NCBI GenBank assembly: GCA_900543095.1
Contig: UQQD01000001.1
Coordinates: 41,836 to 105,835 of the forward strand
Direction: 5' to 3'
From: an uncultured Ruminococcus sp.
Lineage (GTDB): Bacteria > Bacillota > Clostridia > Oscillospirales > Acutalibacteraceae
DNA: 64,000 nt
Shown here piece after piece: positions 1 through 64,000 of this stretch. The translations under genes were made by a program, and so were the position numbers. How positions within the stretch are numbered: position 1 is the first letter of the stretch; each line of letters opens with the position of its first letter. The notes beneath the pieces were generated by a model. That model saw nothing but the letters and a program-made list of their open reading frames with translations. It searched no databases and had not been told where the DNA came from.

Positions 1-1
1 C

Positions 2-442
2 GGCGATGTTGAAATCACAAAAAAAGCCGCTGAAGAACTGCTGAAAATTTGTCCCGAACACGATGTTGTTGTAACTGCCGAAGCAAAGGGAATTCCGCTT
101 TGTTACGAAATGGCTCGACAGGGCTGTCAGAATTACGTCGTTGCACGCAAGGGCGTAAAGGTTTATATGCGTAATCCTATTGAAGTACAGGTCCACTCGA
201 TAACCACTCAAGATGACCAAGAGCTTTATTTGGGCGAAAATGATGTTGAGTTTTTGAAAGATAAGCGTGTGCTTATTGTTGATGATGTTATTTCAACGGG
301 TGAAAGCCTGAATGCGCTTGAAAACCTTGTTGCACAAACCGGTGCAAAAATTGTCGGCAAGGCTGCCGTGCTTGCAGAGGGCGACGCAAAGGAAAGAAAA
401 GATATAATTTATCTTGAAGAGCTTCCGCTGTTCTTTAAGTAA
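2..442 (+). CDS. Type I phosphoribosyltransferase, 5'-partial (purine/xanthine PRTase-like)
   Basis: The frame is open from the window start. It contains the PRPP-binding motif VLIVDDVISTGESL. Confidence 0.6.
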   Translation, partial: GDVEITKKAAEELLKICPEHDVVVTAEAKGIPLCYEMARQGCQNYVVARKGVKVYMRNPIEVQVHSITTQDDQELYLGENDVEFLKDKRVLIVDDVISTGESLNALENLVAQTGAKIVGKAAVLAEGDAKERKDIIYLEELPLFFK

Positions 443-457
443 TTTACGGAGAAATTT

Positions 458-2638
458 ATGAAACGACTGCTTGGACTGCTTGGACTGATCTACCTTTTTG
501 TTCTTGCGGTCGTTTTTTATTGTTATAGTGCTGCGATTTTGTGGACGGTTGTTATTCTTTCAGTGTTGGCAACGGTTGCAGGATTATTTTTTAAAGTAAT
601 TAAAAGCCGCTGTAAGATATTCAATTATATAATTGCGGTCGGGATTACTTCATTGTGTGCCGTTATATCTGTAATTCTTTATACGAACATTGTATATCTG
701 CCTGCGATTAATGATTATTCCGATAAGGAATTAAGTGTCAGCGGCTATGTTTGTGACGAGGTGCAGAGGACTGAAACGTCTTTTAGCTGTACAATACTTG
801 CAGACAAGATAAACGGCGGCGATGCAAATATAAAAATCGGACTTGTTTCATATTCCGATCAGCGGCTTGAGGATTTTGACCGCATAAAAGCAACGATAAA
901 GCCGAGTACAAACGAAAACGATTATATGAAAAGCAAGGGTATATTCCTATCAGTTTATGACGGCGATTTTGAAATAGAAAAAACAGGAGAAAAACAATTT
1001 TCGCCTTACGCTTGCGCTGTAGCCGTGCGAAAAACGCTTAAAAATTCACTTGACAGTCTGCTTTCGGATAATCCGTCGTCTTTGTGCAAGGCTGTTTTGC
1101 TCGGTGACAAAAAAGCACTTTCATATGATGTCAAGAACAGCTTTACAAAAACCGGAACCTCATTTTTGATAGTGGTGTCGGGAATGCACCTTGCAATCGC
1201 GACAGGATTTATTCTTTTTATATTCAAAAAGTTTGTTAAGAATAAAGTTGTTTTGAGCCTGATTGCCCTGATAACGGTTTTTGCCTATTGTGCGGTAACG
1301 GGCTTTACTCCTTCGGTAATGCGCTCCGGCATTATGGTGGCAATGACATATATCGGTTCGGTGTTTTTCAGACAATCCGAAAGCATAAATTCACTTGGAG
1401 TTGCCGCTCTTGCGCTGACCCTGTTAAATCCGTATGCGGTCGGCGACATAGGTATGCTGCTTTCGTTTTCGGCAACGCTTGGAATAGTGCTATGGTCAAG
1501 ACCTCTTTCGGATTATGTATCGTCAAAGCTCCGAATAAAGCATAAATTTCCGAGAGCTATTGTTGGAATGCTGTCTGTATCTGTTTCAGCTTCGCTGTGG
1601 ATAATGCCGATAGTCATACTTGAATTCGGCAGGATTTCACCGCTTGTGGTGTTGATTTCATTTATATGCGAGCCGCTTGTAAGCGCACTTTTGATATGTG
1701 CGCTCGTTGCGTCGGTGCTTTACGTCTGCCCGGTTATATCGTTTTTTGCATATCCGTTCGGACTTGCGGCAGGGGTTATAGGCAGACTTACGGTTTTTAT
1801 AGTTTCGTTTTTCGGAAATATTCCGTTCTGCTCGGTAAACGCCGATAAGCCGTACTTTTATGTTTGGCTTGCGTTGACGTCAGTGCTTGTAATTGTCGGT
1901 TATTCCGCAAAAGCAAAGCCTTTCTATGTTAAATCGGCTGTTGCTTTTTCGCTTTCGACGCTGATATTGGGCTGGGCTGTTTTTGCAATTATAAGCTATA
2001 ATACAACAACGCTCGGCGTTTATTACAGCGGCGGCGGTGTGACTGCCGCAGTCACAAACGGTTACAACGCTACCTTGATTTCCTGCGGAGGGGCAAACGG
2101 CAGTAAGGACGATGTTATTGAGAGCATTTCAAAGGATATTACGTCTTTGGATAATATAATAATTCCAAATCAGAAAAATAAGTATTCAAAATACCTTCCG
2201 GATCTTTTGGGCGAATTTGACGTTTCAAATGTTTTGGTATATGATAAGGACAGCAATACTCAGGCAATGCTTGAAGAATATGACGGCAAAAAGCGAACGA
2301 CTTTTGGCGACGATATCAGCTTTTCGCTTTTTATTAATTCGGATACAGCGGACACCGTATATACATTTGACGGCAACACGGTGCAGTATCTTGACTCAAA
2401 CAAAACGACAATGCTTTTTGTGCCGTCGGGAGCGGATGTTTCAAAGCTTCCCGATAAAGTGCGAAGTGCAGATTACCTGCTTACTGACGGATTGCCCGAC
2501 AATTATGAATTGCTCGACTGCGGTACGGTAATATATTCGGGAAAAGATGAAAAATTCAGAGAAACAGAAGATGAATTATCATTAATTTCCGAGGATATTA
2601 TTACGGTGTTTTCGGGAAAAATCAAGATAAATTTTTAA
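458..2638 (+). CDS. comEC: ComEC/Rec2 family competence channel protein with degenerate C-terminal domain
   Basis: Polytopic membrane protein with the ComEC signature SFLIVVSGMHLAI. holA follows directly, as in Firmicutes. The C-terminal domain lacks the HxHxDH metal-binding motif. Confidence 0.75.
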   Translation: MKRLLGLLGLIYLFVLAVVFYCYSAAILWTVVILSVLATVAGLFFKVIKSRCKIFNYIIAVGITSLCAVISVILYTNIVYLPAINDYSDKELSVSGYVCDEVQRTETSFSCTILADKINGGDANIKIGLVSYSDQRLEDFDRIKATIKPSTNENDYMKSKGIFLSVYDGDFEIEKTGEKQFSPYACAVAVRKTLKNSLDSLLSDNPSSLCKAVLLGDKKALSYDVKNSFTKTGTSFLIVVSGMHLAIATGFILFIFKKFVKNKVVLSLIALITVFAYCAVTGFTPSVMRSGIMVAMTYIGSVFFRQSESINSLGVAALALTLLNPYAVGDIGMLLSFSATLGIVLWSRPLSDYVSSKLRIKHKFPRAIVGMLSVSVSASLWIMPIVILEFGRISPLVVLISFICEPLVSALLICALVASVLYVCPVISFFAYPFGLAAGVIGRLTVFIVSFFGNIPFCSVNADKPYFYVWLALTSVLVIVGYSAKAKPFYVKSAVAFSLSTLILGWAVFAIISYNTTTLGVYYSGGGVTAAVTNGYNATLISCGGANGSKDDVIESISKDITSLDNIIIPNQKNKYSKYLPDLLGEFDVSNVLVYDKDSNTQAMLEEYDGKKRTTFGDDISFSLFINSDTADTVYTFDGNTVQYLDSNKTTMLFVPSGADVSKLPDKVRSADYLLTDGLPDNYELLDCGTVIYSGKDEKFRETEDELSLISEDIITVFSGKIKINF

Positions 2639-2649
2639 CGGAGGTCGCA

Positions 2650-3711
2650 ATGTCGGCTATAAATGAAACAGAACTGAAAAAGCAAATAAAATCACGGCAG
2701 TTTGCACCTGTTTATCTGATATACGGCTCTGAGCAGATGTTTGTCAGCCGCTATACCCAAAAGCTTGTTGAGGCAGTCGCAGGAAAAAATCCGCCTGAAT
2801 TTAACTATCATTCGTTTGGCGGACAGATGAATCTTGAAGAATTTGCCGCCGCAGTTCAGGTAGTACCGTTTATGTGCGAATACAACTGTGTTGTGGCAAC
2901 GGATATATTTTTTGATATGATGAAGCCGTCGGAGCTTGACGATCTTAAAGCTATAGTCGAAGGCGTTTCGGACGGTACTGTGCTTATAATTTCAATGCCG
3001 ACCTATGTTCCGAAAAAGCAGGAAAAGGCGTTTTTGTCGCTTGTCAGGACGATTGAAAAAAAGGGAGCAGTCTGCAAATTTGAAAAGCTCAGCCAATCCG
3101 TGATTGAACGCTATATAGCAAAATGGGCAAATGAAAACGGCAAGCTGGTCTCGCATATAAATGCGGCAAGGATTATCTCATATTGCGGTCAGGATCTTAA
3201 TTTGCTGAAAAACGAGGTCAATAAGCTTTGCGCCTATGCTTCGGGTGAGGAAATCTCACTTGACGATATAGACAAGCTTACAACGGTAAATAACCTTGAA
3301 ATAAAGATTTATGCGATGACCGGCGCAGTATTGAACAACGACGGTCAAAGGGCGTTTAATACTCTTAATACGCTGATGAATCAGGGTGAAAAGCCTGTGT
3401 TTATATTCAGCGCGCTCGCCTCTGCCTATGTTGACGCCTACAGGGTAAGGGTAGCCGATGAATGTGGAATAATTCAAAATGATTTTATTTCGGATTTTAA
3501 GAGTTATAAAAACAAGTCTTTTGTTCTCAGAAATGCAAGAAACGCTACGCGCAGAGTATCAACCGAGGCACTGAGAAAAAGTCTTGATGTGCTTGTAGAG
3601 GCGGAAACCACGTTAAAGACCGGTATGAAAGATATCAAAAACACATTTCAGCCGTTTATGGAACAGACCATTGCTCAGCTTTTGCTGATTGCAAAGGAGG
3701 GCAGAGTGTAG
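2650..3711 (+). CDS. holA: DNA polymerase III delta subunit
   Basis: The N-terminus YLIYGSEQMFVSRY is typical of HolA, and the gene immediately follows comEC. Confidence 0.75.
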   Translation: MSAINETELKKQIKSRQFAPVYLIYGSEQMFVSRYTQKLVEAVAGKNPPEFNYHSFGGQMNLEEFAAAVQVVPFMCEYNCVVATDIFFDMMKPSELDDLKAIVEGVSDGTVLIISMPTYVPKKQEKAFLSLVRTIEKKGAVCKFEKLSQSVIERYIAKWANENGKLVSHINAARIISYCGQDLNLLKNEVNKLCAYASGEEISLDDIDKLTTVNNLEIKIYAMTGAVLNNDGQRAFNTLNTLMNQGEKPVFIFSALASAYVDAYRVRVADECGIIQNDFISDFKSYKNKSFVLRNARNATRRVSTEALRKSLDVLVEAETTLKTGMKDIKNTFQPFMEQTIAQLLLIAKEGRV

Positions 3712-4305
3712 TTGATAAAGATAAAGGAAGCCGTTATTGTTGAGGGCAGATATGACAAGATAAAGCTTTCGTCTGTTATTGACGCCCCGATAATCGAAAC
3801 CAACGGATTCAGGGTGTTCAATGACAAGGAAAAGCAAAACCTAATCCGCCAAATTGCCGAAGCGAGAGGAATACTCGTGCTCACCGACAGCGACGGCGCA
3901 GGCTTTGTTATACGCAACTTTCTTAACGGTGTAGTTGACAAAAGCCGTATAAAGCACTGCTACATTCCTCAGATTGAGGGCAAGGAAAAGCGCAAGCCGC
4001 AAAAAAGCAAAGAGGGCTTTTTGGGTGTTGAGGGCGTTGACGACGATGTTATAATTGAGGCTGTACGCAAAAGCGGAGCAACCGTAATCGGTGAAAGTCA
4101 TAGTCAGGAACGGCAGATAACAAAGTCCGATCTTTTTTGTCTTGGACTTACAGGTTCGGAAAACGCCGCAAAAAACAGAGAAAAACTGTTGAAGCATCTC
4201 AATTTGCCTTGCTATCTTTCGACAAACGCCGTTCTTACCGCACTTAACTGCTTATATTCACCGGAAGAATTAAAATTGATTTTAATTGAATTGGAAATAA
4301 AATAA
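3712..4305 (+). CDS. rnmV: Ribonuclease M5-like Toprim domain protein
   Basis: VIVEGRYDKIKL...ETNGF...LVLTDSDGAG matches the RnmV Toprim core. Confidence 0.65.
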   Translation: MIKIKEAVIVEGRYDKIKLSSVIDAPIIETNGFRVFNDKEKQNLIRQIAEARGILVLTDSDGAGFVIRNFLNGVVDKSRIKHCYIPQIEGKEKRKPQKSKEGFLGVEGVDDDVIIEAVRKSGATVIGESHSQERQITKSDLFCLGLTGSENAAKNREKLLKHLNLPCYLSTNAVLTALNCLYSPEELKLILIELEIK

Positions 4306-4323
4306 AAAATTTATAAAGTATAA

Positions 4324-4362
4324 AAATCACCGGCTTTTCCAAAACTAAAGTCGGTGATTTTA
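4324..4362 (+). terminator. Rho-independent terminator
   Basis: Hairpin ATCACCGGC...GTCGGTGAT followed by TTTT. Confidence 0.6.
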
Positions 4363-4754
4363 TGTTAAAAATTAAGCTCAAGAATACCGTAAAATTGTTT
4401 TTGTTCGGCGGAACAGGCTACGGCTTGCTTGAAATATTATGGCGGGGAAAAACCCATTGGACAATGGTGCTTACAGGCGGAACGTGTTTTGTGTGGCTTA
4501 TAAATTTGTTCAAGAAATGTTCGGGTATGAAAATGTCAAAAAAATGTCTGCTCGGAAGCGCAGTGATAACCGCCTGCGAATTTGTATGCGGTTGTGTCGT
4601 AAACCTCAAATATAAAATGAACGTGTGGGATTATTCTAACTGCCGTTTTAATATTAAGGGACAGATATGCCCGTTTTACAGTATGCTTTGGGCACTTCTC
4701 TGTATTCCGATAAGTGCGGTTTGTTCGGTTGTATGCAAAAAAGAAAAAGGGTGA
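4362..4754 (+). CDS. Small multi-TM membrane protein (putative ABC-transporter type IV / DUF1113-like)
   Basis: 130 aa with 3-4 hydrophobic segments and a GGTGYGLLEILWRG motif. Confidence 0.45.
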   Translation: MLKIKLKNTVKLFLFGGTGYGLLEILWRGKTHWTMVLTGGTCFVWLINLFKKCSGMKMSKKCLLGSAVITACEFVCGCVVNLKYKMNVWDYSNCRFNIKGQICPFYSMLWALLCIPISAVCSVVCKKEKG

Positions 4755-6074
4755 TTATTCATCGCCCTTTCCGTCCTTCTCTTTATTTTTATCATTTTTA
4801 TCATCTGCGTTATCTGACTTTTCTTCATCAAGCTTTTTAACAACAACACGCAAAATCCTCTGATTTTTGACCTCCATAACGGTAAACCTGAAACCGTGTG
4901 CGTCAAAGCTTTCGCGCTTGTGCGGAATAGTTCCTGCGTGTTCAAGTATAAATCCGCCTACGGTTACCGAATCGCTTTCGATAGAATCCTCGTCCATATC
5001 AAAAAGTCCGAGCATATCCGAAAAGTCCATATCTCCGTTTACCAAAAATTCGTTCTTACCGATTTTGTAGTAATTGTGCTCGATCTCCTCGTCCTCGTCC
5101 CAGATGTCGCCGACGATTTCTTCAAGCAGATCCTCCATAGTAACAATACCGAGTGTTCCGCCGTATTCGTCGGTAACAATGGCAAGGTGAATTTTTGTGC
5201 GTTTAAATGCGCTCAGAATTTTTGAAAGCTGCTGTGACTTAAACACAAAGTACGGCGGTTGAATAATCTGGTCCAACTGCGGTGCTTTGCCGTCTGCAAG
5301 CGATTCAAGGTAATCTCTTGTATGCAGGATACCTATTATATTGTCGATCGTGTCCTTATAAACGGGAATTCTCGAATATCTGTTTTCAATGATAATATCT
5401 TTTATCTTGTCCTGACTGTCCTCGATGTTGATGAATGTAACGTCAACCCTCGGCGTAAGAATTTCTTCGGCGGTCGTTTCGTCAAAGTCAAGCGCAGAGC
5501 GTACCATTTCGCTTTCGCTTTCTTCAAGAACGCCTTCTTCTTCAATGCTTTCAACAATATATTTCAGTTCGTTTTCCGTAACCGACGGCTTTTCTTCCTT
5601 GCTTCCCGCTATTTTAAGAGCAAGAGTCTTAAGTTTTGAAAAAACGAATATAAAAGGTGTTAGAATTATTGTTAAAATCTTCAGAAGTCCGGCAACCTTT
5701 GCCGAATAGCTGTCACAGTGTTCCTTTGCCACGCATTTAGGCAAAATCTCACCGAAAGTAAGAACCAAAAGCGTTGTTGCACCGGTTGCAATGGCAGAAC
5801 CCATATCGCCGAACAACTTAAGACAAAGTACAGTTGCGATGGAGGAAGATGCCAAATTTACGATGTTGTTGCAAATAAGTATGGCGGTAAGTGCATTGTC
5901 AAAGTGGTTGATAATGTACAGCACGTTTTTTGCGGTTTTATCACCGTTTTCTGCTTTTTGCTGAACTCTTATTCTGTTGACAAATGAAAATGCGGTTTCG
6001 GTTGCCGAAAAGAATGCCGACAGTATAATAAGTATTGCAATAGCGACAATCATAACAACTTCTTCTGATGACAA
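4755..6074 (-). CDS. HlyC/CorC family transporter (CNNM/DUF21 TM domain + CBS pair + CorC_HlyC)
   Basis: N-terminal DUF21 TM helices with GEILPK, a central CBS pair, and a C-terminal transporter-associated domain with an acidic tail. Confidence 0.8.
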   Translation of the reverse strand: MSSEEVVMIVAIAILIILSAFFSATETAFSFVNRIRVQQKAENGDKTAKNVLYIINHFDNALTAILICNNIVNLASSSIATVLCLKLFGDMGSAIATGATTLLVLTFGEILPKCVAKEHCDSYSAKVAGLLKILTIILTPFIFVFSKLKTLALKIAGSKEEKPSVTENELKYIVESIEEEGVLEESESEMVRSALDFDETTAEEILTPRVDVTFINIEDSQDKIKDIIIENRYSRIPVYKDTIDNIIGILHTRDYLESLADGKAPQLDQIIQPPYFVFKSQQLSKILSAFKRTKIHLAIVTDEYGGTLGIVTMEDLLEEIVGDIWDEDEEIEHNYYKIGKNEFLVNGDMDFSDMLGLFDMDEDSIESDSVTVGGFILEHAGTIPHKRESFDAHGFRFTVMEVKNQRILRVVVKKLDEEKSDNADDKNDKNKEKDGKGDE

Positions 6075-6184
6075 GTGAATATCACTCCATATATAAAATA
6101 TTATATCTATATTACTATAATTCTTTTAAATAATTATTACATATAAGAAAAAAGAATAAAAAGATTGAAAAATATCGGCATAAA

Positions 6185-6290
6185 TGTTATAATCTAAGTA
6201 CAGTTGACGCTCTTTTGCAACGGTTGCAATTTGTCGCAAGCTTCAACCATGCAAGAAAACCGTAGCATTGCTCAGATTTGAATAATTTAA
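6185..6290 (+). repeat. Family-1 modular intergenic element, copy A (extended -10 + CTAAGTACAG ... TTGCAATTTGTCGCAAGC ... TTGCTCAGATTTGAAT)
   Basis: Contains the conserved 5' box TGTTATAATCTAAGTACAG, the core palindrome and the 3' box. Lies upstream of the ClpP-like gene. Confidence 0.7.
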
Positions 6291-6411
6291 AACTGTATTT
6301 AATGTGTTTTGCAAACAGAACAAAATCGGTATTTAAATTTGTATATGGCATAAAATTTAAATATACATTTTACGGCACTTTCGGGAGAAAATAAATTCCG
6401 GAGGTGTTACT

Positions 6412-7215
6412 ATGTCGCAAAAGCACAAAAACTCACACCATAACCGCAGTGATAAGGACGACTTCGTTAAAAATCCCTGCGATGACGACGTAAATTGTTC
6501 CGAGGAAAACGAAAGGTCAAATTATGACCGTATAGAAGATACCGGATCGGTGCTGACCTGCCGAAATGGCGGCGTTATTTACTGCCTTACCATAATCGGT
6601 CAGATTGAGGGACATTATATTCTTTCTCAGCAAAACAAAACCACAAAGTATGAGCACGTTATTCCGCTTCTTGTATCAATAGAAGAGGACGAGAGAATCG
6701 ACGGACTGCTTGTTCTGCTGAATACCGCAGGAGGAGATGTGGAAGCCGGACTTGCGATAGCCGAGCTTATTTCCGGAATGAAAAAGCCGACGGTTTCAAT
6801 AGTCCTCGGCGGAGGTCATTCTATCGGTATACCGCTTGCCGTAGCCGCAAAAAAGAGCTTTATTGCAAAAAGTGCTTCAATGACGGTTCATCCCGTCCGC
6901 ACAACAGGGCTTACTCTGGGCGTTTCGCAGACGTTTGATTATTTCAAAAAGATGCAGGACAGAATTACTACCTTTGTATGTGAAAACTCAAATATCACAA
7001 AAGGAAGGTATAATCAGCTCGTTTTGAATACAGGCGAGCTTGTTACCGACATCGGAACGATACTTGAGGGACAGGAAGCGGTTAAAGAGGGACTTATCGA
7101 CAGCGTCGGAACGGTGTCGGACGCAATAGATGAGCTTTATGCAATGATAGAGCAAAAAAAGGCAAACGAAAAAAAGAAAACCAAGCCCAAAAGAGAACAG
7201 GAAAAAGCAAATTAA
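6412..7215 (+). CDS. ClpP-family serine protease (TepA-like) with N-terminal extension
   Basis: LLNTAGGDVEAGLAIAELI and a GGGHSIG Ser region, within the ClpP/crotonase fold family. Confidence 0.7.
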   Translation: MSQKHKNSHHNRSDKDDFVKNPCDDDVNCSEENERSNYDRIEDTGSVLTCRNGGVIYCLTIIGQIEGHYILSQQNKTTKYEHVIPLLVSIEEDERIDGLLVLLNTAGGDVEAGLAIAELISGMKKPTVSIVLGGGHSIGIPLAVAAKKSFIAKSASMTVHPVRTTGLTLGVSQTFDYFKKMQDRITTFVCENSNITKGRYNQLVLNTGELVTDIGTILEGQEAVKEGLIDSVGTVSDAIDELYAMIEQKKANEKKKTKPKREQEKAN

Positions 7216-7218
7216 AAT

Positions 7219-7251
7219 CACCGCAGCTCCGTTTCTGGAGCTGCAGCGGTG
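7219..7251 (+). terminator. Terminator-like perfect hairpin
   Basis: CACCGCAGCTCC GTTTCT GGAGCTGCAGCGGTG directly after the stop codon. The T-tract is weak. Confidence 0.45.
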
Positions 7252-7286
7252 AATATATTACATATCGGATAAAAGGAGTACATATT

Positions 7287-8246
7287 ATGACGATTTTAGA
7301 CGCAATAATTCAGGGCATTGTGCAGGGACTTACCGAATTTTTGCCTGTATCATCAAGCGGTCATCTTGCAATAACCCAGCATATTTTAGGCACCGACGGC
7401 AACAGCAACCTTTTCTTTAACGTAATGCTTCACGTCGGAACATTAATAGCTGTAATTGCGTTTTATCACAAGCTGATATGGAATCTTATCAAAGAATTTT
7501 TCAGAATGATAAAGGATATTTTTACCGGCAAATTCAAGTGGAGTCAAATGAACTATGAGCGCAATCTGATAGTGATGCTGATAATCGGACTTTTGCCGTT
7601 GTTTTTGCTCTTTTTACCGATTCCGGGAACAGACATGAAGGTCAAGGATTTTGCCGATGTTCTTTCCGCAAGTCCCTTGCTGATAGTGCCGTCGGTTGCG
7701 CTTATCGTTACAAGCGTGCTTCTTATGGTGGGAATTATCTGCAACCGCAAAAACTCCTCCGGAAGCTTTAAACACCTTAAAAATTCGTCGGGCAGCGGCG
7801 CAGGACGTGAAAATTATACTGTCCTTGACGCTGTTTGCGTAGGTCTTACTCAGGCTGTAGCCGCAGTTTTTCCGGGACTTTCACGTTCGGGTTCAACTCT
7901 TGCTGTGGGTGAAATGAGAGGTATAAACAAGCAAAAGGCTCTTGACTATACATTTGTGCTCGCAATTCCGTCAATTCTTGCAGCGGCGCTTTTGGAGGGC
8001 GTTGACGCCTTAAAAACTCCCGGAGCGATAAGCATCGATCCGCTTATGATAATCATAGGACTTGTTGTATCGGGCGTTGTCGGATACCTTTCGATAGTTA
8101 TTTTCAAATGGTTCTTAAAATCCGATAAAATGATAATTTTTGTAGCATACACGGCTATTGTCGGCGTGGTATTCCTTGTGATTTCATTAATAGAGATGAA
8201 TACGGGTGCAAACCTCTTTACGGGCGCACCGATAGTATTTAATTAA
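7287..8246 (+). CDS. uppP: Undecaprenyl-diphosphatase
   Basis: N-terminus ILDAIIQGIVQGLTEFLPVSSSGHL and a C-terminal PGxSRSGST motif. Confidence 0.85.
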   Translation: MTILDAIIQGIVQGLTEFLPVSSSGHLAITQHILGTDGNSNLFFNVMLHVGTLIAVIAFYHKLIWNLIKEFFRMIKDIFTGKFKWSQMNYERNLIVMLIIGLLPLFLLFLPIPGTDMKVKDFADVLSASPLLIVPSVALIVTSVLLMVGIICNRKNSSGSFKHLKNSSGSGAGRENYTVLDAVCVGLTQAVAAVFPGLSRSGSTLAVGEMRGINKQKALDYTFVLAIPSILAAALLEGVDALKTPGAISIDPLMIIIGLVVSGVVGYLSIVIFKWFLKSDKMIIFVAYTAIVGVVFLVISLIEMNTGANLFTGAPIVFN

Positions 8247-8272
8247 TAGTAGAATAGTAGGAGTGATTTTGA

Positions 8273-10984
8273 TTGTCAGCAAAAAAGCAGACAACAAAAA
8301 GACAAAAATCAAATAAAAAAAGCGCTGCTAAATCTAAGCCTAAAAGAAGCAACGCACAAAGGACCGCCCAAAAGACGGCAAAGCACGGACTTAGCCCAAG
8401 GGTAAGAGCAATACTTTTCGGCACGCTTGCGGTTTTGTTTACAACAATGATTCTTGTAAAGGGCGAAAACGTCTGGACAATGATCAGAGGCTTCTTTTTC
8501 GGAGTATTCGGACTGGGGATTATTCTTGTTCCAGTATTTTTTGTGTATCTCTGTATAATTACCGAAAAAGAGCAGAATATTTCACGCCTCAGAATCAAAG
8601 TTTTGCTTTGTGTACTTACCGTGCTTTTTGCAGGCGCAACGGTTTACGTTATATGCGGAGCGCAGTTTAATACCGAGAGCAATAATTTCTTTTCCTGTCT
8701 TGGCAACCTGTATCTTCAGGCTTCGGATGCAGAAAATTACTTTAATTTCAGCTGTGGTCTGATAGGCGGTATCTTAGGCTATCCCTTAGCGGCACTTTGC
8801 GGAAATACCGCAGCGCTAATCGTGTGCATACTCTTCACGGCAGCCTGCATTTTCTTGGTTGCAAACCTTTCGATAAAAGATATTGCCGCCGCAGCCTCAC
8901 GCAAGGTCACATATGTTCGTGAGGAGGCTGAAAAGCACGCCGAAAAGCGCAGAGAAAGGCGCGAACTCAGGCGCAGACAGCCCGATGATACCGACGTTGG
9001 TTCGGCGGACTATTCTTCGAGTCAAAACACGGACGCAATAGATATTCCGCTCGATGATGTAAAGTCACGCCGCAAGAAGAAAAAACACATAAATAAAAAC
9101 ACAAGCGGCATTGACATAGATTATGTTGATGCAAGCGAGCAGAACGCCGCCGACAAGGATCTGTCGGTCGATCTGCTTAATATCATTAACCGTGCAAGCA
9201 AGCCTCTCGGAGAGGACGCAGACACCACGGTTGAGGACATTGCAGGCGATATTTCTCAGGAGAAACGCTCCAAACGTATGACCGAGGGGGCAAAACAGCC
9301 TGACCCCGAAACCGTGCCTGTTCCTCTTGATTCTGCTCAGGATAAGCCTGAGGGACTTGATGACGCAGGATACAGGGTTGACAGTCCCGAAGATGTAACA
9401 AGCCAAAAGAAGGTTTATCATTTTCCGCCGATACAGCTTTTGAAGCCCAACAACAATAATAACGACCGCTCTGCAATGGAGGAGATGCAGAATAATTCCA
9501 AAAAGCTGATCGAAACGCTCAACAGCTTTGGTGTAAACGCAAGCATAACCAATATCTGCCGAGGACCGTCGGTAACAAGATACGAGCTTCAGCCCGCTCC
9601 CGGCGTAAAGATAAGCAAAATAACCAATCTTTCCGACGATATAGCCCTGAACCTTGCGGCAAACGGCGTGCGTATCGAAGCTCCGATTCCCGGTAAGGCC
9701 GCTGTGGGTATCGAAGTGCCTAACAAGGTCGTAAGTATGGTGTCAATGCGTGAGCTTATTGATTCCGACAAATTCAGAAATTCAAAAAGCAGGCTGACCT
9801 GTGTTCTCGGACGCGACATTACGGGCGATATAGTGGTTGCGGATCTTGCAAAAATGCCGCATTTGCTTATTGCGGGTACTACCGGTTCAGGTAAATCCGT
9901 TTGCGTGAACTCGATACTGATGAGCATACTATTCAAGGCAACGCCCGATGAAGTAAAGCTGCTGCTTATTGACCCCAAAATGGTAGAATTTTCAAAGTAC
10001 AAGGGTATTCCGCATCTTCTTGTTCCCGTTGTTTCCGACGCCAAAAAAGCGGCGGGCGCACTTGCGTGGGCAGTAAACGAAATGCTTCAAAGATATAAGA
10101 TATTCTCGGAATTTGACTGCAAGGATATAGACTCCTACAACAGTCTTATTGACAAAAACCTTGATTACATATCCAAGAATCCGCCTGTTGAAAACGAAGA
10201 AGGCGAGATGATACAGCCTGTTATGGAGGTCAACGGACTCCCTGTTGCAAAGGAAAAAATGAGCCGCGTCGTTATCGCTATTGACGAGCTTGCCGACTTG
10301 ATGATGGCGGCGCCGAGTGAGGTGGAGGATTCTATCTGCCGACTTGCCCAAATGGCCCGTGCCGCAGGAATGCATCTTATTCTTGCAACCCAGCGTCCTA
10401 CCGTAAATGTAATTACGGGTCTTATCAAGGCGAATGTGCCGAGCCGTATTTCGCTTAAAGTAAGCTCAAATATGGATTCAAGAACGATTCTTGACCAGGG
10501 CGGCGGTGAAAAGCTTATCGGCAGGGGCGATATGCTCTTTGCCCCGGTAGGTGCGCCTAAGCCTATGCGTGTTCAGGGGTGTTACGCCTCCGATGAAGAA
10601 ATCGAGGGTGTTACCTCATATATCAAAAAGTCTTATTCGGCTCAGTATAACGCCGATATTGAGGAAAAGATAAAACGAATTGCCGCCGAAGAAATCGCAA
10701 ACGGCAAAAAATCGGGCGGCGGTGCATCTGCCGAGGACGACGGACTTGACGTTGACTCCAAAATGGACGAGGCAATACAGTGCGTAATTGAGGCAGGACA
10801 GGCCTCAACCTCACTTATACAGCGCAGGCTCAAGGTCGGCTACGCAAGAGCGGGACGAATGATCGACGATATGGAACAGCTCGGAATTGTAGGACCACAT
10901 CAGGGGTCAAAGCCGAGAGATGTTCTTATGACCTACAATGAATGGCTTGAACGCCGAAATGTACTTCAAAACAGATCCGAATAA
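8273..10984 (+). CDS. ftsK: DNA translocase FtsK/SpoIIIE
   Basis: TTG start with RBS. N-terminal TM segments, a Walker A (GTTGSGKSV), and a C-terminal gamma winged-helix domain. Confidence 0.9.
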
Positions 10985-11004
10985 AATAGTCAGGAGGGTG
11001 AGTT

Positions 11005-12900
11005 ATGGCTTTTTTGCCTATGAACAGGCAAGAGGTTGCCGACCGTGGCTGGGACAGCGTTGATTTTGTCTATGTCTGCGGCGACAGCTATGTCGACCAC
11101 CCTTCTTTTGGTGCGGCAATAATCACAAGGGTACTTGAAGACTGCGGTTGTCGGGTTGCGTTTCTTGCTCAGCCAAATTGGAAAAACGACAGCGACTTTA
11201 CTCAATTCGGAAAACCAAAACTCGGTTTTATGGTGTCGGCAGGCAACATTGACAGTATGGTAGCTCACTACACGGTTGCGCTTCGCAAACGGCACGACGA
11301 CGCCTATACGGCAGGCGGCAAAAACGGAAAACGTCCCGACAGGGCGGTTACGGTATATTCAAATATCATTCGCAGGCTTTACCCCGACAGCCCGATAATC
11401 ATCGGCGGACTTGAAGCTTCGCTCAGAAGATTTGCTCACTATGATTATTGGAGCAACAGCGTTATGCCGTCCGTACTTTTTGACAGCAAAGCCGACATAT
11501 TGGTATACGGTATGGGTGAACTTCAGACAACAGAAATAGCAAAACGTCTGGGCGAGGGCTATCCCGTTGAATCGCTGTATGATATTAAGGGCATTTGCCA
11601 TAAGATAAAAACAAGCGATTATGTGCCCAAATCCGTTGTTGAACTTCCAAGCTATGAGCGTGTAAAAGAAAGTAAGCGTGATTATGCCATAGCTTCACGC
11701 AAGGAGCTTGACGAGGCGGACGCTGTGCGCGGAAAAACGCTTATCCAACGGCACGGTGATTATATTCTTGTGCAAAATCCGCCTATGCCGCCGCTTAACA
11801 CAAAACAGCTTGATTATGTCTATTCTCTGCCGTATGAACGGGGATACCCTAAATGCTATGAAAAGCTCGGCGGTGTGCCGGGAATAAACGAGGTATTGTT
11901 TTCGATAACGCATAACCGAGGCTGTTTCGGTGCGTGCAACTTTTGTTCGCTTGCATTTCATCAGGGACGTGCCGTTACCGTAAGAAGCGAGCAAAGCATA
12001 ATTGACGAAGCAAAATTATTTCTTAAAGATTCCGGATTCAAGGGGATTATCAGCGACGTGGGAGGACCTACGGCAAATTTCCGTTTACCGTCCTGCGAGA
12101 AGCAAAAAAGACTTGGACTTTGCAAGTCAAAAAAATGCCTTGCGCCAAAAACCTGCCCTAATATGCAGGTGTCGCACACCGAATATCTTGATATTCTGCG
12201 AAAGCTCAGAAATCTTGACGGCATAAAACGTGTGTTTATCCGCAGCGGAATACGCTTTGACTATCTTATGGAAGATGAGAGCGATGAATTTTTGCAGGAG
12301 CTTGTAAAGTATCATATAAGCGGTCAGCTCAGAGTTGCTCCCGAACACTGTTCGGCGGCTGTACTTGATAAAATGGGCAAACCGCATATCGAGGTCTATA
12401 AAAAATTCTGCGATAAATTTTACAGGTATACAAAAATTGCTCACAAGGATCAGTATGTAGTACCGTACCTTATGAGCTCGCACCCGGGTTCAACGCTCAG
12501 GGATGCAGTTGAGCTTGCGCTGTTTTGCAAGCGTGAAAATATTCACCCAAAACAGGTGCAGGACTTTTATCCCACTCCGGGTACCATATCAACAAGTATG
12601 TTCTATACGGGGCTTGACCCATACACTCTCAAAGAGGTTTATGTTCCTAAGTCCGAGAGCGAAAAGGCAATGCAGCGTGCACTTTTGCAGTATTTTATCC
12701 CCGAAAACAAACCGCTTGTAGTCAAAGCCCTTATCAAGGCAGGACGGCGTGACCTTATCGGCAATACAAAGCAGTGCCTTGTAACTCCTCTTGCGGGTCA
12801 GAGCGCAGGCGGATATAAAAAATCCGCAGGCTCTCAGGGGAAAACCAACGGAAAGAACAGGGATAAGTATGCAAAATACAGGCGAAAAAACAAAAAGTAA
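11005..12900 (+). CDS. ygiQ: YgiQ family radical SAM protein (UPF0313)
   Basis: Radical SAM N-terminal domain plus a CFGACNFCSL cluster motif. Confidence 0.85.
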   Translation: MAFLPMNRQEVADRGWDSVDFVYVCGDSYVDHPSFGAAIITRVLEDCGCRVAFLAQPNWKNDSDFTQFGKPKLGFMVSAGNIDSMVAHYTVALRKRHDDAYTAGGKNGKRPDRAVTVYSNIIRRLYPDSPIIIGGLEASLRRFAHYDYWSNSVMPSVLFDSKADILVYGMGELQTTEIAKRLGEGYPVESLYDIKGICHKIKTSDYVPKSVVELPSYERVKESKRDYAIASRKELDEADAVRGKTLIQRHGDYILVQNPPMPPLNTKQLDYVYSLPYERGYPKCYEKLGGVPGINEVLFSITHNRGCFGACNFCSLAFHQGRAVTVRSEQSIIDEAKLFLKDSGFKGIISDVGGPTANFRLPSCEKQKRLGLCKSKKCLAPKTCPNMQVSHTEYLDILRKLRNLDGIKRVFIRSGIRFDYLMEDESDEFLQELVKYHISGQLRVAPEHCSAAVLDKMGKPHIEVYKKFCDKFYRYTKIAHKDQYVVPYLMSSHPGSTLRDAVELALFCKRENIHPKQVQDFYPTPGTISTSMFYTGLDPYTLKEVYVPKSESEKAMQRALLQYFIPENKPLVVKALIKAGRRDLIGNTKQCLVTPLAGQSAGGYKKSAGSQGKTNGKNRDKYAKYRRKNKK

Positions 12901-13798
12901 ATCTAAGAGAATTATCATTTCCGTTTTTGCGGCTGTTCTAATCTTATGCACATTGTTTATCACATTCGGCGAGGGCTTCGGTATGCCCGGTTGGAGCGAA
13001 ATATACGCCTTTTTCGGCGTGAGCGAGGATTTGGACGCTGAATTTTCCGCATGTTTTCTGAGCGTCGGAACATCCGACGCCTGTCTTGTAAAATGCAGGG
13101 ATAAAACTCTGCTTGTCGATACGGGGCTTAGGCTCAGCTATGATAAGATATATGCATTTTTTCGCAGGCACAACATTACACATATTGATACAATGGTGCT
13201 TTCTCACGCCGACAGAGATCATATCGGCGGTGCGGCAAAGGTGCTTGATGATTTTGATGTTGAGTCGGTTTTGATGCCGCAAATTCCCGACGAACAAATC
13301 CCCGACAGCGTGGAATACAGCGAGTTTCAAAGCTCTCTCAAAGAAAATAATCTCAGCGTTATTTATCCCAAAACCGGAAGTGAATTGAAAATAGGAGATA
13401 TGACGCTTGAATTTATTATGCCAGAAAAATCCTATGGCAGTATCAACGACAATTCGCTTGTTTTTAGGCTTAACTATAAAAATAATTCGATTTTGTTTAC
13501 AGGTGATATTTCAAGCAAAGTTGAAGAAGATATACTTAATTCCGATACAGAATTAAAATCCGACATTTTAAAGGTCGCCCACCACGGCAGCAAAACCTCG
13601 TCCTGCGAGGAGTTTCTTTCGGCGGTCGCTCCCAAAATATCGGTCGTCAGTTCGGGAAGATCAAGCAGTAATCTTCCCGATTACACAACAATGGCACGGA
13701 TTGATAAATACAGCGACGAGCTTTACTGCACCGCTGAGGACAGAACCGTTGCAGTAACCTCAGACGGCAGCATTCTCACCGTTCGCACAGGATATTAG
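12869..13798 (+). CDS. Membrane-anchored MBL-fold metallo-hydrolase (ComEC C-terminal domain-like)
   Basis: N-terminal TM helix followed by HADRDHIGG and HHGSK motifs. The start is placed at MQNTGEK, overlapping the ygiQ end by about 32 nt. Confidence 0.65.
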   Translation: MQNTGEKTKSKSKRIIISVFAAVLILCTLFITFGEGFGMPGWSEIYAFFGVSEDLDAEFSACFLSVGTSDACLVKCRDKTLLVDTGLRLSYDKIYAFFRRHNITHIDTMVLSHADRDHIGGAAKVLDDFDVESVLMPQIPDEQIPDSVEYSEFQSSLKENNLSVIYPKTGSELKIGDMTLEFIMPEKSYGSINDNSLVFRLNYKNNSILFTGDISSKVEEDILNSDTELKSDILKVAHHGSKTSSCEEFLSAVAPKISVVSSGRSSSNLPDYTTMARIDKYSDELYCTAEDRTVAVTSDGSILTVRTGY

Positions 13799-13801
13799 GG
13801 C

Positions 13802-13830
13802 TTGACCTTATTTAAAATACATATTATACT
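13802..13830 (+). promoter_or_regulatory. Sigma-A type promoter upstream of tyrS
   Basis: TTGACC, 17-nt spacer, TATACT. Confidence 0.5.
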
Positions 13831-13918
13831 AAATTAAGTATTACTTTGCAGGAACGGTTTTATCGTCCTGCTGCGGTAATACATCTTTATAACATTTACA
13901 TACCAAGAAAGGAATAGA

Positions 13919-15148
13919 TTGATGGGAGTATATGAAGAACTTGTTGCAAGAGGACTTATTGCACAGGTTACCGACGAAGAAGAAATAAAGGAGCTTGTAA
14001 ACAGCGGCAAGGCTACGTTTTATATAGGCTTTGACCCGACAGCAGACAGTCTGCACGTCGGTCATTTTATGGCACTGTGTCTTATGAAGCGTCTGCAAAT
14101 GGCAGGCAACAAGCCGATAGCGCTTGTCGGCGGCGGCACAGGTATGATTGGCGATCCGTCGGGCAGAACCGATATGCGCCAAATGATGACAAAGGAAACA
14201 ATTCAGCATAACGTTGACTGCTTTAAAAAGCAGATGAGCCGTTTTATTGATTTTTCTGACGGCAAGGCGCTTATCGTAAACAATGCAGATTGGCTTCTTG
14301 ACCTCAACTATGTTGAACTTTTGCGTGATGTCGGCGCTTGCTTCAGCGTAAATAATATGCTTCGTGCCGAGTGTTACAAGCAGAGAATGGAAAAAGGACT
14401 TTCCTTCCTTGAATTTAACTATATGATAATGCAGTCATACGATTTTTATGCACTATATCAGAAGTACGGCTGTAATATGCAGTTCGGCGGCGACGACCAG
14501 TGGAGCAATATGCTCGGCGGTACTGAACTTATCAGGCGCAAGCTCGGCAAGGACGCATATGCAATGACAATTAATCTGCTGCTCAATTCCGAGGGCAAGA
14601 AAATGGGCAAGACTCAGTCGGGCGCAGTATGGCTTTCTGCCGAAAAGACCTCGCCGTATGATTTTTATCAGTATTGGCGCAATGTTGATGACGGAGATGT
14701 TATCAAGTGTCTTAAAATGCTTACATTCCTTCCGCTTGAACAGATTGATGAGCTTGCAAGGCTTGAGGGCAGTGAGGTAAACAAGGCAAAGGAAGTTCTT
14801 GCCTATGAGCTTACAAACCTTGTACACGGCAAAGAAGAAGCCGACAAGGCACAGGAGGCGGCAAGAGCGCTTTTCGGCAACAAGGCGGATACCGACAATA
14901 TGCCGTCAACCGAGTTTACTGCCGACGACTTTGCGGATGATGAAATAGCAATTCTTGATTTGCTTAAAAAATGCTCGCTTATCCCGTCAAACAAAGAGGG
15001 AAGACGTCTTATAGAGCAGGGCGGTATTTCCGTTGATGATGAAAAGATAACCGATGTTTATGCAAAAGTCGGAAAACAATCATTTGAAAAGGGTTATGTA
15101 ATCATCAAAAAGGGCAAAAAGGTATTCCATAAGGCAATTTTAAAGTAA
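13919..15148 (+). CDS. tyrS: Tyrosine--tRNA ligase
   Basis: HVGH (HIGH) motif, KMGKT (KMSKS) motif, and a C-terminal S4 domain. Confidence 0.9.
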
Positions 15149-15170
15149 GACGGAAAACAAGGGGTTAAAA

Positions 15171-15593
15171 ATGAAGAAGTTAATGCACGAATTTAAAGTG
15201 TTCATAATGCGCGGCAACGTGCTTGACCTTGCGGTCGGCGTAATAATCGGCGCAGCATTTCAGGCAATAGTAACCTCGTTGACGAACGACGTTATATCGC
15301 CGATACTCGGTATTTTTGGCGGAATGAATTTTGACAACCTTTCAATAGATATAAACGGCGCAACGCTCGCCTACGGAAAATTCATTACAGCAGTTATCAA
15401 CTTTTTGATAATGTCGCTGGTAATTTTCCTTATCGTGAAGCTGGTGAACAAAGTTTTGTCGCTCGGTAAAAAGAAAAAGCCCGAGGAAGCGCCAAAAACA
15501 AAAGTTTGTCCTTTCTGTATGAGTGAGATCGACATAAAGGCAACGAAATGCCCGCATTGCACAAGCGATTTACCCATAGAGCAAACAGAATAA
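15171..15593 (+). CDS. mscL: Large-conductance mechanosensitive channel with C-terminal CxxC-x-CxxC zinc-ribbon tail
   Basis: [30 protein letters not shown] matches the MscL N-terminus. The tail is [18 protein letters not shown]. Confidence 0.85.
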
Positions 15594-15608
15594 ATACTTA
15601 TTACATAA

Positions 15609-15646
15609 AAATACGGCGGTCTGAACTCAGATCGCCGTATTATTGT
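15609..15646. terminator. Bidirectional terminator hairpin between convergent mscL and PAP2 genes
   Basis: ATACGGCG...CGCCGTAT hairpin flanked by A/T runs. Confidence 0.6.
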
Positions 15647-15663
15647 TATCAAATTATTATCGG

Positions 15664-16134
15664 TTACATAACAAATAAAAATACAATTCCGCAGAGGATT
15701 GCTATGGCTGCGCCGACTATGACATCACGCACATAATGCACGCCTGCAAATATTCTTGATAGGGATATAAGCATCGCAACCGCCATATACAAAATTCCTG
15801 CCCAAACATTGACCGACAGCATTGTCATCGCAATAATAAATGCGCTTGCCGTATGGCGGCTCGGCATACTGTCAGGCTCTGATTTTTTTCCTATAACGGG
15901 AGCAACTCCGTAATAATCATAAGGGCGTTGCTCTTTTATAATTTTTCTGAGTATCGTAACAAGCACAAAAACCGCCGCAGGTACAATGAGCGTTTCCCAA
16001 AACGCATCTTTCTTCCAAAAGAATGTAAAAAACAGCAGGAGCGGATAGCTTATAAATACAAGCAATGGCAAAGCCGTGTATATAACCTTTAAAATCCTGT
16101 TTGCGGCTTTATTATTTTTAAAATAATCAGTCAT
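15664..16134 (-). CDS. PAP2 family phosphatase (membrane)
   Basis: PSRH...GVHYVRDV PAP2 motifs with multiple TM segments. Confidence 0.75.
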   Translation of the reverse strand: MTDYFKNNKAANRILKVIYTALPLLVFISYPLLLFFTFFWKKDAFWETLIVPAAVFVLVTILRKIIKEQRPYDYYGVAPVIGKKSEPDSMPSRHTASAFIIAMTMLSVNVWAGILYMAVAMLISLSRIFAGVHYVRDVIVGAAIAILCGIVFLFVM

Positions 16135-16204
16135 TTTGATATATTGTTCCCGATTGATTTTTTACATCTCCCAAAGCTTTGTTATTCAGATTTTACCATA
16201 ACAT

Positions 16205-18037
16205 TCAGACTATTTCAATATTGTATTTTTCAAACCAGCAGTCAATCTCTATAATATAAGCCAGAATCTGCGGGGCCTGCATAAGCTGACCGTACCAGGG
16301 TGTTGTGATTTTATCGGGGTGTTCGATGATACTTTCAACCGCTTCTTTGTTTAGCATATCGGTGAGCGCATTTTTCTTTTGCAGAATTTTTCTTACCCGT
16401 TTTGCACATTCCTCAAAATAAATCGGATTGTGCGTTTTTGGGTAAGGACTTTTCTTTCGCCAACATATTTCATCGGGCAAAATATCCTCAAACGCCTTGC
16501 GGACGATTCCCTTTTCACGGTTGCCCCACGCCTTTAGCTCCCACGGCATATTGTACGCATACTCAACCAGCCTGTAATCGCAAAACGGTACTCTGACCTC
16601 TAGCCCGCTGTACATTGAGCATCTGTCCTTGCGCTCCAGCAGGCATTGCATAAACCAGTAAAAATTAAGGAAAAACATCTCACGCATACGCCTGTCGATT
16701 TTGGTATCGCTCTTTAGCTTAGGTGCAAGATTTATTGTGTCAAGATATTTTTGACGCACATAATCGGCGCCGTTTTTCAGCACGCCGTCCTTTAAGATGT
16801 AGCTTCTCACATCTTGACTGCGCGACCAAGGAAAACAATCCTCAAACAGAATTTCGTGGTTGTGATACCAAGGATAACCGCCGAAAAGTTCATCGGCACA
16901 TTCACCCGAAAGCGCAACGGTAAAATCCTTTTTTATTTCCCTGCAAAACAGCAAAAGCGAGGAATCAACGTCAACATAACCCGGCAAATCCCTTGCTTCA
17001 ACGCTGTCATAAAGTGCGTCGGCAAGCAATGCGTTGTCAAGGATTATTTCACGGTGCTTTGAGTCCGCATTTTTTGACATAAGCGAAATGAATTCATAGT
17101 CGGGAGTGGGTTGAAACAGGCTCTTTTTAAAGTACTTTTCATTGTCCCGATACTCTACCGAATAGGTGGATATTCTGCCGAGCTTGTGTTCCTTATGATA
17201 ATTTGAAGCGGTTTTTACAATAATACTGCTGTCCAGCCCGCCCGACAGGAAGAAGCACATAGGCACGTCGCTTACAAGCTGACGTTCTATTGCGTCGGTC
17301 AGCAGATAACGGGTTTTTTCAACGGTCTGCTGTTCACTGTCGGAGTGTTCTATGGCTCTGATTAAAAAATACTTGCTTATCGTCAGTTTATTGTCTATAT
17401 ATTTTGCACATTCGCCGGGTTTCAGTTCCCTGACTCCCTTAAATATTCCGCAGGACGGCGTTCGTGCAGGTCCTAAGAAAAATATCTCGTACAACCCCTC
17501 CTCGTCAATTTGAGGCTTGACAACGCCGCTTGCAAGCATTGATTTTATTTCGGAAGCAAACATAAGACCGCCGTTGTATTCATAGTAAAACAGCGGTTTT
17601 ACACCGATTTTGTCCCTGCAAAGAAACACCGATTTGTCATCTGTATTGAAAATTGCAAAGGCAAATATTCCGTTAAGCTTTTCGGGGCATTTGTCGCCGT
17701 ATTTGATATAGGTCTTAAGCACAACCTCTGTGTCCGAATGTCCTCTGAATCTGAATCCGTCGGCTTTTAGTTCTTCACGCAGACCTTCGGTGTTGTAAAG
17801 CTCTCCGTTGTACACAATCACATATGTTACGCCGTCGTGTGATACAACCATAGGCTGTTTGCCGTTTTCTCTGTCTATAACAACAAGTCTCCTGTGAATA
17901 AGGGCGGTGTCCTTGTTGATATATATTCCGTTTTCGTCCGGTCCCCGTCTGTCAAGTGTTTGGGACATTCGATTCAAAGTTTTAAGTCTGTCAGCCATAT
18001 TGCTGTTTTTTTCTATCCATCCTGCAATACCACACAT
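16205..18037 (-). CDS. asnB: Asparagine synthase (glutamine-hydrolysing)
   Basis: The mature start is MCGIAGW (Cys2 nucleophile) with a GGAGG RBS. Glutamine amidotransferase N-domain and SGGLDSS PP-loop. Confidence 0.85.
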   Translation of the reverse strand: MCGIAGWIEKNSNMADRLKTLNRMSQTLDRRGPDENGIYINKDTALIHRRLVVIDRENGKQPMVVSHDGVTYVIVYNGELYNTEGLREELKADGFRFRGHSDTEVVLKTYIKYGDKCPEKLNGIFAFAIFNTDDKSVFLCRDKIGVKPLFYYEYNGGLMFASEIKSMLASGVVKPQIDEEGLYEIFFLGPARTPSCGIFKGVRELKPGECAKYIDNKLTISKYFLIRAIEHSDSEQQTVEKTRYLLTDAIERQLVSDVPMCFFLSGGLDSSIIVKTASNYHKEHKLGRISTYSVEYRDNEKYFKKSLFQPTPDYEFISLMSKNADSKHREIILDNALLADALYDSVEARDLPGYVDVDSSLLLFCREIKKDFTVALSGECADELFGGYPWYHNHEILFEDCFPWSRSQDVRSYILKDGVLKNGADYVRQKYLDTINLAPKLKSDTKIDRRMREMFFLNFYWFMQCLLERKDRCSMYSGLEVRVPFCDYRLVEYAYNMPWELKAWGNREKGIVRKAFEDILPDEICWRKKSPYPKTHNPIYFEECAKRVRKILQKKNALTDMLNKEAVESIIEHPDKITTPWYGQLMQAPQILAYIIEIDCWFEKYNIEIV

Positions 18038-18056
18038 AAAATACCTCCATAAAATT

Positions 18057-19136
18057 TCAGTTTGTTCTATATGATTTGAGTGTAAACAAAAAGCATATCG
18101 CAACCCCGACAAGCACGATTCCGGAAATTATACTGCCGCCGAAAATTCCTGCACTTTGAACTGTCGAACTTGAAAAAACCGCAGCTTCGGTCGGAAACAA
18201 AAGAATTCCGATATGTGTAAGCAATGCGGTTATTGCACCCTGAATAATTCTTGTGACGAAAAATAGGAGCTTCTTAGGCTTTACGCTTCCCAATGCCGAA
18301 AAAATCTGAAAGTGCACGCACAATCCGCCAAAGCCTATTGCAAAAGCGACGAGTTCAACGGGACTGTTTTGAGAAATATTTTTTACCGCCGTACAAACTT
18401 CCAGCAGGCAGTACATAAGACTTTTTGTACCGCTGTCAACTGTAAGTTCTCCCAAAATAGCCGTATAAGCCGAGAAAATCACAACAAAGGCGCAGATGTT
18501 GAGCATACCCTTTGAGCTGTCTGCGGCGGCTTCGACAAGCGCCGACGAAAACGGCAGGGGAGTGTTCCTGCTTGCGGACAGGGAATTATAACTCGCCTTA
18601 TTTTTATCAAAAAAGTTTATTGCAATGCCGAGAATAACGACAGACAGCATCTGCGACACAAGAATTATCAAGCCTAATTTTTCGTTTTGGTACAGCGATG
18701 TCCCCACAAAATTTACGATGAACCCCGGTCCTGCACAAACCGCAAACAGTGCCGCCTTTTCTGACTCTTTTTCACTTACCGCACCGCATTTTTTCAGTGC
18801 GGAGATCCCTCTTGCGCCCACGGGATAACCGCCTATCATACTCAGCAGGATTATCGGTGCAAAGCTGCCGTTAAGACCGAACAGCACGCTTGTCAGTTTG
18901 CCAAACGGTTTGCCTATCTGCTGAGCCAAACCGCTTTTTATCAAAAAGCTTGCCGCCGCCATAAAAGGAAACAGCGACGGAATCAAAACATTAAAACAAA
19001 AACCGATTCCGTTTTGTGCGCCGTTTGAACAGCTTTCCGGAAAAATCAGCAGCAAAGCGCACAACGCAAGAACCGCAAGTGCTTTTACCGCAATCTCTGC
19101 TTTATGCAGAACCGCATTAACATACATATCAATCAC
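18057..19136 (-). CDS. Nucleoside-recognition (Gate) domain membrane protein, YlbJ-like sporulation integral membrane protein
   Basis: Polytopic protein of about 360 aa with two Gate-like halves. Confidence 0.55.
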   Translation of the reverse strand: MIDMYVNAVLHKAEIAVKALAVLALCALLLIFPESCSNGAQNGIGFCFNVLIPSLFPFMAAASFLIKSGLAQQIGKPFGKLTSVLFGLNGSFAPIILLSMIGGYPVGARGISALKKCGAVSEKESEKAALFAVCAGPGFIVNFVGTSLYQNEKLGLIILVSQMLSVVILGIAINFFDKNKASYNSLSASRNTPLPFSSALVEAAADSSKGMLNICAFVVIFSAYTAILGELTVDSGTKSLMYCLLEVCTAVKNISQNSPVELVAFAIGFGGLCVHFQIFSALGSVKPKKLLFFVTRIIQGAITALLTHIGILLFPTEAAVFSSSTVQSAGIFGGSIISGIVLVGVAICFLFTLKSYRTN

Positions 19137-19184
19137 CGATAATATATATGATTAAATTCGCATAAAAATAAATATGAAATTAAA

Positions 19185-19466
19185 TTGGGAGAGATTTTTT
19201 TGAAAAAGAAGAACAGTGACAAAGCACCCCACCGACAGCCTGCAGGTCTTGATATGGGTTCAGCTCCGCTCATTGAAATGCTCGGCAACAGAAGGATAAC
19301 GCTTGAAGGCTCAACAGGTATATTATTATATGAAAGTGACAATATTAAAATCAACACCAACAAAATGGTCGTTTCATTTTTTGGCAGAGGACTTTGCGTG
19401 CGATGTATTTCAAGCTCCTGCGTTGAGATTGAGGGCTTTGTCGGCAAAATTGAGTTTCTGACATGA
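19185..19466 (+). CDS. yqfC: YqfC/YabP family sporulation protein
   Basis: About 90 aa. LEGSTGILLYESDNIKINT...VEIEGFVGKIEF matches the YabP/YqfC family. yqfD follows. Confidence 0.7.
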   Translation: MGEIFLKKKNSDKAPHRQPAGLDMGSAPLIEMLGNRRITLEGSTGILLYESDNIKINTNKMVVSFFGRGLCVRCISSSCVEIEGFVGKIEFLT

Positions 19467-19475
19467 GGTGACTGT

Positions 19476-20654
19476 ATGCTTGTTGGATTTGTAAGGTTTT
19501 TCAGAGGTTGGGTGGAGTTTTCAACATACGGAAAATTCCCCGAAAGACTGCTTAATATTACTTCACGCTACGGCATTAAATTATGGGACGCCAAACCCGT
19601 AAGCGGAGGGCTTGACGTCTCAATGTCGGTCAGCGATTACCGAAAAATAAGACGTATTGCAAAAAAGGCAAGAGTCAGGACAAAAATAACAAAAAAGCAC
19701 GGCTTGCCTTTTATTGCGGCGAAGTATAAAAAAAGGATTGGCTTGCCCATAGGCGCACTTCTCGGAATAGTGATGCTTCTTGTGCTCTCAAACTTTATAT
19801 GGTCAATAAGCATTACGGGAACGGAAACCGTAAGCGATACACGGCTTCTTGAGGTGCTTGCCGAAAACGGTGTTGATATAGGCAGGTACAAGAATAATCT
19901 TGACGCAAAGAAGATAAAACGCGACGCCTTGCTTGAGGTTGACGAGGCAGGTTGGATGAGTGTAAATATAACCGGCAGTCTTGTATCTGTTGAGGTAAAG
20001 GAGAAGGCGCAGAAGCCTGAAATAAATCAATTTGTTGCTCCCTGTAACGTTAAGGCAAAATGCGACGGCGTTATAACGGATATAAATGCAAAAAACGGCG
20101 AAACGGTCGTGAAAAAAGGCAGCGGTGTTACCAAGGGCGACCTGCTTGTGAGCGGAACATTGCTTACCAAGCTTGAAACCACACGTTATGTCCACGCCGA
20201 GGCGGAGGTTTATGCCGACGTTATTTCTGATAAGGAATTATCATTGCCCGTAAGCTTTGATTATTATTCTCTTACAGAAAATAAAACCGACAGGAACCGT
20301 CTGAAATTTTTGTGGCTTGAAATTCCGTTTTCGATTTCATTTTCGTCTTATGAAGACTCGGCTTATTCCGAAACCGCAAGGAATATTTGTGCAAACGATG
20401 TTGCCCTGCCTATGCAGATAAAAACCGAAACCGCATATGAAGTACAACATTCGCAGGTAACGCTTGACGATGAGCTTGCTCAGCAGGTGTTTGACAATCA
20501 GATGCTGCTATATGAAGTGTTTGAAAAGGGCGGAAGCAGAGTTGTGAGTAGAAATATTTCGATGAGCACCGATGAAAACTTCTTTCACTGTATGATAGAT
20601 TATGTTTTTAATGAAAATATCGCACAGAGCGTTGAATTCAGCGTGACAGAATAG
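19476..20654 (+). CDS. yqfD: Sporulation protein YqfD
   Basis: Gene order after yqfC, a single TM segment, and a size of about 390 aa. Confidence 0.7.
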   Translation: MLVGFVRFFRGWVEFSTYGKFPERLLNITSRYGIKLWDAKPVSGGLDVSMSVSDYRKIRRIAKKARVRTKITKKHGLPFIAAKYKKRIGLPIGALLGIVMLLVLSNFIWSISITGTETVSDTRLLEVLAENGVDIGRYKNNLDAKKIKRDALLEVDEAGWMSVNITGSLVSVEVKEKAQKPEINQFVAPCNVKAKCDGVITDINAKNGETVVKKGSGVTKGDLLVSGTLLTKLETTRYVHAEAEVYADVISDKELSLPVSFDYYSLTENKTDRNRLKFLWLEIPFSISFSSYEDSAYSETARNICANDVALPMQIKTETAYEVQHSQVTLDDELAQQVFDNQMLLYEVFEKGGSRVVSRNISMSTDENFFHCMIDYVFNENIAQSVEFSVTE

Positions 20655-20674
20655 TCCGTTTGTGGTAAAATAAG

Positions 20675-21475
20675 ATGAATGTAATAAAAGCTGGTGATTT
20701 TGTGAGAATACTTTGCATAGGCGACGTTGTAGGAAGCATAGGGTGCGAATTCCTGCGAAAAAAGCTTCCGACTTTGAAAAAGGTAAAGGGCTTGGATTTT
20801 GTGATATGCAACGGCGAAAATTCCTCCGACGGCAACGGGATAACCCCTGCGTCGGCAAAATTTTTGTTTGACAGCGGAGTTGATGTGATAACGCTTGGAA
20901 ATCATACCTACAGAAGAAAAGAAGCCTATGAGTTTTTAGATGAAAACCCGTTTGTTGTTCGTCCGTCAAATTTTCCCGAAAAACTTGCGCCCGGTGTCGG
21001 AATACAAAATATAGATACGGGGCGCAGAACGATTTCGGTTATAAACGTAATGGGTAATATGAGTATGGACAATAACCTTGACTGCGCCTTTGAAAGTGTT
21101 GATAAAATGCTGTCAAAGGCAGAGAGCCGGATTGTGATAGTTGATTTTCACGCTGAAACTACGAGCGAAAAACGAGCTATGGGCTATTACCTTGACGGCA
21201 GAGTATCCGCAATTTTCGGAACGCATACTCACGTCCAAACCTCCGACGCCCAGGTATTGCCGAACGGCACGGGATATATAACCGATGTCGGAATGACCGG
21301 CACGATACATTCGGTTTTGGGTGTAAAAACAGAAATAATCATAAACAAGCTGAAAACAAAGCTTCCCGCACGCTTCGACCTTGCAAGCGGAGAGTGTAAA
21401 ATGGAATGTGTTATATTTGATATTGAAGACAAGAGCGGAAAGTGTACGTGTGCCGAAAGCCTGCGTATAGAATGA
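20675..21475 (+). CDS. ymdB: TIGR00282 (YmdB-like) metallophosphoesterase
   Basis: LCIGDVVGSIGC...ICNGENSSDGNGIT...GNHTY calcineurin-like motifs. Confidence 0.8.
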   Translation: MNVIKAGDFVRILCIGDVVGSIGCEFLRKKLPTLKKVKGLDFVICNGENSSDGNGITPASAKFLFDSGVDVITLGNHTYRRKEAYEFLDENPFVVRPSNFPEKLAPGVGIQNIDTGRRTISVINVMGNMSMDNNLDCAFESVDKMLSKAESRIVIVDFHAETTSEKRAMGYYLDGRVSAIFGTHTHVQTSDAQVLPNGTGYITDVGMTGTIHSVLGVKTEIIINKLKTKLPARFDLASGECKMECVIFDIEDKSGKCTCAESLRIE

Positions 21476-21532
21476 CCTAAAATACCTAAATAACAGTTTT
21501 GAACTTGTGATAATACAAATTTATTTTTGCTA

Positions 21533-21561
21533 TTGCAAATTCAAAGCAGAAATTGTATAAT
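21533..21561 (+). promoter_or_regulatory. Sigma-A type promoter
   Basis: TTGCAA, 17 nt, TATAAT. Confidence 0.5.
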
Positions 21562-21605
21562 ATACTATGTCTGAAAATATATCTTTTAGAGAAGGATGTG
21601 CGTTT

Positions 21606-23288
21606 ATGATAAACGGCGAAATATTAAAGCAGGCAATAATCTCAGGTGCAAATAATATCAATGCACAGAAGGAACATATTAACGATCTGAATATCTTCCC
21701 CGTGCCCGACGGCGATACGGGAACAAATATGACAATGACGATTTTGGCGGCTGCAGATGCACTTTCCGATTATGACGGTGCAGACGCAGGAGAAGTTGCC
21801 GAGATAACCGCTTCATCAATGCTGAGAGGAGCAAGGGGCAATTCCGGTGTAATCACGTCTATCCTGTTCAGGGGATTTTCTCAGGGACTCAAGGGTATGC
21901 AGGAGGTCAACGGCAAAAACCTTGCCGCTGCGCTCGGAATAGGTGTTGACGGCGCATACAAGGCTGTTATGAAGCCTGCCGAGGGTACTATCCTCACGGT
22001 TGCAAGAATGGCTTATGAAGCCGGCGTTGAGGCGGCAAAGGAAAATTCCGAAGCTGTGTTTGTATGGCAAAAAATCTGTGACAAGGCTAATGAGGCTCTT
22101 GCAATCACCCCCGAACTTTTGCCCGTGCTCAAAAAGGCAGGAGTTGTTGACGCAGGCGGAAAGGGCTTGTGTACGATTTTTGAAGGTATGCTTTCCGTTA
22201 TCAGGGACGGTGTAGTAATCGAATATGACGATACGCCCGCTCAGGCAACAATGGAAACCTATGACAGTGCCGCAGCGGAATTTGACGATGATATTCGCTT
22301 TACCTACTGTACAGAGTTTATTGTGGGCAGAGATCCCGAAATCGAAACCGATCCTCAGGAATTAAAAGATTTTCTTGAAACTGTGGGCGACTGCGTTGTT
22401 GTTGTAAACGATGACGAAATAATAAAAGTTCACGTTCATACCGAAAATCCCGGCAATGTGCTTTCAAAGGGACTTGAATTCGGTCAGCTTTTGACCGTGA
22501 AAGTCGAAAATATGAAGGAACAGCATAAGAACGCAAAGTCAAAATCGAAAAAATCGGCAAAGCCCGTTAAAAAGTCAAAACCCAAGAAGATTGAAAAGGA
22601 AGTTTTCACACCTGTTGAGCCTACCGAAGAATTCGGATTTGTGGCTGTTGCCGCCGGTGAGGGAATGAAAACACTTTTCAAGGACCTTGGCTGTAACAAT
22701 GTTGTGTCCGGCGGTCAGAGTATGAATCCGAGTACAGACGATATTTACGAGGCAATACTTGCTACGCCTGCAAAATGTGTTTTTGTTCTGCCAAACAACA
22801 AGAATATAATCCTTGCCGCAGAACAGACGGTTCCTATGGTCAAGGACAGAACGGTTGTTATCGTTCCCACACGCACGATCCCTCAGGGAATGACAGCAAT
22901 GCTTAACTTTGATCCGGAAATTTCCTCAGAAAGCAACGCCCAGCTTATGATGGACGCCGCTCGCAATGTAGGCACAGGTCTTGTAACCTTTGCCGCACGC
23001 AAAAGCGATTTTGGCGGAATGAAGATAAAAGAGGGCGACATAATCGCACTTGAAAACGGTAAGCTCACTATTACCGAGAAAAATCCCGTAAAGGCGCTTG
23101 TAAAGCTTGCAAAGAATATGGTAAACCGTAATTCATCGTTTATAACATTGATATACGGTGAGGATGTTTCGGAAGAGGACGCTGAAAAAGCATACGAAGA
23201 ACTGCGTGAAAAATTCGGTTCGCACACCGATATTTCACTCGTTAAGGGTGATCAGCCTGTTTATTACTTTATTCTCAGCGTTGAATAA
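21606..23288 (+). CDS. DAK2 domain protein (YloV/FakA-like fatty acid kinase ATP-binding subunit)
   Basis: IFPVPDGDTGTNM DAK2 motif. The start is set at MINGEILK by alignment with the paralog at 40323-41963. Confidence 0.75.
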   Translation: MINGEILKQAIISGANNINAQKEHINDLNIFPVPDGDTGTNMTMTILAAADALSDYDGADAGEVAEITASSMLRGARGNSGVITSILFRGFSQGLKGMQEVNGKNLAAALGIGVDGAYKAVMKPAEGTILTVARMAYEAGVEAAKENSEAVFVWQKICDKANEALAITPELLPVLKKAGVVDAGGKGLCTIFEGMLSVIRDGVVIEYDDTPAQATMETYDSAAAEFDDDIRFTYCTEFIVGRDPEIETDPQELKDFLETVGDCVVVVNDDEIIKVHVHTENPGNVLSKGLEFGQLLTVKVENMKEQHKNAKSKSKKSAKPVKKSKPKKIEKEVFTPVEPTEEFGFVAVAAGEGMKTLFKDLGCNNVVSGGQSMNPSTDDIYEAILATPAKCVFVLPNNKNIILAAEQTVPMVKDRTVVIVPTRTIPQGMTAMLNFDPEISSESNAQLMMDAARNVGTGLVTFAARKSDFGGMKIKEGDIIALENGKLTITEKNPVKALVKLAKNMVNRNSSFITLIYGEDVSEEDAEKAYEELREKFGSHTDISLVKGDQPVYYFILSVE

Positions 23289-23433
23289 ATATATTCGTAT
23301 ATTCGGAGAACAAAATTTTTAAAACGATAATAATATAAATGTCGTGGGGGTCGGCATCCTTAACGACCCTGCTGTAATGTATTCGGGGGCGTTGGGGAGT
23401 TGTCCCCCTGTCTGCATTTTAAAGGATAATACT

Positions 23434-25479
23434 ATGGCTTCACTGTACAAAATGCCAATAACGGCACTGAGCGGCATAGGCACAAAAAAAGCTCGCATGT
23501 TTGAAAAACTCGGAATAAAAAGCGTTGGCGATCTGCTCACATTTTACCCCCGTGCATACGAGGATTGGAGCAATGTTGAAAAAATTAATAATTTGCAATA
23601 CGGCGGAATTTACTGCATAAAGGCAATCCTTGCCGCACCGATAACCGATTCGGTGATAAAGGGCGGCAGGATTATTTCGAGAGGCTCTGTATATGACGAC
23701 ACGGGAGCTCTGCAAATTGTATTTTTTAATAACCGATACATAAGCGGAATGTTAAAAAGCGGAGCAGAATACTTCTTCTACGGAAAAATAGTTTCTGACA
23801 GATATAGCGCACAAATGGTTGCTCCTACATTTTCCCCCGTCAGCGACGGAATGAAAATTCACGCTATATACAAACAAACCGCAGGACTTGTCAGCAAAAC
23901 AATATCCAATGCGGTAAAACAGGCGATCAGCCTGATGCCGAAAAATGTAAATGATCCCTTGCCCGAACAGGTTTGCAAGACCTTCAGCCTTTGCGGTCTG
24001 CGTGAAGCTATAATAGGAATTCACTTTCCAAAGAACAAAGAACAGCTTGAAACGGCACGCAAACGCCTTGTGACCGAGGAGCTTGTGGTGCTGAATCTCG
24101 GAATGAGAAACCTGCGTGAGCATAGCAGGGGAACAAGCGGCATAAAAATAAAACAGGATTATTCGGAAGAATTTGAAAAATACCTGCCGTTTACCCTTAC
24201 AAACGCCCAGAAGCATGCAATTTCCGATTGCTGTAAGGATATGATGACAAAATCATCGCCGATGAACAGACTTGTTCAGGGAGATGTAGGATCGGGCAAA
24301 ACCGCAGTTGCGGCTTCGATTTGTTATACTGTTATTAAAAACGGCTTTCAGGCTGCGTTTATGGCGCCTACCGAGATACTTGCACGTCAACACTATGAGA
24401 CATTTTCACAGCTGCTTGAAAATACAGGCATAAAAATTGCTTTGCTTACGGGTGCGCTGAAAGAATCTGAAAAAAAGCAGATTCGCAGTGACCTTTCGGA
24501 AGGCAAAACAGACCTTGTTATCGGTACTCACGCGCTTATCACAGGCAAAACCGAGTTCAAAAACCTCGGCATTGCAGTAACGGATGAACAGCATCGTTTC
24601 GGCGTAGCTCAAAGGGCAAAGCTTTTGGGCAAAGGGGAAAATCCTCATTTGCTCGTAATGAGCGCAACGCCAATCCCGCGCACGCTCGGACTTATCATAT
24701 TCGGCGATCTTGACATATCTGTTATTGACGAGCTTCCGCCGTCACGCAAGCCCGTAAAGACGGTTGCTTTTGATTCAACTCAGCGCAGTAGGGTTTATGG
24801 CTTTATCAGACAGGAAATAGCCGCAGGACGTCAGGCATATATCGTTTGTCCGCTTGTTGAGGAAGGCGAGCTTGACAACGTTGCCTCAGCCGAAGAATAT
24901 GCCGCAGAGCTGATGCTCAAAGAATTTTCGGATATTCCTGTCGGTATAGTTCACGGAAAGATGAAATCCGATGAAAAAGAGGCGGTTATGGAAAAATTCG
25001 CCGCGAACGAATACTCTCTGCTTGTTGCAACAACGGTAATAGAGGTCGGAGTCGATGTTCCCAATGCTTCGGTTATGGTGATAGAAAACGCCGAACGCTT
25101 TGGATTGTCTCAGCTTCACCAGCTCAGGGGAAGAGTGGGCAGAGGAAGTTTTCAGTCATATTGCGTATTGATAAGCGACAATAATTCTTTAACGGTACGC
25201 AAACGGCTGGAGATAATGTGCTCTACAAACAACGGTTTTGTAATTGCCGATCAGGATCTTAAAATGCGCGGACCGGGCGACTTTTTCGGCGAACGCCAAC
25301 ACGGACTTCCTCAGCTTTCCATTGCTGATTTTGCAGATTCAAAAAGTCTTGAGCTTTCTCAGGAAATTTCGGATTATATTATGCTTACATACAAAGACCT
25401 CCGCTGTGACGAGCTGCACCTGCTCAAGGCTGAAATCGACGTGCTTTTTAATCGTGGAGGTCAAAATTCACTTAATTAG
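23434..25479 (+). CDS. recG: ATP-dependent DNA helicase RecG
   Basis: Wedge domain, GDVGSGKT Walker A, DEQHRFG, and QLHQLRGRVGRG. Confidence 0.9.
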   Translation: MASLYKMPITALSGIGTKKARMFEKLGIKSVGDLLTFYPRAYEDWSNVEKINNLQYGGIYCIKAILAAPITDSVIKGGRIISRGSVYDDTGALQIVFFNNRYISGMLKSGAEYFFYGKIVSDRYSAQMVAPTFSPVSDGMKIHAIYKQTAGLVSKTISNAVKQAISLMPKNVNDPLPEQVCKTFSLCGLREAIIGIHFPKNKEQLETARKRLVTEELVVLNLGMRNLREHSRGTSGIKIKQDYSEEFEKYLPFTLTNAQKHAISDCCKDMMTKSSPMNRLVQGDVGSGKTAVAASICYTVIKNGFQAAFMAPTEILARQHYETFSQLLENTGIKIALLTGALKESEKKQIRSDLSEGKTDLVIGTHALITGKTEFKNLGIAVTDEQHRFGVAQRAKLLGKGENPHLLVMSATPIPRTLGLIIFGDLDISVIDELPPSRKPVKTVAFDSTQRSRVYGFIRQEIAAGRQAYIVCPLVEEGELDNVASAEEYAAELMLKEFSDIPVGIVHGKMKSDEKEAVMEKFAANEYSLLVATTVIEVGVDVPNASVMVIENAERFGLSQLHQLRGRVGRGSFQSYCVLISDNNSLTVRKRLEIMCSTNNGFVIADQDLKMRGPGDFFGERQHGLPQLSIADFADSKSLELSQEISDYIMLTYKDLRCDELHLLKAEIDVLFNRGGQNSLN

Positions 25480-25487
25480 GGGAGATA

Positions 25488-26840
25488 TTGGAAATGAAAA
25501 AATCGGTCAAAATACTGTCACTCATTTTTGTGCTTTGTATTATAATATCATCGGCAATATCGGGTGTTTCGGCAGTTTCTTATCCGAACGACGTCAAAAC
25601 AATGTCCGATTCTATCCTGCTTGTCAATATGGATTCGGGACAGTCGGTTTTTGAAAAGGATCCCGATTCAAAGCGCTATCCTGCTTCAACCACAAAAATT
25701 ATGACTTATATAATTGCGGTTGAACACATTGACGATCTTGACAACACGAGAATTCCGATAAAGCAGGAAGTAATTGATACGCTTGAGGGTACGGGCAGTT
25801 CACTTGCAAATGTTGCGGAGCACGTCGGCGAGAGTATGACTGCTATTGATTTGCTGTACAGTATGATGGTTCCGTCAGGCAACGACGCCGCAATGGTGCT
25901 TGCCGACTATGTGGGCGGGGGCAACATTGACAATTTTGTTAAGATGATGAACGACAAGGCGCAGGAGCTTGGCTGCGAAAACACTCATTTTGCAAATCCC
26001 GACGGCTTGCATGATGACAACCATTACACTACCGCCCGTGACCTTTACAAGATTACTACATATGCGCTTACGCTTCCTCGCTTTGCTCAGATAACCGACA
26101 CCACGGAATACACCTGTGAAGGCGACGACGTACCCCTCATAACCACAAATTACCTTATTGATATAAACCGAGGCGGCGAATATTACTATATGTACGCCAA
26201 GGGAATCAAGACAGGTACTACCGATCAGGCCGGAAGATGTCTTGTTACTACGGCGTCTGCCGACGGATATTCCTATATGGCGGTAATTCTTCATGCTCCG
26301 TACAAAGAAGGCGAACAAGAGGAGTATTACACTTTTACCGATGCCGCCGACCTGTTTCGTTGGGCGCTCACAAGTCTTGAACTGAAAACAGTAAAGACCT
26401 CAACTACTCCGGTATGTGAGCAAAAGATTAAGCTTGCTTGGGGAAAAAGTTCTGTAAATCTTGTCCCTGAGAAGAATATAACCGTGCTTGTACCGTCTGA
26501 TATAGAGGATAAGGATATTACGATTGAGCCCGACCTTCCCGATGTTGCGGAAGCTCCGCTTTCGACCGACAAGCCGATAGGAACTGCAAAGGTTTACTAT
26601 CAGGACAATGACGGCAACAAGCAGGAAATTGCCGAGGTAAACCTTGTTCCCGAAGAAAATATCGAGCGCAGCGGATTTTTGTCGGTGCTTGATGTCATTG
26701 GTACGATATTGCAGTCATACTGGTTTCTTGTAATTATAGGCTTGATAATAATTATACTGTTGATATATTTCATCGTTTCAAGGATAAGCAGGAAACGCAG
26801 AAAGAAAAACCGCAGCGTAAAGCATTACCGCAATTTTTGA
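25488..26840 (+). CDS. D-alanyl-D-alanine carboxypeptidase (S11), C-terminal membrane anchor
   Basis: Signal peptide, SxxK (ASTTK), SGND and KTG motifs, plus a C-terminal TM segment. Confidence 0.8.
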   Translation: MEMKKSVKILSLIFVLCIIISSAISGVSAVSYPNDVKTMSDSILLVNMDSGQSVFEKDPDSKRYPASTTKIMTYIIAVEHIDDLDNTRIPIKQEVIDTLEGTGSSLANVAEHVGESMTAIDLLYSMMVPSGNDAAMVLADYVGGGNIDNFVKMMNDKAQELGCENTHFANPDGLHDDNHYTTARDLYKITTYALTLPRFAQITDTTEYTCEGDDVPLITTNYLIDINRGGEYYYMYAKGIKTGTTDQAGRCLVTTASADGYSYMAVILHAPYKEGEQEEYYTFTDAADLFRWALTSLELKTVKTSTTPVCEQKIKLAWGKSSVNLVPEKNITVLVPSDIEDKDITIEPDLPDVAEAPLSTDKPIGTAKVYYQDNDGNKQEIAEVNLVPEENIERSGFLSVLDVIGTILQSYWFLVIIGLIIIILLIYFIVSRISRKRRKKNRSVKHYRNF

Positions 26841-26892
26841 TATGGATTTTTGCAGGTTAAAATTTTGCTTATTAAAACCGTAATTAATAATA

Positions 26893-26930
26893 AATCCGGA
26901 CGAACAGTTTAGCTTGCTCGTCCGGATTTT
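26893..26930 (+). terminator. Rho-independent terminator
   Basis: ATCCGGACGA...TCGTCCGGAT followed by TTTT. Confidence 0.65.
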
Positions 26931-26987
26931 ATCAATTTGTTCTGTAATATAATTGTAATTATTCTTTTGTTGAATTTTAGCTTGAAT

Positions 26988-27168
26988 GTGTTATAATCTA
27001 AGTGCAGATGTCACCCGTCTTTTAGGCGGGTGACATCTCAGGATTTCAGTGGGAGTTATAATCTCCCACTAAAATCCTGAGGAGCTAAAGCTCCTTTGCA
27101 CTGCTTGCAATCTGTCGCAGGCTTTGCTCCTTGCAAGCAAAGCAAAGCCTTGCTCCGATTTAAATTAT
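26988..27168 (+). repeat. Family-1 modular element, copy B (full-length, 4 hairpins), acting as the nrdR leader
   Basis: TGTGTTATAATCTAAGTGCAG, then P1, P2, GGAGCTAAAGCTCC and GCTTGCAATCTGTCGCAGGC, ending in TTGCTCCGATTTAAAT 26 nt before nrdR. Confidence 0.75.
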
Positions 27169-27195
27169 TTTATAAAAAATACAGAGGTGATCCGT

Positions 27196-27654
27196 ATGAA
27201 ATGTCCATACTGCGGCTATGAAGAAAGCAAAGTAATCGACTCAAGGTCGGCTGACGACGGAGAACGCATACGCAGAAGACGTGAATGTCTTAAATGCGGT
27301 AAGCGCTTTACTACTCACGAAGTAATTGAAACAGTGCCGATAATCGTAGTTAAGCGTGACAAGTCAAGAGAGGTTTTTGACCGCAATAAGCTCACAGCGG
27401 GAATATTGCGTGCCTGCGAAAAACGCCCTGTATCAATTCAGCAGATAGAGTCAATGGTTGATGAAATTGAGGCAAAGATACAAAGCAGTCTTGACCGTGA
27501 GGTCACAACAATGCAAATCGGTGAGCTTGCAATGGAACAGCTTAAGAATGTTGATGAGGTTTCATATGTTCGCTTTGCGTCTGTTTATCGCCAGTTTAAG
27601 GATATAAACACCTTTATGGATGAGCTTAACAAACTGCTCACCGAAAAGAAATAA
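27196..27654 (+). CDS. nrdR: Transcriptional repressor NrdR
   Basis: MKCPYCG zinc ribbon followed by an ATP-cone domain. Confidence 0.9.
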
Positions 27655-27800
27655 TCTAAGTGCAGATGGTCCTCGACTCTTAGGAGTCGAGGATCAATTC
27701 AAGGTGTCAGAGGGAGTTATATCTACCTCTGACACCTTGAGGAGCTGACGCTCCTTTGCACTGTTTGCAATCTGTCGCAAGCTTTGCTCCGACTTAAATG
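27649..27800 (+). repeat. Family-1 modular element, copy C (begins at the nrdR stop codon)
   Basis: AAATAATCTAAGTGCAG, P1 and P2 with altered but complementary stems, then GGAGCTGACGCTCC, TTGCAATCTGTCGCAAGC and TTGCTCCGACTTAAAT. Confidence 0.75.
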
Positions 27801-27923
27801 TTTCGCACTTTCATTTAATGTATATTATACTTATGTAAAGTATGCGGGCGATGTTTTTTCGCTCTTAGGTTATATATTCTTTAATAATAGTCAGCAAATA
27901 AGTATAAAAAAACAAATCCTATG

Positions 27924-27987
27924 GATAATATCTAAGTGCAGGCTCTGCTTCCTGTAAGCAAAGCAGAGCGTTGCCCCGATTTAAATT
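27924..27987 (+). repeat. Family-1 element, copy D (minimal: 5' box + terminal hairpin + 3' box)
   Basis: GATAATATCTAAGTGCAG, then GGCTCTGCTT...AAGCAGAGC and TTGCCCCGATTTAAAT, 26 nt before the 74-aa ORF. Confidence 0.7.
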
Positions 27988-28012
27988 ATAATCAGAATGA
28001 AAGGGCTATCTA

Positions 28013-28237
28013 ATGAAAATATATTCAATCACATATGACAAGGTTTTAAATCTGAAACGAGCCGCCGCAGAAAAATTCACTGACAAAATTCATTTTCACG
28101 ATGCCTGCGGAGGTCAGTATTTTAACCTTGAAACGCCGAACGAGGAGCTTCAAAAGTTCATAGTGGATTATTTTGAAGGACAGGGAATAGCGGCTGTATT
28201 TTCTGAGGATAATATGAATTTTCATCTTGCTAAATAA
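28013..28237 (+). CDS. Hypothetical 74-aa protein
   Basis: ORF with an RBS-like AAAGGG, flanked by element copies D and E. No family was recognised. Confidence 0.4.
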   Translation: MKIYSITYDKVLNLKRAAAEKFTDKIHFHDACGGQYFNLETPNEELQKFIVDYFEGQGIAAVFSEDNMNFHLAK

Positions 28238-28326
28238 TAATCTATGGAGCTAAAGCTCCTTTGCACCGCTTGCAATCTGTCGCAAGCGGTGCTTTTTGCA
28301 GGCAAAACATTGCTCCGATTTAAATG
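28236..28326 (+). repeat. Family-1 element, copy E (5'-truncated: starts at the GGAGCTAAAGCTCC module)
   Basis: ATAATCTATGGAGCTAAAGCTCCTTTGCACCGCTTGCAATCTGTCGCAAGCGGTGC...TTGCTCCGATTTAAAT. Confidence 0.7.
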
Positions 28327-28426
28327 ATATATTTGATAAAGCACTTTAATAAATCCGATTATTGTGGTATAATGATTATGCAGGAATGACGTGAAAGTAT
28401 AAATATATAACAAACGGAGGTAAAAT

Positions 28427-31084
28427 GTGAAAAAAATTAAAAAAATATTTGCTGTATTTTCAGTAATTGCAGTCATAGGGTGCACTTCTGTTTTTAATGT
28501 CGGAGCGGCATCCGTTTCCGATGGAATAAAGGGTGACATTCAGGCAGTAGAAACAAATGATACCGAAGCAGAAGTAACAGCAGAAATTAAAAATTCAAAT
28601 TATTATGCTATCGATGACATTAACTACAAACTTACTGTTTCTGATAATGCAGAAATAGTCGGTGAAAGTCAAAAGAACGGTATTACTCTTTCGGAAAACG
28701 AAAGCGATTCAATGAATACAAAAGTTGCCCTCAAATCAAAGGCAGATCAAAAAGCTTCGGAAACTGTCCCCACAGAAAATCAGGGTATAACATCTGCCAC
28801 ATCTGCAACCGAAAAAGCCGTAACGGTTAAACAGCCGCAGAGCACAGACAACGGAACTGTTAAAACAGGAAATGCTTCTTCTTTCACAATCACTTTGTCT
28901 GTAGTTATTCTCTTTGTCGCACTCTTAATAATTATCTTGAAAATGCGTGGCAAAAAGGCTTTGATGTCGTTAGTTCTTACAGCAACTCTTACCGTATCCT
29001 GCACGGCTGTCGGTATCAGCACAATTTCAGCAAATGCGGCTGAGGAGTATTCCTGTTTTACGGATGTTTCAGAAATAAAAATCGGAAACGAAAGCGTTAC
29101 GATAACGCTCACAGTCGAATATCCGAAGCAGGCAGAAATTCACGATAACACTCTTGCCGACATTCAGAAACTTAACAATAATCAAGCCGAGGTTATTATT
29201 AATGAAGACGGTGAGATTACTTTTATAAGCGGTAAATTCACGGATTACAAGGTTACAAATGTCGATACTGCTTTTTCCTCACTTCAGGCGGTTGAAACCT
29301 TGTTGGGAGCGGATACATACGACTTTACTCTGCTTCCCGTAAAAACAAATGTAGATACAATCACAGGCGATACATATTATAACTTTGAACAATTTTACAA
29401 CAACTATGCAATAAGTTCTTCGTATGTTGTCGTCGGTGCAGATAAAGACGGCAATACAATTTCTGTTGCAAGCTCACTTGAAAAAAATCTTTCAGATGAA
29501 TTGATCGGAGTTGACACATCAAAGCTTATTTCTTCGGATGATGCAATAAACACGGCTTTAAAGGCTTTGCCTAATCTGGAACTTTCCGAAGTAAGAAATC
29601 CTGAACTTGTGATTGATTCGGATTTCAAAAGATACTGTTGGTATGTATATGTCAACAACCATGGATTGGAGGGCAGTGCTACCGAAAGCTTCAGTTACCT
29701 CAAAATTACCGTTGACGCAGTAAATGGTGAATTTTTATCATACGCCCCATTGTCCTCGATTGAAAGTGATAATACCGAAAGCTATGATGCAGACCTGTAT
29801 TTTAAGAATATAAAAACCGAAATGATGGACTATACTGCGGCAGACGGTTCAACAGTTCAACTCCCAACAACTAAAAAGGCAAACGGAAAATATCAGATTA
29901 TTGATACGGAACGAAAAATATATACAGCTGAGCCTCTTGATACGGAGATGAGCAATCTTCTTACCGCAGGAGCATACACTTTTGACAGCCCGGAAGATGT
30001 CCCCGAAAATGTTGTTTCGTTTGTTGACAACATTATTAAAACATATGATTATTTCAAATCAAAGGGCATAACTTCAACCGACGGAAACGGTGTTCCGATA
30101 AAAATATATATGGGATACTACAAAGCATCAGACGGTCAGGAAGTGGCAAATGCCGTAGCCATAGGCAATGCATTCGGCTTCAGCTCATTTATATGCAGCA
30201 ACACTCCTGTTTCAAGATCGCTTGATGTTGCGGCACACGAATACACACATTCATTCAGAGTTGCGGCAATAGGCTCAATGACTTATAGTAATATAACAGG
30301 AGCCTTAGAAGAATCTTATGCCGACATAATGGGTAATCTAACGGAGATGTCAATCAACCCCGAGGGCTGCGATACCGAAAACTGGCTTGTCGGTGAAAGC
30401 AGATTAGGCACAGCAATCAGATCAATGTCAAATCCGGAAGCTTACTGTCAGCCGTCATCGGTCGGCGGTCCGTACTTCTATTATTCGGGGGATGTACTGT
30501 CACAAAGCCTTGATAACGGAGGAGTACACATCAACAGCGGTGTCCTGAATAACATAGCTTTCAACACTTACCAAAAATCTGACTATTCATATGACGAATG
30601 GTTCGACATTTGGCTTAATTCATGCTATGCGGGAGTTGCAGATTTCAATCTGAATGATGTAAGAGGATATGTAAGGCACATTGCAAAGCGACACGCTCTT
30701 AATGAACTTTACGATTTATTTGAGCAAGAATTCATAAACGCAAATGCAGTAAACACAGATACTTTAAAATGGAACGGCTTCCAAAACTTTGAGGGTTACA
30801 AGAAAGCCCAAATAACAGTCAATAATTTACCCTCAGACTGTGATATTTACGGAGTTATAGCTGTGAATCTTGAAAAATCAGACAACACAGTTAAGCTTCT
30901 GCTGCAAAACAGCGGTAAGAATATGTTGTGCAAGGAATACGATATTGTCGGTCAATCAACGCTTACAATTGTTTGTCAGAGAACGGTTGACAATAAAACA
31001 GAGTTATCGTATTTCCGCAAAACCTTTGAGAAAAACGAAGATTTGTCAAATATAACCGTAGATTACAGCGAATTTATAAGCTAA
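28427..31084 (+). CDS. M4 (thermolysin-like) zinc metallopeptidase. It has an N-terminal surface module, an internal sorting-signal-like TM, and a second signal-peptide-like segment
   Basis: GTG start with GGAGG RBS. HEYTH zinc motif plus ExxxD (EESYADIMG). An internal VKTGN + TM + KMRGKK, followed by a signal-peptide-like segment ending in ANA, at aa 150-205. Confidence 0.7.
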   Translation: MKKIKKIFAVFSVIAVIGCTSVFNVGAASVSDGIKGDIQAVETNDTEAEVTAEIKNSNYYAIDDINYKLTVSDNAEIVGESQKNGITLSENESDSMNTKVALKSKADQKASETVPTENQGITSATSATEKAVTVKQPQSTDNGTVKTGNASSFTITLSVVILFVALLIIILKMRGKKALMSLVLTATLTVSCTAVGISTISANAAEEYSCFTDVSEIKIGNESVTITLTVEYPKQAEIHDNTLADIQKLNNNQAEVIINEDGEITFISGKFTDYKVTNVDTAFSSLQAVETLLGADTYDFTLLPVKTNVDTITGDTYYNFEQFYNNYAISSSYVVVGADKDGNTISVASSLEKNLSDELIGVDTSKLISSDDAINTALKALPNLELSEVRNPELVIDSDFKRYCWYVYVNNHGLEGSATESFSYLKITVDAVNGEFLSYAPLSSIESDNTESYDADLYFKNIKTEMMDYTAADGSTVQLPTTKKANGKYQIIDTERKIYTAEPLDTEMSNLLTAGAYTFDSPEDVPENVVSFVDNIIKTYDYFKSKGITSTDGNGVPIKIYMGYYKASDGQEVANAVAIGNAFGFSSFICSNTPVSRSLDVAAHEYTHSFRVAAIGSMTYSNITGALEESYADIMGNLTEMSINPEGCDTENWLVGESRLGTAIRSMSNPEAYCQPSSVGGPYFYYSGDVLSQSLDNGGVHINSGVLNNIAFNTYQKSDYSYDEWFDIWLNSCYAGVADFNLNDVRGYVRHIAKRHALNELYDLFEQEFINANAVNTDTLKWNGFQNFEGYKKAQITVNNLPSDCDIYGVIAVNLEKSDNTVKLLLQNSGKNMLCKEYDIVGQSTLTIVCQRTVDNKTELSYFRKTFEKNEDLSNITVDYSEFIS

Positions 31085-31087
31085 TAA

Positions 31088-31172
31088 AAAGCCGCACAGC
31101 AATCCACCCAAAACAGTTAGCATTTAGCTTAACTTTTGCGGAGTAGGTAACGCTGTGCGGTTTTTATTTTAT
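31088..31172 (+). terminator. Terminator (long hairpin + T-run)
   Basis: GCCGCACAGC...GCTGTGCGG followed by TTTTTATTTT. Confidence 0.5.
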
Positions 31173-31298
31173 CTTGCGACTTAACAATATAGGCGCATTG
31201 ACCGTTTGTTAGGCAAATCAAATCCTCGGGGTAGGTTTCGACCTGACAGCAGATTTTTACCGCACCTACAATAATTTTAGGAATTGATTTTTCAGTAT

Positions 31299-31336
31299 AA
31301 AAATGCCCCCAAAAGTATCCGAGCTTTTGGGGACAT
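31299..31336 (-). terminator. Rho-independent terminator for the minus-strand zinc-ribbon gene
   Basis: On the minus strand, CCCCAAAAGCTCGGATACTTTTGGGG followed by GCATTTTT. Confidence 0.6.
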
Positions 31337-31341
31337 AAAAT

Positions 31342-31944
31342 TTATTCAGGATTATTTTCCGTTGCAGTCGGCTCATTGGACTGAGCAGGTTGTTGTACCG
31401 ATGGTTGTTCAACAGTTTGTTGAGTCGGTTGCTGAACAGGCTGCTGGATTGGTTGCTGTGCAGGCTGTTGTATAGGCTGCTGAACAGGTTGCTGGATTGG
31501 TTGCTGTGCAGGCTGTTGTATAGGTTGCTGAACAGGCTGTTGTATAGGCTGTTGCATCGGTTGCTGCATAGGCTGCTGAACAGCATTTTGCGGAATTTCG
31601 CCGACTCTGTATTCAAGACGGTGCCTTAAAGGCTTGTGGCACTTCGGACAATAAACAAAGCCGTGCGGATACCATGCGCGATAACCGAGATCTTTAGTTC
31701 TGTACTCAAAGGTGCAAAGACAATATTCGCACTGAACCCTAAAAACGGGATCGGGGGTGTTAATTACGTTTACTCCGCCCTGAGTATATGTGACCTGAGG
31801 CGTACCGTTCTGAGGATACGGTGCTGCTTGAGGTGCAGGATTTTGTTGTGTGTTTGGTGCAGCCTGAAAAACAGGGGTGCCGCACTTGCTGCAAAATCTG
31901 TCTTGCGGATCAATCTGATTGCCGCATTTTGTGCAAAAACTCAT
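31342..31944 (-). CDS. Zinc-ribbon protein with QQP(I/V/A/M) tandem repeats and a second Cys-rich ribbon
   Basis: N-terminal CxxC...CxxC, a 12-fold QQPxQQPx repeat, and C-terminal CEYCLC...CPKC. Confidence 0.5.
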   Translation of the reverse strand: MSFCTKCGNQIDPQDRFCSKCGTPVFQAAPNTQQNPAPQAAPYPQNGTPQVTYTQGGVNVINTPDPVFRVQCEYCLCTFEYRTKDLGYRAWYPHGFVYCPKCHKPLRHRLEYRVGEIPQNAVQQPMQQPMQQPIQQPVQQPIQQPAQQPIQQPVQQPIQQPAQQPIQQPVQQPTQQTVEQPSVQQPAQSNEPTATENNPE

Positions 31945-32093
31945 TTTATATCTCCTTGCATTATTTATTAGGTGATTCCCATATATTTATATTATCAATT
32001 AATGAAAGTGTTGTCAACAGAATTTATGTCATATTAGGTAAGAATAAGTAATAATTAGATAGAATTTTTGTTTTCCGAATTTTTAAAACGGTA

Positions 32094-32122
32094 TTGACAT
32101 ACTTTTTGTAAAATAATAAAAT
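32094..32122 (+). promoter_or_regulatory. Sigma-A type promoter for the large dockerin protein gene
   Basis: TTGACA, 17 nt, TAAAAT. Confidence 0.5.
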
Positions 32123-32130
32123 TTAATTGG

Positions 32131-32290
32131 ATGATTTTAACCGGAGCAACTTTCTTATTTGTTTGCAGGTCAGAGCCTGCGACAGACTGCAAACAGTGCA
32201 GGTAGCATTATTCTCTCAGGTTTTCAGAGGAAGGTATCTGTATTTAGGCCATTATCGCCACTGATATATGCTCTTAGGTTATATTTATGC
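32131..32290 (-). repeat. Family-1 modular element, copy J (minus strand, upstream of the 31944 zinc-ribbon gene, antisense to the plus-strand leader)
   Basis: Reverse complement reads AAATATAACCTAAGAGCAT ... TGCACTGTTTGCAGTCTGTCGCAGGCTC ... TTGCTCCGGTTAAAATCAT. Confidence 0.6.
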
Positions 32291-32305
32291 TTAAGGAGAT
32301 CTTTT

Positions 32306-35300
32306 ATGAAAAAATCGTTAAAAAAATCAGTTTCTGTTTTTTTATCCTTGATAATGGTATTATCGGTCTGCAGTGCGGGCTTTTGCGTTTCAAATGCCGC
32401 CGTGGCAGAGGAAGAACCGCTCGGAGTTCCAGTAATAGACGCTGAAGAAACAAAGACCGTGATTTCATTTGATAACGGCAGTACGGCTAAAATCAATAAT
32501 GCACCTGATGTTTCCAAGCTTGAAAATCGGCAGATAGTCGAAAATATTGCCGGCTATGAGGTTTTTTATGACGGCAACAGCATAATGGACGTTACCTTAA
32601 ACGACGTCGTGTCATCCAAAACCGCAACCGAAACCAAAGCGCCTAACGGTTATTATTCCGTCAGATTTGATATGCCCGATACCAACAAAGAAGTTTTTCT
32701 TACGGGACTTACGCCTGATAATATGGAATTGATTCAGGAAAAATTGATAGACAGCTATACAAGCGACAAAGATTTTACGCTTGAATCCTTTGACTTTATT
32801 GACACTGAAAAAACAACGGCGTCAAATGATGACGACAATCTTTGTTGGGCGGGCGTTGCTTCCAATCTTTTGCATTATACAGGCTGGGGGGCAAAGGCAG
32901 GCTATAAAACCGAGGATGATTTGTTTGACCTTTTTGTTGACAGCTTTAACGACGGCCCCTATTTTATTTCAAACGGATTGAGTTGGTTTTTTAACGGTTA
33001 TGAGAATATAATATCAAGCTTTGATCCAAATGATGCAACTGTCAAGAAACCGAACTCCGGAGCATTTTTGCCTGACTATGCCTATGATAAAGTCGGAAGT
33101 GCGAACTTCTTTAATGACGATTACAGCAATTCGATAAAACTGATAAAACAAGCCCAAAAGGATCTTAAAGACGGCAGTGGTGTCGGTATAGGCGTGGGTT
33201 GGCTAAACGGTGACAGCTTTAACGGCGCCCATGTTATTTCCTGTTGGGGTTATGTAAATAATAATGATTACAGCGAAGACGTAAAGGAGCATTACGAGGC
33301 ATTTATTATTTCCGATTCCGACTCGGATGAAAGAGCGGATTCAAACCGCCGTACAGCTCCGAATAAAATTAATATAATTCATTCATCTCCATATTCTGCG
33401 GCAGGATTCAACACATGGCTTTTTAAAGGATACGGCAGCGGATTGCTTTATTCAGTTGATTCAATAAAGCCTTACAGCGATGACCTTGAAAAGGAAACCT
33501 CACCGAGGGCAACAAAAAATAAAAACAGTACTGTGGATTTCTTGGCAGACGGCATTAATGTATCTTCCGCAGATGGAACTTCATCGGATAGCCAAAAAAC
33601 CCTTTTCAGCGATGATGAAATATATTTAACAGCTGTTGTTGCCAAATCCAACATTATAGCGTTTAACGGAGAATGTGAGTTTTCTTTTAGGATATTAAAT
33701 GATCTTGGCAACGAAGTGTATACCGCAACACAGCGAAAGAGTTTGAATACAAACAACGGAGTTAAATTTTATGTCGGTCTAACTGACAAATCTATCCGAC
33801 TTTCCCCCGGAAGCTATACGGCGGAATTAACGGTAAATCCGCAGGAAGAGATAGAGGAAGCGTATTATTACAACAATATGTGTTCAACTGAATTTGTGGT
33901 TGATACAGATGAAAAACCAAACTATGAGTTATCTGTGTCCGCCGATATAGCCGATTTTAACGATCTTGACCAAAGTGAAGCTAAGATCAGCTATCAAGTT
34001 TTTGACGAGATACTTCCCGACATATCGACTGTTGAATTGTACTTGTCTTATTATCAGGATGAAAATTGGACATTGTGGAGAAACGAAAAGAGAGGTTCTC
34101 AGGGTCTTCCGCTGGGCTCTGCGCCCGAAGCTGTTGCATCGCCTGTTTCTTCTTTTGAGGAGGATAATGCCGAGGATTCCATGTTCATTTACAAGTGTTC
34201 CGTTTCAAAAATCGGTTCAAAAGTCAAGTTTTTGGTAAAAGTAACTCTCACAAACGGCAAAACAATAAATGTATATTCTCCGGAATATGAACTGTATTAT
34301 TCAAAAATACTGTATGTTGATGACGATAAAAATACGGGTACATATTCAAATCTTGAAAACGGTGCGACAAAATTGGCAGACGGCGAACAATTCTGCTTTT
34401 CAATTAAAAACGCTTCAACATACGACAGCGGTGTAATAAGCGGTTATTATGTGTTGGCGTTAAGCAACGAAACTCAAACTGTTGATATTACCGATCCTCA
34501 GTATTTCAGCTTGTCTTACGGAGAATCAATCAATTCAATTACAATAGACAGTTGGAATGACGGTTTACCGCTCTCAGGAAAATACAGCGTACTTGTAAAT
34601 GTTTATACTGATGACGGAGTTTTTAATTCGTGCAACAATTTAGGCACACTGTGTTTCAGGGAGCAGAACGGCATAGTTGTTGATACGGCTGACGATGTTT
34701 CCGATGATTATGACGGCAAGACATCGCTGCGAGAAGCAGTTGAGTATTATATTGACCGCAATTTGGTTGATGAATCCATTACGGTTTCCGAAAATTTGAA
34801 GAATGGTTGCTTGAATCTTAATTCTCCGATAAAAATTGACGCTAAGGTAAAAATTGACGGCTCGTCAAATTACGAGCAGGGTGGCAAAAGCTATATTTCA
34901 GGTACCTATATTCAGTCTTACTCCGGAAGTTTATTCAATATAACCGACAGAGGAGAGCTTAATCTGAACGGATTGACTTTGTCAGGGGTTATGGCAGACT
35001 ACGGCGGAACGGTAAATAATAACGGCGGTAAAGCAGAATTCAGCAATGTGAGATTTTTCAATAGCTCTGCAAAAATCGCAGGCGGAGCGGTTTATTCAAG
35101 CGGAGGTATATTGACATTTAAAAATTGTACGTTCAAGTTGAGTTCTTCAGAAAACGGCGGAGCGGTTTTCCTGACTGACGGCGCAAAGGCAGATATGCTT
35201 AATTGCACTTTGTTCAGCAATATGTCAAACAACGGAATAATAACCAATAACAGCGGAAATTTGAATATTGTCAATTCAACATTCACTGAAAATACTAATT

Positions 35301-35926
35301 CTGCATCGGTAGTATCAAACAAAAACACAAATATGCTGGGATGTATCGCAACGGGCAATTACAGTACATATGACCTTGAGGGTAAAATAAATGTATATGG
35401 AAGTTTTATCGGAAAAACAGATAAATATGTAACTGCCGTAAATTGTGAAACAGGCGGTATAGATGATATTTTTGTTACTCAAAACGATGAGGTGGAATAT
35501 GGACTGATTTATAACGGCATTGAGTGCGGACTCCTATTTTACAGACCGTATATTCATGATAAAAAGGGTATAAGCGTAAGCGTTAAAAACGAAATACTCG
35601 AATATTCGGACGGCGTTCAAACATTCAGTACAAATATTCCTGCCGCATTTGACGCTGAGGATTATCAGCTTGATTCAATAGGCGATCAAAGAGGATGTGT
35701 TTACGGCAGTTTTTCATATGTGCCTTATAGGTCCGAATTCATCGGAGATGCCAATATGGACGGAAAGGTTAATATTAATGATGTAACGTGTATTCAAAAG
35801 TACCTGTCGGAATATATCACTCGTGATAAAATAGACTTAAATGCTGCAGATGTAGATATGAACGGCGTTGTCACTATAAAAGATGCAACGTGTCTGCAAA
35901 AAAGACTTACGGCGATGACGGTATGA
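32306..35926 (+). CDS. Secreted multidomain protein: putative papain-like Cys peptidase domain, right-handed beta-helix repeats, C-terminal type-I dockerin
   Basis: Signal peptide MKKSLKK... A CWAG Cys motif and GAHVISCWGY His region. NxxGGAxxxSxG beta-helix repeats. The dockerin is DANMDGKVNINDVTCIQKYL...DVDMNGVVTIKDATCLQKRL. Confidence 0.6.
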   Translation: MKKSLKKSVSVFLSLIMVLSVCSAGFCVSNAAVAEEEPLGVPVIDAEETKTVISFDNGSTAKINNAPDVSKLENRQIVENIAGYEVFYDGNSIMDVTLNDVVSSKTATETKAPNGYYSVRFDMPDTNKEVFLTGLTPDNMELIQEKLIDSYTSDKDFTLESFDFIDTEKTTASNDDDNLCWAGVASNLLHYTGWGAKAGYKTEDDLFDLFVDSFNDGPYFISNGLSWFFNGYENIISSFDPNDATVKKPNSGAFLPDYAYDKVGSANFFNDDYSNSIKLIKQAQKDLKDGSGVGIGVGWLNGDSFNGAHVISCWGYVNNNDYSEDVKEHYEAFIISDSDSDERADSNRRTAPNKINIIHSSPYSAAGFNTWLFKGYGSGLLYSVDSIKPYSDDLEKETSPRATKNKNSTVDFLADGINVSSADGTSSDSQKTLFSDDEIYLTAVVAKSNIIAFNGECEFSFRILNDLGNEVYTATQRKSLNTNNGVKFYVGLTDKSIRLSPGSYTAELTVNPQEEIEEAYYYNNMCSTEFVVDTDEKPNYELSVSADIADFNDLDQSEAKISYQVFDEILPDISTVELYLSYYQDENWTLWRNEKRGSQGLPLGSAPEAVASPVSSFEEDNAEDSMFIYKCSVSKIGSKVKFLVKVTLTNGKTINVYSPEYELYYSKILYVDDDKNTGTYSNLENGATKLADGEQFCFSIKNASTYDSGVISGYYVLALSNETQTVDITDPQYFSLSYGESINSITIDSWNDGLPLSGKYSVLVNVYTDDGVFNSCNNLGTLCFREQNGIVVDTADDVSDDYDGKTSLREAVEYYIDRNLVDESITVSENLKNGCLNLNSPIKIDAKVKIDGSSNYEQGGKSYISGTYIQSYSGSLFNITDRGELNLNGLTLSGVMADYGGTVNNNGGKAEFSNVRFFNSSAKIAGGAVYSSGGILTFKNCTFKLSSSENGGAVFLTDGAKADMLNCTLFSNMSNNGIITNNSGNLNIVNSTFTENTNSASVVSNKNTNMLGCIATGNYSTYDLEGKINVYGSFIGKTDKYVTAVNCETGGIDDIFVTQNDEVEYGLIYNGIECGLLFYRPYIHDKKGISVSVKNEILEYSDGVQTFSTNIPAAFDAEDYQLDSIGDQRGCVYGSFSYVPYRSEFIGDANMDGKVNINDVTCIQKYLSEYITRDKIDLNAADVDMNGVVTIKDATCLQKRLTAMTV

Positions 35927-35928
35927 CT

Positions 35929-36076
35929 TAAGTGCAAGTGACACCTGCCTCTAATTGCATTGCTGATTGTGGGTAAGTCGGAACATTTCTGCAATTTAAA
36001 AGCAAAGGGACTGTCGCATTTAGTGCAGAGCAAAGAAAACGCTTTCTGCATATAAATGCTACAGCCCCTTTTTGGT
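35929..36076 (+). repeat. Family-2 element, copy H (CTTAAGTGCAAG start, long hairpin GGGACTGTCGCATTTA...TAAATGCTACAGCCCC + T-run)
   Basis: It shares its 5' start with family 1 and ends in a terminator-like hairpin. An inverted homolog lies at 50020-50145. Confidence 0.6.
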
Positions 36077-36123
36077 GTAGGGTTTTGTTGAAAATATTGC
36101 CGAAATATGCTACAATATTAAAA

Positions 36124-37119
36124 TCAGATGTTAAGGAAGTCGAAGATGTATTTATAATATTCTTCAATTATAGGATTTGAGCAGGTAAAAATCGTGTGGT
36201 TTGCGTTTTTAATGGTTACAAGCCGACAGTTTTTGAGCCTTTTTGCAAGTTGGTGCTGAGGCTTTAACTTAACTACCTTGTCATTTTCCGCACTTATGAT
36301 AAGCACGTTTGTTTTAATCTTTGAGTCGAGTTTTCGGTTTAATATCTGATTTTTAACGCTCATAGACTCCATTACCCAACTGTTTGTGGGATAATTGTTT
36401 TGATAGTTTTTATCGTAAATATGAAAGAACAGCGTCCTGCGAAACCTGCTCAGGCTTAATGTAGGGTCTGAAAGCACCTGAGAGCTCGGGTTTGGATTTT
36501 TATCCTTTGCCTGCCTGAACCTTGCGTTCCAGCCGTCCTCTTCTGCGTATTTTTTGAGAGATTTGCGAACAAGGAACGCAGGAATATTGCTGGTTTGTGG
36601 AAACACAAGCGGAGATGAGAGCACTGCCTTTTGAATAGTATCGCCGTGCTTTTGAAGATAGAGCATAGCGACCGCTCCGCCCATTGAATGGGTATAGAGC
36701 CATATCGGCAGGCTTTTAAATCGTGGAAGCACAACCTCATTCATAATCTGTTCAAGGTCTGATACATAGTCAAAGAAATCGTTGATATGAGCAAGGCTTA
36801 TGTCATTAACCTCACGTCCCGATATTCCGTGACCTCTTTGGTCATAGATAAAGACATTACAGCCCATATTTAAAAAGTACCAGATATTTTCTTCGTACTT
36901 TTTCATAAATTCTGTAAAACCGTGCAATATAACGACAGTTGCTGCTGCATTTTCGGCTTCGTAATATTTGTAGCGGATAACGCAGTTGTTTTTAGCGTTT
37001 ATACTGCCGCTGTTTTCATAATTTTCAAGAGCTTTGCTGATTTTTTCTATTTTATCGGTAAACTCTTTTTCAGGTATTATTTCATATTTGTGATCAGGCT
37101 TAAAAAGCATTTTATTCAC
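36124..37119 (-). CDS. Alpha/beta hydrolase (lysophospholipase/monoglyceride lipase-like)
   Basis: HGFTE oxyanion region and HSMGG nucleophile elbow. Confidence 0.7.
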   Translation of the reverse strand: MNKMLFKPDHKYEIIPEKEFTDKIEKISKALENYENSGSINAKNNCVIRYKYYEAENAAATVVILHGFTEFMKKYEENIWYFLNMGCNVFIYDQRGHGISGREVNDISLAHINDFFDYVSDLEQIMNEVVLPRFKSLPIWLYTHSMGGAVAMLYLQKHGDTIQKAVLSSPLVFPQTSNIPAFLVRKSLKKYAEEDGWNARFRQAKDKNPNPSSQVLSDPTLSLSRFRRTLFFHIYDKNYQNNYPTNSWVMESMSVKNQILNRKLDSKIKTNVLIISAENDKVVKLKPQHQLAKRLKNCRLVTIKNANHTIFTCSNPIIEEYYKYIFDFLNI

Positions 37120-37163
37120 TCCGATATATTATAGATTAAAACACCGAAAAATGGGGAACAATA

Positions 37164-38111
37164 ATGGTATTCCGTAAGGTAAAGTTAAATGTAAAAAAGG
37201 TTTTGAGGAATATTTTAGTTATTGTTTTAGCCGTTTTAATGTGCAACCTTGTGCTTACCAAAATCGTATATGACTCCTGCTTCGGACGTCAGGACTCCGT
37301 AAAAGCGGAGAGCATACCGAGTGAGCTTTCGCAGATGATTTCTTCACGCCGTCAGCTTGGATTTTTGTCGGGTAAAAATACCCTTTCCGCATATTACTAT
37401 CAGGGCAAAAACAACCGTGCGCTTGTTGTGCTTGCTCCGGGCTATACAGCCGGAGCGGATGATTACCTATGGCAGATAAACAGCCTTCTCAGCGACGGCT
37501 ACGGTGTGTTTGCCTTTGATTCTACGGGCAGCTTTAACAGCGGAGGAAGCTCGTCTGTGGGATTTTCGCAGGAGCTTTGCGACCTTGGTGCCGCCCTTGA
37601 ATATATTGAAGAAAACGCAAAATTCGGCTACAAAAGCCTTGTGCTTTTCGGTCACAGCAGAGGCGGTTATGCCGCCGCTTGCATAAGCAGGTTCGGTCAT
37701 AGTGCCGATGCGGTAATCAGCGTTTCGGGGGTCAACAGCGCAATGGAGGGAATTATGGATTCCTCCGTTCGCAGAATCGGCACAATCGCCTATGCAAATT
37801 ATCCTGCACTGTGGTTTTATCAGGCAACGATTTTCGGTATGGATATTATTAATGTCTGCGCCGACGAGGAAATCTCGTCAAACGATACGCCGACGCTTAT
37901 TATTCACGGAAAAAACGATACAAAGCTTCCGTATGATGAATTCTCTATTATTTCTCACCGTGAAGAGATAACAAACAAAAACGCCCGTTACCTGCTTTGG
38001 GACGGTGACGGAAACGACGGTCACACAAGCATTTTGTTTGACAAAAACGGTAAGGCTAACGCCGAACTTATGGAAGAAATAAATGATTTTATAAAACAGA
38101 GCATAACTTAA
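37164..38111 (+). CDS. Membrane-anchored alpha/beta hydrolase
   Basis: N-terminal TM segment and a GHSRGG nucleophile elbow. Confidence 0.6.
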   Translation: MVFRKVKLNVKKVLRNILVIVLAVLMCNLVLTKIVYDSCFGRQDSVKAESIPSELSQMISSRRQLGFLSGKNTLSAYYYQGKNNRALVVLAPGYTAGADDYLWQINSLLSDGYGVFAFDSTGSFNSGGSSSVGFSQELCDLGAALEYIEENAKFGYKSLVLFGHSRGGYAAACISRFGHSADAVISVSGVNSAMEGIMDSSVRRIGTIAYANYPALWFYQATIFGMDIINVCADEEISSNDTPTLIIHGKNDTKLPYDEFSIISHREEITNKNARYLLWDGDGNDGHTSILFDKNGKANAELMEEINDFIKQSIT

Positions 38112-38112
38112 A

Positions 38113-39165
38113 GTGGGGGAAAGTATGGAAGATGTGGTTGTAATACCTGCCTATCAGCCCGACGAGACTCTTGTCAGGCTTGTGGACGAGCTGTATGATA
38201 ACGGCTTTGGAATACTGATAGTTGACGACGGAAGCGGAAAAGGCTACAAAGAGATATTTAACCGAGTAAGCCAAAAGGCGACTGTTATTGCTCATAATGA
38301 AAATCTCGGAAAGGGCGCCGCGTTAAAAACAGGTTTCAAGGCTATAAAAAATATATTTCCCGATTGCAAATATGTGATAACCTCGGATGCGGACGGGCAG
38401 CACCGCATAGGCGATATTCTTCGTGTAAAGCAGGAGCTTCACAATCAATCAACCTTTGTTTTGACCGTGCGAAAACGAAAAAATAAAATTCCGTTTTTGT
38501 CAAGGTTTGGAAACGATTTGTCAAAGATAGTATATACCACGCTGACAAGCCATTATTTTTCCGATAACCAGTCGGGGCTTAGGGGCTTTTCGGCAAAGCA
38601 TCTTGACTGGATTTTGCTCCCAAAGGGAAACAAGTATGACTATGAAATGAATATGCTGTTTTATGCCGACAAGCAGGGTATACCTATAACCACTATTCCG
38701 ATAGAGGCAATTTACATAGACGACAATAAGTCGTCGCATTTTAATCCGCTCAAAGACACCTTCAGGATATACAAATTGCTTTTTTCAAGTGCATGGGCGT
38801 CGTTTGCGGTGGTTGTTCTGTGCGAGATACTTATCGGGCTGATAAGTATATTTTTCGGCGGCAAGTTTATTTACATCACCGTTACGTCGGCAGGAATACT
38901 GTCCGCATTTGTCGGAATAATGCTTAACCGTCTTGTAGTTTTCCGCAAGGTGCACTACGGTGACGGAACACGCACTATTATATATACAATATTGAGATTT
39001 GCAATATATACCGCAGGCTGTATGCTTATGAATATGTATTTTCCAAACATTCCGCTGTTTTTCAGCTTCAACATAGTCGCCGTGCTTTTTGTTCCGCTGA
39101 AATATTATGTAAATAAGGGTATTCATTTTACCGAATACCACGACATAAACAAAGAAAAAGAATAG
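38113..39165 (+). CDS. GT2 glycosyltransferase (DPM1/polyprenyl-phosphate glycosyltransferase-like) with C-terminal GtrA-like TM domain
   Basis: VIPAYQPDE...ILIVDDGSG and a DADGQH motif, with 4 C-terminal TM helices. Confidence 0.75.
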   Translation: MGESMEDVVVIPAYQPDETLVRLVDELYDNGFGILIVDDGSGKGYKEIFNRVSQKATVIAHNENLGKGAALKTGFKAIKNIFPDCKYVITSDADGQHRIGDILRVKQELHNQSTFVLTVRKRKNKIPFLSRFGNDLSKIVYTTLTSHYFSDNQSGLRGFSAKHLDWILLPKGNKYDYEMNMLFYADKQGIPITTIPIEAIYIDDNKSSHFNPLKDTFRIYKLLFSSAWASFAVVVLCEILIGLISIFFGGKFIYITVTSAGILSAFVGIMLNRLVVFRKVHYGDGTRTIIYTILRFAIYTAGCMLMNMYFPNIPLFFSFNIVAVLFVPLKYYVNKGIHFTEYHDINKEKE

Positions 39166-39332
39166 CCTACATCTATATAGCATATCCGTTAATTTGTATG
39201 GACAGCCCTTGCGGCTGTCTGACTGATTTAAATTATCCACATCAATTATAGTATAATAATAAGCTTTTGTCTATCAAAAATTAATCGGTCAGGCTGAAAT
39301 CAGTCTGACCGTTATTTTATGCGGTGTTAAAA

Positions 39333-40304
39333 TTACTTGTTTTTGTCTGAGGCACGCTCAACCCTGATAAGCTGGTCTATACACGCCTTTACGGTTTCTT
39401 CTGTAGAACAGCCGTGCATTTTGATTATAGGCTTTACCGTACCGAGAAACGTTGCTCCGCCGCGCATATTGAGGTCGAACTTCATAGAAAGCGCATTTTG
39501 TATTCTGTCGAAGATCGGGTTGTTTTCTTCGCCGAGTTCGCTCCTGAGGTCGGATACTATCTGCATTGCCGCTTTGCCCGTGGCTTCAACATTTTTAAGA
39601 AGCAGATTGCCCGAAAATCCGTCTGCCACAACAACGTCAACATAATCGGTAAGCAGATCATATCCCTCAATGTTTCCCGCAAAGTTAAGGTCGGATTTTG
39701 CAAGCAGGTCATATGCTTCTTTTGTAAGGTCGTTGCCCTTTTCTTTTTCTCTGCCGACCGACAAAAGCCCGATGCGTGGGGTTTTTACTCCAAACGCAAG
39801 GCGTGCAAATTCAGAGCCGAGTTCGCCGAATTTTACAAAATCAAGTGCTTTGCACGACATTCTTGCTCCGCAGTCAAGCAGGCACACCCAGCCGCCAGAC
39901 GGGGTTGGAAGCGCAGATGAAAGCACGGGAGATTTAAGCCCGTCAACCATTCCGAGTCTGCATATACTGCCGACAAACAGCGCCCCCGTGTTTCCGGGAG
40001 AAAGGCAGGCAAAGCAGTCGTCGTCTTTTTTGAGCCGATCAAGCGAAAGAGCCATTGAAGAATTGTTGCGGTCGTTAAAAATGCAAATCGGCGGATCGTT
40101 GTTTTTGATAGCGTCGTCGGTTTCCATAAGTTCAACCCTGCTATGCTCAATACCGCTTTCGGCAAGACATTTTTCAAATATCCTGCGGTTGCCTGCAATA
40201 ACCGCACCGAATTCATCATAAGATTTAAGAGCTTCAAACGCACCTCTTACGATTATTTCATCGCCCTTGTCGGCACCGTAGGAATCTATTACAATTTTTC
40301 GCAT
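39333..40304 (-). CDS. plsX: Phosphate acyltransferase PlsX
   Basis: MRKIVIDSYGADKG N-terminus and a GNTGALF motif. Confidence 0.8.
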   Translation of the reverse strand: MRKIVIDSYGADKGDEIIVRGAFEALKSYDEFGAVIAGNRRIFEKCLAESGIEHSRVELMETDDAIKNNDPPICIFNDRNNSSMALSLDRLKKDDDCFACLSPGNTGALFVGSICRLGMVDGLKSPVLSSALPTPSGGWVCLLDCGARMSCKALDFVKFGELGSEFARLAFGVKTPRIGLLSVGREKEKGNDLTKEAYDLLAKSDLNFAGNIEGYDLLTDYVDVVVADGFSGNLLLKNVEATGKAAMQIVSDLRSELGEENNPIFDRIQNALSMKFDLNMRGGATFLGTVKPIIKMHGCSTEETVKACIDQLIRVERASDKNK

Positions 40305-40322
40305 ATACCCTCCGATGTTACT

Positions 40323-41963
40323 TTATTCTATTGCAAAAATATAGTCGTAGACCGGCTGTCCGCCATCTAAAAATCCACATTCAAGGAGCGGAAATTCAGC
40401 TTCTATGCGGCTTTTGAGATTTTCCGCCTCATCTATAGTAACGTTTTTACCGAAAAATGCCGTCAAAACTTCCTTTTCATCAATATTCGGAAGATTCTTT
40501 AAAAATTCTGTTACAGCGTCGTTTTTGTTATCGCACGATGAAAGTACCGTATTGCGGTCAAGCCCGATATAACTTCCCTTTTTAATGCTTATACCGTTGA
40601 TTTTAGCGTCACGGGTCGATGTTGTAATAAATCCCGATGTTACATAAGGAAGCCCAAACGACATTCCGTCAATCAGTTCTTCAACCGTTTCTGCGGAGTT
40701 ATTCATCATTGACAGCGCAGAGTAACCCTCGGCTATCGACTTTGTGGCAATAACCCGAACATCGCACTTGCTGTACATTTCTGCGGCCTGTTTAGCCGCC
40801 ATAATTATGTTTGAGTTATTCGGCAAAACGATTATGTGGTCTGCGTCAACGGCGTCAAAAGCCTTTATAAAGTCCTCGGTTGAGGGGTTGTCGGTCTGTC
40901 CGCCGTTTATTATTATATCTGCGCCAATGCCCGAAAAATATGATGAGATACCGCTGCCTGAAGCAACTGCCGCTATGACATACTTTTTATGTTTAGGTTT
41001 TTCGGCTTTCCTGTGAACGGTTTCATTGTGTTGGAGAGCCATATTCTCAATTTTCAGCGTTAAAAACTCGCCGAACCGATGGGCATAAGCAAGCACCTGT
41101 TCGGGGTTAAACGAATGAACGTGAACCTTAACTATGTTTTCGTCCTTGATCGCAACAATAGAATTCCCCAGAGTTTCAAGCTTTTTTATCATAGCGTCAA
41201 GGTCAAAATCGTCTGCACGACCGTCAGAAAACATAAGCTGTAAAATAAACTCCGTACAGTAACCGTATTCAAAGCTGCCGTCATCGGCTAATGCCATTGA
41301 ATTTTGAGTGCTTGCAAAGCCGTTGTGCGGCGTTTCAAAGCCTTTTTCCAATTTTTTGCCTTTAAGGGCAAGCTCCATACCCTCAAAAACAGCAAGAATA
41401 CCGGCTCCGCCGCTGTCAACCACGCCTGCCTCCGCAAGAACGGGCAAAAGCGACGGTGTGGAATCAAGCGATTTTTTCATAACAGGTATAAGAGCGTCAA
41501 AGCACGACTCAAAGCTGTCAAATGTGTTATAATTCTTTAAAAGAAATTCTGCTGCTTCACGAATAACCGTAAGCATAGTTCCCTCAACAGGGTGAGCAAC
41601 CGAGTCGTATGCCTGCTCAACACCGCTCTGCATTGCATTTGCAAAGTCACAAAGCGACATTTCGCAAAGCTCTTTTGCGCCGTTTGAAAATCCTCTTACA
41701 AACTGCGAAAAGATAACGCCCGAATTTCCTCTTGCGGAAAACAACATTCCGCGGGCAAACGTAGTAAGCAATACTCCGACTTTGGGCGATGAAGTATGAT
41801 TTGTAATTCCGCCGTTCATAGTCATTGCCATATTAAGCCCTGTATCGCCGTCGGGAACAGGGAAAACATTCAGCTCATCAACTGCCTGTCGGTTTGCGTG
41901 CAGATAACAGTAACCGTTGTTGAGCATTAATTCAAGAAAATTTCCGTCAATTTTTGTGTGCAT
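40323..41963 (-). CDS. DAK2 domain protein (FakA-like fatty acid kinase subunit), paralog of 21606-23288
   Basis: VFPVPDGDTGLNM motif. Encoded adjacent to two DegV genes and plsX. Confidence 0.8.
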   Translation of the reverse strand: MHTKIDGNFLELMLNNGYCYLHANRQAVDELNVFPVPDGDTGLNMAMTMNGGITNHTSSPKVGVLLTTFARGMLFSARGNSGVIFSQFVRGFSNGAKELCEMSLCDFANAMQSGVEQAYDSVAHPVEGTMLTVIREAAEFLLKNYNTFDSFESCFDALIPVMKKSLDSTPSLLPVLAEAGVVDSGGAGILAVFEGMELALKGKKLEKGFETPHNGFASTQNSMALADDGSFEYGYCTEFILQLMFSDGRADDFDLDAMIKKLETLGNSIVAIKDENIVKVHVHSFNPEQVLAYAHRFGEFLTLKIENMALQHNETVHRKAEKPKHKKYVIAAVASGSGISSYFSGIGADIIINGGQTDNPSTEDFIKAFDAVDADHIIVLPNNSNIIMAAKQAAEMYSKCDVRVIATKSIAEGYSALSMMNNSAETVEELIDGMSFGLPYVTSGFITTSTRDAKINGISIKKGSYIGLDRNTVLSSCDNKNDAVTEFLKNLPNIDEKEVLTAFFGKNVTIDEAENLKSRIEAEFPLLECGFLDGGQPVYDYIFAIE

Positions 41964-41966
41964 AGA

Positions 41967-42857
41967 TTATTCTCTTCCCTCTATTGTAACTTCTTTGCCT
42001 ACGCAAAACGCAATTACTGCGCCCGGACCCACAGATGCGCCCACGATAGTTGTTATGTAGTTCATATAACAGTCCTTAAATTTTGTGAGCTTTAGGATTT
42101 CATCGCGAAGCTGCTGTGCTTCTGTCAAAGAATCGGAATGTGAAATATACAGCGTCTGTTGTTCGGGGTCAACAACCGTTGCGGCAATCTCGGCGGCAAT
42201 TTCTCTTTTTGCGTTAAGCGAGCCCTTGACCTTTTTTGTGGCATAATTCTGACCGAGCTTGTCTGAAATGAGTATGGGCTTTACACCGAAAAGGTTTCCG
42301 AAAAAAGCACTTGACGCAGTAACTCTGCCAGCACGTTTCAGATACGACAGTGTACCTGCCGTGCCAAACTGATTTACCCTGAGTCGGTTATCTTCAATAT
42401 ATTTTGCAGCTTCGGCTGCTGATTTTCCTTCGCTTCTGAGTTGAGCGGCACGGATTGCAAGATAGCCTTGTCCGAGCGAGCTGATAAGCGAATCTACACA
42501 ATATATGTTTCTTTCGGGATATTGCTCTTTAAGCTCGGCGGCAACGACCTTTGCTATATTTATCGAACCCGAAAGTGCAGATGAGCATGATATATAGATA
42601 ATATCCTGTCCCTGTTCAAGTGACTTTGTAAATTCCGAGCGGAAGTTTTCGGCAGGTACCTGGGTTGTGCGGATACGCACACCGTTCCTCATCAAATCAT
42701 AAAAATCCTTTGGGGAATGGCTTTCCCAGTCAAGGGAAGCCACATATTCCGTTTCGTCAATGACATAATTCATTGCAACGTATTTTATTCCGTATTGTTC
42801 ACGGAGGTTTTTATCAAGATCGCAGGTGGAGTCTGCAAAAATTGCATAATTGTTCAT
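41967..42857 (-). CDS. DegV family fatty-acid-binding protein (FakB-like)
   Basis: MNNYAIFADSTCDL N-terminus, with the start taken at MNNY with RBS. Confidence 0.8.
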   Translation of the reverse strand: MNNYAIFADSTCDLDKNLREQYGIKYVAMNYVIDETEYVASLDWESHSPKDFYDLMRNGVRIRTTQVPAENFRSEFTKSLEQGQDIIYISCSSALSGSINIAKVVAAELKEQYPERNIYCVDSLISSLGQGYLAIRAAQLRSEGKSAAEAAKYIEDNRLRVNQFGTAGTLSYLKRAGRVTASSAFFGNLFGVKPILISDKLGQNYATKKVKGSLNAKREIAAEIAATVVDPEQQTLYISHSDSLTEAQQLRDEILKLTKFKDCYMNYITTIVGASVGPGAVIAFCVGKEVTIEGRE

Positions 42858-42873
42858 TTGTAATCCCTCGTTT

Positions 42874-43821
42874 TTATTTGCCTGACTTAACCGAGGCTTC
42901 AATTTCAGCCATAATTTTCTTTTCCTGTTCAAGGTTTTCACTTATCTTTGTGCCCTGATAGAATGCTGCACAAAGTCCGGGTCCTATGCTTGAGCCGCAC
43001 GCCATACCAACAGGATTGATTATGACCTCACGGGGTGAAAAGCGTTCTTTTATCATATTCGCAAGCATATTCGCAAATTCCTTGCGTTCGGAATGTGCAA
43101 CGAAAATAATTTGCTCCTCGGGATTGATAATGGTCTTTTCCATATATTTTATTGTCATATCAAAGGCGGTTTTCTTACCCTTTGCTTTTACAATAACCTC
43201 CGAAAGTCCTTTGTCGTTAAAATCCGCCATCGGATTAACGCCGACGAGTGTTCCGAAAAGCGCTTTAAAATTTGATATTCTTCCTGTTTTTACCAAAAAG
43301 AACAAATCGTCCATTGCGCCCATCTGATGTACGGTATGTTTTGTGTTTTCTATATATTCAAAGGTTTCTTCTATTGTTGCTCCCTCGCTGCGCTTTTCGC
43401 ACGCCATTACAACCAACAATGCAAGCGCTGTGGAATAACGCAGAGAATCAATGCAAAATATTTTGCGTTCGGGATATTTTTTTTGCAGTTCTTTTGCAAC
43501 CATAACGCTTTCGTTATATGTTGCTGAAAGTCCCGATGAAATGGATATGCTGAGTACATCTTTGCCTGCGGCAAGGTTTTTTTCAAATATTTCCGTCATT
43601 TGTCCTACGGGAACGCTTGCTGTTTTGTACAGCATTTTACGTCCTTTCATTGACGAATAGTATTCATCGGGCGTCATCTTGCTCCAGTCAAGATCAATGT
43701 CCTCGCAATGTCCGTCCGGGAAATAGATGATTCCTTTCAGATAGTCGTCAATCCCAAAACGTTTTCTGAGCTCCGCCGAAAGATCGCATGAGGAATCGGG
43801 TATGATTGCAAAATTGTTCAT
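42874..43821 (-). CDS. DegV family fatty-acid-binding protein (FakB-like)
   Basis: MNNFAIIPDSSCDL N-terminus. Confidence 0.8.
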   Translation of the reverse strand: MNNFAIIPDSSCDLSAELRKRFGIDDYLKGIIYFPDGHCEDIDLDWSKMTPDEYYSSMKGRKMLYKTASVPVGQMTEIFEKNLAAGKDVLSISISSGLSATYNESVMVAKELQKKYPERKIFCIDSLRYSTALALLVVMACEKRSEGATIEETFEYIENTKHTVHQMGAMDDLFFLVKTGRISNFKALFGTLVGVNPMADFNDKGLSEVIVKAKGKKTAFDMTIKYMEKTIINPEEQIIFVAHSERKEFANMLANMIKERFSPREVIINPVGMACGSSIGPGLCAAFYQGTKISENLEQEKKIMAEIEASVKSGK

Positions 43822-44069
43822 ATTATGGTACTCCTTTTAAAAAAATAAAAAAACACTGCCAAAAATTAATGCACTATAACTCTAATTGCAGCATTTGTAT
43901 TATATCATAATAGATAAACTATTTCAACATATTTTGACTATATATGGCTTGAAAAAGGCAGTTATCCGACAAAATACCGCCTTCGGATAATTTTTATTTT
44001 TTATTTGTTGAAATAGTTTGAATGTTCTGCTAAAATAAATTTATATACGCCTTATTCGGAGGATTTAAG

Positions 44070-45023
44070 ATGTGGTGGATAATACTGATAATTATATTAG
44101 CCGTTTTATTAATAGGGGGCTTTGCGGCTATGCTGTTTGTAACCGTTCCGATTGCAAAACGCGTGTATTTTGACACGCTTGTAAGGGACAAGCCCGACAA
44201 ATGGGGGCGTGTTTGTTCGGATACCACAAACGAAGAACAGGTTGCTATGTGGAACGACGGCTGCAAATGGGCTGAACAAAACAAAAGCTGTATGCAGGAG
44301 GTCAGAATTGAAAACGACGGATTAAAGCTGTACGGAGAATATTACGACTTTGGCGGCGAAGGCTGCGTTATAATTTTGCCCGGCAGGTGCGAAAGCCTGA
44401 AATACTCTTATTATTTTGCGCCGCCGTATCAAAAAAGCGGCTGTAATGTGCTTGTAATTGATACCCGTGCTCACGGAAAAAGCGAGGGTATGTATAATAC
44501 AATAGGCACAAAGGAGAGCGGAGACCTTATCAAATGGGTTAATTTTCTTGAAGAGAATTATAAAATACGCAAAGTTTATTTTCATTCAATCTGCGTGGGA
44601 ACATCAACCGCAATGATTGTTATGACGTCGGAAAACTGTCCGAAATCGGTAAAAGGTCTTGTGACCGAGGGTTGTTTTGTTTCGTTTCGTGAGTGTTACA
44701 GAACGCATATGATATATGAAAACCGTCCTTTGTTTCCTGTTCTTGACCTTGTAATGCTATATATTCGCAGGTACGCCCACTCAAAGCTGACGCGTCAGGC
44801 GCCGATAAGGCTTGTCAAAAATATCGACCTGCCGATTTTGTTTTTATTCGGCAGGCAAGACGTGTTCTCACTGCCCGAAAAAAGCAAAAGGATTTTTGCC
44901 GCCTGCAAATCCGAGAATAAAAAAATTGTATGGTTCGACAAGGGTTCACATTCGCACCTGAGAATAAATAATATTGAAAAATATGATGATTCAGTCTGCG
45001 ATTTTATCGGCAGTATAAAATAA
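44070..45023 (+). CDS. Membrane-anchored alpha/beta hydrolase
   Basis: N-terminal TM segment and a HSICVGTS nucleophile elbow. Confidence 0.6.
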   Translation: MWWIILIIILAVLLIGGFAAMLFVTVPIAKRVYFDTLVRDKPDKWGRVCSDTTNEEQVAMWNDGCKWAEQNKSCMQEVRIENDGLKLYGEYYDFGGEGCVIILPGRCESLKYSYYFAPPYQKSGCNVLVIDTRAHGKSEGMYNTIGTKESGDLIKWVNFLEENYKIRKVYFHSICVGTSTAMIVMTSENCPKSVKGLVTEGCFVSFRECYRTHMIYENRPLFPVLDLVMLYIRRYAHSKLTRQAPIRLVKNIDLPILFLFGRQDVFSLPEKSKRIFAACKSENKKIVWFDKGSHSHLRINNIEKYDDSVCDFIGSIK

Positions 45024-45041
45024 CAGGAGCAGTATAATAAA

Positions 45042-46997
45042 ATGAAAAAATATTTGAGAGATTATCTAGATTATAACGACAGTCATCTTGCAAACTCGTC
45101 AAAAGACCTTAAAACCGTTTTTGAGATAATGTTTCGATGCAAGGACAGCATAATTGCGGAGGCAACCGAAAACTACCGCATACGCCGTTATACATACGGT
45201 GAAACAGAAGCGAGGATTAACCGTTCTGCATATGCGCTTTACCAAAAAATCGGTGCAACGCACAAATACGTCGGTCTTGAGATGGAAAACAAAATCGAAT
45301 GGATAATTGCGTTTTGGGCGATACTCAAAAGCGGCAACAAGCCGTATCTCATAAATTGTCGGCATCCGCTTGCGCTTTCGTCGCAGATAATATCCTCGCT
45401 GAATATAAAATATGTTATCGGTACTTCTCCGACAAAGCTAAAGGCAGAATATATCGACTTTTCAGAGATTAGCGGCGAAGACGTTGAGATACCGAGTGAC
45501 TTTGACCTTGAAAAACTGTTTGAGAACGAAATCGCAATTTCAACGTCTGCAACCTCTCTGCACGGCGTGGTGTGCTTTTATACAGGCAGAGAGATTTCCG
45601 ACCAGATACTTAACGCAAAGGATATTCTTAAAAATTCAAAGCGAATGGCTTATCATTACAAGGGCAGTTTAAAGCAACTTGCATTTTTGCCGTTTTATCA
45701 TGTGTTTGGCTTGTTTGCGGTTTATTTTTGGTTTATTTTCTTTGGCAGAACGCTTGTGTTTTTGCCCGATTACTCGCCGAAATCAATTTTACAGACGTGT
45801 CAAAAGCATGAGGTAACTCATATATTTGCCGTGCCGATGCTTTGGCATACTATTGAAAAGGAGCTTACCGAAGAAATTAAAAAGCGCGGTGAAAAGCAGG
45901 AAAAGAAGTTTTATAAGGGTATAAAAATATGTACAAAAATTCAGGACATTGCCCCGTTTTTGGGAGTTAAGCTTTCTCAGCGCATAATGAGCCAAGTCAC
46001 CGACGAGCTTTTCGGAAAATCGGTCAGGTTTTGTATAAGCGGCGGAAGCTACCTAAAGGATTCGACTATGAAGCTGTTTAACGGAATAGGCTATCCCCTG
46101 CACAACGGCTACGGTATGAGCGAAATAGGCATAACCTCAGTTGAACTCAGGCACAAGGCGAGCGAACGCAACGAAAACTCAATCGGACACCCGTTTTCAT
46201 CGGTTGAGTACAAAATCTCAGACAAGGGAACCTTGCTTGTAAGAGGTAAGTCTATCTGTAAGCGTATGTTGATTGACGGCAAAGAGATCACCACGGGCGA
46301 ATGGTTTGATACGGGCGATATTATGGAGTGCCGCAACGGCAATTATTATATCAAAGGGCGTATGAGCGATGTCATAATCGGCTCAAACGGCGAAAATATA
46401 AATCCCGATATTTTGGAGCAGATGTTTGACCTGCGGTATGTCAGCAGATTTTCTGTTCTCGGGTTTGATGATAACGGCGAAGAGGAATTGACCATAGTGG
46501 TTGAGATAAGTCCGAATATCAACAAAGAACAGCTTGACTCTGTTATAAATCATATTAACAAAATAAACAATTCATTACCGCTTGCTTCACAAATAACAAG
46601 GTTTTATTTTACATATGACCCCATTGCCGCAAACGGTGCAATAAAAGTAGGACGCCAATACGTTTCCCGTGCGGTAAAGTCGGGCAAGGTCAGGCTGATA
46701 CCGTTTTCAGAAATTTACAGCGAAGCCTCAGCACACAAGGAGCTTAGCTCGCAGTATGCTGAAAGAGTCAGAAAAATCGTTGCAAAAACCATGTCGATCG
46801 ACGAAAGCGAGGTTGGCGATGATATGCACGTCATTCACGACCTCGGAGCGACAAGCCTGCAGTATTTTGCAATCTTGCTTGCCGTTGCAGATGATTTCGG
46901 CATTGAAAACTGGTCTGAAAAAGACCCGTATTGCTACACAATAAGAGAATTTTGCAGTTATTTGGAAGGTCATTTAAAAAATGAAACAAAAGGTTAA
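45042..46997 (+). CDS. AMP-dependent synthetase (acyl-ACP synthetase/FAAL-like) fused to C-terminal carrier-protein domain
   Basis: YGMSEIG and other adenylation core motifs, plus a C-terminal DLGATSLQY phosphopantetheine-site-like motif. Confidence 0.7.
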   Translation: MKKYLRDYLDYNDSHLANSSKDLKTVFEIMFRCKDSIIAEATENYRIRRYTYGETEARINRSAYALYQKIGATHKYVGLEMENKIEWIIAFWAILKSGNKPYLINCRHPLALSSQIISSLNIKYVIGTSPTKLKAEYIDFSEISGEDVEIPSDFDLEKLFENEIAISTSATSLHGVVCFYTGREISDQILNAKDILKNSKRMAYHYKGSLKQLAFLPFYHVFGLFAVYFWFIFFGRTLVFLPDYSPKSILQTCQKHEVTHIFAVPMLWHTIEKELTEEIKKRGEKQEKKFYKGIKICTKIQDIAPFLGVKLSQRIMSQVTDELFGKSVRFCISGGSYLKDSTMKLFNGIGYPLHNGYGMSEIGITSVELRHKASERNENSIGHPFSSVEYKISDKGTLLVRGKSICKRMLIDGKEITTGEWFDTGDIMECRNGNYYIKGRMSDVIIGSNGENINPDILEQMFDLRYVSRFSVLGFDDNGEEELTIVVEISPNINKEQLDSVINHINKINNSLPLASQITRFYFTYDPIAANGAIKVGRQYVSRAVKSGKVRLIPFSEIYSEASAHKELSSQYAERVRKIVAKTMSIDESEVGDDMHVIHDLGATSLQYFAILLAVADDFGIENWSEKDPYCYTIREFCSYLEGHLKNETKG

Positions 46998-47643
46998 ACA
47001 AAGCGATATTATTACGGCTTTTGTAAAGGTCACGGGGTTTCCTGCGGCGCTTCTGTTTTATAAGCCCAAGGTGGTTTATCAGGATGAAAATATGAAGAAA
47101 AGTAAGCTGCCGAAGCCGTTTATACTTGTGTCAAATCATACATCTCTGCTTGATTTCCCTCTTTATTTGTTTGTATTCTTTAAAAGGAACATCAGATTTC
47201 TGATGGCGGAGGTGCTGTTTACAAAAAATCCTTTTCTCTCAAGACTTTTATATAGGTTGGGCGGAATTTTTGTTGACAGGGACGCATTTAAATTCGGCTT
47301 TATGGGGGAGGCCCTTGAAGCGCTTGACAGCGGCAAAAGCGTGGGAGTGTTTCCACAGGGACGTCTGCCGATAAACGGCAAGCCGTTTCCGTTCAAGCCG
47401 AGTGCGGCGTTTATTGCAATGCATACCGATGCGCTCATAGTGCCTGTTTATACCGACGGTAACTACGGAATTTTTAAACGCACTCACGTTATGATAGGCA
47501 GAGAAATAAATATAAACGAGCTTTGCCCAAAGAATCTCGGCGACGCCGAAAAAATTGAGATTATGACAAAAAAGCTTGAGGAGCTTGTGTTCAGCCTCGG
47601 CGATGAATTAAAGGACAGATTGGATAAGAAAAATGCAGAATAA
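46981..47643 (+). CDS. PlsC-family lysophospholipid acyltransferase
   Basis: NHTSLLD H(x)4D motif and a FPQGR motif. Confidence 0.75.
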   Translation: MKQKVKQSDIITAFVKVTGFPAALLFYKPKVVYQDENMKKSKLPKPFILVSNHTSLLDFPLYLFVFFKRNIRFLMAEVLFTKNPFLSRLLYRLGGIFVDRDAFKFGFMGEALEALDSGKSVGVFPQGRLPINGKPFPFKPSAAFIAMHTDALIVPVYTDGNYGIFKRTHVMIGREININELCPKNLGDAEKIEIMTKKLEELVFSLGDELKDRLDKKNAE

Positions 47644-48298
47644 AAACAGCAAAAAGTCAAAGATTTTTGATGTTCGGTTTTTTCCGATGGATATGGCAAG
47701 GTTTTTTATGATGCTGATGTTTCCGTTTTTAAGAGTAAAAAAACTTGGGCTTGACGGAAAACGCTATAAGATTAATTTTGACGGCGGAGCAATTCTTGCG
47801 GCAAATCATATCGGATTTACCGATCCGCTGACTATATCGGTTGCGTTTTGGTTCAGGCGTGTGTTTTTTTTGGTGGCAGAGGTTTTGATGAAGAACAGGT
47901 TCTTAGCTTTTTGGCTGAAAAAGGCGGGCTGTATTAAAATCGACAGAAATAGCACTGATATTGAAGCCGTAAGAAAATCGGTAAACGTGCTTAAAAACGG
48001 CAAACTGCTTTTGATTTTTCCCCAGGGATATATTGTGCGGGACGGTGAAATCAACAGCCTTAAATCAGGCGCAGTACTAATGGCAATGCAGGCAGGCGTG
48101 CCGATAATTCCTATGTATTCGGACAAAAGAAGTCATAAATTCGGCTTTCGCAGAATAATTATCGGTGAACCGCTTTTTTGCTCGGAGTATTGCAAAAGGA
48201 AAATGCCATCGGTTACGGAAATGAATAATATTTCAGAAATACTGCTCCAAAAGATAGATGAATGTAAAATTGTTTTTGAAAAAACAGAAAGGATTTAA
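47633..48298 (+). CDS. PlsC-family lysophospholipid acyltransferase (second copy)
   Basis: NHIGFTD H(x)4D motif and a FPQGY motif. Confidence 0.75.
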   Translation: MQNKNSKKSKIFDVRFFPMDMARFFMMLMFPFLRVKKLGLDGKRYKINFDGGAILAANHIGFTDPLTISVAFWFRRVFFLVAEVLMKNRFLAFWLKKAGCIKIDRNSTDIEAVRKSVNVLKNGKLLLIFPQGYIVRDGEINSLKSGAVLMAMQAGVPIIPMYSDKRSHKFGFRRIIIGEPLFCSEYCKRKMPSVTEMNNISEILLQKIDECKIVFEKTERI

Positions 48299-48301
48299 AT
48301 T

Positions 48302-48553
48302 ATGGATAGACTCGAAAAACTTAAAAGTATATTTGCAGATCTGTTCGGCGAAGATATAGACCTTGACAAGGTTGACGAAAGCTCAAAATTTGTTGAAGAT
48401 CTCGGAATAAATTCAATAGGACTGCTGTCTATGGCTATGGATATTGAGCAGGAATTCGATATTAAGTTCTGCAACGAAGATTTTGAAAATTTACGCACGG
48501 TAGGGGACGTCATAAAGTGTATTGAAAACAAGAAACAGAACAAAAAATGTTGA
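48302..48553 (+). CDS. Acyl carrier protein
   Basis: 83 aa with a DLGINSIGLL Ser attachment motif. Confidence 0.7.
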   Translation: MDRLEKLKSIFADLFGEDIDLDKVDESSKFVEDLGINSIGLLSMAMDIEQEFDIKFCNEDFENLRTVGDVIKCIENKKQNKKC

Positions 48554-48578
48554 CTTTTGTCATAAAATAAAATATAAT
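48550..48578 (+). promoter_or_regulatory. Sigma-A type promoter
   Basis: TTGACT, 17 nt, TATAAT. Confidence 0.5.
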
Positions 48579-48608
48579 GTTATTAATTGATTTTATGGAG
48601 GTATTATT

Positions 48609-49139
48609 ATGATTTGTCCTAATTGCGGAAATCAAATTGCAGACGGTACAGCTTTCTGCACAAACTGCGGCACACAGCTGAATAATGCTGCTCCCGAACA
48701 GCCTGCTCAGAATTATCAGCAGCCGGTTCAAAATTACCAACAACCGGCTCAGAGCTACCAACAGCCTGCTCAAAACTATCAGCAGCCGGTTCAAAACTAT
48801 CAACAGCCGGTTCAAAACTATCAACAGCCGGTTCAGCCTACGCTTATGAACGCAGAGAACCCTACTGCCGGCAAGGCTCTTGCACTCGGTATTGTTTCAC
48901 TTTGCCTTTGCTGGTTGCCTGTTGCAAGCATTATACTCGGCATATTCGCAATAAAAGCAGGTAATGAAACGCTTGCATATTCCAATCAGGGCTACAACAA
49001 ACGTCCGATGGGAATTATCGCAAAGATATTCGGTATCGTAAGTATAATTGTTTGTTCAATAATGACAATTTATTGGTTAATATTTATTATTGCTATTTGC
49101 GTTGCCGGCTCATACGCCACAACTTACTACTACTATTAA
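48609..49139 (+). CDS. Zinc-ribbon protein with QNYQQP(V/A) repeats and C-terminal DUF4190-like membrane domain
   Basis: CPNCG...CTNCG, a 7-fold repeat, and two TM helices. It is a paralog of the 31342-31944 protein. Confidence 0.55.
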   Translation: MICPNCGNQIADGTAFCTNCGTQLNNAAPEQPAQNYQQPVQNYQQPAQSYQQPAQNYQQPVQNYQQPVQNYQQPVQPTLMNAENPTAGKALALGIVSLCLCWLPVASIILGIFAIKAGNETLAYSNQGYNKRPMGIIAKIFGIVSIIVCSIMTIYWLIFIIAICVAGSYATTYYYY

Positions 49140-49164
49140 CTAATCATTAAAACTCAATTTAATT

Positions 49165-49200
49165 AAAAAACCGGCTTCACTTTAGTGAAGCCGGTTTTTT
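49165..49200 (+). terminator. Rho-independent terminator
   Basis: AAAAAACCGGCTTCAC TTTA GTGAAGCCGG followed by TTTTTT. Confidence 0.7.
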
Positions 49201-49317
49201 CAAAGAAGGCTCTATGTCAATAGTTGGGGTAAACCCGAAAAAGAAGAATTGAAATGAACAAGCGATAGTAAGTCAAGCTGTCGCTTGTTTTTTCATTTGG
49301 TGAGAAAACATATGTAA

Positions 49318-50001
49318 AATACGAATCTCAACGAAGGCTTACAGGCTGTCGGAGAGGGCGCATTCTTCTCAATAGGAGATATAAAAACCATTACAATTCC
49401 CGCAAGCGTTACATATATCGGTGATAACGCAATCGGCTACTATCCGCCCGAACACGATAATCCGTTTGTTCCGTCCGAGGTCATTCCGAATTTTATAATC
49501 TATGGAACAAGCGGCACTGAGGCTCATACTTATGCCGAGAAAAACGGAATTCAGTTTAACAGCGTTGCAATGGGAACAACTGTTAAAGGCACTGCAAAAA
49601 GTTACCTGTCAGAAAGCGATGCGGTTAAAATCCAACTTATAAAATCCGGTGCGATAGCGTATGAAACAACCGTAAAAGGCAACGTTTCCGACTATTCAAT
49701 CGCAGGCGTCGCAAACGGAACATACACAATGAAAGTTTCTAAAAATGCCCACGCCGACAGAGAATATACAGTAAAAGTTTCAAGCGCCGATGTAACGCAA
49801 AATGTTGAAATATTCCCGATGGGTGATGTAAACAACGACGGCTTTATCACTATTCTTGATGCAACTCTTGTGCAGAAGTATTTGGCTAAAGTAATAAATG
49901 AGGACTCCCTTGCGCTGGATAACGCCGATTTTGACTCAGACGATATTGTAAGAATTAATGATGCTACGGCTATTCAAAAAAACTTGCAAAAGCAGATATA
50001 A
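49318..50001 (+). pseudogene. 5'-truncated BspA-like leucine-rich-repeat + dockerin surface protein remnant
   Basis: The frame is open from the stop at 49315 and encodes LRR (GAFxxxxxIKTITIPASVTYIGDNA) before any ATG. The first ATG is at 49570. A C-terminal dockerin is present. Confidence 0.4.
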
Positions 50002-50019
50002 AAAAATATTAATTTTAAG

Positions 50020-50145
50020 ATGGGGGACTGTCGCATTAAGATGCAGAAAGCGTTTTTGTCGCTCTGCGCTGAATGCGACAGTCCCTATCGGCTTTTACTT
50101 TCGGCACCTTCCCTACAATGTGAGGACGTTTTTTGTGCATAATGC
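50020..50145 (-). repeat. Family-2 element, copy I (inverse orientation of copy H)
   Basis: GGGGGACTGTCGCATT...AATGCGACAGTCCC hairpin. The reverse complement aligns at about 80% to 35995-36075. Confidence 0.6.
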
Positions 50146-50244
50146 GGTTAATGAGGGTTATACCTGTTTTTTTGGAATTTTTTCGTTGAAATTATATTTT
50201 GTTTGATATATAATAGGAATATCAAATTTTAAAGGAATGAAAAT

Positions 50245-51093
50245 ATGAATAGTTTAGCAAAAAAAATCATTTCGGTATGTATTGCATTAGTTGTGCTGAT
50301 GTCTGTATCTGTTACCGCATTTGCGGCAGATGACATTCTTGATATTAACGACGGTGCAAAGGTTAATGTCGGCGACAGAGTTAAGTATACGCTTTATCTT
50401 GCCGATACAAAAGAGGAAATTATAGGTTTTGAGCTTCGGCTTTTCTATGATAAGGATTACCTTGAGCTTGACAAAAAATCTCTTGAATTTGACAAGTTTG
50501 ACGGTGTTATCTATAATACAGACCTTGATAATATGATTCCAATCAACTGGACTAATATCAGTAACCCCGCCGATTTTTCAAAGAAAGCAATGTTTTTGTC
50601 GCTTGAATTCAGAGTTCTGAAAGAGGGCGAAACTGATATTTCTCAATTTGTGTCAGAAATGTACGGCGATGATATGACATATCTTAAATCATACACATGG
50701 ACATATGACATCAGCGTAAATGATGAAACCGTTGTTTCGGATCAAGTCCCGATAATCAGCGAAGATGAGGATACGCTGAAAAACAGACAAGGCAGCTTCA
50801 TTAATTATCTTGACGGTAAAGGTGAGGAAAACACACCCGATAAGGATAATCACCCTGCTGTAATCAGTTATACACAAAATGTTACGGATATTGTTGAAGT
50901 AACAAAGAATTCAAGCTCAGGCGGCAATTCCGCCGATTCGGATTTTCCGCTTATCCCGGTAATAATCGGTGCTGCCGTTTTGGTAGTGGTTCTTGCAGTT
51001 GTCGGTGTTTTGATTGTGAAAAAGCGTGATGATAATGTGGATTTATCCGCAATTCCGACTCAACAGGACGAGAATAATAAAAAATCCGACTAA
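50245..51093 (+). CDS. Cohesin-like domain protein with Ser/Asp-rich linker and C-terminal TM anchor
   Basis: Signal peptide, a beta-sandwich-like segment (GFELRLFYDKDYLELD...INWTN), and a C-terminal TM + KKRDD. Confidence 0.45.
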   Translation: MNSLAKKIISVCIALVVLMSVSVTAFAADDILDINDGAKVNVGDRVKYTLYLADTKEEIIGFELRLFYDKDYLELDKKSLEFDKFDGVIYNTDLDNMIPINWTNISNPADFSKKAMFLSLEFRVLKEGETDISQFVSEMYGDDMTYLKSYTWTYDISVNDETVVSDQVPIISEDEDTLKNRQGSFINYLDGKGEENTPDKDNHPAVISYTQNVTDIVEVTKNSSSGGNSADSDFPLIPVIIGAAVLVVVLAVVGVLIVKKRDDNVDLSAIPTQQDENNKKSD

Positions 51094-51222
51094 TTGCACA
51101 AAAATCGACATCAACTTTATTGAAAATTAATTAATATTTTTTTTAAAAATTATTGATTTTTTGACAAAGCTGATATATAATTAAACTAACCGAATTATCG
51201 GAAAATGTATGGAGGAAAAATT

Positions 51223-52248
51223 ATGAAGAAAAAGCTTTTAAGTTTAATTCTTGCAGGTTCTGTTGTGGCTTCAATGGCTGCAATAGCAACAACAAGTGCA
51301 TCTGCTATTGTTGACACAGACGGCACTTATAAACCCGGTGAGGGTATCAAAACAAAGAGAGTTTATTTTACATTGCCTGACGTCTGGAAAAACTCTTACA
51401 CAAATTCAGCCGGCTGTTATTGGTGGGGCGGTACTGACCCTTGCAGCTCTATTGACGGCGGCGTTGGCGAACTTAGTTGGCCGGGATACAAGGCAAAATA
51501 TGATTCAAGCCTTGAAGAGAAGGGTGTTAAAACACTTTATTATCTTGATATTCCCGATGATGTTCCTACAGTAGTTTGGAACAACTACCTTGACGGCGGT
51601 TTGGATGTGACTGCTCCGCAGTATACAGCCGCTATGCAGTGTGAAGATTCAAAGTGTGAGTATATGTCAGAAGGCGATAGGGAGACTTATGATAATCAGG
51701 AAGGTTTCTGGACAGAGATGGAAGACAGCTTCAATGGTGATAAGGCTGCTCTCGGCGATTTTGCCGATAACTTCTTTATGAGTGAATACGGTATTGCTTT
51801 CACAATGAATAATATGATTTGGGTTCCTGATCTTAGTAGTGAGCCTTCTACTTCAGTAACCGGTCAGTTAACTTATTTCGGCGAATGGTACTTCTACTAT
51901 AATGACGGTACATATGGTACATACCCAACAAAGGAAGCAGCTCAGGCAAAGGGCACAGTCGGCGATCTTACAGTTGCTCCCGCTCCACCGGCAACAAAAG
52001 ATGAAGCAGATACAACAAACCCAACAAACCCAGCAAACCCAAAAGATACTGATCCGCAGACAACAGTTCCGGGTGAACCTTCAACCGATGCTACTTCTGC
52101 AGTAAATAAATCAACATCTGATACTACAAAGTCATCTGATAATACTTCAATCAAGACAGGCGCAGCTTCACTTGCAGTTGTTCTTCTTGTTGTTCTTTCA
52201 GGCGTAGCTACAGTTGCTTACTTTACTCGCAAGAAATATGATAAATAA
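51223..52248 (+). CDS. Secreted surface protein with Thr/Pro-rich stalk and C-terminal SIKTG sorting-signal-like anchor
   Basis: Signal peptide. TTNPTNPANP linker. IKTG + 21-aa hydrophobic segment + RKKYDK tail. Confidence 0.5.
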   Translation: MKKKLLSLILAGSVVASMAAIATTSASAIVDTDGTYKPGEGIKTKRVYFTLPDVWKNSYTNSAGCYWWGGTDPCSSIDGGVGELSWPGYKAKYDSSLEEKGVKTLYYLDIPDDVPTVVWNNYLDGGLDVTAPQYTAAMQCEDSKCEYMSEGDRETYDNQEGFWTEMEDSFNGDKAALGDFADNFFMSEYGIAFTMNNMIWVPDLSSEPSTSVTGQLTYFGEWYFYYNDGTYGTYPTKEAAQAKGTVGDLTVAPAPPATKDEADTTNPTNPANPKDTDPQTTVPGEPSTDATSAVNKSTSDTTKSSDNTSIKTGAASLAVVLLVVLSGVATVAYFTRKKYDK

Positions 52249-52276
52249 GTTTGCTGATTCCTTATAGGTAATGCTT

Positions 52277-52305
52277 AAAACGCTCCCGATTTTGGGAGCG
52301 TTTTT
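52277..52305 (+). terminator. Rho-independent terminator
   Basis: AAAACGCTCCCGATTTTGGGAGCG followed by TTTTT. Confidence 0.7.
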
Positions 52306-52383
52306 GCGTATATGATTTAAATTTAGCGGTAAATATGTACAGATACCCTCGTTCTTCTTCATATTACTTGATTTTTAGTGCCT

Positions 52384-52503
52384 GTTATATTATAATCTAA
52401 GTACAGATGTCCTTCGCCGATTAGGCAGAGGGTTGTTATATCAGGGCTTGCAATCTGTCGCAAGCCTTGCTTCTTGTGAGTAAAGCGTTGCTCCGATTTA
52501 AAC
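52384..52503 (+). repeat. Family-1 modular element, copy F, acting as leader of the 52544 gene
   Basis: TGTTATATTATAATCTAAGTACAG, a P1-like hairpin, GGCTTGCAATCTGTCGCAAGCC, and TTGCTCCGATTTAAAC. Confidence 0.7.
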
Positions 52504-52543
52504 TACGATGAATTAATATGGAATGATATTGGAGGAAAAGGTA

Positions 52544-53602
52544 ATGTCAAAAAAAGCAGTTAGTTTTGTTTTGGCAATTATGCTTACGGTTACAATGATA
52601 ACCGTAACGGCTCTTTGCGTATATGCCGAATCAGATGACGATGCCTATGACAACACAGCTTTTTCAGATTATCAGCTTTCGGATAATGCTTTTGAGGGAG
52701 AGCCGCAAGCCGAGCCGTCGGAAACATCGGCAACGGAGGCGAGTACGGATTCTGTAAACGGCAAATATCCGAATTTAACGGTGAATGCAATTTCAAACTA
52801 TTTTCCAAGAGCAGCTGCCGAATACAATTCAACCACAAAAGAAGTAACGGTTACCTATTGGTTAAACCTTTCAAAAAACATTCTTAACACTCAGTGGTAT
52901 ATAACATACGATTCAAGCGTGCTTTCGGTCTCCAACAGAAAAAACACGCCTGCATCTGTATGTCCGACTGTCGGTGCAAACGGAAGTCTTGATTTGAGCG
53001 AGGAAAACATCATAAATTATACCGCAACAAATATGAGATTGTTTGATTTTACTTCTCAAATGGTTCCCTTTGCAAAGATAGTATTTGATGTAGATGATTT
53101 GCAAAACGACAGTGCCGTTACAACAACCATAGATCTTACCGTTGATGTATTGAGGGTGTCGAAAGCAGATTCGAATACGTTGCTGTCGGCTGACAGCGAG
53201 GAAGTCAGCCTTGTAAATAATTGTGAAATAGCAAAAAATCAGCAAACATCCTTAATTGATGTTGATTACAAAACCACATTGACAATATCTAACTATGTTG
53301 CACCGACTACGGCAGAAAATACCAAGAAAAGCACTGATGATGAAAGCAATACTCAACAAGACTCAACCGATGTTTCTGTTGAACCGTCCGAGCAGTCATC
53401 CCAGCCATCTGAAACTGACGCAACCTCAAAAATCGACAGCTCAAATTCCGTTCCTTCCGAAACAGCTCCGCCAAATGTCGGAGCGGGGCAGACTAACGCT
53501 GTTGTTAATACGGGCGATACTTATCTCGCTCTGATATTCCTTTGCGTTCAGATATTTGCAACGGGAGTTTTGTTTGTAATGCGTAAAAAGGAAATGTATT
53601 AA
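52544..53602 (+). CDS. Secreted cohesin-like surface protein with C-terminal VNTGD sorting-signal-like anchor
   Basis: Signal peptide. The QWYITYDSSVLSV pattern resembles the cohesin G..F.L.YD..L pattern. Ser/Thr-rich linker. NTGD + TM + RKKEMY. Confidence 0.45.
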   Translation: MSKKAVSFVLAIMLTVTMITVTALCVYAESDDDAYDNTAFSDYQLSDNAFEGEPQAEPSETSATEASTDSVNGKYPNLTVNAISNYFPRAAAEYNSTTKEVTVTYWLNLSKNILNTQWYITYDSSVLSVSNRKNTPASVCPTVGANGSLDLSEENIINYTATNMRLFDFTSQMVPFAKIVFDVDDLQNDSAVTTTIDLTVDVLRVSKADSNTLLSADSEEVSLVNNCEIAKNQQTSLIDVDYKTTLTISNYVAPTTAENTKKSTDDESNTQQDSTDVSVEPSEQSSQPSETDATSKIDSSNSVPSETAPPNVGAGQTNAVVNTGDTYLALIFLCVQIFATGVLFVMRKKEMY

Positions 53603-53659
53603 TGTAACAATGTACCTGTTTGATATGAGTTATGTTCATAAGAAACACTCTGATTTACA

Positions 53660-53690
53660 AGCCTTCCCCTCAAGGGAGGGTTTTGTTTTT
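53660..53690 (+). terminator. Rho-independent terminator
   Basis: CCTTCCC CTCAA GGGAGGG followed by TTTTGTTTTT. Confidence 0.55.
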
Positions 53691-54201
53691 CACAAACATT
53701 TCAAAGGTGCCCCTTCAGGGGAGCTGTCTCTGCAAGTAGGAGCATAGCTCCTTTATTCCGAGTGTAGCAACGTCAAATATTTAAAAAAACGTCATATTCA
53801 GCATATTTGCACTGCATTTTAGAAAAACAGTGTTTTCCTTTGAGGGGTGAGAGTTGTTTGTAGAGGATAGTCAAAATGCGCAGCGTTCGCCTGCGATTAT
53901 TTGTAGGGAACGGTCTTGACCGTTCCGTTATTTTTGGTTGTAGGGGCGTTTTCTGCGAAAACGGCAAACCCTTTGTCGGCAAGCCGACATTTCCCTTATC
54001 AAGGGAATATATTGTTCGCCCACGGACAGCCGCAAGGGCTGTCCCTACATTCTCAGTGCAGGAAGGTGTATATTTTCCAAAAGTTATGCTCAGCATAGTT
54101 ACAATGCATTCAGGGAATATGCTGTTTACCCTGCAATACATAACACATCAGTTAGATTGAATCGACATTTCGTAATCAAAACTAATAAAAAAGATAAAAC
54201 A

Positions 54202-54235
54202 AAAAAACTGCCTCACCAAAAGTGAAGCAGTTTTG
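54202..54235 (-). terminator. Rho-independent terminator of rpmB
   Basis: On the minus strand, CTGCTTCAC TTTT GGTGAGGCAG followed by TTTTTTT. Confidence 0.7.
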
Positions 54236-54250
54236 TAATTTCATAAAGAA

Positions 54251-54439
54251 TCAGTTAGCTCTGGTAACCTTACCTGAACGTAAACAACGGGTGCAAGCAT
54301 ATACACGCTTCGGAGAACCGTCAACGATAGCCTTAACACGCTGTACGTTTGGTTTCCATGTTCTGTTGGAACGTCTGTGAGAGTGAGATACCTTGATGCC
54401 GAACTTTACATCCTTACCGCAGAATTCACATTTTGCCAT
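54251..54439 (-). CDS. rpmB: 50S ribosomal protein L28
   Basis: MAKCEFCGKDVKFGIKVSHSHRRSNRTWKPNVQ. The start is at MAK with a GGAGG RBS. Confidence 0.85.
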   Translation of the reverse strand: MAKCEFCGKDVKFGIKVSHSHRRSNRTWKPNVQRVKAIVDGSPKRVYACTRCLRSGKVTRAN

Positions 54440-54578
54440 GCGTCTGCACCTCCTTAAACAATTCAAAATCTATCTCTAACTTTGTTATAATAACAGATAA
54501 TGGACAAAAATGCAAGTGTTTTTTTTAAATTTCTTAACTTGTTTTTTTATTTATTTTATTATATAATATATTTTAAGT

Positions 54579-55289
54579 ATGTATTTCTATTATGGAGGAC
54601 TTATGCTTTTTCAGATATTATCGGGAAATTTTACATTTGAATCTATTGTGGCTGAAATTTTAGCCGTACTCGTAATCATATTTTTGATTTTGCCGTTTCA
54701 CGAATGGGCGCACGCATTTACCGCTTCGCTTCTCGGCGACAAGGCGGTAAAGCAAAGGGGCAGGCTCTCGCTTAATCCGCTGAGTCATATCGACCCTATC
54801 GGCGCAATGTTTATGATACTTATCGGATTCGGCTGGGCAAAGCCCGTGCCGATTGATCCGCGAAATTTCAAAAACCCAAAGCTCGGAATGGCAATAACCG
54901 CTGTTATGGGACCTGTTGCCAACCTTGTTGCGGCAATGGCGGGAATGTTGATATTCAACGGCATAGCGTGCTTTGCTCCGACATTCTTTTTCAGCGGCGT
55001 AGGCTCGTTTGTGTATTACTTTCTTACATTTTATATCAGTTCAAACATAACCCTTGCGGTATTTAACCTGATTCCGATGCCGCCGCTTGACGGCTCAAAG
55101 ATACTGTTTTTGTTTTTGCCCGATTCTGCGGTAAACTTTTTCTATAAATATCAGATGATATTTTTCGTTGCACTTTTTGCGCTGATGTATATGGGCGCAT
55201 TAAACGGTGTTATCAGCTGGGCGACCAACGGAATTGCAACAGGCTTAAATTGGCTTACGTCGTTGCCGTATCTCCCGTTTGTTCACTGA
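54579..55289 (+). CDS. Site-2 protease family (M50) membrane metalloprotease
   Basis: HEWAH HExxH motif in a TM helix, and 5-6 TM segments. Confidence 0.65.
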   Translation: MYFYYGGLMLFQILSGNFTFESIVAEILAVLVIIFLILPFHEWAHAFTASLLGDKAVKQRGRLSLNPLSHIDPIGAMFMILIGFGWAKPVPIDPRNFKNPKLGMAITAVMGPVANLVAAMAGMLIFNGIACFAPTFFFSGVGSFVYYFLTFYISSNITLAVFNLIPMPPLDGSKILFLFLPDSAVNFFYKYQMIFFVALFALMYMGALNGVISWATNGIATGLNWLTSLPYLPFVH

Positions 55290-55308
55290 CGGTTTAGGAG
55301 GGCGGCTG

Positions 55309-56028
55309 ATGGAAACGCAATTTCAATATAAGCTGCCCGTTTTTGAGGGGCCGCTTGACCTTCTTTTAACGCTTATCTCAAAAAATAAAATTGATATATA
55401 TGATATTCGGATTTCCGACCTGCTTGACCAATATATGGAACAGATAAACCGTATGCAGGAAAATCAGATGGACATTGCTTCGGAATTTTTGACAATGGCG
55501 TCAAGACTTGTTTATATCAAGTCGGTTATGCTTTTGCCAAAATATGAAGAAGAGGCGGAAGAACTGAAAAAAGAGCTTTCGGGGCAGTTGCTTGAATATG
55601 CGGTTTGCCGTGAGATTGCCGAAAAGCTTGGTAATATATATGACTTTGATACGTTTTGCCGTGAGGCTTCGCCCGTAGAATTTGACTTGACCTATACTCG
55701 GCTTCACCCTGCCGAGGACATTGCAAAAGCGTATATCAGCGCTGTAGGGCGGGGAAAGCGAAAGCTTCCGCCGTCGGAGCAGGCGTTTTCCGGTATTGTT
55801 TCGCACAAGATTGTATCGGTAAACAGCAAGATAATTCAGCTTATGCGCAGACTTTGGCACGGCAAAAGGCTTGAATACCACGAAATTTTTGAAGTGTGCG
55901 AGGGCAAAAGCGAGCTTGTGGCAACATTTCTTGCAACGCTTGAGCTTGTAAAGGGCAAGCGTATACGCATTGAGGGCACGGGCGAAAATGCCGTTGTGCA
56001 TATGATTGAGAAAAAGGAGGCGCAGTGA
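55309..56028 (+). CDS. scpA: Segregation and condensation protein A
   Basis: METQFQYKLPVFEGPLDLLLTLI N-terminus. Confidence 0.85.
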   Translation: METQFQYKLPVFEGPLDLLLTLISKNKIDIYDIRISDLLDQYMEQINRMQENQMDIASEFLTMASRLVYIKSVMLLPKYEEEAEELKKELSGQLLEYAVCREIAEKLGNIYDFDTFCREASPVEFDLTYTRLHPAEDIAKAYISAVGRGKRKLPPSEQAFSGIVSHKIVSVNSKIIQLMRRLWHGKRLEYHEIFEVCEGKSELVATFLATLELVKGKRIRIEGTGENAVVHMIEKKEAQ

Positions 56029-56630
56029 TGGCTGTGGAAAATATTTCTGCCGCAATAGAGGCAATATTGTTTTCAAGCGGTTCTTCCGTTGAGGTCGAAA
56101 GACTTGCCCAGGCACTTGAAATCAGCGAAAACCGTGTAAATGAAGCCGTTGCCGCGCTTATTGAGGATTATGCCGCCGCAAATCGGGGCATAACAATATT
56201 GAAGCTTGATAACGCATATCAAATGACGTCAAACAAAGAATATGCGCCCCAAATCCGTACAGTTATGGATTTGCGCCGCAACACTCCGCTTTCTCAGGCG
56301 GCTCTTGAGGTGCTTGCCGTTGTTGCATACAATCAACCGGTGACTAAGGCTTTTGTTGAGCAGGTCAGAGGCGTTGATTGCAGCGGCGTTATAGGCAGTC
56401 TTACCACAAAGGGGCTTGTTGAGGAAAAGGGCAGACTTGAACTCCCCGGCAGACCGCTTTTGTACGGAACTACCGAAAATTTTCTCAGGTGCTTTAATAT
56501 ATCAAGCCTTGACGAGCTTCCGCCGCTTCCCGAAAACAGCGAGGAAAAAAGCGGTGAAGATAACTCGGAAACGGCCAACAGCTCAGATGATGAGCAAATC
56601 AATATTCTTGACGATCAGACCGATAAATAA
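56025..56630 (+). CDS. scpB: Segregation and condensation protein B
   Basis: EAILFSSGSSVEVERLAQAL motif and an acidic tail. Confidence 0.85.
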   Translation: MMAVENISAAIEAILFSSGSSVEVERLAQALEISENRVNEAVAALIEDYAAANRGITILKLDNAYQMTSNKEYAPQIRTVMDLRRNTPLSQAALEVLAVVAYNQPVTKAFVEQVRGVDCSGVIGSLTTKGLVEEKGRLELPGRPLLYGTTENFLRCFNISSLDELPPLPENSEEKSGEDNSETANSSDDEQINILDDQTDK

Positions 56631-56649
56631 CTTAACGGGAGGAATTGCC

Positions 56650-57264
56650 TTGCTTTGGTTATATATAGTTTCGGGAATATTATTGGCAATCTTCCTTTTG
56701 ATGCTTGTTCCGATAAGCGTTACGGCGACATATGACGAGGACTTTAAGTGCTTGGTTAGAATAGGCTTTGTGCCGATAACGCTTTATCCGCCAAAGCCGA
56801 AAAAAAAGAAAAAAAAGAAACCAAAATCCGAGGGCAACAAACCAAAGGAAGAAAAGCCCAGGGAAAAAAAGCCGAGCCTTATAAAAGAAAAAGGACTTCC
56901 GTGGCTCGTTGATGTTATAAAAAAAGTTTCAGATCTTGCCGTAGGTGCATTAAAGTATTTTTTCAGGCACATAATAATCAGGAAGTTTATGCTGAGTATT
57001 ACGGTTGCAGGAGATGACGCCGCAGACACCGCCGTCAAGTACGGAAAGCTCTGCGCTGCGGTTTATCCCTCTGTCGGTATAATTGCAGGAGCGGCAAGGT
57101 GCAAAAAATACGGAATTGATATAGCTCCCGATTTCGGAAGAGGCGCAAAGACCGAGATAAATATGTATTTAAAGGCAAGGGTGCTGCTTTTGTGGCTTGT
57201 AACGCTTGTGTTCAAGTTTGGAATAAAAGGCTTAAAGCTCTTGTTGGAAATAAAAGAAAATTAA
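56650..57264 (+). CDS. DUF2953 (YtfI-like) membrane protein with poly-Lys segment
   Basis: TTG start with GGGAGG RBS. N-terminal TM segment, a KKKKKKKPK run, and ytfJ downstream. Confidence 0.5.
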   Translation: MLWLYIVSGILLAIFLLMLVPISVTATYDEDFKCLVRIGFVPITLYPPKPKKKKKKKPKSEGNKPKEEKPREKKPSLIKEKGLPWLVDVIKKVSDLAVGALKYFFRHIIIRKFMLSITVAGDDAADTAVKYGKLCAAVYPSVGIIAGAARCKKYGIDIAPDFGRGAKTEINMYLKARVLLLWLVTLVFKFGIKGLKLLLEIKEN

Positions 57265-57296
57265 TAATTCACTATCGGAATTAAGGAGGAAATATT

Positions 57297-57722
57297 ATGG
57301 AACATCCAATCGGAAATCTTATGGATACAACTATGGAAAAGATTAAAGAAATGATAGACGTTAATACTATTATCGGCGAGCCTATAACCTCTGCCGACGG
57401 AACGCTTATCATTCCGGTTTCAAAGGTAAGCTACGGCTTTGCCGCAGGCGGTTCGGATTTGCCTACCAAAAAGGAAAACAAAGATTGCTTCGGCGGCGGC
57501 AGCGGCGCAGGCGTAACTATTCAGCCCGTTGCTTTTTTGACCGTATATCAGGGAGACGTTCGTCTTGTTTCCGTTGACAGCAGCGAGGGTACGGCGGATA
57601 AGCTTATGGATATGATTCCCGATGTTGTCGATACGGTAAAAGGCTTTTTCAAAAAGGACAAAAAAGCAAAAAAGCAAAAAGACGATTTTTCTGAAATAAC
57701 GGTTGACGATATAGACGTGTAA
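57297..57722 (+). CDS. ytfJ: GerW/YtfJ family sporulation protein
   Basis: MEHPIGNLMDTTMEKIKEMIDVNTIIGEPI...IPVSKVSYGFAAGG. Confidence 0.8.
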   Translation: MEHPIGNLMDTTMEKIKEMIDVNTIIGEPITSADGTLIIPVSKVSYGFAAGGSDLPTKKENKDCFGGGSGAGVTIQPVAFLTVYQGDVRLVSVDSSEGTADKLMDMIPDVVDTVKGFFKKDKKAKKQKDDFSEITVDDIDV

Positions 57723-57770
57723 CGTCATAAAGGATATGCCTTTTGCATAAAATATGCAGGGGGTGTCCTT

Positions 57771-58910
57771 ATGAAAAAGGCTGTTTCAGTTTTGCTTTCC
57801 GCTATATTGACCGTGTGCTCGGCGGTTACCGCTTTTGCAGACGAAAGCGACGATCGGGAAGGCTCGCCCGATGTTTCGGCAGAAACCTATGTGCTTTACT
57901 GTGCCGATAACGGACAAATACTTGCCGCAAAGGACGAAAACAAGCGTATGAAGCCTGCAAGCACGACCAAGATAATGACAACTTTGCTTGACCTTGAAGC
58001 GGCTGCGTCCTGCGACGAAACCGTTACATTTACCAAAGAAATGGCCGCCGAGGGCAGTTCTATGTACCTCGAACTCGGCGAAAAGGTCAGGCTGAGCGAC
58101 CTTGCTGTGGGTATGATGATGTCGTCCGGCAACGACGCCGCAAATGCTGCGGCTTTATCTTTGTCGGACAGCTTTGAGGACTTTTCAGAGCTGATGAACG
58201 GGCGTGCAAAGCAGATAGGAATGGATAACACCCATTTTATTACGCCGAGCGGACTGGACGATGACGATCATTATTCAACGGCATATGATATGGCGCTGCT
58301 TATGACATATGCGCTTGAAAACGAAGATTTTGCAAAGCTTTCGGCTAAAAAAAGCGCAAAGGTTGACTTTGTTGAGCCTGAAAAGCATATTACATATTCA
58401 AATCACAACCGCCTTTTGTCACTGTATGAATACTGCATAGGCGGAAAAACGGGCTATACTATGGCGGCAGGCAGATGTCTTGTTTCAGCCGCCCGAAAAG
58501 ACGGTCTTACGCTTGTGTGCGTTACTATGAATGACAGAAACGATTGGGACGACCACATCAAGCTTTACAACTACGGTTTTGACAACTACTTTTCCGAAAA
58601 TTCAAATGACAGCGAGTTTATGGCTGAGATTCCGTGCGTAGGCGGAACGGTCGATACGGTAGATGTTGTCGGGGAAAAGGACATTTCGGTGGTTTTGCCT
58701 GCAAAGGATAAATCTAAGCTTGAACGCAAAGTTTATATAGACAGCTTTCTTTATGCGCCGATAGCCAAAAACCAAACGGTCGGCAGGATAGATTATATAG
58801 TTGACGGCAACCGGGTTGCGAGCGTGAATGTTATTTCGGCAGACAATGTAGAAATAAAGAAAGATAACAGTATATTTAATAAAATTAAGGAACTATTTTC
58901 ATATGGCTAA
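57771..58910 (+). CDS. dacB: D-alanyl-D-alanine carboxypeptidase (sporulation-type DacB-like)
   Basis: Signal peptide plus ASTTK, SGND and KTG motifs. Positioned after scpAB as in Bacillus. Confidence 0.75.
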   Translation: MKKAVSVLLSAILTVCSAVTAFADESDDREGSPDVSAETYVLYCADNGQILAAKDENKRMKPASTTKIMTTLLDLEAAASCDETVTFTKEMAAEGSSMYLELGEKVRLSDLAVGMMMSSGNDAANAAALSLSDSFEDFSELMNGRAKQIGMDNTHFITPSGLDDDDHYSTAYDMALLMTYALENEDFAKLSAKKSAKVDFVEPEKHITYSNHNRLLSLYEYCIGGKTGYTMAAGRCLVSAARKDGLTLVCVTMNDRNDWDDHIKLYNYGFDNYFSENSNDSEFMAEIPCVGGTVDTVDVVGEKDISVVLPAKDKSKLERKVYIDSFLYAPIAKNQTVGRIDYIVDGNRVASVNVISADNVEIKKDNSIFNKIKELFSYG

Positions 58911-59649
58911 AAATGAACCTATAAGACTTCAAAAATTCATTTCTCAGTGCGGCATCGCCTCACGCCGCAAAGCAGAGGAGCTGATACTTAACGGAAGCGT
59001 CAAGGTGAACGGCAAAACGGCGATTCTCGGCGATAAGGTTACGTCTGAGGACAAGGTTTTTATCAAAGGCAAAAGGATAGTTTTGCCTAAGACGAAGTTC
59101 AGATATATTATGCTCAATAAGCCCCGTGGATTTATTACGACGATGAATGATGAGCGCGGCAGAAAATGTGTGGCTCAGCTTGTTGAAAATGTCGGAGAGC
59201 GGGTTTATCCGATAGGCAGGCTTGACAAGGATTCCGAGGGAATGCTGGTGTTCACAAACGACGGTGAATTTGCCAACAAGGTTATGCATCCGAGGAACGG
59301 CGTATATAAAATATACCGAGTTACCGTCCGTCCTTCTGTTGATGAAGAACAGCTTGTAAAGCTCGAAACAGGAGTTGAGCTTGACGGAAAAAAGACTGCG
59401 CCTGCGATAGTTCACGTTATTCACAAGGAGCAGGGCAGAGTGGTGCTTGAAATGATACTGCACGAGGGCAAAAACCGTGAGATACGCAGAATGTGCGAAG
59501 CGGTTGGACTTGAGGTCGCACGCCTTAAGCGCACGCAAATAGGCGGCGTAAAAATGGGTATGCTAAAACAAGGCGATTGGCGTGACCTTACCGAAAACGA
59601 GGTAAAAAAGCTGCTTTCAAATCCCATTGTAAACGGGCGAACAATATGA
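58903..59649 (+). CDS. rluB: 23S rRNA pseudouridine synthase RluB
   Basis: S4 domain (IRLQKFISQCGIASRRKAEELI) plus an RsuA catalytic domain. Confidence 0.85.
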   Translation: MAKNEPIRLQKFISQCGIASRRKAEELILNGSVKVNGKTAILGDKVTSEDKVFIKGKRIVLPKTKFRYIMLNKPRGFITTMNDERGRKCVAQLVENVGERVYPIGRLDKDSEGMLVFTNDGEFANKVMHPRNGVYKIYRVTVRPSVDEEQLVKLETGVELDGKKTAPAIVHVIHKEQGRVVLEMILHEGKNREIRRMCEAVGLEVARLKRTQIGGVKMGMLKQGDWRDLTENEVKKLLSNPIVNGRTI

Positions 59650-59820
59650 TAATTCCATTACAGAAAAATTAACGGATATATATATTCACCGAAATAAAAA
59701 ACTTACAAATATTACAGCATAATTCTTGAACTTTTACAGAATTTGAGATATAATATAAGTTGTGAAATTAGTATGCGGCATTTCTCCGCATATTCAATAC
59801 ATTGTATTGGAGGAATTAAG

Positions 59821-61131
59821 ATGAGTATTGAAAAAATCAATCAGGCAAAATCGGAGATTGCGGCGACCTCCGCATATAAGACGATTACTGATTTTTTTGA
59901 TGAAGGAAGTTTTTGTGAAATCGACGCCTTTACAAAATCCGGCGAAGGTTTTGCTGAAGCAGTTGCAGGCTTTGGCACAGTTGAGGGTATGCCCGTTTAC
60001 GCATTTGCTCAGAACAGCGATATTTGCGGCGGCGCAATGAGCAAGGCTCAGGCTGTAAAGCTCAAAAAGCTTTATTCGCTTGCTCTCAAAACAGGTGCTC
60101 CGATTGTCGGATTCTATGACAGCATAGGCGGAAGACTGCAGCAGGCAACGGAATTACTCGGCGGCTGCGGCGATGTTCTCAACAGTGCAGCATCGTTATC
60201 AGGCGTGGTGCCTCAGATTTCCGTAGTGCTCGGAACCTGTCTCGGTACAAGCGCACTCAATGCGGTAAGCGCCGATTTTGTTATTATGAGTGAAAAAGCT
60301 CAGCTTTCTCTTGATGTAACAGGGGAAAATGCAGACGCAAAATATAACGCAGAACACGGCAATGCCGCAATAGTTGCAAAGGATACTGCCGAGGCTGTTG
60401 AAAAGGCAAAACAGCTTGTACTTTATCTTCCGTCAAACAATCTCAATCTTGCCCCCGAAACCTTTGAAGAAGAACCTTCGGGCGACTGCGGATGCCTTGT
60501 CAGCAAGGTAGTTGACGGCGGCTCAAAGGTTAAGCTGTTTGATGAATACGGTGCAAACGCAAAAACCCGCCTTGCTCATATCGGCGGACAGGTCGTAGGA
60601 ATAGTTAATACAAAAGGCGAGAGCCTTGATTGCAGATCAACTTCAAAGATTGCAAAATTCGTGCGCTTTTGCGATGCCTTTTCAATTCCGGTAATAACAT
60701 TTGCAAATTGCCCCGGATTTGAGTCGCTTGCCTCTGCCGCAAAGCTTGTTTCGGCTTATGCCGAGGCTACAACAGTAAAAATTTCGGTTGTGACCGGTAA
60801 GGCTATCGGTTCCGCATATATTGCGCTTGCAGGTACGGGCGCAAACGCAGACGTGGTTTATGCACTGCCGAACGCAGTTATTTCACCTGTTAATATTGAG
60901 GCGGCCGCATTTATTATGGACGCAGACGAAATGAAGGTTCCTGTTGCCGAGCAAAAGGCTGTTGCCGATAAATTTGCCGAGGAAAATCTTTCTGCTTTCA
61001 ATGCAGGTCAAAACGGTTATGTTGACGGAATCGTAGAAGAAGCCGAATTAAGAAACACACTTATTTCTGCGCTTGATATGCTTTCGGGCAAACGTGTTTC
61101 AACACTTGCAAAGAAACATTCCACTATCTGA
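59821..61131 (+). CDS. Carboxyltransferase (methylmalonyl-CoA carboxyltransferase 12S / acyl-CoA carboxylase beta-like)
   Basis: Two crotonase-like CT subdomains. Start at MSIEK with GGAGG RBS. Confidence 0.75.
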   Translation: MSIEKINQAKSEIAATSAYKTITDFFDEGSFCEIDAFTKSGEGFAEAVAGFGTVEGMPVYAFAQNSDICGGAMSKAQAVKLKKLYSLALKTGAPIVGFYDSIGGRLQQATELLGGCGDVLNSAASLSGVVPQISVVLGTCLGTSALNAVSADFVIMSEKAQLSLDVTGENADAKYNAEHGNAAIVAKDTAEAVEKAKQLVLYLPSNNLNLAPETFEEEPSGDCGCLVSKVVDGGSKVKLFDEYGANAKTRLAHIGGQVVGIVNTKGESLDCRSTSKIAKFVRFCDAFSIPVITFANCPGFESLASAAKLVSAYAEATTVKISVVTGKAIGSAYIALAGTGANADVVYALPNAVISPVNIEAAAFIMDADEMKVPVAEQKAVADKFAEENLSAFNAGQNGYVDGIVEEAELRNTLISALDMLSGKRVSTLAKKHSTI

Positions 61132-61167
61132 TAAATATATAATTGTTAAAATAAAGGGGAAATTAAT

Positions 61168-61530
61168 ATGAAGAATTTGAGAATCACCGTAAACGGTACT
61201 GCATATGACGTACAGGTTGAGGAACTCGGCTCAACAGCCGCAGCTCCTGTTCAGGCTGCCCCTGCTCAGGCAGCTCCGACTCCTGCCGCAAAGCCCGCAC
61301 CAAGCGGCGCCCAGGGTTCAACGGTAATCAAGGCTCCTATGCCCGGTACGGTCGTAAATGTAGTAGTAACCCCCGGTCAGACAGTTAAGTCGGGCGACGA
61401 CCTCGTATTTATTGAGGCAATGAAGATGGAAACACCTGTTAAGGCTGTTAAGGACGGTACAGTAGCAACCGTTGAAGTTGCAAAGGGCGAAGCTGTTGAA
61501 TCAGGAAAGGTTCTTGTAACTCTTAAGTAA
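61168..61530 (+). CDS. Biotin carboxyl carrier protein (1.3S-like) with Ala/Pro linker
   Basis: EAMKMETPV biotinyl-lysine motif. Confidence 0.8.
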   Translation: MKNLRITVNGTAYDVQVEELGSTAAAPVQAAPAQAAPTPAAKPAPSGAQGSTVIKAPMPGTVVNVVVTPGQTVKSGDDLVFIEAMKMETPVKAVKDGTVATVEVAKGEAVESGKVLVTLK

Positions 61531-61724
61531 CCACTGATAAAATCACGCTCGAACGCTGTTTGAAGCTCTTGTATATTTCCCGTCAGCTTGACTAAAAATT
61601 CTCGTAATGCACCTGCATTACTGCGGTTTGTTTGTCCAACCTGACGAAAAATCCGGCAGCGCAATATTTACAAACGATTTAATCAGTGCTTACCCAACTA
61701 AGAAACTCAAAGGGGATAACTATA

Positions 61725-63128
61725 ATGGCAAAGAAAATTAAAATTACCGAAACTGCCCTTCGTGACGCCCACCAGTCGCTTATTGCAACAAGGATGACAA
61801 CAGAAGAAATGCTTCCGATCCTTGACAAGCTCGACAAGGTTGGCTACTATTCGCTTGAATGTTGGGGCGGTGCAACCTATGATGCGTGTCTCAGATTTTT
61901 AAATGAGGACCCGTGGCAGAGATTGCGTACAATCAGAGAGCATTGCCCGAACACAAAGCTTCAAATGCTTTTCAGGGGTCAGAATATGCTTGGATACCGT
62001 CACTATGCCGATGACTGCGTTGAATATCTTGTTCAGCGTTCGATCGCAAACGGTATTGATATAATCCGTATTTTTGACGCATTAAATGACATCAAAAATC
62101 TTCAGACGGCTATCAAGGCGGCAAAAAAAGAGGGCGGTCACGCTCAGGTTGCTATAAGCTATACCACAGGTCCGGTTTTCACCGATGAATACTATGTTGA
62201 TTATGCAAAGAGAATTGCCGATGCAGGTGCAGATTCTATCTGTATTAAGGATATGGCGGCTTTGCTTACACCGTCAAGAACCTACAGCCTTGTAAGGGCT
62301 ATCAAATCGGTGCTTCCCGAGATGCCTGTACAGCTTCATACTCACTACACATCGGGACTTGCCTCAATGTGCTTGTTAAAGGGTGTTGAAGCAGGCGCAG
62401 ACGCTATTGATACGGCAATCAGCCCGCTTGCGCTGGGTACATCGCACGCTCCTACGGAGTCGATGATTGCCGCTTTGAGCGGTACAGAGTACGACACAGG
62501 ACTTGACATAAAGGATTTCACGGATATTCGTGCTTACTTTATGACGCTTCGTGAAAAATATATCGAATCGGGACTTCTTGATACAAAGATGCTTGCAACC
62601 GACGCAAAAGCTCTTATCTATCAGGTTCCCGGCGGTATGCTTTCAAATCTGCTTTCACAGTTAAAGCAGGCAGGTAAAGAGGATCAGCTCGACAAGGTAC
62701 TTGAAGAAGTTCCGAGAGTAAGGAAGGATTCGGGCTATCCGCCGCTTGTTACTCCGACATCTCAGATTGTAGGCACTCAGGCTGTATTCAATGTAATTAC
62801 AGGCGAGCGCTACAAGATTTGCACAAATGAATTCAAAGGTCTTGTTGCAGGCGAATACGGTACAACTCCGATGCCGATTGACCCTGAATTCCAGAAAAAG
62901 ATAATCGGCGACCAAAAGGTTATCACCTGCCGCCCGGCAGATCTGCTTGAGCCTGAACTTGACAAGCTGAGAAGCGAAATTTCCGAATGGATTGAACAGC
63001 CTGAGGACGTTCTCTCATATGCTCAGTTCCCAAAGGTTGCAATAGATTTCTTCAAAAAGAGAAGAAATGCCGAGGTCGGTATTAACGGTGACAAACTCGA
63101 TTCCGAAAATATGATTCACCCCGTTTAA
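61725..63128 (+). CDS. Pyruvate/oxaloacetate carboxyltransferase subunit (5S / OadA-like) lacking biotinyl domain
   Basis: MAKKIKITETALRDAHQSL HMGL-like TIM barrel. No C-terminal AMKM domain. Confidence 0.8.
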   Translation: MAKKIKITETALRDAHQSLIATRMTTEEMLPILDKLDKVGYYSLECWGGATYDACLRFLNEDPWQRLRTIREHCPNTKLQMLFRGQNMLGYRHYADDCVEYLVQRSIANGIDIIRIFDALNDIKNLQTAIKAAKKEGGHAQVAISYTTGPVFTDEYYVDYAKRIADAGADSICIKDMAALLTPSRTYSLVRAIKSVLPEMPVQLHTHYTSGLASMCLLKGVEAGADAIDTAISPLALGTSHAPTESMIAALSGTEYDTGLDIKDFTDIRAYFMTLREKYIESGLLDTKMLATDAKALIYQVPGGMLSNLLSQLKQAGKEDQLDKVLEEVPRVRKDSGYPPLVTPTSQIVGTQAVFNVITGERYKICTNEFKGLVAGEYGTTPMPIDPEFQKKIIGDQKVITCRPADLLEPELDKLRSEISEWIEQPEDVLSYAQFPKVAIDFFKKRRNAEVGINGDKLDSENMIHPV

Positions 63129-63134
63129 TGTTTG

Positions 63135-63233
63135 TTTAAATCTGAGCAACGCTTGCGGTACTTGCGCTGTTTGTAATCTGGTCGCAAGCTCTGCACTTTG
63201 CAGGTAAAGCAAAGCCTTGCTCCGATTTAAATT
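63135..63233 (+). repeat. Family-1 element, copy G (diverged 5' box)
   Basis: AATCTGAGCAACG ... TTTGTAATCTGGTCGCAAGC ... AAAGCAAAGCC TTGCTCCGATTTAAAT. Confidence 0.6.
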
Positions 63234-63243
63234 CGATAAAAAA

Positions 63244-63310
63244 TAAAAGCTATAATTCATATCATCTCCATCATGGTTGCTGATTATGAATTATAGCTTT
63301 TTGTTTTGCG
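63244..63310. terminator. Bidirectional terminator (perfect 17-bp inverted repeat + T-run)
   Basis: AAAAGCTATAATTCATA ... TATGAATTATAGCTTTTTGTTTT between convergent genes. Confidence 0.7.
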
Positions 63311-63356
63311 CTGCGCTAAATGCGGCAGTCGTTTTTATGTGTTTTGAAAGCAGAAA

Positions 63357-64000
63357 TTATTTGTTTCCTGCAATGTGCTTTTGAATTGCCGTTGCATCCG
63401 AAACGCTTATTTTGCCGTCACGATTAAAGTCGGCATTGCGTTTTGCCTTGTCGCTGAGTTCTGTTTTTTGAGCAATGTACTTTTGAATTTCCGTTGCGTC
63501 TCTGACGTTGATTTTTCCGTTGAGATCAACGTCGCCGAGTAAAGCGTCTGTTTTGGTTGTAACGGCTTTAATAACAAATGTTCCGCCGATGTCATCGCCG
63601 TTGTTCGTTTTATACCAGTCCATAAGGTCGGTCATAGTGTTGTCGTAATAAATATAGCTTTCATCGTATTTTGAATCGTTGATGAATACATAAGTGCCCT
63701 TTTGACTGTTGACAAGCCATTCGCCTACGCCTATGGAATTGTTTTTGCCGATGTTTGATGAATTAATATCCACCGCTATTGAGCCTGAGCCTTCAGGCAG
63801 TTCAAAATCGTCAATATCGGCGCAGATATATCCGTTGTAATCAACCGTTCCGCTGAAGAGCTTTTCCCACTCTGCCTTGTCCGAAGAGGGTTTGTCGGAA
63901 ACAGTCGGTACATAATAAATATCATAGTCGGCGCCCAGACATTCGGTTTTGAATATAACCTTGTCAAGGGTGCTGTAGTCATCGGAAAAATCAAATTTGT
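63357..64000 (-). CDS. Dockerin-containing secreted protein, N-terminus beyond window
   Basis: C-terminal dockerin GDVDLNGKINVRDATEIQKYI...DFNRDGKISVSDATAIQKHI. The frame stays open upstream past 63773 to the window end. Confidence 0.6.
   Translation of the reverse strand, partial: KFDFSDDYSTLDKVIFKTECLGADYDIYYVPTVSDKPSSDKAEWEKLFSGTVDYNGYICADIDDFELPEGSGSIAVDINSSNIGKNNSIGVGEWLVNSQKGTYVFINDSKYDESYIYYDNTMTDLMDWYKTNNGDDIGGTFVIKAVTTKTDALLGDVDLNGKINVRDATEIQKYIAQKTELSDKAKRNADFNRDGKISVSDATAIQKHIAGNK

Follow-up and report, generated by a model that had tools for sequence, protein, structure and literature searches.

The 64,000-nucleotide stretch of an uncultured Ruminococcus sp. contig analyzed here (the window) carries eight copies of a structured intergenic repeat, interspersed over 57 kb with housekeeping genes (nrdR, a ClpP-family gene, and others) and present on both strands. 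A covariance model was built from 58 units, mostly of other genomes, and a cmsearch of the window with filters off returned exactly these eight copies, all with E <= 3e-11, while the next independent match had E = 0.06. A sequence-only reading of the same DNA had described a modular, structured intergenic family of eight copies at the same positions or within a few bases of them, and both the family and its members were confirmed. The core 20-mer occurred six times in the window at up to three mismatches (0.01 expected), the 3' box (C box) nine times (1.8 expected), and CTAAGTGCAG in five copies at up to one mismatch; the same families were recovered by an unbiased repeat finder.

The ancestral unit is ~175 nt long and runs from a 5' edge, (T/A)ATAAC-CTAAGCGCAG, through a closing stem (P1) around the hairpins H1-H3 to the core (TTGCAATCTGTCGCAAGC), a terminal hairpin, and the C box (TTGCTCCGATTTAAA). 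P1 and its hairpins form a cloverleaf-like four-way junction; H1, H2, and H3 differ from one another, and none of them occurs more than once per unit. Core and C box, 36 bases together, are invariant, unpaired positions included, as are the left edge, (T/A)ATAA, and the right edge, TTTAAA. The core consists of two 6-bp inverted arms (GCTTGC and GCAAGC) with an 8-bp spacer, and in half of the family GGTTGC replaces GCTTGC and breaks this palindrome (column 123). Either the 5' edge or the C box can serve as an alternative pairing partner of the core, and the AAC(C) of the left edge pairs with an internal GGTT, covarying as AATC/GATT in loci L116 and L021. Complementarity between the A box and the C box is weak, comprising mainly AATC/GATT and a few further pairs, and only copy 7 and locus L028 have a clean inverted C box of 16 nt at their 5' end, canonical copies having none. 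The unit itself contains neither a -35 nor a terminator. Copies range from 60 to 180 nt, and the eight in the window are decayed or internally deleted versions of this one unit.

Four copies lie around nrdR on the plus strand. Copy 1 (26992..27167; 189.7 bits) is full length, with TATAAT, A box, P1, H1-H3, core, terminal hairpin, and C box, and folds at a minimum free energy (MFE) of -85.5 kcal/mol (z = -10.45); the nrdR ATG (27196) lies 31 nt past its end. A promoter-like site at 26970..26997 (plus strand) combines TTGAAT in the flank, a 16-nt spacer, and TGtTATAAT (promoter scan 10/12 plus TG), its -10 being the first six bases of copy 1. Copy 2 (27650..27801; 124.3 bits) retains A box, P1, H1-H3, core, and C box (MFE -76.5 kcal/mol, z = -9.35); its H1 and H2 are unlike those of copy 1 in sequence with the pairing kept, and its AATAAT shares bases with the nrdR stop codon (27652-27654). 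Copy 3 (27926..27988, model match 27873-27988; 42.2 bits) is a short form in which the A box is fused to the terminal hairpin and C box; its sequence suggests that the interior was deleted between two GCAG repeats, and a 74-aa ORF starts 27 nt past its end. Copy 4 (28236..28327, model match 28153-28327; 64.2 bits) comprises a 5' stub, AATAATCTA, which is a reduced A box overlapping the stop codon of the 74-aa ORF, followed by H3, the core hairpin, and the C box. With a core hairpin lengthened to 11 bp and a TTTTT after it, this copy has a terminator-like site (28263-28292), which makes the variant look like an intrinsic terminator.

The remaining copies are further dispersed. Copy 5 (6188..6285, plus strand; 52.2 bits) is degenerate, with A box, H3 remnant, core, variant terminal hairpin, and C box; it is preceded by a -35-like TTGAAA (6165-6170) 17 nt before its TGtTATAAT and lies 128 nt before the ClpP-family gene. 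Copy 6 (52391..52505, plus strand; 64.4 bits) retains the A box, a degenerate H1, the core, the terminal hairpin, and the C box; a -35-like TTGATT (52368-52373) precedes its TATAAT by 17 nt, and the copy lies 41 nt before a 352-aa gene. Both copies are fixed in all strains compared. Copy 7 (63134..63234, plus strand; 58.9 bits) has an inverted C box, GTTTAAATCTGAGCAA, in place of the A box, then a degenerate core, terminal hairpin, and C box, and folds whole as one long hairpin (-37.9 kcal/mol, z = -3.6). Its position is between a stop codon and the terminator of the same gene, with a convergent gene facing it; it is fixed in strains and missing at the orthologous site of L128, the syntenic contig of a related organism. 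Copy 8 (32132..32283, minus strand; 55.7 bits) is a degenerate full-length copy 189 nt upstream of a co-oriented gene for a Zn-ribbon protein and was found in all strains examined (boxes in L002-L010).

The sequence-only reading had assigned a 5' box with an extended -10 (TGnTATAAT), a palindromic core, a terminal hairpin, and a 3' box to every copy, and this was borne out in full for the C box alone, which is present in 8/8. The extended -10 is limited to copies 1 and 5; copy 6 has TATTATAAT, and in copies 2-4 an AATAAT or GATAAT stands without a TG. Of the 5' box, the stub alone is left at 28236; the minus-strand copy has a degenerate version of it, and at 63134 its place is taken by an inverted C box. 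Likewise, the core is missing at 27926 and interrupted by an insertion at 63170, and the terminal hairpin is missing in copy 2 and of different sequence at 28236, 6188, and 52391.

The Rfam search was predicted to give no match, and none was found: at gathering thresholds Rfam 15 returned 0 matches over the whole window, and noise was all that E-value mode gave over the interval 26900-28400, the top match reaching 23 bits against a gathering score of 100. A self-cleaving ribozyme or tRNA-like element was considered from a CUGAGGA seen by eye beside H3 and rejected, as neither GAAA nor any other hammerhead core accompanies it and Rfam gave no match.

Genome searches placed the unit in Ruminococcus bromii and related gut Clostridia, spanning many genera. 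We know of no interspersed repeat family described for R. bromii or its relatives, which act as keystone species of starch breakdown in the guts of humans and animals. At least about 75 loci were detected by the genome scan, spread over at least about 36 gut Clostridia genomes at species level and including at least 24 in one MAG, with the C box ~45 nt past the core at all Clostridia loci; among the matches listed, ~35 fell in other phyla, consisting of the core only and numbering as chance predicts. By cmsearch, ~88 copies were found in 79 loci, and solo A boxes in the loci were about as numerous as by chance. The copies have a GC content of ~52% whatever that of the host (34-55%), and mean identity of units is 83% between genomes and 0.89-0.94 within one genome. 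The family is not a local duplication, the possibility that the sequence-only reading had set against its own proposal, since covariance-model and genome searches find the unit in many related genomes.

The fold is conserved along with the sequence. Paired cells amounted to 92.5% compared to 35-43% with partners slid, and double changes were found in 22 pairs, with 0/500 shuffles reaching the observed values. Covariation extends over P1 (double changes in 4/4 pairs), H2, H3, and the terminal hairpin, and the stems are kept by compensatory changes between sub-lineages. These properties would be expected of a selected cis-acting RNA module, every copy of which works in its mRNA (5' leader or 3' UTR) and is kept by site-wise selection, for instance as exonuclease stabilizer, RNase processing site, or translational modulator. 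This reading, rather unlikely in our judgment, can also draw on the strong folds of copies 1 and 2 (z = -10.4 and -9.3), on a single consensus G.U pair at the foot of H1 that is readable on the given strand only, on the alternative pairings of the core, which could form a switch, and on the fixation of all dispersed copies within the species. With that one consensus pair set aside, however, the strand test had no significance, A.C mismatches (66) being nearly as common as G.U (81; p = 0.25), so that single changes look unselected, as neutral decay of copies predicts. In addition, whole domains have been lost in many copies, and the most invariant bases sit in a loop and an unpaired box, which speaks for sequence recognition more than for RNA shape.

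Genomic context bears on the same question. None of 85 copies lies inside a long ORF; the repeat is always intergenic, and within operons copies fit tightly between the stop codon of one gene and the start codon of the next, a placement consistent with function in the transcript, as is the orientation of 50 copies with the downstream gene vs 29 against (63% of 79; p = 0.02). This mild co-orientation could reflect the direction of transcription or replication, and the other 29/79 copies (37%), antisense to the adjacent gene, face away from the next gene or into its 3' end. A search for a regulon, in the form of a recurrent protein family among 147 neighboring proteins, found none. The proposal that the elements constitute a cis-regulatory RNA shared by unrelated genes is not supported as a general reading, given the orientations and neighbors without a common family.

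A minority of copies carries promoter signals. The 5' hexamer is TATAAC or AATAAC in 44/58 full-length copies (76%), and this ...AAC majority lacks the final T of a -10 and has -35 or TG in the flank at background level. A TTG-type -35 at 16-18 nt accompanies ...AAT copies at 8/11 unique loci compared to 1/60 for ...AAC (p = 1.3e-7), TGn is found upstream at 4/11 vs 4/60, and 11/12 ...AAT copies have a co-oriented SD sequence and start codon within 28-214 nt. The hexamer ending in T is the rule in the R. bromii lineage, with window copies 1, 5, and 6 as examples, and on these signals the ...AAT subclass probably has a promoter-and-leader role. A C-to-T change at the last hexamer base, combined with a flanking -35, would turn the edge of the element into the -10 of a housekeeping gene, so that the ...TATAAT hexamer would serve the downstream promoter and the folded element would become the mRNA leader. 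Such co-option may have affected the copies at nrdR, the ClpP-family gene, and the 352-aa gene in the window, and that at lepA in R. bromii ATCC 27255. The description of the elements as portable promoter-plus-leader modules is accordingly retained for the T-ending subclass (copies 1, 5, and 6) and is not supported for the family as a whole, given the 44/58 hexamers with background flanks.

That copies of the R. bromii lineage begin with TATAAT, several with a -35 in the flank, might also suggest an independently transcribed family of trans-acting sRNAs with its own promoter at each A box, but this is scarcely credible: the unit has no -35 or terminator, 76% of full-length copies begin with TATAAC or AATAAC in background flanks, and, because a gene starts 28-214 nt past the promoter-type copies, their transcripts would be leaders rather than separate genes.

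Variation between strains was found in the arrangement of copies. Units occur in head-to-tail arrays of 1-3 units, 168-171 nt each, in which the C box overlaps the next A box, and array size varies between strains with identical NrdR. The breakpoints of deletion variants coincide with the feet of hairpins or with CTGA/GCAG repeats. Copies also recombine with each other: a 42-bp direct repeat of H3 plus core (27741..27782, second copy 28246-28287, plus strand), compared by blastn against L002, L003, and L004 and with junction sequences, brackets a 505-bp segment containing copy 3 and the 74-aa ORF, and strains without this segment carry one hybrid element instead. The copies in the window's species are old and fixed, varying only in array size and through such inter-copy recombination.

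The 505-bp segment with its ORF, bracketed by H3-plus-core repeats and missing from other strains, raises a DNA-level alternative in which the core and TTGC motifs bind a recombinase or nucleoid protein and the copies are cassette crossover points resembling integron or dif sites. The inverted arms and spacer of the core, the invariance of core and C box even where unpaired, and an indel in the M4 protease gene that begins 4-5 nt past a C box are in line with it. We nevertheless regard it as highly improbable: the 42-bp repeat would by itself allow ordinary homologous recombination, the far side of the M4 indel is free of any element, copies of either orientation are scattered among housekeeping genes rather than arrayed by an integrase, and GGTTGC breaks the core palindrome in half of the family. 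An integron attC/cassette array, whose sites would share one orientation beside an integrase and each follow a promoterless cassette, was likewise rejected: no integrase was found near the window copies, these occupy both strands over 57 kb, and 42 bp of homology would be enough to account for the 505-bp segment.

Taken over the family, these results make it moderately probable that the repeat is a non-autonomous, highly structured interspersed DNA repeat with a co-opted subset, not a dedicated cis-regulatory RNA. The family would have spread by transposition-like amplification driven by a factor in trans that recognizes the invariant core and C box, probably in a folded single strand; the invariance of these two sequences points to such a trans-acting partner. 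After insertion, most copies would be neutral passengers, co-transcribed into UTRs. As expected of MITEs, the repeat is small, non-coding, multi-copy, intergenic, and highly base-paired (z to -10; 8 copies in 64 kb). Neither a target-site duplication, nor presence/absence polymorphism, nor a parent IS with matching ends was found in the flanks, strains, loci, plasmids, and phages covered. The 83% inter-genus identity, invariant loop bases, and covarying junction exceed those of most MITEs, and a functional RNA would also fit them.

Searches for traces of movement covered sites, flanks, and possible vectors. Dispersed copies 5-8 showed no empty/filled polymorphism within the window's species in all strains retrieved, and exact-protein look-ups and members of the protein clusters brought up strains whose intergenic lengths at copies 5, 6, and 7 were the same. 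A metagenome scan with the flanking protein yielded distant relatives on short contigs only and no empty site; the only absence seen is that from the syntenic contig L128, which belongs to a distant relative. Inspection of the flanks of ~20 near-identical copies from one genome, RGIG9115, revealed no variable target-site duplication, and since no variable flank match was seen, any duplication would be confined to the constant ATAA...TAAA edges. Neither the ~0.9 Mb of loci examined nor plasmids nor phages yielded a transposase or longer parent element: the plasmid search for a parent element or vector returned nothing, the phage search one partial copy on an unverified fecal contig of bacterial appearance, and the IMG/VR search one chance match only, inside a coding region. 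With neither a transposase nor a target duplication nor an empty site detected, the mobility of the family is inferred.

Weak terminal inverted repeats and the lack of a visible target duplication would also suit a remnant or ORF-less derivative (PATE) of an HUH/Y1 single-strand transposon of the IS200/IS605 type, which might keep an omega-RNA-like scaffold. Insertion would then occur 3' of a fixed T(A/T)TAA without inverted repeats or duplication, the hairpins being transposase sites on one strand. The invariant edges agree with this, the right end of one copy forming the left context of the next in arrays, as do the covarying hairpins near both ends and the orientation bias, with 7/8 window copies co-oriented with the strand of positive GC skew and 16/20 pairs of neighboring copies in the same orientation. 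Omega-RNA scaffolds have a size and multi-stem architecture in the range of the repeat unit. IS200/IS605 ends carry similar hairpins, whereas the 5' and 3' hairpins of the unit are unlike each other, and no TnpA or TnpB was seen beside any copy. The pairing of AAC(C) with GGTT, with its covariation, makes the left edge look like part of the element rather than flank, and an Rfam match to HEARO or other transposon RNAs is absent; derivation from such a transposon is distinctly unlikely.

Some of the same features could be accommodated if the unit were the cis element of an unrecognized mobility or guide system in gut Clostridia, whose trans protein recognizes the junction and the core/C-box hairpin, although we hold this to be unlikely. 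Recognition would be as single-stranded DNA or RNA, with insertion beside T(A/T)TAA and without inverted repeats or duplication. As T(A/T)TAA includes -10 boxes and TAA stops, such insertion would explain the overlap of copies with stop codons and -10 boxes, and the system itself would explain the cross-genus conservation and the precise head-to-tail arrays.

A non-autonomous interspersed repeat has close counterparts among known families. The bcr1 element of the Bacillus cereus group (~155 bp) is likewise intergenic, of similar size, from Firmicutes, present in many copies per genome, and without an assigned transposase; it has a cruciform or multi-stem fold with compensatory changes, and its copies lose stability with time (PMC3184786). 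In bcr1, 5-bp direct repeats flank the element and positions differ between close strains, whereas the repeat described here has no detected duplication, dispersed copies fixed in the species, and a range of many genera; no sequence resemblance to bcr1 was found by inspection. The likeness to BOX and Correia elements noted in the sequence-only reading is apt. Pneumococcal BOX elements share conserved 5' and 3' modules that can pair around an optional middle, and are now dormant, co-transcribed with neighbors, and able to stimulate downstream expression (PMC3049150). The module layout sets the present family apart from BOX, since boxA/boxC with tandem identical boxB modules was not found: the BOX middle is a tandem boxB array compared to three distinct hairpins, each present once or deleted, within a covarying stem. 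Tandem arrays are of modules in BOX and of whole units here, and the host clade differs, as the sequence probably does. Neisseria Correia elements are also small, structured, and intergenic, and their ends together with flanking DNA create promoters and alter adjacent expression (PMC2649163). Unlike Correia elements, whose terminal inverted repeats are clear and 26 bp long and which duplicate a TA target (PMC3049150), the repeat shows weak end complementarity and no detected duplication. ERIC (enterobacterial repetitive intergenic consensus, ~127 bp) resembles it in conservation across genera, an imperfect-palindrome fold, internal deletion and insertion variants, the lack of an assigned mobilizing enzyme, and an effect on mRNA when transcribed (PMC3184786), but is a single long hairpin of Proteobacteria as opposed to a four-way junction plus long 3' hairpin of Clostridia.

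Literature searches by sequence string and keyword found no description of the repeat; the R. bromii repeat of the DIVE paper is a CRISPR repeat and hence a different entity. The family is previously undescribed, and its kind is already known (BOX, Correia, ERIC, and bcr1 type). Being conserved and multi-copy, a unit of ~175 nt would account for assembly breaks and for structural differences between strains, such as arrays and inter-copy recombination. The repeat should be masked in searches for non-coding RNAs, and where copies have been co-opted, host mRNAs would carry a very stable structured leader. It also offers a handle for strain typing, as BOX and ERIC do in PCR typing.

A structured intergenic element of about 175 nt was present in eight window copies: copies 1 to 4 at 26992-27167, 27650-27801, 27926-27988, and 28236-28327, copies 5 to 7 at 6188-6285, 52391-52505, and 63134-63234 (all on the plus strand), and copy 8 on the minus strand at 32132-32283. 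The complete unit consists, 5' to 3', of a hexamer with the A box, a stem P1 enclosing hairpins H1 to H3, a core, a terminal hairpin, and a C box. The boxes named in the sequence-only reading exist in the window sequence in numbers far exceeding chance, with six occurrences of the 20-nt core (<=3 mismatches) against 0.01 expected, nine of the C box against 1.8 expected, and CTAAGTGCAG in five copies (<=1 mismatch); the same families were recovered by an unbiased repeat finder. An unfiltered search of the window with a covariance model of 58 full-length units, mostly from other genomes, returned exactly the eight copies listed in that reading, all at E <= 3e-11; the following independent match scored E = 0.06. 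As the reading had anticipated, Rfam 15 gave no match across the entire window at gathering thresholds, and its E-value mode returned only noise for 26900-28400. Its description of boxes common to all copies did not hold, as for each of the A box, core, and terminal hairpin there are copies that lack it or have it in degenerate form, the C box is the sole box present in 8/8, and the TGnTATAAT ascribed to every copy was seen only in copies 1 and 5. Judged by their sequences, the short copies are internal-deletion derivatives with both ends kept: in copy 3 the A box and terminal hairpin meet at a GCAG repeat, copy 4 retains AATAATCTA and then H3 onward, and copy 6 retains only H1 of H1-H3. An inverted C box replaces the A box in copy 7, for which the predicted fold is one long hairpin. 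In copy 4 the core hairpin has been lengthened to 11 bp with TTTTT after it, fitting a terminator pattern.

The element is a conserved, covarying fold. Folding energies were -85.5 kcal/mol for copy 1 (z = -10.45) and -76.5 kcal/mol for copy 2 (z = -9.35), both with a predicted four-way junction in which closing stem P1 (AGUGCAG/UUGCACU) surrounds H1-H3, followed 3' by the core hairpin, terminal hairpin, and C box. Between these copies the sequences of H1 and H2 diverge while pairing is kept. Pair counts on the alignment of the 58 units gave standard pairs in 92.5% of cells compared to 35-43% with the 3' partners slid by 1-3 columns, changes on both sides in 22 pairs, and 0/500 shuffles reaching the observed pairing values. 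Double changes were identified in 4/4 pairs of P1 (GCGC/GCGC, GUGC/GCAC, GCAC/GUGC, ACGC/GCGU, AUGC/GCAU, and GUAC/GUAC), seven pairs of H2, three of H3, and four of the terminal hairpin. The core and C box are uninformative on pairing because both are invariant, and a local hairpin, core-C box pairing, and pairing of GGTT with 5' AACC are mutually exclusive options. At alignment column 123 the family falls into two types, GGTTGC and GCTTGC. In copy 1, the H2 loop (GTTATAATCT, 27056-27065) shares a 10-nt identity with the element's own 5' edge (26989-26998), and the T-W-T-A-A-W common family-wide to the H2 loop (GTTATAATC), 5' edge (TATAAC/TC), and 3' edge (TTTAAAT) could be a recognition motif. 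The HGM11514 sub-lineage (loci L046, L050, L062, L067, and L112) has a further small hairpin, GTGACCAAGGGGTCAGAC, placed directly 3' of AGATGT at the base of H1, and modules are therefore gainable as well as losable.

The element is multi-copy, intergenic, and spread over many genera. A degenerate core 20-mer, scanned against one genome per species, matched at least 114 stretches, and the search of relatives suggested in the sequence-only reading found the element in many other Clostridia genomes. Gut and rumen Clostridia accounted for ~75 of the stretches among the matches listed, with carriers including R. bromii ATCC 27255, Ruminococcoides intestinale, Ruminococcus sp. YE282, Ructibacterium, Candidatus Ornithomonoglobus, and many MAGs. 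All ~75 listed Clostridia stretches have a C box ~45 nt 3' of the core, and usually an A box ~112 nt 5' of it; the ~35 listed matches from high-GC phyla comprise the core alone, in a number expected by chance. Among the matches listed, cmsearch identified ~88 copies at 79 loci, and MAG RGIG9115 held at least 24 loci. Element GC is ~52% irrespective of host GC (34% to 55%), and mean identity is 0.89-0.94 within genomes compared to 0.83 between genomes. The element was not found in PLSDB plasmids or IMG/VR, and a phage collection yielded a single short-form copy, its carrier being an unverified, bacterial-looking contig of faecal origin. At another locus with the element (L119, 4426-4738), two incomplete copies stand back to back, one with seemingly foreign sequence in its H2 loop, which may represent a nested insertion.

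The relationship of the copies to genes and their pattern of decay point to a dispersed repeat. No copy lies inside a long ORF (0/85), and orientation is only mildly biased, with 50 co-oriented against 29 opposed downstream genes and 46 against 26 upstream genes (p = 0.02). In many copies the 5' edge falls 4 nt inside the upstream ORF, such that the gene's TAA stop sits in the element's ATAA(C/T), and no recurrent family was found among 147 neighbouring proteins. With one consensus G.U pair excluded, G.U mismatches (81) were similar in number to A.C mismatches (66; p = 0.25), as for neutral decay of inserted copies and not a selected strand-specific RNA. The endpoints of deletion variants coincide with short direct repeats or the feet of hairpins. 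The likeness to BOX and Correia elements suggested earlier was upheld, both being among the closest analogues together with bcr1 and ERIC (PMC3184786, PMC3049150, PMC2649163). The element works like these four and is a member of none, lacking the 5-bp direct repeats of bcr1, the tandem boxB array of BOX, and the 26-bp inverted repeats of Correia. Its cross-genus conservation and four-way junction are unusual for such repeats, and 8 million full texts, also queried with sequence strings, yielded no description of it; it is a previously undescribed repeat of the same kind.

Strain comparison around nrdR, which lies between copies 1 and 2, showed that copies form arrays and recombine. The window NrdR has an identical protein in human-gut metagenome assemblies (92 index blocks of the collection), and these strains carry one, two, or three head-to-tail units of 168-171 nt upstream of nrdR, where the C box overlaps the following A box (GATTTAAATCTAAGTG) and units inside one array are mutually diverged with compensatory differences in H1. 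Downstream of nrdR are found one element, two tandem elements, or, as in the window, a 505-bp segment carrying copy 3 and a 74-aa ORF and flanked on both sides by direct repeats of 42 bp (H3 plus core). In strains with a single downstream element, that element combines window copies 2 and 4 as a hybrid, and copies therefore recombine with each other. The 74-aa ORF (28013-28237) has no Pfam match, occurs only in the window and strain locus L003, and its stop codon overlaps the initial bases of copy 4. Among identical-NrdR strains, a 2,968-bp stretch with the M4 protease gene (window 28330-31297) is polymorphic for presence or absence: the window, L002, L005-L008, and L010 have it, and L003, L004, and L009 lack it. 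The stretch breaks at GATA(T/C)| and |AAAAATG, its start lying 4-5 nt past a C box; since the far end has no element, this is treated as adjacency to the C box only. The protease (885 aa, 28427-31084) has its own TTGTGGTATAAT promoter. Copies 5, 6, 7, and 8 were fixed in every strain retrieved, and a syntenic contig of a related organism (~75% identity) has a plain terminator at the copy 7 site and no element found in its 14.8 kb. A 12-nt periodic coding repeat (31378-31595) lies within a Zn-ribbon protein gene (31342-31944, minus strand) whose product measures 176, 184, 188, 192, or 200 aa by strain, which suggests that the repeat expands and contracts. The ORF at 48609-49139 contains another periodic coding repeat, with a 21-nt period and at least five units (Q-Q-P-x-Q-N-Y-like; 48697-48843).

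Spread would be driven by a trans-supplied factor reading the invariant core and C box, with most copies presumably co-transcribed passively. No empty site within a species was seen among the strains retrieved, and no parent element was found in the loci examined, plasmids, or phages. A single-strand (IS200/IS605-like) mechanism is possible, as inspection of the flanks of ~20 near-identical RGIG9115 copies revealed no target duplication, the T(A/T)TAA edges are fixed, head-to-tail junctions are precise, neighbouring copies share orientation in 16/20 cases, and 7/8 window copies lie on the positive-GC-skew strand; however, the end hairpins do not resemble one another and the loci examined showed no partner gene. 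Only in copy 7 and at locus L028 are the terminal inverted repeats more than weak.

The proposal of a portable promoter plus leader stood for a minority of copies. Among the 58 full-length units the 5' hexamer is TATAAC in 36 and AATAAC in eight (together 44/58) and TATAAT in six, and the repeat unit itself contains no -35 and no terminator. When the flanks of 76 A boxes were scored, a TTG-type -35 at 16-18 nt accompanied 8/11 unique ...AAT loci compared to 1/60 ...AAC copies (Fisher p = 1.3e-7), with TGn in 4/11 and 4/60, respectively. The mean -35 score was 3.56 for all 16 ...AAT copies and 2.37 for ...AAC copies, the latter being at background given a control mean of 2.50. The signal persisted in ...AAT loci outside the R. 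bromii group alone (4/6, p = 1e-4), and the only ...AAT copy retrieved from HGM11514 has TTGACA-16-AATAAT. A co-oriented Shine-Dalgarno and start codon followed 28-214 nt downstream in 11/12 ...AAT cases, compared to a split of 32 to 20 for ...AAC copies. On these sequence criteria, the ...AAT subclass has a promoter-like context and was probably co-opted as a -10 box and structured leader, and most members of the family lack a promoter; Correia elements offer a documented precedent for such co-option (PMC2649163). Candidate promoters include TTGAAT-16-TGtTATAAT in copy 1 (nrdR), TTGAAA-17-TGtTATAAT in copy 5 (a ClpP-family gene), TTGCTT-16-TGtTATAAT in R. bromii ATCC 27255 (lepA), and TTGATT-17-TATAAT in copy 6 (a 352-aa gene). 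The genes flanking copy 6 (51223-53599) encode 341 and 352 aa, both without a Pfam match, and the 352-aa product has a signal-peptide-like N-terminal start.

Follow-up and report, generated by a model that had tools for sequence, protein, structure and literature searches.

Upstream of nrdR, the segment 27007-27098 of the window (the whole stretch of DNA that was analysed, 64,000 nucleotides) carries a series of hairpins, and a second arrangement of such hairpins lies 658 nt downstream. An earlier note on this DNA took base changes matched across the stems as the sign of a function at the RNA level. The question raised by this locus is what the hairpins belong to, and whether the molecule that has to fold is RNA. 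We find that the segment lies within one copy, here called copy B, of a repeat family of the form 5′-YCTAAG ... CCGATTTAAA-3′. Taking the explanation as a whole, we think it probable that this family is a ~170-nt non-coding, non-autonomous, modular interspersed mobile repeat.

Anatomy of the repeat and covariation of its stems

Copy B occupies 26997-27164 of the + strand as a full-length unit (TCTAAG...CCGATTTAAA) that separates the nrdR -10 box from the leader. The single-strand fold of each unit consists of a four-way junction, in which helix Pa surrounds hairpins P1, P2 and P3, followed by hairpins P4 and P5 and a short tail. From 5′ to 3′ the parts are the 5′ end YCTAAGYRCAG, P1, P2, P3, the Pa 3′ strand CTGYRC, which pairs with the 5′ end of the element, P4, P5 and the tail TTGCTCCGATTTAAA. 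In copy B, with all parts on the + strand, Pa (27002-27101) joins GTGCAG (27002-27007) to TTGCAC (27096-27101). Enclosed by it, P1 (27007-27037) pairs GATGTCACCCG (27007-27017) with CGGGTGACATC (27027-27037), P2 (27037-27081) pairs CTCAGGATTTCAGTGGGAG with CTCCCACTAAAATCCTGAG around the apical loop TTATAAT with one C·A mismatch, and P3 (27081-27094) reads GGAGC-TAAA-GCTCC. Beyond the junction, the P4 core hairpin TTGC-AATCTGTC-GCAG (27105-27120; family consensus TTGC-AATCTGTC-GCAA) is the most conserved segment and served as the search pattern. The terminal hairpin P5, GGCTTTGCT...AGCAAAGCC, follows at 27120-27149, and the 3′ tail at 27150-27164, after which there is no conservation. Measured against shuffled sequence, copy B folds at -85.5 kcal/mol (z = -10.5) and its reverse complement at -92.1 kcal/mol (z = -11.6).

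Searches of the 64-kb window with a covariance model, R1 (174 positions, 53 base pairs), and with patterns found exactly eight sense copies, about one per 8 kb. Copy A (6193-6282, + strand), short and degenerate, lies upstream of the gene at 6412. Copy C (27655-27798, +) immediately follows the stop codon of nrdR (gaaATAA^TCTAAG, where ^ marks the junction) and lacks P5 through a deletion between two TTGCTCC repeats, and the minimal copy D (27931-27985, +) consists of the 5′ end, P5 and the tail. Copy E (28241-28324, +) is without P1 and P2 and has an extended P4 followed by TTTTT, an arrangement that is terminator-like. Farther away, copy F (52396-52502, +) ends ~40 nt before the ATG at 52544, and copy G (63134-63231, +) is rearranged, with an inverted tail fragment (63134-63149) placed ahead of P4, P5 and the tail. 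Copy H (32135-32278) is on the - strand, upstream of the minus-strand gene 31944..31342, and has the 5′ flank TATAA^CCTAAG. P1 to P3 behave as optional modules that give rise to short forms of the element: all three are present in B and C, P2 is missing from a 131-nt copy at locus L001, and P1-P3 are missing from D and from the copies at L109 and L024. Copies from HGM11514 carry one extra hairpin.

R1 aligns copies B and C end to end, at 185 and 140 bits, and their stems are therefore positionally homologous and not independent palindromes. Every sequence comparison made in the earlier note holds. The P1 stems of the two copies differ and still pair (GATGTCACCCG/CGGGTGACATC in B, GGTCCTCGACT/AGTCGAGGATC in C), with one G·T wobble in C that the note had left unmentioned. 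P2 pairs in both copies as well, perfectly in C (AGGTGTCAGAG/CTCTGACACCT) and with the C·A mismatch, again unmentioned, in B (AGGATTTCAGTGGGA/TCCCACTAAAATCCT). In the terminal hairpin, the T>C change between B and D is indeed matched by an A>G change. The note had also described loop stretches common to the copies; 'TTAGG' and 'GGGAGTTATAATCT' are conserved, however both are partly stem and not pure loop. Over the pairs of the model, B and C have 32 that are identical, six double changes that still pair, one single change that still pairs and three pairs broken in one copy, with the P1 model pairs compensated between the two.

The covariation persists when more copies are included. Across 64 distinct copies from many genomes, aligned with MAFFT and scored over the 53 model pairs, 92.6% of the cells form standard pairs, as compared with 40-45% when the partners are slid by 1-3 columns. 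Double changes occur at 32 of the 53 pairs, against 13.4 ± 2.1 in column shuffles (none of 500 reaches 32) and 8-16 in the slid controls. The most informative helix is Pa, whose arms are ~90-120 nt apart and in which six of six pairs covary across copies. The combinations seen are GCGCAG/CTGCGC, GTGCAG/CTGCAC, GCACAG/CTGTGC, GTACAG/TTGTAC and GCAAAG/CTTTGC, and further GCGATG/CATCGC, GCCGCAG/CTGCGGC and GTCGCAG/CTGCGAC. P2 has double changes in 11 of 16 pairs and P5 in seven of ten, including swaps between TTG/CAA and AAG/CTT. Together this means that the pairing is under selection or actively maintained.

Two further interactions were considered and rejected. In the consensus, the 5′ CCTAAG is complementary to the loop of P1, CTTAGG, and could form a pseudoknot with it, however the variants CCTACG and CGTTGC do not covary with the loops CTATAAAGG and CTCATAGG. 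A closing helix of the extreme ends (AAYC/GATT) would, in copies with the common form AACC, consist mostly of A·C mismatches.

The compensation on which the earlier note relied is thus real and statistically supported. What does not follow from it is the step to RNA. Covariation means that a single strand must fold, and it does not say whether that strand is RNA or DNA. In a mobile multi-copy repeat, folding of single-stranded DNA during mobilisation, or template switching at palindromes, can also preserve pairing. RNA function of the element is possible but unproven.

Insertion after TATAA and rearrangement among strains

The nrdR promoter of the window (26970-26997, +) reads TTGAAT-16-TGTTATAAT, and the start of the element falls on the final base of the -10 hexamer or on the base that follows it. 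Relatives that lack the element retain a recognisable nrdR promoter and synteny with the upstream penicillin-binding-protein gene. In three of these (loci L134, L141 and L128), the empty site is tgTTATAAT^TATTTTAgg, where the window has tgTTATAAT[171 nt]TATTTTAta. Comparison of occupied with empty site gives no target-site duplication, with a junction ambiguity of at most 3 nt (AAT). Copy B is thus a precise insertion directly after the nrdR -10 hexamer. This empty site, that of copy B, is the only one resolved to the base. A scan of metagenomes for NrdR yielded 80 orthologous nrdR loci of relatives (66-93% NrdR identity), and R1 found no copy of the element, neither B nor C nor any other, in any of the 80; when the 25 closest were searched again at E<=1, the number was still zero.

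The same junction recurs across the family. Among 68 distinct copies, the five bases of the 5′ flank are TATAA in most (T44, A56, T59, A56, A59), and the 12 bases after GATTTAAA have no conservation. The element thus inserts in a fixed orientation directly 3′ of TATAA, without duplication. The first base of the element, T or C, restores TATAAT or TATAAC. The targets used include the nrdR -10 box (copy B) and ATAA stop-codon contexts (copy C), and about eight copies start inside the TAA of the upstream gene. We rejected specific targeting of functional promoters: there was no enrichment of a -35 element or a TG upstream of the insertions relative to other TATAAY sites. The target is the pentanucleotide itself and not promoters as such, with nrdR as one instance. 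Long terminal inverted repeats are absent: the ends YCTAAGYRCAG and TTGCTCCGATTTAAA are complementary, and imperfectly so, over only ~4-7 nt (AATC/GATT), and a true inverted tail occurs only in the rearranged copy G.

Among strains, the nrdR region is rearranged. In nine assemblies whose NrdR is identical, nrdR is preceded by one, two or three units arranged head to tail, joined as GATTTAAA^TCTAAG, and in three of the nine there are scaffold gaps inside the array. The right end TTAAA^ resembles the target TATAA^, which would let one unit insert after another and may explain the tandem junction. Downstream of nrdR, some strains have a single chimeric copy made of the 5′ half of C and the 3′ half of E, with D and a 74-aa ORF gone, as would result if C and E had recombined; in other strains, this position is occupied by two tandem units. 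Strains also differ in whether a 3-kb M4-peptidase cassette follows a few bases past the 3′ end of E. The copies act as recombination substrates. None of the strains seen lacks copy F or copy G.

Outside the window, we scanned for the exact 18-nt core, using one genome per species. The core occurs at a minimum of 115 loci, with ~83 sense copies among the first 100 loci listed. Many genomes have many loci each, and among the matches listed at least 20 loci are from a single MAG. Most of the listed matches are from uncultured gut or rumen Clostridia (RGIG9115, UMGS821, HGM11514, Candidatus Ornithomonoglobus, Ructibacterium and Acutalibacteraceae), with others in Ruminococcoides intestinale and Ruminococcus sp. 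YE282. Matches in proteobacteria lack the rest of the element and were set aside as chance. An origin in phages or plasmids was likewise rejected, as blastn gave no match in either collection and 2.9 million viral contigs held two exact core matches.

Databases gave no name to the family. The window has no Rfam match at the gathering threshold and only noise at E<=10. The best sub-threshold match, RAGATH-15, is on the opposite strand and scores 26 bits against a threshold of 199.5, and we conclude that there is no credible match to a known RNA family. The six translated frames searched against Pfam at E<=10 matched only AEP-TOTE (E=0.28, 11 bits against a cut-off of 27), and the translated element matched only four tiny hypothetical proteins among 5.8 billion. 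We found no recurrent neighbouring protein family around the copies in the loci, and no gene family or regulon associated with the element; the window's own genes are housekeeping genes. A search of the literature on R. bromii repeats and small RNAs found no paper describing the element.

What the fold is for

How the copies are placed bears on whether they act as RNA. In either orientation, they occur at the 5′ and 3′ ends of genes and between genes that converge. Many adjoin ribosome-binding sites, end 9-35 nt before a start codon or begin at a stop codon. Copy B, placed downstream of the nrdR -10 box and ahead of the ribosome-binding site, must be transcribed; judged from this position, it is almost certainly the nrdR 5′ leader and would form the first 170 nt of the transcript. 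An RNA-level consequence of copy B is plausible. In copy E, the extended P4 and T-run resemble a terminator of the preceding small ORF. Where neighbouring genes are in tandem, 29 copies are co-oriented with them and 11-13 opposed, leaving ~30% antisense, and these have bit scores similar to the sense copies by inspection rather than by formal test. With the majority gene strand as a proxy for the replication strand, the count over the 8-kb loci and the 64-kb window is 59 to 40. Orientation bias could be explained by the target, because insertions at a TATAA that serves as a -10 box or includes a stop codon would automatically be sense and the least harmful. It is plausible that a compact, self-closing fold keeps the inserted unit from disturbing neighbouring mRNA signals, and it would in this way act as a selective filter at the RNA level.

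If the + strand were selected as RNA, G·U pairs should be tolerated in preference to A·C. Over all copies there are 94 G·U cells and 116 A·C cells, and the consensus states of individual genomes comprise 273 Watson-Crick pairs, nine A·C and three G·U. These counts run opposite to the expectation for a selected + strand RNA and are too weak to assign the minus strand. Several G·U pairs are nonetheless fixed on the + strand, in Pa of the window species, in P4 of copy B and of the L001 copy, and in P3 of RGIG9115.

In this mobile repeat, compensatory changes probably build up because only those element lineages that keep their fold go on propagating. The fold would most likely serve a single-stranded nucleic-acid intermediate, for recognition by an enzyme that acts in trans. 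Given the asymmetry of the target site, an HUH-type single-strand DNA transposase, a relative of those of IS200/IS605, would fit best, although no such enzyme was found. Once inserted, copies may decay neutrally. As the insertion sites are in transcribed intergenic DNA, many copies would be co-transcribed as self-contained 5′ or 3′ UTR structures, and may incidentally affect termination or how stable the mRNA is. In 1.2 Mb of loci there was no pair of left and right ends separated by more than 200 nt, as an autonomous copy would have. Among the ORFs of 1.6 Mb of loci there was no homologue of IS200 TnpA or TnpB, a weak negative. Several observations count against the mobile-repeat reading: the one clean empty site is that of copy B, copies F and G do not vary in the strains seen, P1 and P5 are dissimilar, and + strand G·U pairs are fixed in several lineages. 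A covarying long-range helix with a four-way junction is, moreover, closer to what RNAs typically show than to the known DNA substrates of transposons.

That same architecture speaks for the view taken in the earlier note, on which the stems stay paired because the element works as a structured RNA, for instance as a small RNA or as a leader or UTR module acting in cis. The necessary transcription of copy B, the many copies placed just before start codons or at stop codons, the excess of co-oriented copies and the + strand G·U pairs all speak for it. We nevertheless consider it unlikely. No gene family or regulon goes with the element, the antisense copies of tandem contexts score about as well as the sense ones, G·U is not favoured over A·C, and the minus strand folds better. 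The element is also missing at the orthologous sites of sister species, and its number at a single promoter ranges from one to three among near-identical strains. It has no enrichment of a -35 sequence upstream, no terminator of its own and no match in Rfam. A more specialised role for the + transcript would be that of an orphan guide-RNA module, a deletion derivative of an IS200/IS605-type element with an omega-RNA-like scaffold, whose 3′ flank is read as guide for a TnpB/IscB-type nuclease encoded elsewhere and for which TATAA is the target-adjacent motif. The geometry fits this, with a motif on the 5′ flank only, no duplication, a ~170-nt structure that ends exactly at the 3′ boundary and a variable 3′ flank, and the mild orientation bias towards the gene-rich strand agrees with it. 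We hold it to be very unlikely, however, as neither TnpB nor TnpA was found in the 1.6 Mb of loci, no IS605-orfB or HEARO-type Rfam match appeared even at E<=10, and there is no strand-specific G·U signal. In addition, the extreme 5′ end is paired through Pa with the 3′ domain, and the short unit therefore evolves as a whole and not as the right end of a longer element.

Pairing could also be maintained mechanically at the DNA level, if template switching during replication corrected quasi-palindromes without selection on function. P1 of copy B is a perfected palindrome of 11-14 bp at a position where the family consensus has an internal loop, and pairs are kept Watson-Crick on both strands; both points count in favour of this process. 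It does not readily explain the covariation of Pa, whose arms are held apart by three hairpins, and it leaves unexplained the conserved internal loops, bulges and asymmetric loops as well as the dispersal and the TATAA target. We regard it as very unlikely. A last proposal is that the family belongs to an unrecognised class of TATAA-targeting, duplication-free modules in which the whole 170-nt unit must fold, with its four-way junction and two further hairpins, in order to propagate, either as an orphan guide-RNA (omega-RNA-like) scaffold for a nuclease or transposase acting in trans or as the substrate of a new single-strand-specific enzyme that strikes melted -10 regions. We rate this as quite unlikely. 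If true, genes such as nrdR would acquire self-folding leaders from these modules, which would also give rise to the strain-variable tandem leader arrays.

Significance and relation to known systems

The mobile repeat described here is a major, apparently unannotated source of strain-level structural variation in a genome of the Ruminococcus bromii group, in which it recurs about once every 8 kb, as exemplified by the tandem leader arrays of nrdR, the deletions between copies and the peptidase cassette indel beside a copy. Many uncultured gut Clostridia have it in abundance. It causes assembly gaps, and screens for structured RNAs will repeatedly pick it up as a false positive. Since it inserts precisely and without duplication after TATAA, sometimes between a -10 box and the transcription start and sometimes at a stop codon, it offers a clean system for asking how a small repeat spreads with minimal harm and how a self-contained UTR fold affects expression. 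The methodological lesson is that covariation in a mobile repeat reports a constraint on folding and is silent on whether the folded molecule is RNA.

Among known repeats, the BOX elements of Streptococcus pneumoniae are modular intergenic repeats that fold strongly, exceed 100 copies per genome, are co-transcribed with their neighbours and have no transposase of their own; their ends, boxA and boxC, form an inverted repeat. The family described here is alike in these respects, its ends excepted, and has the same plan of conserved, constant end modules with optional internal modules that vary in number; the likeness is one of architecture only. It has no sequence similarity to BOX and a different fold, and it differs further in its TATAA 5′ flank, its lack of a duplication and its strain-variable tandem arrays of whole units. 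Elements derived from IS200/IS605 (PATEs) and the REP/REPIN-RAYT system have a specific flank on one side, no duplication, no long terminal inverted repeats, subterminal hairpins and orientation-specific insertion, and the hairpins of PATEs and REP-RAYT are kept by compensatory change. Our element resembles them in inserting 3′ of TATAA, on the left flank only, without duplication and in fixed orientation, in lacking long terminal inverted repeats, in having subterminal hairpins and in the compensation of its hairpins. In IS608-type elements the hairpins of the left and right ends are similar, whereas P1 (CCCCCGCC...GGCGGCGGG) and P5 (GCTCTGCT...AGCAGAGC) of our element are unrelated in sequence, a difference from PATEs. 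Unlike in PATE and REP-RAYT, the whole unit forms a multi-helix junction. No Y1 transposase, RAYT or TnpB was found in the loci.

Correia/NEMIS of Neisseria, ERIC of enterobacteria and bcr1 of the Bacillus cereus group are small repeats that enter mRNAs as folded parts of the UTR, much as many copies of our element would, and that can change promoter activity or the way a transcript is processed and how stable it is. Some are reported to show compensatory changes. These repeats have terminal inverted repeats and duplications of TA or TTTAT, neither of which our element has. From an Rfam-type cis-regulator, the element differs in having no curated model match and no fixed gene set, position or orientation. 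With a classical MITE it shares being short, non-coding, multi-copy and intergenic, with presence or absence at an orthologous site, and it departs from one in lacking terminal inverted repeats and a target-site duplication.

Similar in host and size is a 162-nt MITE of Eubacteriales (Pfam DUF6783) described in the SPLASH preprint (10.1101/2024.01.18.576133), which inserts without duplication, often exactly on a stop codon at TT^AG. The two are alike in host group (Ruminococcus, Blautia), size, mostly intergenic location, absence of a target-site duplication, a short specific site and insertion at stop codons. They are not the same element, as the six translated frames gave no DUF6783 match in Pfam at E<=10. 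The targets also differ (TATAA^ against TT^AG), and our element has no overall inverted repeat and no conserved ORF on each strand. The family is best placed as a new one within a kind that is already known, that of small, structured, non-autonomous mobile repeats (MITE/PATE/BOX-like).

Variation in element copies around nrdR

The number of tandem units of the element, a folded mobile repeat of about 170 nt, varies in the nrdR leader, where one, two or three units are found among assemblies that encode identical NrdR proteins. This array occupies 26997-27164 in the window (copy B), 2627-2969 in L117 and 2456-2969 in L118, which are nrdR-region loci of related strains, and it is also present in L122-L124. 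The P1 hairpin of the second and third units is TCACCTGCC/GGCAGGTGA, unlike that of the first unit. Three assemblies have runs of N within the leader array, and therefore the element repeat breaks assemblies.

Downstream of nrdR, the window carries copy D together with an ORF of 74 aa (27799-28240, with the ORF at 28013-28237). In a comparison with L116, L119, L121, L122 and L124, both were missing in several strains, and the strains that lack them have a single chimera of copies C (5′ half) and E (3′ half), consistent with a deletion through recombination between two element copies. At the same region, L120 has two tandem element units.

Copy E and the M4 peptidase cassette

The core hairpin of copy E is lengthened to GCACCGCTTGC-AATCTGTC-GCAAGCGGTGC and followed by TTTTT (window 28263-28297), creating a site that resembles an intrinsic terminator. 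The site is directly 3′ of the small ORF, so this element copy may have acquired a terminator role by co-option. Copy E ends with GATTTAAATGATA| on its 3′ side, and the left breakpoint of a 3-kb cassette (about 28330-31290) is 5-6 nt farther on; the right breakpoint showed no repeat. The cassette contains an M4 peptidase gene (28427-31084), brings its own promoter and terminator, and is missing from L117, L118 and L123.

Separately, a 15-bp hairpin followed by TTTT is located 3′ of the penicillin-binding-protein gene and upstream of the nrdR promoter (window 26892-26929). This is likely a terminator. Relatives such as L134, which has an empty nrdR site, have a shorter intergenic region that lacks it.

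Rearranged copies, P2 pairing and the minus strand

Copy G begins with the 3′ tail in inverted form (TTTAAATCTGAGCAA; window 63134-63149), which together with the copy's own tail makes a true inverted repeat of 15 nt. Copy G looks like two element copies that were rearranged, and this form is fixed among the strains seen. The subfamily in MAG HGM11514 (L043 1238-1431, L045 5706-5889, L056 1881-2077 and L062 3867-4064) has an additional ~20-nt hairpin, GTGACCAAGGGGTCAGACCC, inserted at the P1 base, and this hairpin is another module of the element mosaic.

At the base of P2, two adjacent pairs (columns 76-77 with 118-119 of A3, the alignment of element copies) occur in two alternative states. 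One is Watson-Crick with rich covariation (GC, AU, CG, UA), and the other, found in ~40% of copies and in several genomes, is A·C/A·C (TCAGAA...CCCTGA), which would read as two G·U pairs on the minus strand. The minus strand of the consensus element also has one frame of 58 codons that is open end to end. This frame matches only four tiny hypothetical proteins in a collection of 5.8 billion, and therefore gene callers seldom call it.

Gene content of the genome

Dockerin-domain proteins are encoded in the window (32300-35926 and 63357-63773) and around it (L117, L118 and L125), and the sporulation gene yqfD is at 19476-20654. Together these point to a genome of the Ruminococcus bromii group (Ruminococcoides).

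Follow-up and report, generated by a model that had tools for sequence, protein, structure and literature searches.

Repeats clustered around nrdR in an uncultured Ruminococcus probably belong to one structured, non-coding interspersed repeat family of Oscillospirales

The four elements packed around nrdR in this uncultured Ruminococcus are probably copies of a single non-coding interspersed repeat of about 170 nt, of the BOX, bcr1 or MITE-like kind, which is mobile now or was formerly, and whose copies recombine with one another to drive differences between strains. The window, that is, the whole 64-kb stretch of DNA analysed here, was searched in its entirety and with filters off using a covariance model derived from 35 diverse copies. 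This search recovered all four of the predicted copies within positions 26988-28326 and eight to nine in the window altogether: four around nrdR, four elsewhere and a decayed ninth. We found no description of the repeat family in Rfam or in the searchable literature. Rfam 15 gave no match either for the window, at gathering and E-value thresholds, or for four loci with canonical copies, and literature searches by sequence string and keywords returned nothing relevant to the family. The best Rfam scores were those of microRNA or snoRNA models at chance level.

A pattern made up of the core and tail of the repeat matched 112 DNA stretches from about 40 genomes of Clostridia/Oscillospirales, at least 25 of them, by our own count, from the MAG RGIG9115 alone. 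The matched loci and the window together hold 143 copies, and about 40 Oscillospirales species carry more than one. The repeat is widespread in gut and rumen members of the order, including Ruminococcus-like bacteria, Ructibacterium, Fumia and many MAGs. Copies of one genome have genome-specific signatures in common, and internally deleted, modular, tandem and decayed derivatives are frequent; hairpins 1-3 are missing singly or together in some copies, and a second subfamily has the 5′ half in common and a different 3′ half. The same pattern had no match in viral contigs, which gives no indication of a link to phages. Several copies end at contig edges, so that the repeat probably causes breaks in metagenome assemblies.

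As a single strand, members of the family fold into a long-range helix, P1, that encloses three hairpins and is followed by a conserved core hairpin (TTGC-AATCTGTC-GCAA), a fifth hairpin and the tail GTTGCTCCGATTTAAA(T). The full-length element B (body 26998-27165, forward strand, 168 nt; covariance model match 26989-27167, 190 bits, E = 2.5e-46) has this layout throughout, with P1 closing a four-way junction with hairpins 1-3, then the core hairpin, hairpin 5 and the tail GCTCCGATTTAAAT. Its RNA fold reaches −85.5 kcal/mol (z = −10.4). Element C (body 27656-27799, forward strand; match 27647-27801, 137 bits, E = 5.6e-33) folds alike (−76.5 kcal/mol, z = −11.7); it keeps hairpins 1-3, P1 and the core and lacks hairpin 5, the last one, and inverted-repeat analysis identifies its differences from the hairpins of B as compensatory changes. 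Across the family, 48 pairs are 91% paired, and 28 of them have changed on both sides, where 11.8 are expected (0 of 500 shuffles), with slid controls yielding at most 13 such pairs. All six pairs of P1 covary, and conservation and covariation extend over the full 170 nt, P1 included. Whole-length conservation of this kind would exceed the needs of a transposase and hints at a role at the RNA level. That core and tail are invariant in alignment A2 is due in part to searching by exact pattern. RNAalifold predicted a long-range pairing between AAUC of the core loop and GAUU of the tail, which we rejected: the divergent copy L094:6478 favours the local hairpin, and the set of copies ascertained by exact pattern says nothing on the pairing.

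Sequence and Pfam annotation bear out the predicted order of element B, nrdR, element C, element D, a 74-aa open reading frame (ORF), element E and an M4 protease gene; the exact bodies of the four elements were read off the sequence. The nrdR gene (27196-27654, forward strand) encodes 152 aa with Zn-ribbon_NrdR and ATP-cone domains. Element C had been placed on the nrdR stop codon, and the AATAAT that precedes it (27650-27655) does overlap the TAA stop, but the body of the element begins only at 27656. An A+T-rich spacer (27800-27931, forward strand), which is part of the segment lost along with the 74-aa ORF and is absent in L001 and L003-L009, leads to element D (body 27932-27986, forward strand, 55 nt; match 27900-27988, 41 bits, E = 7.4e-09). 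Element D is an internally deleted copy in which the 5′ 10 nt, CTAAGTGCAG, are fused to hairpin 5 and the tail; it sits after TAATAT and ends 26 nt before the start of the 74-aa ORF. Element E (body 28242-28325, forward strand, 84 nt; match 28148-28327, 63 bits, E = 1.9e-14) consists of CTA, hairpin 3, the core, a degenerate hairpin 5 and the tail. It was described as truncated at its 5′ side at the stop codon of the 74-aa ORF; a flanking AATAAT (28236-28241) abuts that side and overlaps the stop, but the copy is internally deleted and not simply truncated. The core hairpin of element E has 11 base pairs followed by TTTTT, a terminator-like site at 28263-28292. Transcribed copies may act as trailers as well as leaders, E supplying a terminator-like hairpin.

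The remaining copies in the window lie beside unrelated genes. Copy A (6194-6283, match 6185-6285, forward strand) is internally deleted and follows a TTGAAA-17-TGtTATAAT promoter, with a ClpP-like gene downstream. Copy F (52397-52503, match 52388-52505, forward strand), composed of hairpin 1, core, hairpin 5 and tail, similarly follows a TTGATT-17-TATAAT promoter upstream of a 359-aa ORF. Copy G (63142-63232, match 63133-63234, forward strand), preceded by TTTAAAT, is a 3′-UTR copy after an OadA-like gene, at a locus that is invariant, with equal spacing in the three strain places displayed out of 17 similar places. On the reverse strand, copy H (32132-32286) is degenerate and near full length, lies upstream of a Zn-ribbon gene and is found in every strain examined. 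The ninth, copy I (35927-36001, match 35919-36003, forward strand; 16 bits, E = 0.014), is a decayed remnant directly past the stop codon of a dockerin gene.

Comparison with element-free relatives indicates how element B came to lie where it does. A promoter scan places the native nrdR promoter at 26970-26997 on the forward strand, with a −35 box TTGAAT (26970-26975), a 16-nt spacer and a TG-extended −10 box TATAAT (26992-26997), and element B took this −10 hexamer as its insertion target. Three related species that have no element at nrdR keep the promoter (Ruminococcus sp. YE282, L055; L145; L151): TGTTATAAT and the −35 box are conserved in all three, a short nrdR leader directly follows TGTTATAAT, and two of the three retain the RecG-PBP-nrdR synteny. 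Relative to YE282, the window has 168 bp extra exactly 3′ of TGTTATAAT, between flanks that are 89% and 83% identical, and the sole residue of the event is a 3-nt AAT ambiguity, with no target duplication. On this sequence comparison, element B is an insertion into the native nrdR promoter, directly after the −10 box, which places it in the 5′ leader of the gene, where it would make up most of the 5′ UTR. The idea of repeated promoter insertion is contradicted by the same comparison, since the −35 and −10 boxes before B are those of nrdR itself and are present in the element-free relatives. The original prediction was right that a position of nrdR among repeats is unusual, as 0 of 80 related nrdR loci have an element within 2.5 kb. 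One copy thus lies within the promoter-leader of the gene for NrdR, a repressor of ribonucleotide reductase genes.

The flanks of the copies point to a preferred target. The 5′ flank in 108 copies is TATAAC (74 copies), TATAAT (15), AATAAC (13) or AATAAT (3), so that 105 of 108 have TATAAY or AATAAY, and upstream of this hexamer the copies show no homology to one another. A −35 box at 16-18 nt accompanies 11 of the 15 TATAAT-flanked copies and none of the 74 TATAAC-flanked ones. If confirmed, such a preference for TATAA(Y), with only the TATAAT-flanked copies in genuine promoters, would be out of the ordinary. No flanking direct repeats that would mark a target duplication occur in 89 copies, and by hand count the base after TTTAAA in TATAAC-flanked copies shows no correspondence with the final base of the 5′ hexamer. 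Terminal inverted repeats are likewise missing: in alignment A2, compared by eye, the 5′ end (TATAAC)CTAAGCGCAG and the reverse-complemented 3′ end GCTCCGATTTAAA agree at about 8 of 13 positions, and an 11/12 inverted repeat in copy G alone is fortuitous. Each insertion would use a single orientation, directly downstream of a TATAA(T/C)-like hexamer and with no target duplication. Around nrdR that hexamer would have been the −10 box for B, TAATAT for D, and AATAAT for C and E, at the stop codons of nrdR and the 74-aa ORF, respectively. At tandem junctions GATTTAAAT is directly joined to CTAAG, and the 3′ end of the element, TTTAAAT, mimics the target, which may explain head-to-tail arrays. With respect to neighbouring genes, 47 copies are sense and 12 antisense. 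Among only eight cases informative on replication versus transcription, the orientation agrees with the neighbouring genes in six and with the locus majority in two, and the sense bias could reflect transcription and not the mechanism of movement.

The locus also varies among strains. Contigs with identical NrdR show four arrangements (nrdR-M4, nrdR-74aa-M4, nrdR-74aa without M4, and nrdR with neither), and upstream of nrdR there are one, two or three tandem copies depending on the strain, including 171-nt tandem duplicates with identical 3′ halves in some. Elements C and E have a 42-nt homologous stretch in common (27741-27782 and 28246-28287, forward strand; overlapping blastn segments in L001, L003, L007, L008 and L009), and both breakpoints of the 74-aa indel fall inside it, which points to recombination between direct repeats. 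Recombination of C with E deletes 505 bp, including element D and the 74-aa ORF, and strains without the ORF have a single hybrid element, 5′ of C and 3′ of E around the 42-nt overlap. The direct repeats serve as substrates of homologous recombination, and exchange between C and E accounts for the strains without the 74-aa ORF as that between tandem copies does for the one to three copies upstream of nrdR. The 74-aa unit is gained or lost through breakpoints within C and E, a point that the original prediction had proposed to check. The M4 protease gene behaves otherwise. A segment of about 2.97 kb (28330-31297, forward strand), which comprises the gene (28427-31084) with a promoter of its own (28346-28373) and a terminator, is missing in some strains; in alignment A1 its left breakpoint lies 4 nt beyond element E and its right breakpoint outside any element, so this is a separate indel that merely abuts E. 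We saw no de novo insertion polymorphism among strains of the species, all variation found being recombinational. The repeats are hot spots of recombination that alter gene content within the species, affecting the genes for a small conserved protein and a secreted M4 metalloprotease. Strains might be typed by means of the family, as is done with BOX-PCR.

The 74-aa ORF (28013-28237, forward strand) is a real, conserved small protein. It had been described as having no recognisable family, and no match appears in Pfam or the PDB, but its homologues form a small conserved family of eight clusters (72-77 aa, 45-99% identity) with the invariant motif IHFHDxCGGQ in alignment A5. An AlphaFold2 model (pLDDT 91.7) depicts a small alpha/beta protein. 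The copy here stands alone, while homologues in distant relatives are coupled to ThiF-family genes. These ThiF neighbours led us to consider a ThiS/MoaD or TusA identity, which we rejected: the protein lacks a C-terminal GG, its predicted fold differs from a beta-grasp, and neither the PDB nor Pfam gives a match. In sister species the gene lies at unrelated loci, alignable over the ORF alone, and the homologues in other species have no flanking elements.

A search for the enzyme responsible for movement was negative within its scope. Pfam scans of the 49 window ORFs revealed no tyrosine or serine integrase or recombinase and no transposase. Across the 112 loci there was neither a recurrent transposase beside the elements nor a split element with cargo; the recurrent neighbour families are common paralogues only, plus a few unrelated integrases. 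A tblastn search of 1.05 Mb with an approximate IS200-like TnpA query sequence gave no match. A gene elsewhere in the genome may supply an IS200/IS605- or RAYT-like enzyme that moves the repeat as a single strand.

Other explanations must account for the same observations. The elements might be functional RNAs, namely cis-regulatory leaders, riboswitch-like sensors or small-RNA genes that put nrdR, the 74-aa gene and the protease under a common signal. Covariation across the entire structure, loops and core conserved across about 40 species, a sense orientation in 80% of copies where the flanking genes are co-directional, and the position of A, B and F downstream of a good promoter and upstream of a gene start all speak in favour. 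We nevertheless regard this as unlikely: copies also lie in 3′ UTRs and between convergent genes (22 of 143), 12 are antisense to both neighbours, and the neighbouring genes are unrelated in function, with no consistent 5′ UTR position. Internally deleted, tandem and decayed copies are frequent, close relatives lack the element at nrdR, no Rfam family matches, and insertion right after the −10 box would start the transcript about 7 nt into the element, with part of P1 lost. A more far-reaching and improbable proposal has the family as strand-specific elements of a new class. They would make no target duplication, home to −10-like TATAA(Y), land between the −10 box and the transcription start, become the leader of the host transcript and move as a folded single strand; all 170 nt, P1 included, would be under structural selection because the RNA or single-stranded DNA serves either as the intermediate of transposition or as a cofactor, ribozyme- or guide-like, of the putative enzyme, and the direct repeats would shuffle small genes between strains.

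The cassette-like arrangement noticed originally survives as the four gene arrangements at identical NrdR, but not as an integron-type array, the window having no integrase or recombinase. Were the elements recombination sites of a site-specific system, integron-like or other, they would bound the 74-aa ORF and the M4 gene as mobile cassettes. All four presence/absence combinations of the two occur among strains, the 74-aa gene is at unrelated loci in sister species, and the elements fold single-stranded, like attC sites. Such a system is very improbable all the same, because the elements are dispersed over the chromosome beside unrelated housekeeping genes, the 74-aa junction may fall anywhere in the 42-nt homologous stretch with no defined crossover, M4 has an element at one side only, homologues of the 74-aa gene elsewhere are not element-flanked, and the ends CTAAGYGCAG ... 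GATTTAAAT are unlike the attC core sites RYYYAAC / GTTRRRY. A purely local origin, in which slippage or unequal crossing-over multiplied one ancestral sequence with no mobility, would fit the 171-nt tandem duplicates upstream of nrdR and the identical 3′ halves of tandem copies. It is already contradicted by the dispersal of copies over about 40 species and at least five further sites in the window, and by precise empty sites in relatives, and many compensatory changes separate B from C, which leaves it scarcely any credit. Under the interspersed-repeat reading that we prefer, the cassette-like pattern would be a by-product of repeat pile-up and recombination, with no dedicated cassette system.

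Derivatives of IS200/IS605 elements (PATEs) and the REP/RAYT system transpose as single strands through HUH/Y1 enzymes, with no terminal inverted repeats or target duplication. Their insertions lie 3′ of a specific short motif that stays at the left flank of every copy, and they have subterminal hairpins and a strand-specific orientation. The present repeat shares insertion 3′ of a conserved motif, subterminal hairpins and the absence of target duplications and terminal inverted repeats, and its orientation may likewise be strand-specific, but in the loci and window searched no Y1 transposase or RAYT is linked to it. REPs, moreover, measure about 35 nt, whereas here all 170 nt are conserved and structured, the long-range helix included.

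BOX elements of Streptococcus pneumoniae (boxA-boxB(n)-boxC) are, like this repeat, non-coding, intergenic and multi-copy (PMC3049150). Both are modular, with internal modules absent or repeated and stem-loops predicted in the transcript; both vary in length among strains via recombination or slippage, new insertions being rare today, and the mobilising enzyme of both is uncertain (PMC3049150). Comparison by eye shows no similarity to the BOX sequence. The present repeat differs in its defined 5′ flanking motif TATAAY and in its occurrence in many genera as opposed to one species group. The bcr1 repeat of the Bacillus cereus group is another non-autonomous element of Firmicutes of about 155-170 nt, with a distribution that varies among related strains or species and compensatory changes that keep a multi-hairpin structure (PMC3184786). 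Its fold is different, its sequence is unrelated and it has 5-bp direct repeats at its flanks, whereas our repeat shows no target duplication beyond the 3-nt ambiguity. Correia elements (NEMIS) of Neisseria are likewise small, located at promoters or in 5′ or 3′ UTRs, and co-transcribed with their neighbours (PMC3184786, PMC3049150). They duplicate TA and carry 26-bp inverted repeats and promoters of their own, whereas the present repeat makes use of the promoter of the host gene, landing after the −10 box. Compared with classical MITEs, the repeat departs in having neither terminal inverted repeats nor a target-site duplication, and agrees in being small, non-coding and multi-copy, with filled and empty sites between relatives.

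Four copies of a single repeat occupy the interval 26988-28326, as seen by direct-repeat and motif searches and then by a covariance model trained on 35 diverse copies and run over the window without filters. The searches initially revealed shared blocks at the 5' end (TAATCTAAGTGCAG), the core (TTGCAATCTGTCGCA) and the 3' end (TTGCTCCGATTTAAA), which are present at further window sites too. The four copies claimed in the original prediction are borne out by the model, from copy B (26998-27165, full length; 190 bits, E = 2.5e-46) through C (27656-27799; 137 bits) and the internally deleted E (28242-28325; 63 bits) to D (27932-27986; 41 bits, E = 7e-09). So is their order: B, nrdR (27196-27654), C, D, a 74-aa ORF (28013-28237), E and an M4 metalloprotease gene (28427-31084). 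Further copies lie at 6185-6285, 32132-32286 (minus strand), 52388-52505 and 63133-63234, together with a decayed ninth at 35919-36003 (body 35927-36001). The latter reads CTTAAGTGCAAG...TGCAATTTAAAAG and lies directly 3' of the stop codon of a gene for a 1255-aa dockerin protein.

The element consensus measures about 170 nt, counted after a flanking hexamer. It comprises the 5' strand of helix P1 (CTAAGCGCAG), hairpin 1 (ATGTCCCCCGCC...GGCGGCGGG), hairpin 2 (TTCAGTGGGAG-TTATAAT-CTCCCACTGAA), hairpin 3 (GGAGC-TAAC-GCTCC), the 3' strand of P1 (CTGCGC), a core hairpin (TTGC-AATCTGTC-GCAA), hairpin 5 and a tail (GTTGCTCCGATTTAAA). In the alignment of the 35 copies, where core and tail are invariant because the copies had been found by that pattern, the 48 pairs of our hand-drawn structure are 91% paired, with double-sided changes in 28 of them compared with 11.8 in shuffles (0/500) and at most 13 in slid controls. 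All six pairs of P1, whose strands lie about 100 nt apart, covary. Copies B and C differ greatly in hairpin sequence yet have identical fold architecture (z = -10.4 and -11.7, respectively). The element is also modular, hairpins 1-3 being absent one by one or jointly in some copies.

Neither the window nor canonical copies from other species match Rfam 15. An exact search for the core-plus-tail pattern, with one genome per species, yielded 112 DNA stretches from about 40 Clostridia/Oscillospirales genomes, including the cultured Ructibacterium gallinarum, Ruminococcus sp. YE282 and Fumia xinanensis; together with the window, these loci hold 143 copies according to the covariance model. By our own count, one MAG contains at least 25 exact matches. 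Copies of one genome have genome-specific signatures in common, as expected for a repeat family amplified within genomes. The window itself belongs to an uncultured Ruminococcus-like bacterium of the human gut, judging by its dockerin genes and the names under which identical proteins are recorded. A full-length element (158 bits) on contig CAVDQG010000003.1 (L118), labelled 'Bacteroides uniformis isolate ... cleanbin', probably belongs to Clostridia, the contig having been mis-binned, and not to Bacteroides. Contig ends cut copies in several MAG assemblies (loci L029, L040, L062, L071, L072, L084, L102, L109 and L121), suggesting that short-read assemblies break at the repeat. A second subfamily has the 5' half in common with the element and another 3' half (L077:6156-6283, L066:6908-7078, L112:2220-2359 and 4114-4279, L047:4544-4683, L020:6864-6994 and the 3' end of L101). 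Its TATAAC flank is the same and its hairpins 1 and 2 are near-identical, indicating a common 5' module; its 5' strand differs (TAAAAGCAAG), and its 3' part is shorter and quite different, without core or tail.

Among contigs encoding exactly the NrdR or exactly the 74-aa protein of the window, four arrangements are found downstream of nrdR: the M4 gene only (the commonest), the 74-aa ORF with the M4 gene (as in the window), the ORF without the M4 gene, and neither. The ORF comes and goes as a unit whose ends lie within C and E: strains without the ORF carry a single hybrid element after nrdR, with the 5' part of C and the 3' part of E, in which 42 nt (hairpin 3 to core) common to both copies are covered by both blastn segments. 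Such a junction is what recombination between direct repeats leaves behind; 505 bp are deleted, from the 3' end of C through the spacer, D and the ORF into the 5' end of E. The number of head-to-tail copies in front of nrdR varies among strains from one to three, at a period of 171 nt; the proximal copies differ in the sequence of hairpins 1 and 2 and are identical in the 3' half, and one strain has a tandem pair downstream of nrdR. We show that copies accumulated around nrdR and then recombined homologously with one another, which accounts for the tandem copy number and for the variation of the 74-aa ORF. The M4 indel (about 28330-31297) is of another kind, with its left breakpoint 4 nt past E and its right one in ordinary sequence.

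In copy E (28263-28300), a core hairpin lengthened to 11 base pairs precedes TTTTT and so resembles an intrinsic terminator; where the 74-aa ORF is absent, this E-type structure would be the first terminator-like one after nrdR. Two small zinc-ribbon genes (31342-31944, minus strand, and 48609-49139) contain in-frame Q/P-rich tandem repeats (31378-31595 and 48697-48843) with periods of 12 nt and 21 nt; the length of the former differs among strains, with 200 aa encoded in the window and 184-192 aa in other contigs.

Comparison with YE282, whose NrdR is 98.7% identical to that of the window (84% in DNA, same promoter), identifies copy B as an insertion and reveals its empty site: in YE282 TGTTATAAT is followed directly by TATTTAAGAGAATAATACAGGGG...ATG, and in the window an additional 168 bases separate TATAAT from TATTTTAT, with flanks 89% and 83% identical and a residual ambiguity of only 3 nt (AAT). 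Two element-free relatives (L145 and L151) have the same empty site, and ordinary terminators 3' of nrdR. Since these empty sites retain the promoter, the -35/-10 boxes upstream of B are native to nrdR, contradicting the suggestion of repeated promoter insertion. No element lies within 2.5 kb of nrdR at any of 80 metagenomic loci encoding NrdR relatives (66-93% identity), and RecG-PBP-NrdR synteny is retained at most of those with 90-93% identity. The YE282 neighbourhood is rearranged relative to the window species: only the nrdR promoter and gene are in common (L055:4545-5120 versus 26925-27660), the genes on both sides differ, with a membrane protein encoded on the 5' side and, on the 3' side, NifU-like and cysteine desulfurase genes, and YE282 has element copies of its own about 950 nt upstream of nrdR and, on the minus strand, about 150 nt downstream of it.

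In the 108 copies whose 5' end is intact, sequences upstream of the flanking hexamer have no homology to each other, while the hexamer itself is TATAAC (74), TATAAT (15), AATAAC (13) or AATAAT (3). A -35 box at 16-18 nt accompanies 11 of the 15 TATAAT-flanked copies and 0 of the 74 TATAAC-flanked ones. In many cases a copy directly follows, or overlaps, the stop codon of the ORF before it; C and E, whose AATAAT lies over the stops of nrdR and the 74-aa ORF, respectively, fit this placement. Orientation is biased: between co-directional genes 47 copies are sense and 12 antisense; 22 lie between convergent and 19 between divergent genes. The tandem-array junction, GATTTAAAT|CTAAG, indicates that the element's 3' end resembles its own target.

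Contrary to the view that the 74-aa protein has no recognisable family, it has eight homologue clusters (72-77 aa, 45-99% identity) with an invariant IHFHDxCGGQ and is the product of a real gene. AlphaFold2 predicts a small alpha/beta fold with confidence (pLDDT 91.7); comparison with PDB folds gave nothing significant, and the sequence matches no Pfam or PDB entry. In distant relatives (L132, L136 and L138), the homologue without exception overlaps the beginning of a ThiF-family gene, in sulfur-metabolism operons with rhodanese, cysteine desulfurase or Cys/Met-metabolism genes and no elements nearby. In two sister species the gene stands alone at an unrelated locus with its own promoter, alignable to the window over the ORF only. 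The family may represent small, so far undescribed proteins that partner ThiF-like enzymes; the protein is without a C-terminal GG, and its predicted fold is not beta-grasp.

The best-supported reading is that the element is a new family within a known kind, the bacterial interspersed structured repeats. That it is a regulatory RNA is less likely, and an integron-like site is unlikely, as tyrosine and serine recombinase queries from other loci have no tblastn match in the window. Pfam scans of 49 ORFs likewise found housekeeping functions only, and thus no integrase or recombinase within these 64 kb. The cassette or promoter-insertion reading was only partly right: gene presence does vary by strain, but the promoter is native and no recombinase was found in the window.

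Among the 112 loci no protein family recurs beside elements, no viral contigs with the element were found, and an approximate IS200 TnpA query had no tblastn match in 1.05 Mb. Copy flanks and the empty site of B lack a target duplication, and the element has no convincing terminal inverted repeats. IS200/IS605 and RAYT families have no such repeats and a specific 5' target; the same combination here points towards a putative single-strand, IS200/IS605- or RAYT-like mobilisation of the element. As side effects for the host, B would form most of the nrdR 5' leader, and the core hairpin and U-run of E would be terminator-like.

The closest functional analogues of the nrdR-locus repeat are the pneumococcal BOX elements, which are modular, predicted to be structured as RNA and now slowly mobile (PMC3049150), and the bcr1 repeat of about 155 nt, with compensatory changes (PMC3184786). 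Unlike both, the repeat described here is without inverted repeats or target duplication and has a specific 5' target.

Follow-up and report, generated by a model that had tools for sequence, protein, structure and literature searches.

A palindromic interspersed repeat of uncultured gut Clostridia, with internally deleted copies that probably serve as terminators beside dockerin genes

Two hairpins lying in inverted orientation in the genome of an uncultured Ruminococcus sp. are probably miniature forms, lacking the interior, of a palindromic repeat that is non-autonomous and occurs in uncultured Acutalibacteraceae-like gut Clostridia, and in their present positions they are likely to serve as terminators. 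The hairpins, called copy A and copy B below, were found in a stretch of 64,000 nucleotides of contig UQQD01000001.1, which is referred to as the window throughout. It is most likely that they act as terminators rather than as small RNA genes. The element to which they belong constitutes an undescribed small interspersed repeat family of uncultured gut Clostridia; a search of the literature for such a repeat in Ruminococcus or Firmicutes found nothing specific, and Rfam gave no match in the window at the gathering score and none on the element at E <= 1 in six long-form loci.

Results

The inverted pair in the window

An earlier reading of the window, made from its letters alone (the sequence-only reading hereafter), had described the regions 35929-36076 and 50020-50145, of 148 nt and 126 nt, as an inverted pair of a second repeat family. 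The pair itself is real: a repeat search of the window returned inverted arms at 36006-36068 and 50024-50086 that are 63 nt long and 86% complementary, and the 27-nt core GCAGAGCNANNAAAACGCTTTCTGCAT occurs exactly twice in the window, compared with an expectation of 0 from 100 shuffles. It is shorter than had been claimed, as pairwise alignment of 230 nt around each copy gave no alignment beyond the hairpin of 62-63 nt. Each copy forms the long hairpin that had been noticed, with an outer stem GGGACTGTCGCATT/AATGCGACAGTCCC, an inner stem GCAGA/TCTGC, a total stem length of 22-24 bp and a conserved loop sequence, and in both the fold is much more stable than that of shuffled sequence (z = -5.1 for copy A and -7.5 for copy B). 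The two copies differ from each other at 14% of positions, compared with an identity of 98-99% between strains for the genes that lie between them.

The stem of copy A is followed directly by TTTTT on the plus strand, in agreement with the hairpin and T-run that the sequence-only reading had placed there, and by TTTGCTTTTAAATT on the minus strand. The minus strand folds better (-30.4 kcal/mol, versus -27.4 for the plus strand), having G.U pairs where the plus strand has A.C. A simple terminator scan missed copy A, the loop of which is over the limit of the scan. The stem of copy B is followed by TATCGGCTTTTAC, so that no T-run directly adjoins it, and the terminator scan was empty there; a weak native hairpin with a T6 run, common to all strains, lies ~20 nt beyond the copy. 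Two open reading frames (ORFs) that read through the copies (Table 1) encode a common peptide, G[AT]VA[FL].CRKRF..SALNATVP, which is specified by the nucleotide repeat itself. As had been suspected, these two similar "proteins" are artefacts, and in genome annotation the hairpins are to be entered as repeat or terminator features, not as genes.

Table 1. Positions of the element, the neighbouring genes, the family-1 repeats and the spurious ORFs in the window
Feature	Position	Strand	Remarks
Copy A, 62-nt miniature element	36007..36068	-	terminal stems P1 and P2 only
Copy B, 62-nt miniature element	50024..50085	+	perfect 14-bp outer stem
Copy C, relic of the long form	63243..63332	+	partial: 3' half of the long form on the folding strand
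Dockerin gene, 1206 aa, dockerin C-terminal	32306..35926	+	Pfam Dockerin_1, E = 4.3e-10; copy A 80 nt past stop
Alpha/beta hydrolase gene, convergent with dockerin gene	36124..37119	-	Pfam Hydrolase_4, E = 1.2e-40
Dockerin gene, 143 aa as read here	49570..50001	+	Pfam Dockerin_1
C1-peptidase-dockerin gene, 3' end (538 aa in related strains L029-L034)	63357..63773	-	Pfam Dockerin_1, E = 7.5e-14
Degenerate family-1 copy between dockerin stop codon and copy A	35925..36003	+	start TATGACTTAAGTGCAAGTGACACC and end CATTTCTGCAATTTAAAAG align
Family-1 copy	6187-6286	+	
Family-1 copy	26991-27168	+	
Family-1 copy	27649-27802	+	
Family-1 copy	27930-27990	+	
Family-1 copy	28232-28328	+	
Family-1 copy	32130-32215	-	
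Family-1 copy	52390-52506	+	
Family-1 copy	63128-63236	+	
Spurious ORF, 79 aa	35928..36167	-	reads through copy A
Spurious ORF, 82 aa	49958..50206	+	reads through copy B

Dockerin neighbours and copy C

Copies A and B follow genes with Dockerin_1 C-termini (ending at 35926 and 50001), as the sequence-only reading had stated. Copy A lies 55 nt past the stop of the convergent hydrolase gene, whose sense strand is the better-folding strand of the copy, and copy B begins 22 nt past the stop of its dockerin gene and ends 159 nt ahead of the next gene. The third copy, C, starts 24 nt past the stop of the third dockerin gene, which encodes a C1 peptidase with a dockerin. It retains a bidirectional terminator hairpin (~63246-63302), which would be the tip of stem A (helix A of the long form, see below), followed by TTTTTGTTTTGC and then by the 3' arm GCGCTGCGCTAAATGCGGCAGTCG at 63308-63331, and the place of its 5' half is taken by a family-1 copy. 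With four mismatches to the end consensus it is found by nhmmer at E = 1.5e-6, and it is kept in six other strains.

A scan for the calcium-binding-loop motif found exactly three dockerin genes in the window, and all three have a copy 22-80 nt from the stop, for which a post hoc hypergeometric calculation (~50 genes, five gene ends adjoining copies) gives a chance of ~5e-4. The supposition that copies might always follow dockerin genes thus holds for every dockerin gene of the window, and fails in other genomes, where none of the eight loci checked has a dockerin gene beside the element. The association in this window counts against the preferred explanation of the element, which does not account for it. 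Co-duplication of dockerin modules with the element was considered and rejected, since copy B is inverted relative to copies A and C and the three dockerin peptides have diverged. The dockerin gene before copy B itself varies between strains, being read as 143 aa here, as one ORF of 232 aa, or as a split pair of 119 and 113 aa.

The element in other genomes

A search for the pattern of the 5' arm, in which each species was represented by one genome, gave genuine matches in an uncultured Eubacteriales genome from the Hadza gut (CAKTEU01, CAKTEU hereafter; four matches on four contigs) and in three Acutalibacteraceae assemblies with one match each. The remaining pattern matches lay in GC-rich coding sequence and were counted as chance. 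Both conserved ends, in the expected orientation, are present in every genuine match, giving bounded units of 221, 159, 216 and 223 nt, and the ends form imperfect terminal inverted repeats of ~17-24 nt (GGGRCTGTCGSATTTAG..GCAGA at both). The four CAKTEU copies, all of 221 nt, have unrelated flanks, and three of them are 100% identical, with one mismatch in the fourth. Copies A and B consist of ~29 nt from the beginning of this long form joined to ~33 nt from its end, and the loop of copy A is the exact remainder of a deletion between two of its AAAGA repeats; both represent the same element with its interior deleted.

Protein searches with the spuriously encoded peptides added 20 further ORF clusters, one of them labelled Acutalibacteraceae. 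Several of these span tandem copies and one is a truncated ISL3 transposase ORF. At one locus (L040), a fifth near-identical copy of 221 nt adjoins an ISL3 transposase remnant, the ORF of which runs directly into the copy. The remnant (L040 6001-6946) has 265 aa with a zinc ribbon and the C-terminal end of the DDE domain and lacks a stop of its own; a phage-type integrase gene lies ~1 kb upstream of the copy, with the remnant in between, and no integrase directly adjoins a copy in the fetched loci. As to tandem arrangements, a divergent variant (L049 3960-4440) comprises 2.5 head-to-tail units with a period of 189 nt; a normal terminator precedes it, and its neighbours are the genes for a DUF1846 protein and for glycogen phosphorylase. 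The spurious ORFs P0182, P0187, P0192 and P0194 imply similar structures. Two RNA features were also recorded in the fetched loci, namely a group II intron ~6 kb from the element (L015 763-1080, minus strand; Rfam D1-D4 domains, E = 8.6e-27) and a weak, sub-threshold match to the Gut-1 RNA (L040 11644-11714, minus strand; 36.5 bits against a gathering score of 50).

Copy number is low, with 2-5 matches per genome. A pattern scan of metagenomes returned only another strain of the window organism, whose assembly has two full copies only, and chance matches. Viral contigs gave no match in two pattern scans, plasmids and phages none in BLAST searches with the 221-nt form, and an nhmmer search with both arms detected no further copies in 396 kb of fetched loci. 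The loci from the genome, metagenome and viral scans, and likewise the plasmids and phages, contained no autonomous insertion sequence that shares these ends, nor was a transposase or another mobilising enzyme found linked to the element.

Fold and strand specificity of the long form

A consensus fold was derived from eight long forms (alignment A11). It has four helices: the closing stem P1/P2, formed by both ends; helix B, with a conserved tip and a sequence that is conserved across species; and helix A, which has a species-dependent tip, in many cases a terminator-like hairpin flanked by A- and T-runs. Over its 57 pairs, 98% of the cells are paired and 14 pairs have changed on both sides; none of 500 shuffles reaches either value, and slid 3' partners leave at most three compensated pairs. 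On the strand that reads GGGGCTGTCG... first, G.U occurs in 13 pair columns and A.C in two; read from the complementary strand, the same G.U positions are A.C mismatches. This asymmetry points to selection on a folded single strand. We favour DNA over RNA as the form in which that strand acts, because it is antisense to both neighbours at three of the 11 loci, because several copies contain a terminator upstream of the 3' arm, and because promoter conservation is absent.

The same observations bear on the alternative that the element is a functional structured RNA, i.e. a cis-acting 3'-UTR element or a small RNA. The four-helix fold would then be the product itself and the copies would be paralogous RNA genes or regulatory modules, which here would be tied to dockerin (amylosome/cellulosome) genes. 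The strong covariation with its one-strand G.U bias, the sequence conservation of helix B across species and the presence of a copy 22-80 nt from the stop of every dockerin gene in the window all speak for it. We nevertheless regard this explanation as unlikely. At L008, L013 and L014 both neighbouring genes are encoded on the strand opposite to the folding strand, and the internal terminator that precedes the 3' arm in several long forms means that the closing stem would often not be transcribed. The lack of a conserved promoter, the missing dockerin neighbours at the eight loci in other genomes and the absence of Rfam matches argue in the same direction, as does the fact that two of the four helices are missing from the window copies, and near-identical copies of 221 nt with unrelated flanks indicate copying, not paralogy. 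The preferred reading as a mobile palindromic repeat has a difficulty of its own here, in that the conservation of helix B across species exceeds the need of a purely selfish element.

Insertion sites and strains without the element

All 11 single-copy loci (ten tabulated plus L040) lie 0-80 nt past an upstream stop codon, in mixed orientations, and four of them are flanked by convergent gene pairs. T-runs follow copy A and the copies at L006, L008, L013 and L015. The orientation of the folding strand relative to the neighbouring genes is likewise mixed, with no hint of a bias towards replication strand or transcription. None of the five near-identical copies (those of CAKTEU and L040) has a target-site duplication.

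At two loci the element stands in the place of a native hairpin, one of which is a terminator and the other of which lacks a T-run. Between a convergent pair of hydrolase and serpin genes in CAKTEU, relatives read AAACGA, GAGCGTCCGATGAGGGCGCTC and TTTTTAT where CAKTEU reads AAACGA, the element and TTTTTAT, which is an exact swap of the native terminator stem-loop with the A- and T-tracts retained. Between mcsB and clpC, relatives of CAKTEU (McsB 91-93% identical) carry a short, unrelated GC hairpin within the same flanks, ATAATCGG and TGTTMAAAAT, and a third relative has yet another hairpin. Three related species (L022, L024 and L025) show three unrelated hairpins at this one position, where CAKTEU has the element; a hairpin stays in place at this site, and its sequence is exchanged.

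Other strains of the species (L026-L028 and L035-L038) lack copy B, and their intergenic region has 102 nt, compared with 243 nt here. The right junction coincides with the end of the element, the next ~23 nt being diverged, while at the left junction 16 nt correspond to 26 nt, the dockerin stop codon included; that stop thus falls inside the segment which differs between strains with and without copy B. The strains without the copy have no stop at the dockerin end, and their ORF extends for 25 codons through the downstream T-run. A fresh insertion and the import of an old allele by recombination would fit this polymorphism equally well. Copy A is base-for-base identical in another strain (L039), on a scaffold without copy B. 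An explanation by inversion of the 14 kb that separate the two copies was rejected, as the gene order is unchanged in the strain without B.

Another alternative is that the element is a MITE of the classical type, mobilised by the cut-and-paste action of a DDE transposase such as one of the ISL3 family. Such an origin would account for imperfect terminal inverted repeats of ~17-24 nt in a small unit that has no coding capacity and exists in multiple near-identical copies, one of which adjoins an ISL3 transposase remnant. The ends of ISL3 and IS6 presumably begin similarly to the element, with GGCTCTT... and GGTTCTGTTGCAAA, respectively. Even so, we think it improbable: target-site duplications are missing from all five near-identical copies, both empty-site comparisons show replacement of a native hairpin in place of insertion plus duplication, and covariation with a strand-specific G.U bias is unexpected if the ends are recognised solely in the double-stranded state. 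The terminal repeat at L040 reads away from the transposase gene, so that the gene lies outside the element. An origin from IS6/IS26 or ISL3 was accordingly set aside, there being no duplications and the only ISL3 remnant found lying outside the element.

Family 1 and other repeats in the window

The sequence-only reading had treated copy A together with the sequence upstream of it as one unit ("copy H"), whose start, CTTAAGTGCAAGTGACACC, was said to resemble that of another repeat, family 1. The resemblance was borne out: the motifs that begin and end family 1 can both be aligned to 35925-36003. Because A and B do not align outside the hairpin, and because 35925-36003 aligns to family 1, "copy H" consists of two adjacent units, a relic of family 1 and a hairpin of family 2, the element described here. 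At 35929-36003 the relic reads TATGAC where intact family-1 copies have TATAAT, so that the -10 box is lost, and a promoter scan found no plus-strand promoter ahead of it.

Taken further, the proposal of a small transcription unit would make each copy an independently transcribed small RNA gene of ~150 nt that contains both a start (CTTAAGTGCAAG...) and a terminator. Intact family-1 copies do start inside a good sigma-70-like -10 box, and copy A indeed has a family-1-like start ahead of it and a hairpin with a T-run at its end. The proposal is nonetheless very improbable, given that the 5' part is a separate, degenerate family-1 copy with TATGAC for TATAAT and an empty promoter scan, that copy B has no such 5' part, the hairpin being all that the A and B regions have in common, and that in other genomes the element stands alone, self-contained, after stop codons and in either orientation. 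A separate small transcription unit at copies A and B is not supported by these comparisons.

Family 1 is a second, denser repeat, with 8-9 copies in the 64 kb, all but one of which are on the plus strand, ahead of or between plus-strand genes. Its consensus has the start TAATCTAAGTGCAG, the mid motif TTGCAATCTGTCGCAAGC and the end TTGCTCCGATTTAAAT, with internal hairpins that vary in number. The copies at 6190, 26994 and 52393 look like shared promoter-proximal leaders, because their first bases belong to a sigma-70-like -10 box that has a good -35 ahead of it; others begin directly at a stop codon. The short family-1 motifs CTGTCGCA, TAGATGCAGA / TAAGTGCAGA and TTGCTC...TAAAT are reminiscent of family 2. 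The two families as parts of one larger unit were considered and rejected, as no family-1 motifs lie beside the element in other genomes.

Four further repeats were recorded in the window. Two are coding tandem repeats, one with a period of 12 nt and ~18 units (31378-31595, in the minus-strand ORF 31342..31944), the other with a period of 21 nt and at least five QQPAQNY-like units (48697-48843, in the zinc-ribbon protein gene 48609..49139). A 64-nt inverted match that is 78% complementary joins two coding regions 20 kb apart (21679-21742 and 41818-41881), which are probably a paralogous gene pair. A 35-nt AT-rich inverted repeat (43898-43932 and 44003-44037) lies in the divergent intergenic region between a DegV-family gene (42874..43821, minus strand) and a hydrolase gene (44070..45023, plus strand).

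A local origin of the pair as an unlikely alternative

The idea that A and B are ordinary gene-specific terminators related through a local inverted duplication in this 14-kb region, which the sequence-only reading had reserved for an element restricted to the two loci and which would suit two gene-end hairpins present as the only full copies in the one other assembly of the organism (reached by the metagenome scan), is hardly credible. At least five other genomes have the same ends and fold at unrelated loci, the divergence of 14% between A and B contrasts with a gene identity of 98-99% between strains, and one strain has A without B.

Discussion

On the explanation that we prefer, the element would spread to new sites by copying of a folded single strand, probably of DNA, through a structure-specific enzyme that may be supplied in trans. 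Copies A and B would have kept only P1 and P2. Copy A now probably serves as the bidirectional terminator of the convergent dockerin and hydrolase genes, a role suggested by the T-runs that follow its stem on both strands; copy B would provide its dockerin gene with a strong hairpin at the 3' end, and copy C would be a decayed half copy. Points against this explanation are the low copy number per genome, the imperfect junctions of copy B and the failure to find a linked mobilising enzyme or an autonomous copy with these ends in the sequences searched. Two observations count against the terminator reading of copy B, namely that its stem has no T-run and that a weak native terminator lies further downstream.

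A more far-reaching version, which we put forward tentatively, is that the family represents a new kind of structure-specific mobile element, one that, in place of inserting between bases, swaps places with an existing terminator or intergenic hairpin, keeping the flanking A- and T-tracts and making no duplication. The folded single strand would be recognised by the enzyme through its four-helix shape, and the terminal ~30 nt of each end, to which copies A and B are reduced, might be the minimal substrate. If this swap reading is true, the enrichment beside dockerin genes here would reflect a preference for the terminators of those genes.

Comparison with known elements

SPRITE and REPIN are the elements closest in kind. 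We place the element as a new family among the small interspersed palindromic or terminator-like repeats and under no named family, because it does not make the duplications of MITEs, does not reach the copy number of REPINs and does not have the core sites of attC. Integron attC sites were considered and rejected: the RYYYAAC / GTTRRRY core sites are absent, the ends being GGGRCTGTCG / CGACAGYCCC, and the copies are dispersed, not arrayed.

With bidirectional intrinsic terminators, the element shares the GC-containing hairpin of copy A, lying between convergent genes with T-runs on both strands, and at two loci in other genomes it sits exactly where a native hairpin was. Unlike them, it has stems of 22-24 bp, a conserved loop and the same sequence at unrelated genes and in different species, and in copy B the stem is not directly followed by a T-run.

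Bacterial MITEs such as RUP, BOX and Correia are short, non-coding, intergenic units with terminal inverted repeats and stable structure that can terminate transcription (review PMC10969869). The present element resembles them in its terminal inverted repeats, in its non-coding length of 62-223 nt and in its multiple copies with unrelated flanks (four or five near-identical ones in one species), and just as MITEs cluster with other repeats, families 1 and 2 do so here. MITEs, however, make target-site duplications and match the ends of known insertion sequences, whereas none of five near-identical copies shows a duplication and no partner insertion sequence was found in the scanned loci, plasmids and phages.

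REPINs consist of two conserved inverted ends with a variable spacer, and compensatory changes preserve the hairpin that these form (Bertels and Rainey 2011, PMC3116915). As non-autonomous sequences outside genes, they are considered to be mobilised in single-stranded form by a RAYT transposase (PMC3116915). The conserved inverted ends and the spacer of our element likewise fold into a long hairpin with compensatory changes, and copy C is comparable to the singlet relics of REPINs. On the other hand, the copies of a REPIN number tens to hundreds, chiefly in proteobacterial genomes with a single-copy RAYT, compared with 2-5 copies per genome here; the arms of the element are longer, and only one of them has a small palindrome of its own. 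No RAYT (Y1 HUH transposase) gene was seen in stretches of up to ~21 kb around the matches.

SPRITE, a terminator-like repeat of a Firmicute (S. pneumoniae) with ~30 copies per genome, is a long duplex followed by a U-rich tract (2011, PMC3049150). Its copies are found near gene 3' ends, with an enrichment in convergent intergenic regions, neither a target-site duplication nor a matching insertion-sequence end has been established for it, and its co-option as a terminator has been suggested (PMC3049150). By description, which is the basis of this comparison rather than sequence, our element is similar in its low copy number, its long duplex with a T-rich tract behind it in several copies, its position near gene 3' ends, its occurrence between convergent genes at four of 11 loci and its lack of duplications. 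It differs in structure, a SPRITE being a single AT-rich duplex of 18 bp with AAAA/TTTT ends, whereas the element has specific GC-containing ends of 17-24 nt, a four-helix fold that shows covariation and a length of 62-223 nt; it differs also in showing the replacement of native hairpins in empty-site comparisons. To repeats of this type the new family adds an unusually well-supported fold and two clean cases of exact native-hairpin replacement, and if such replacement is general, it bears on how terminator-like repeats such as SPRITE spread and on the turnover of terminators between close relatives.
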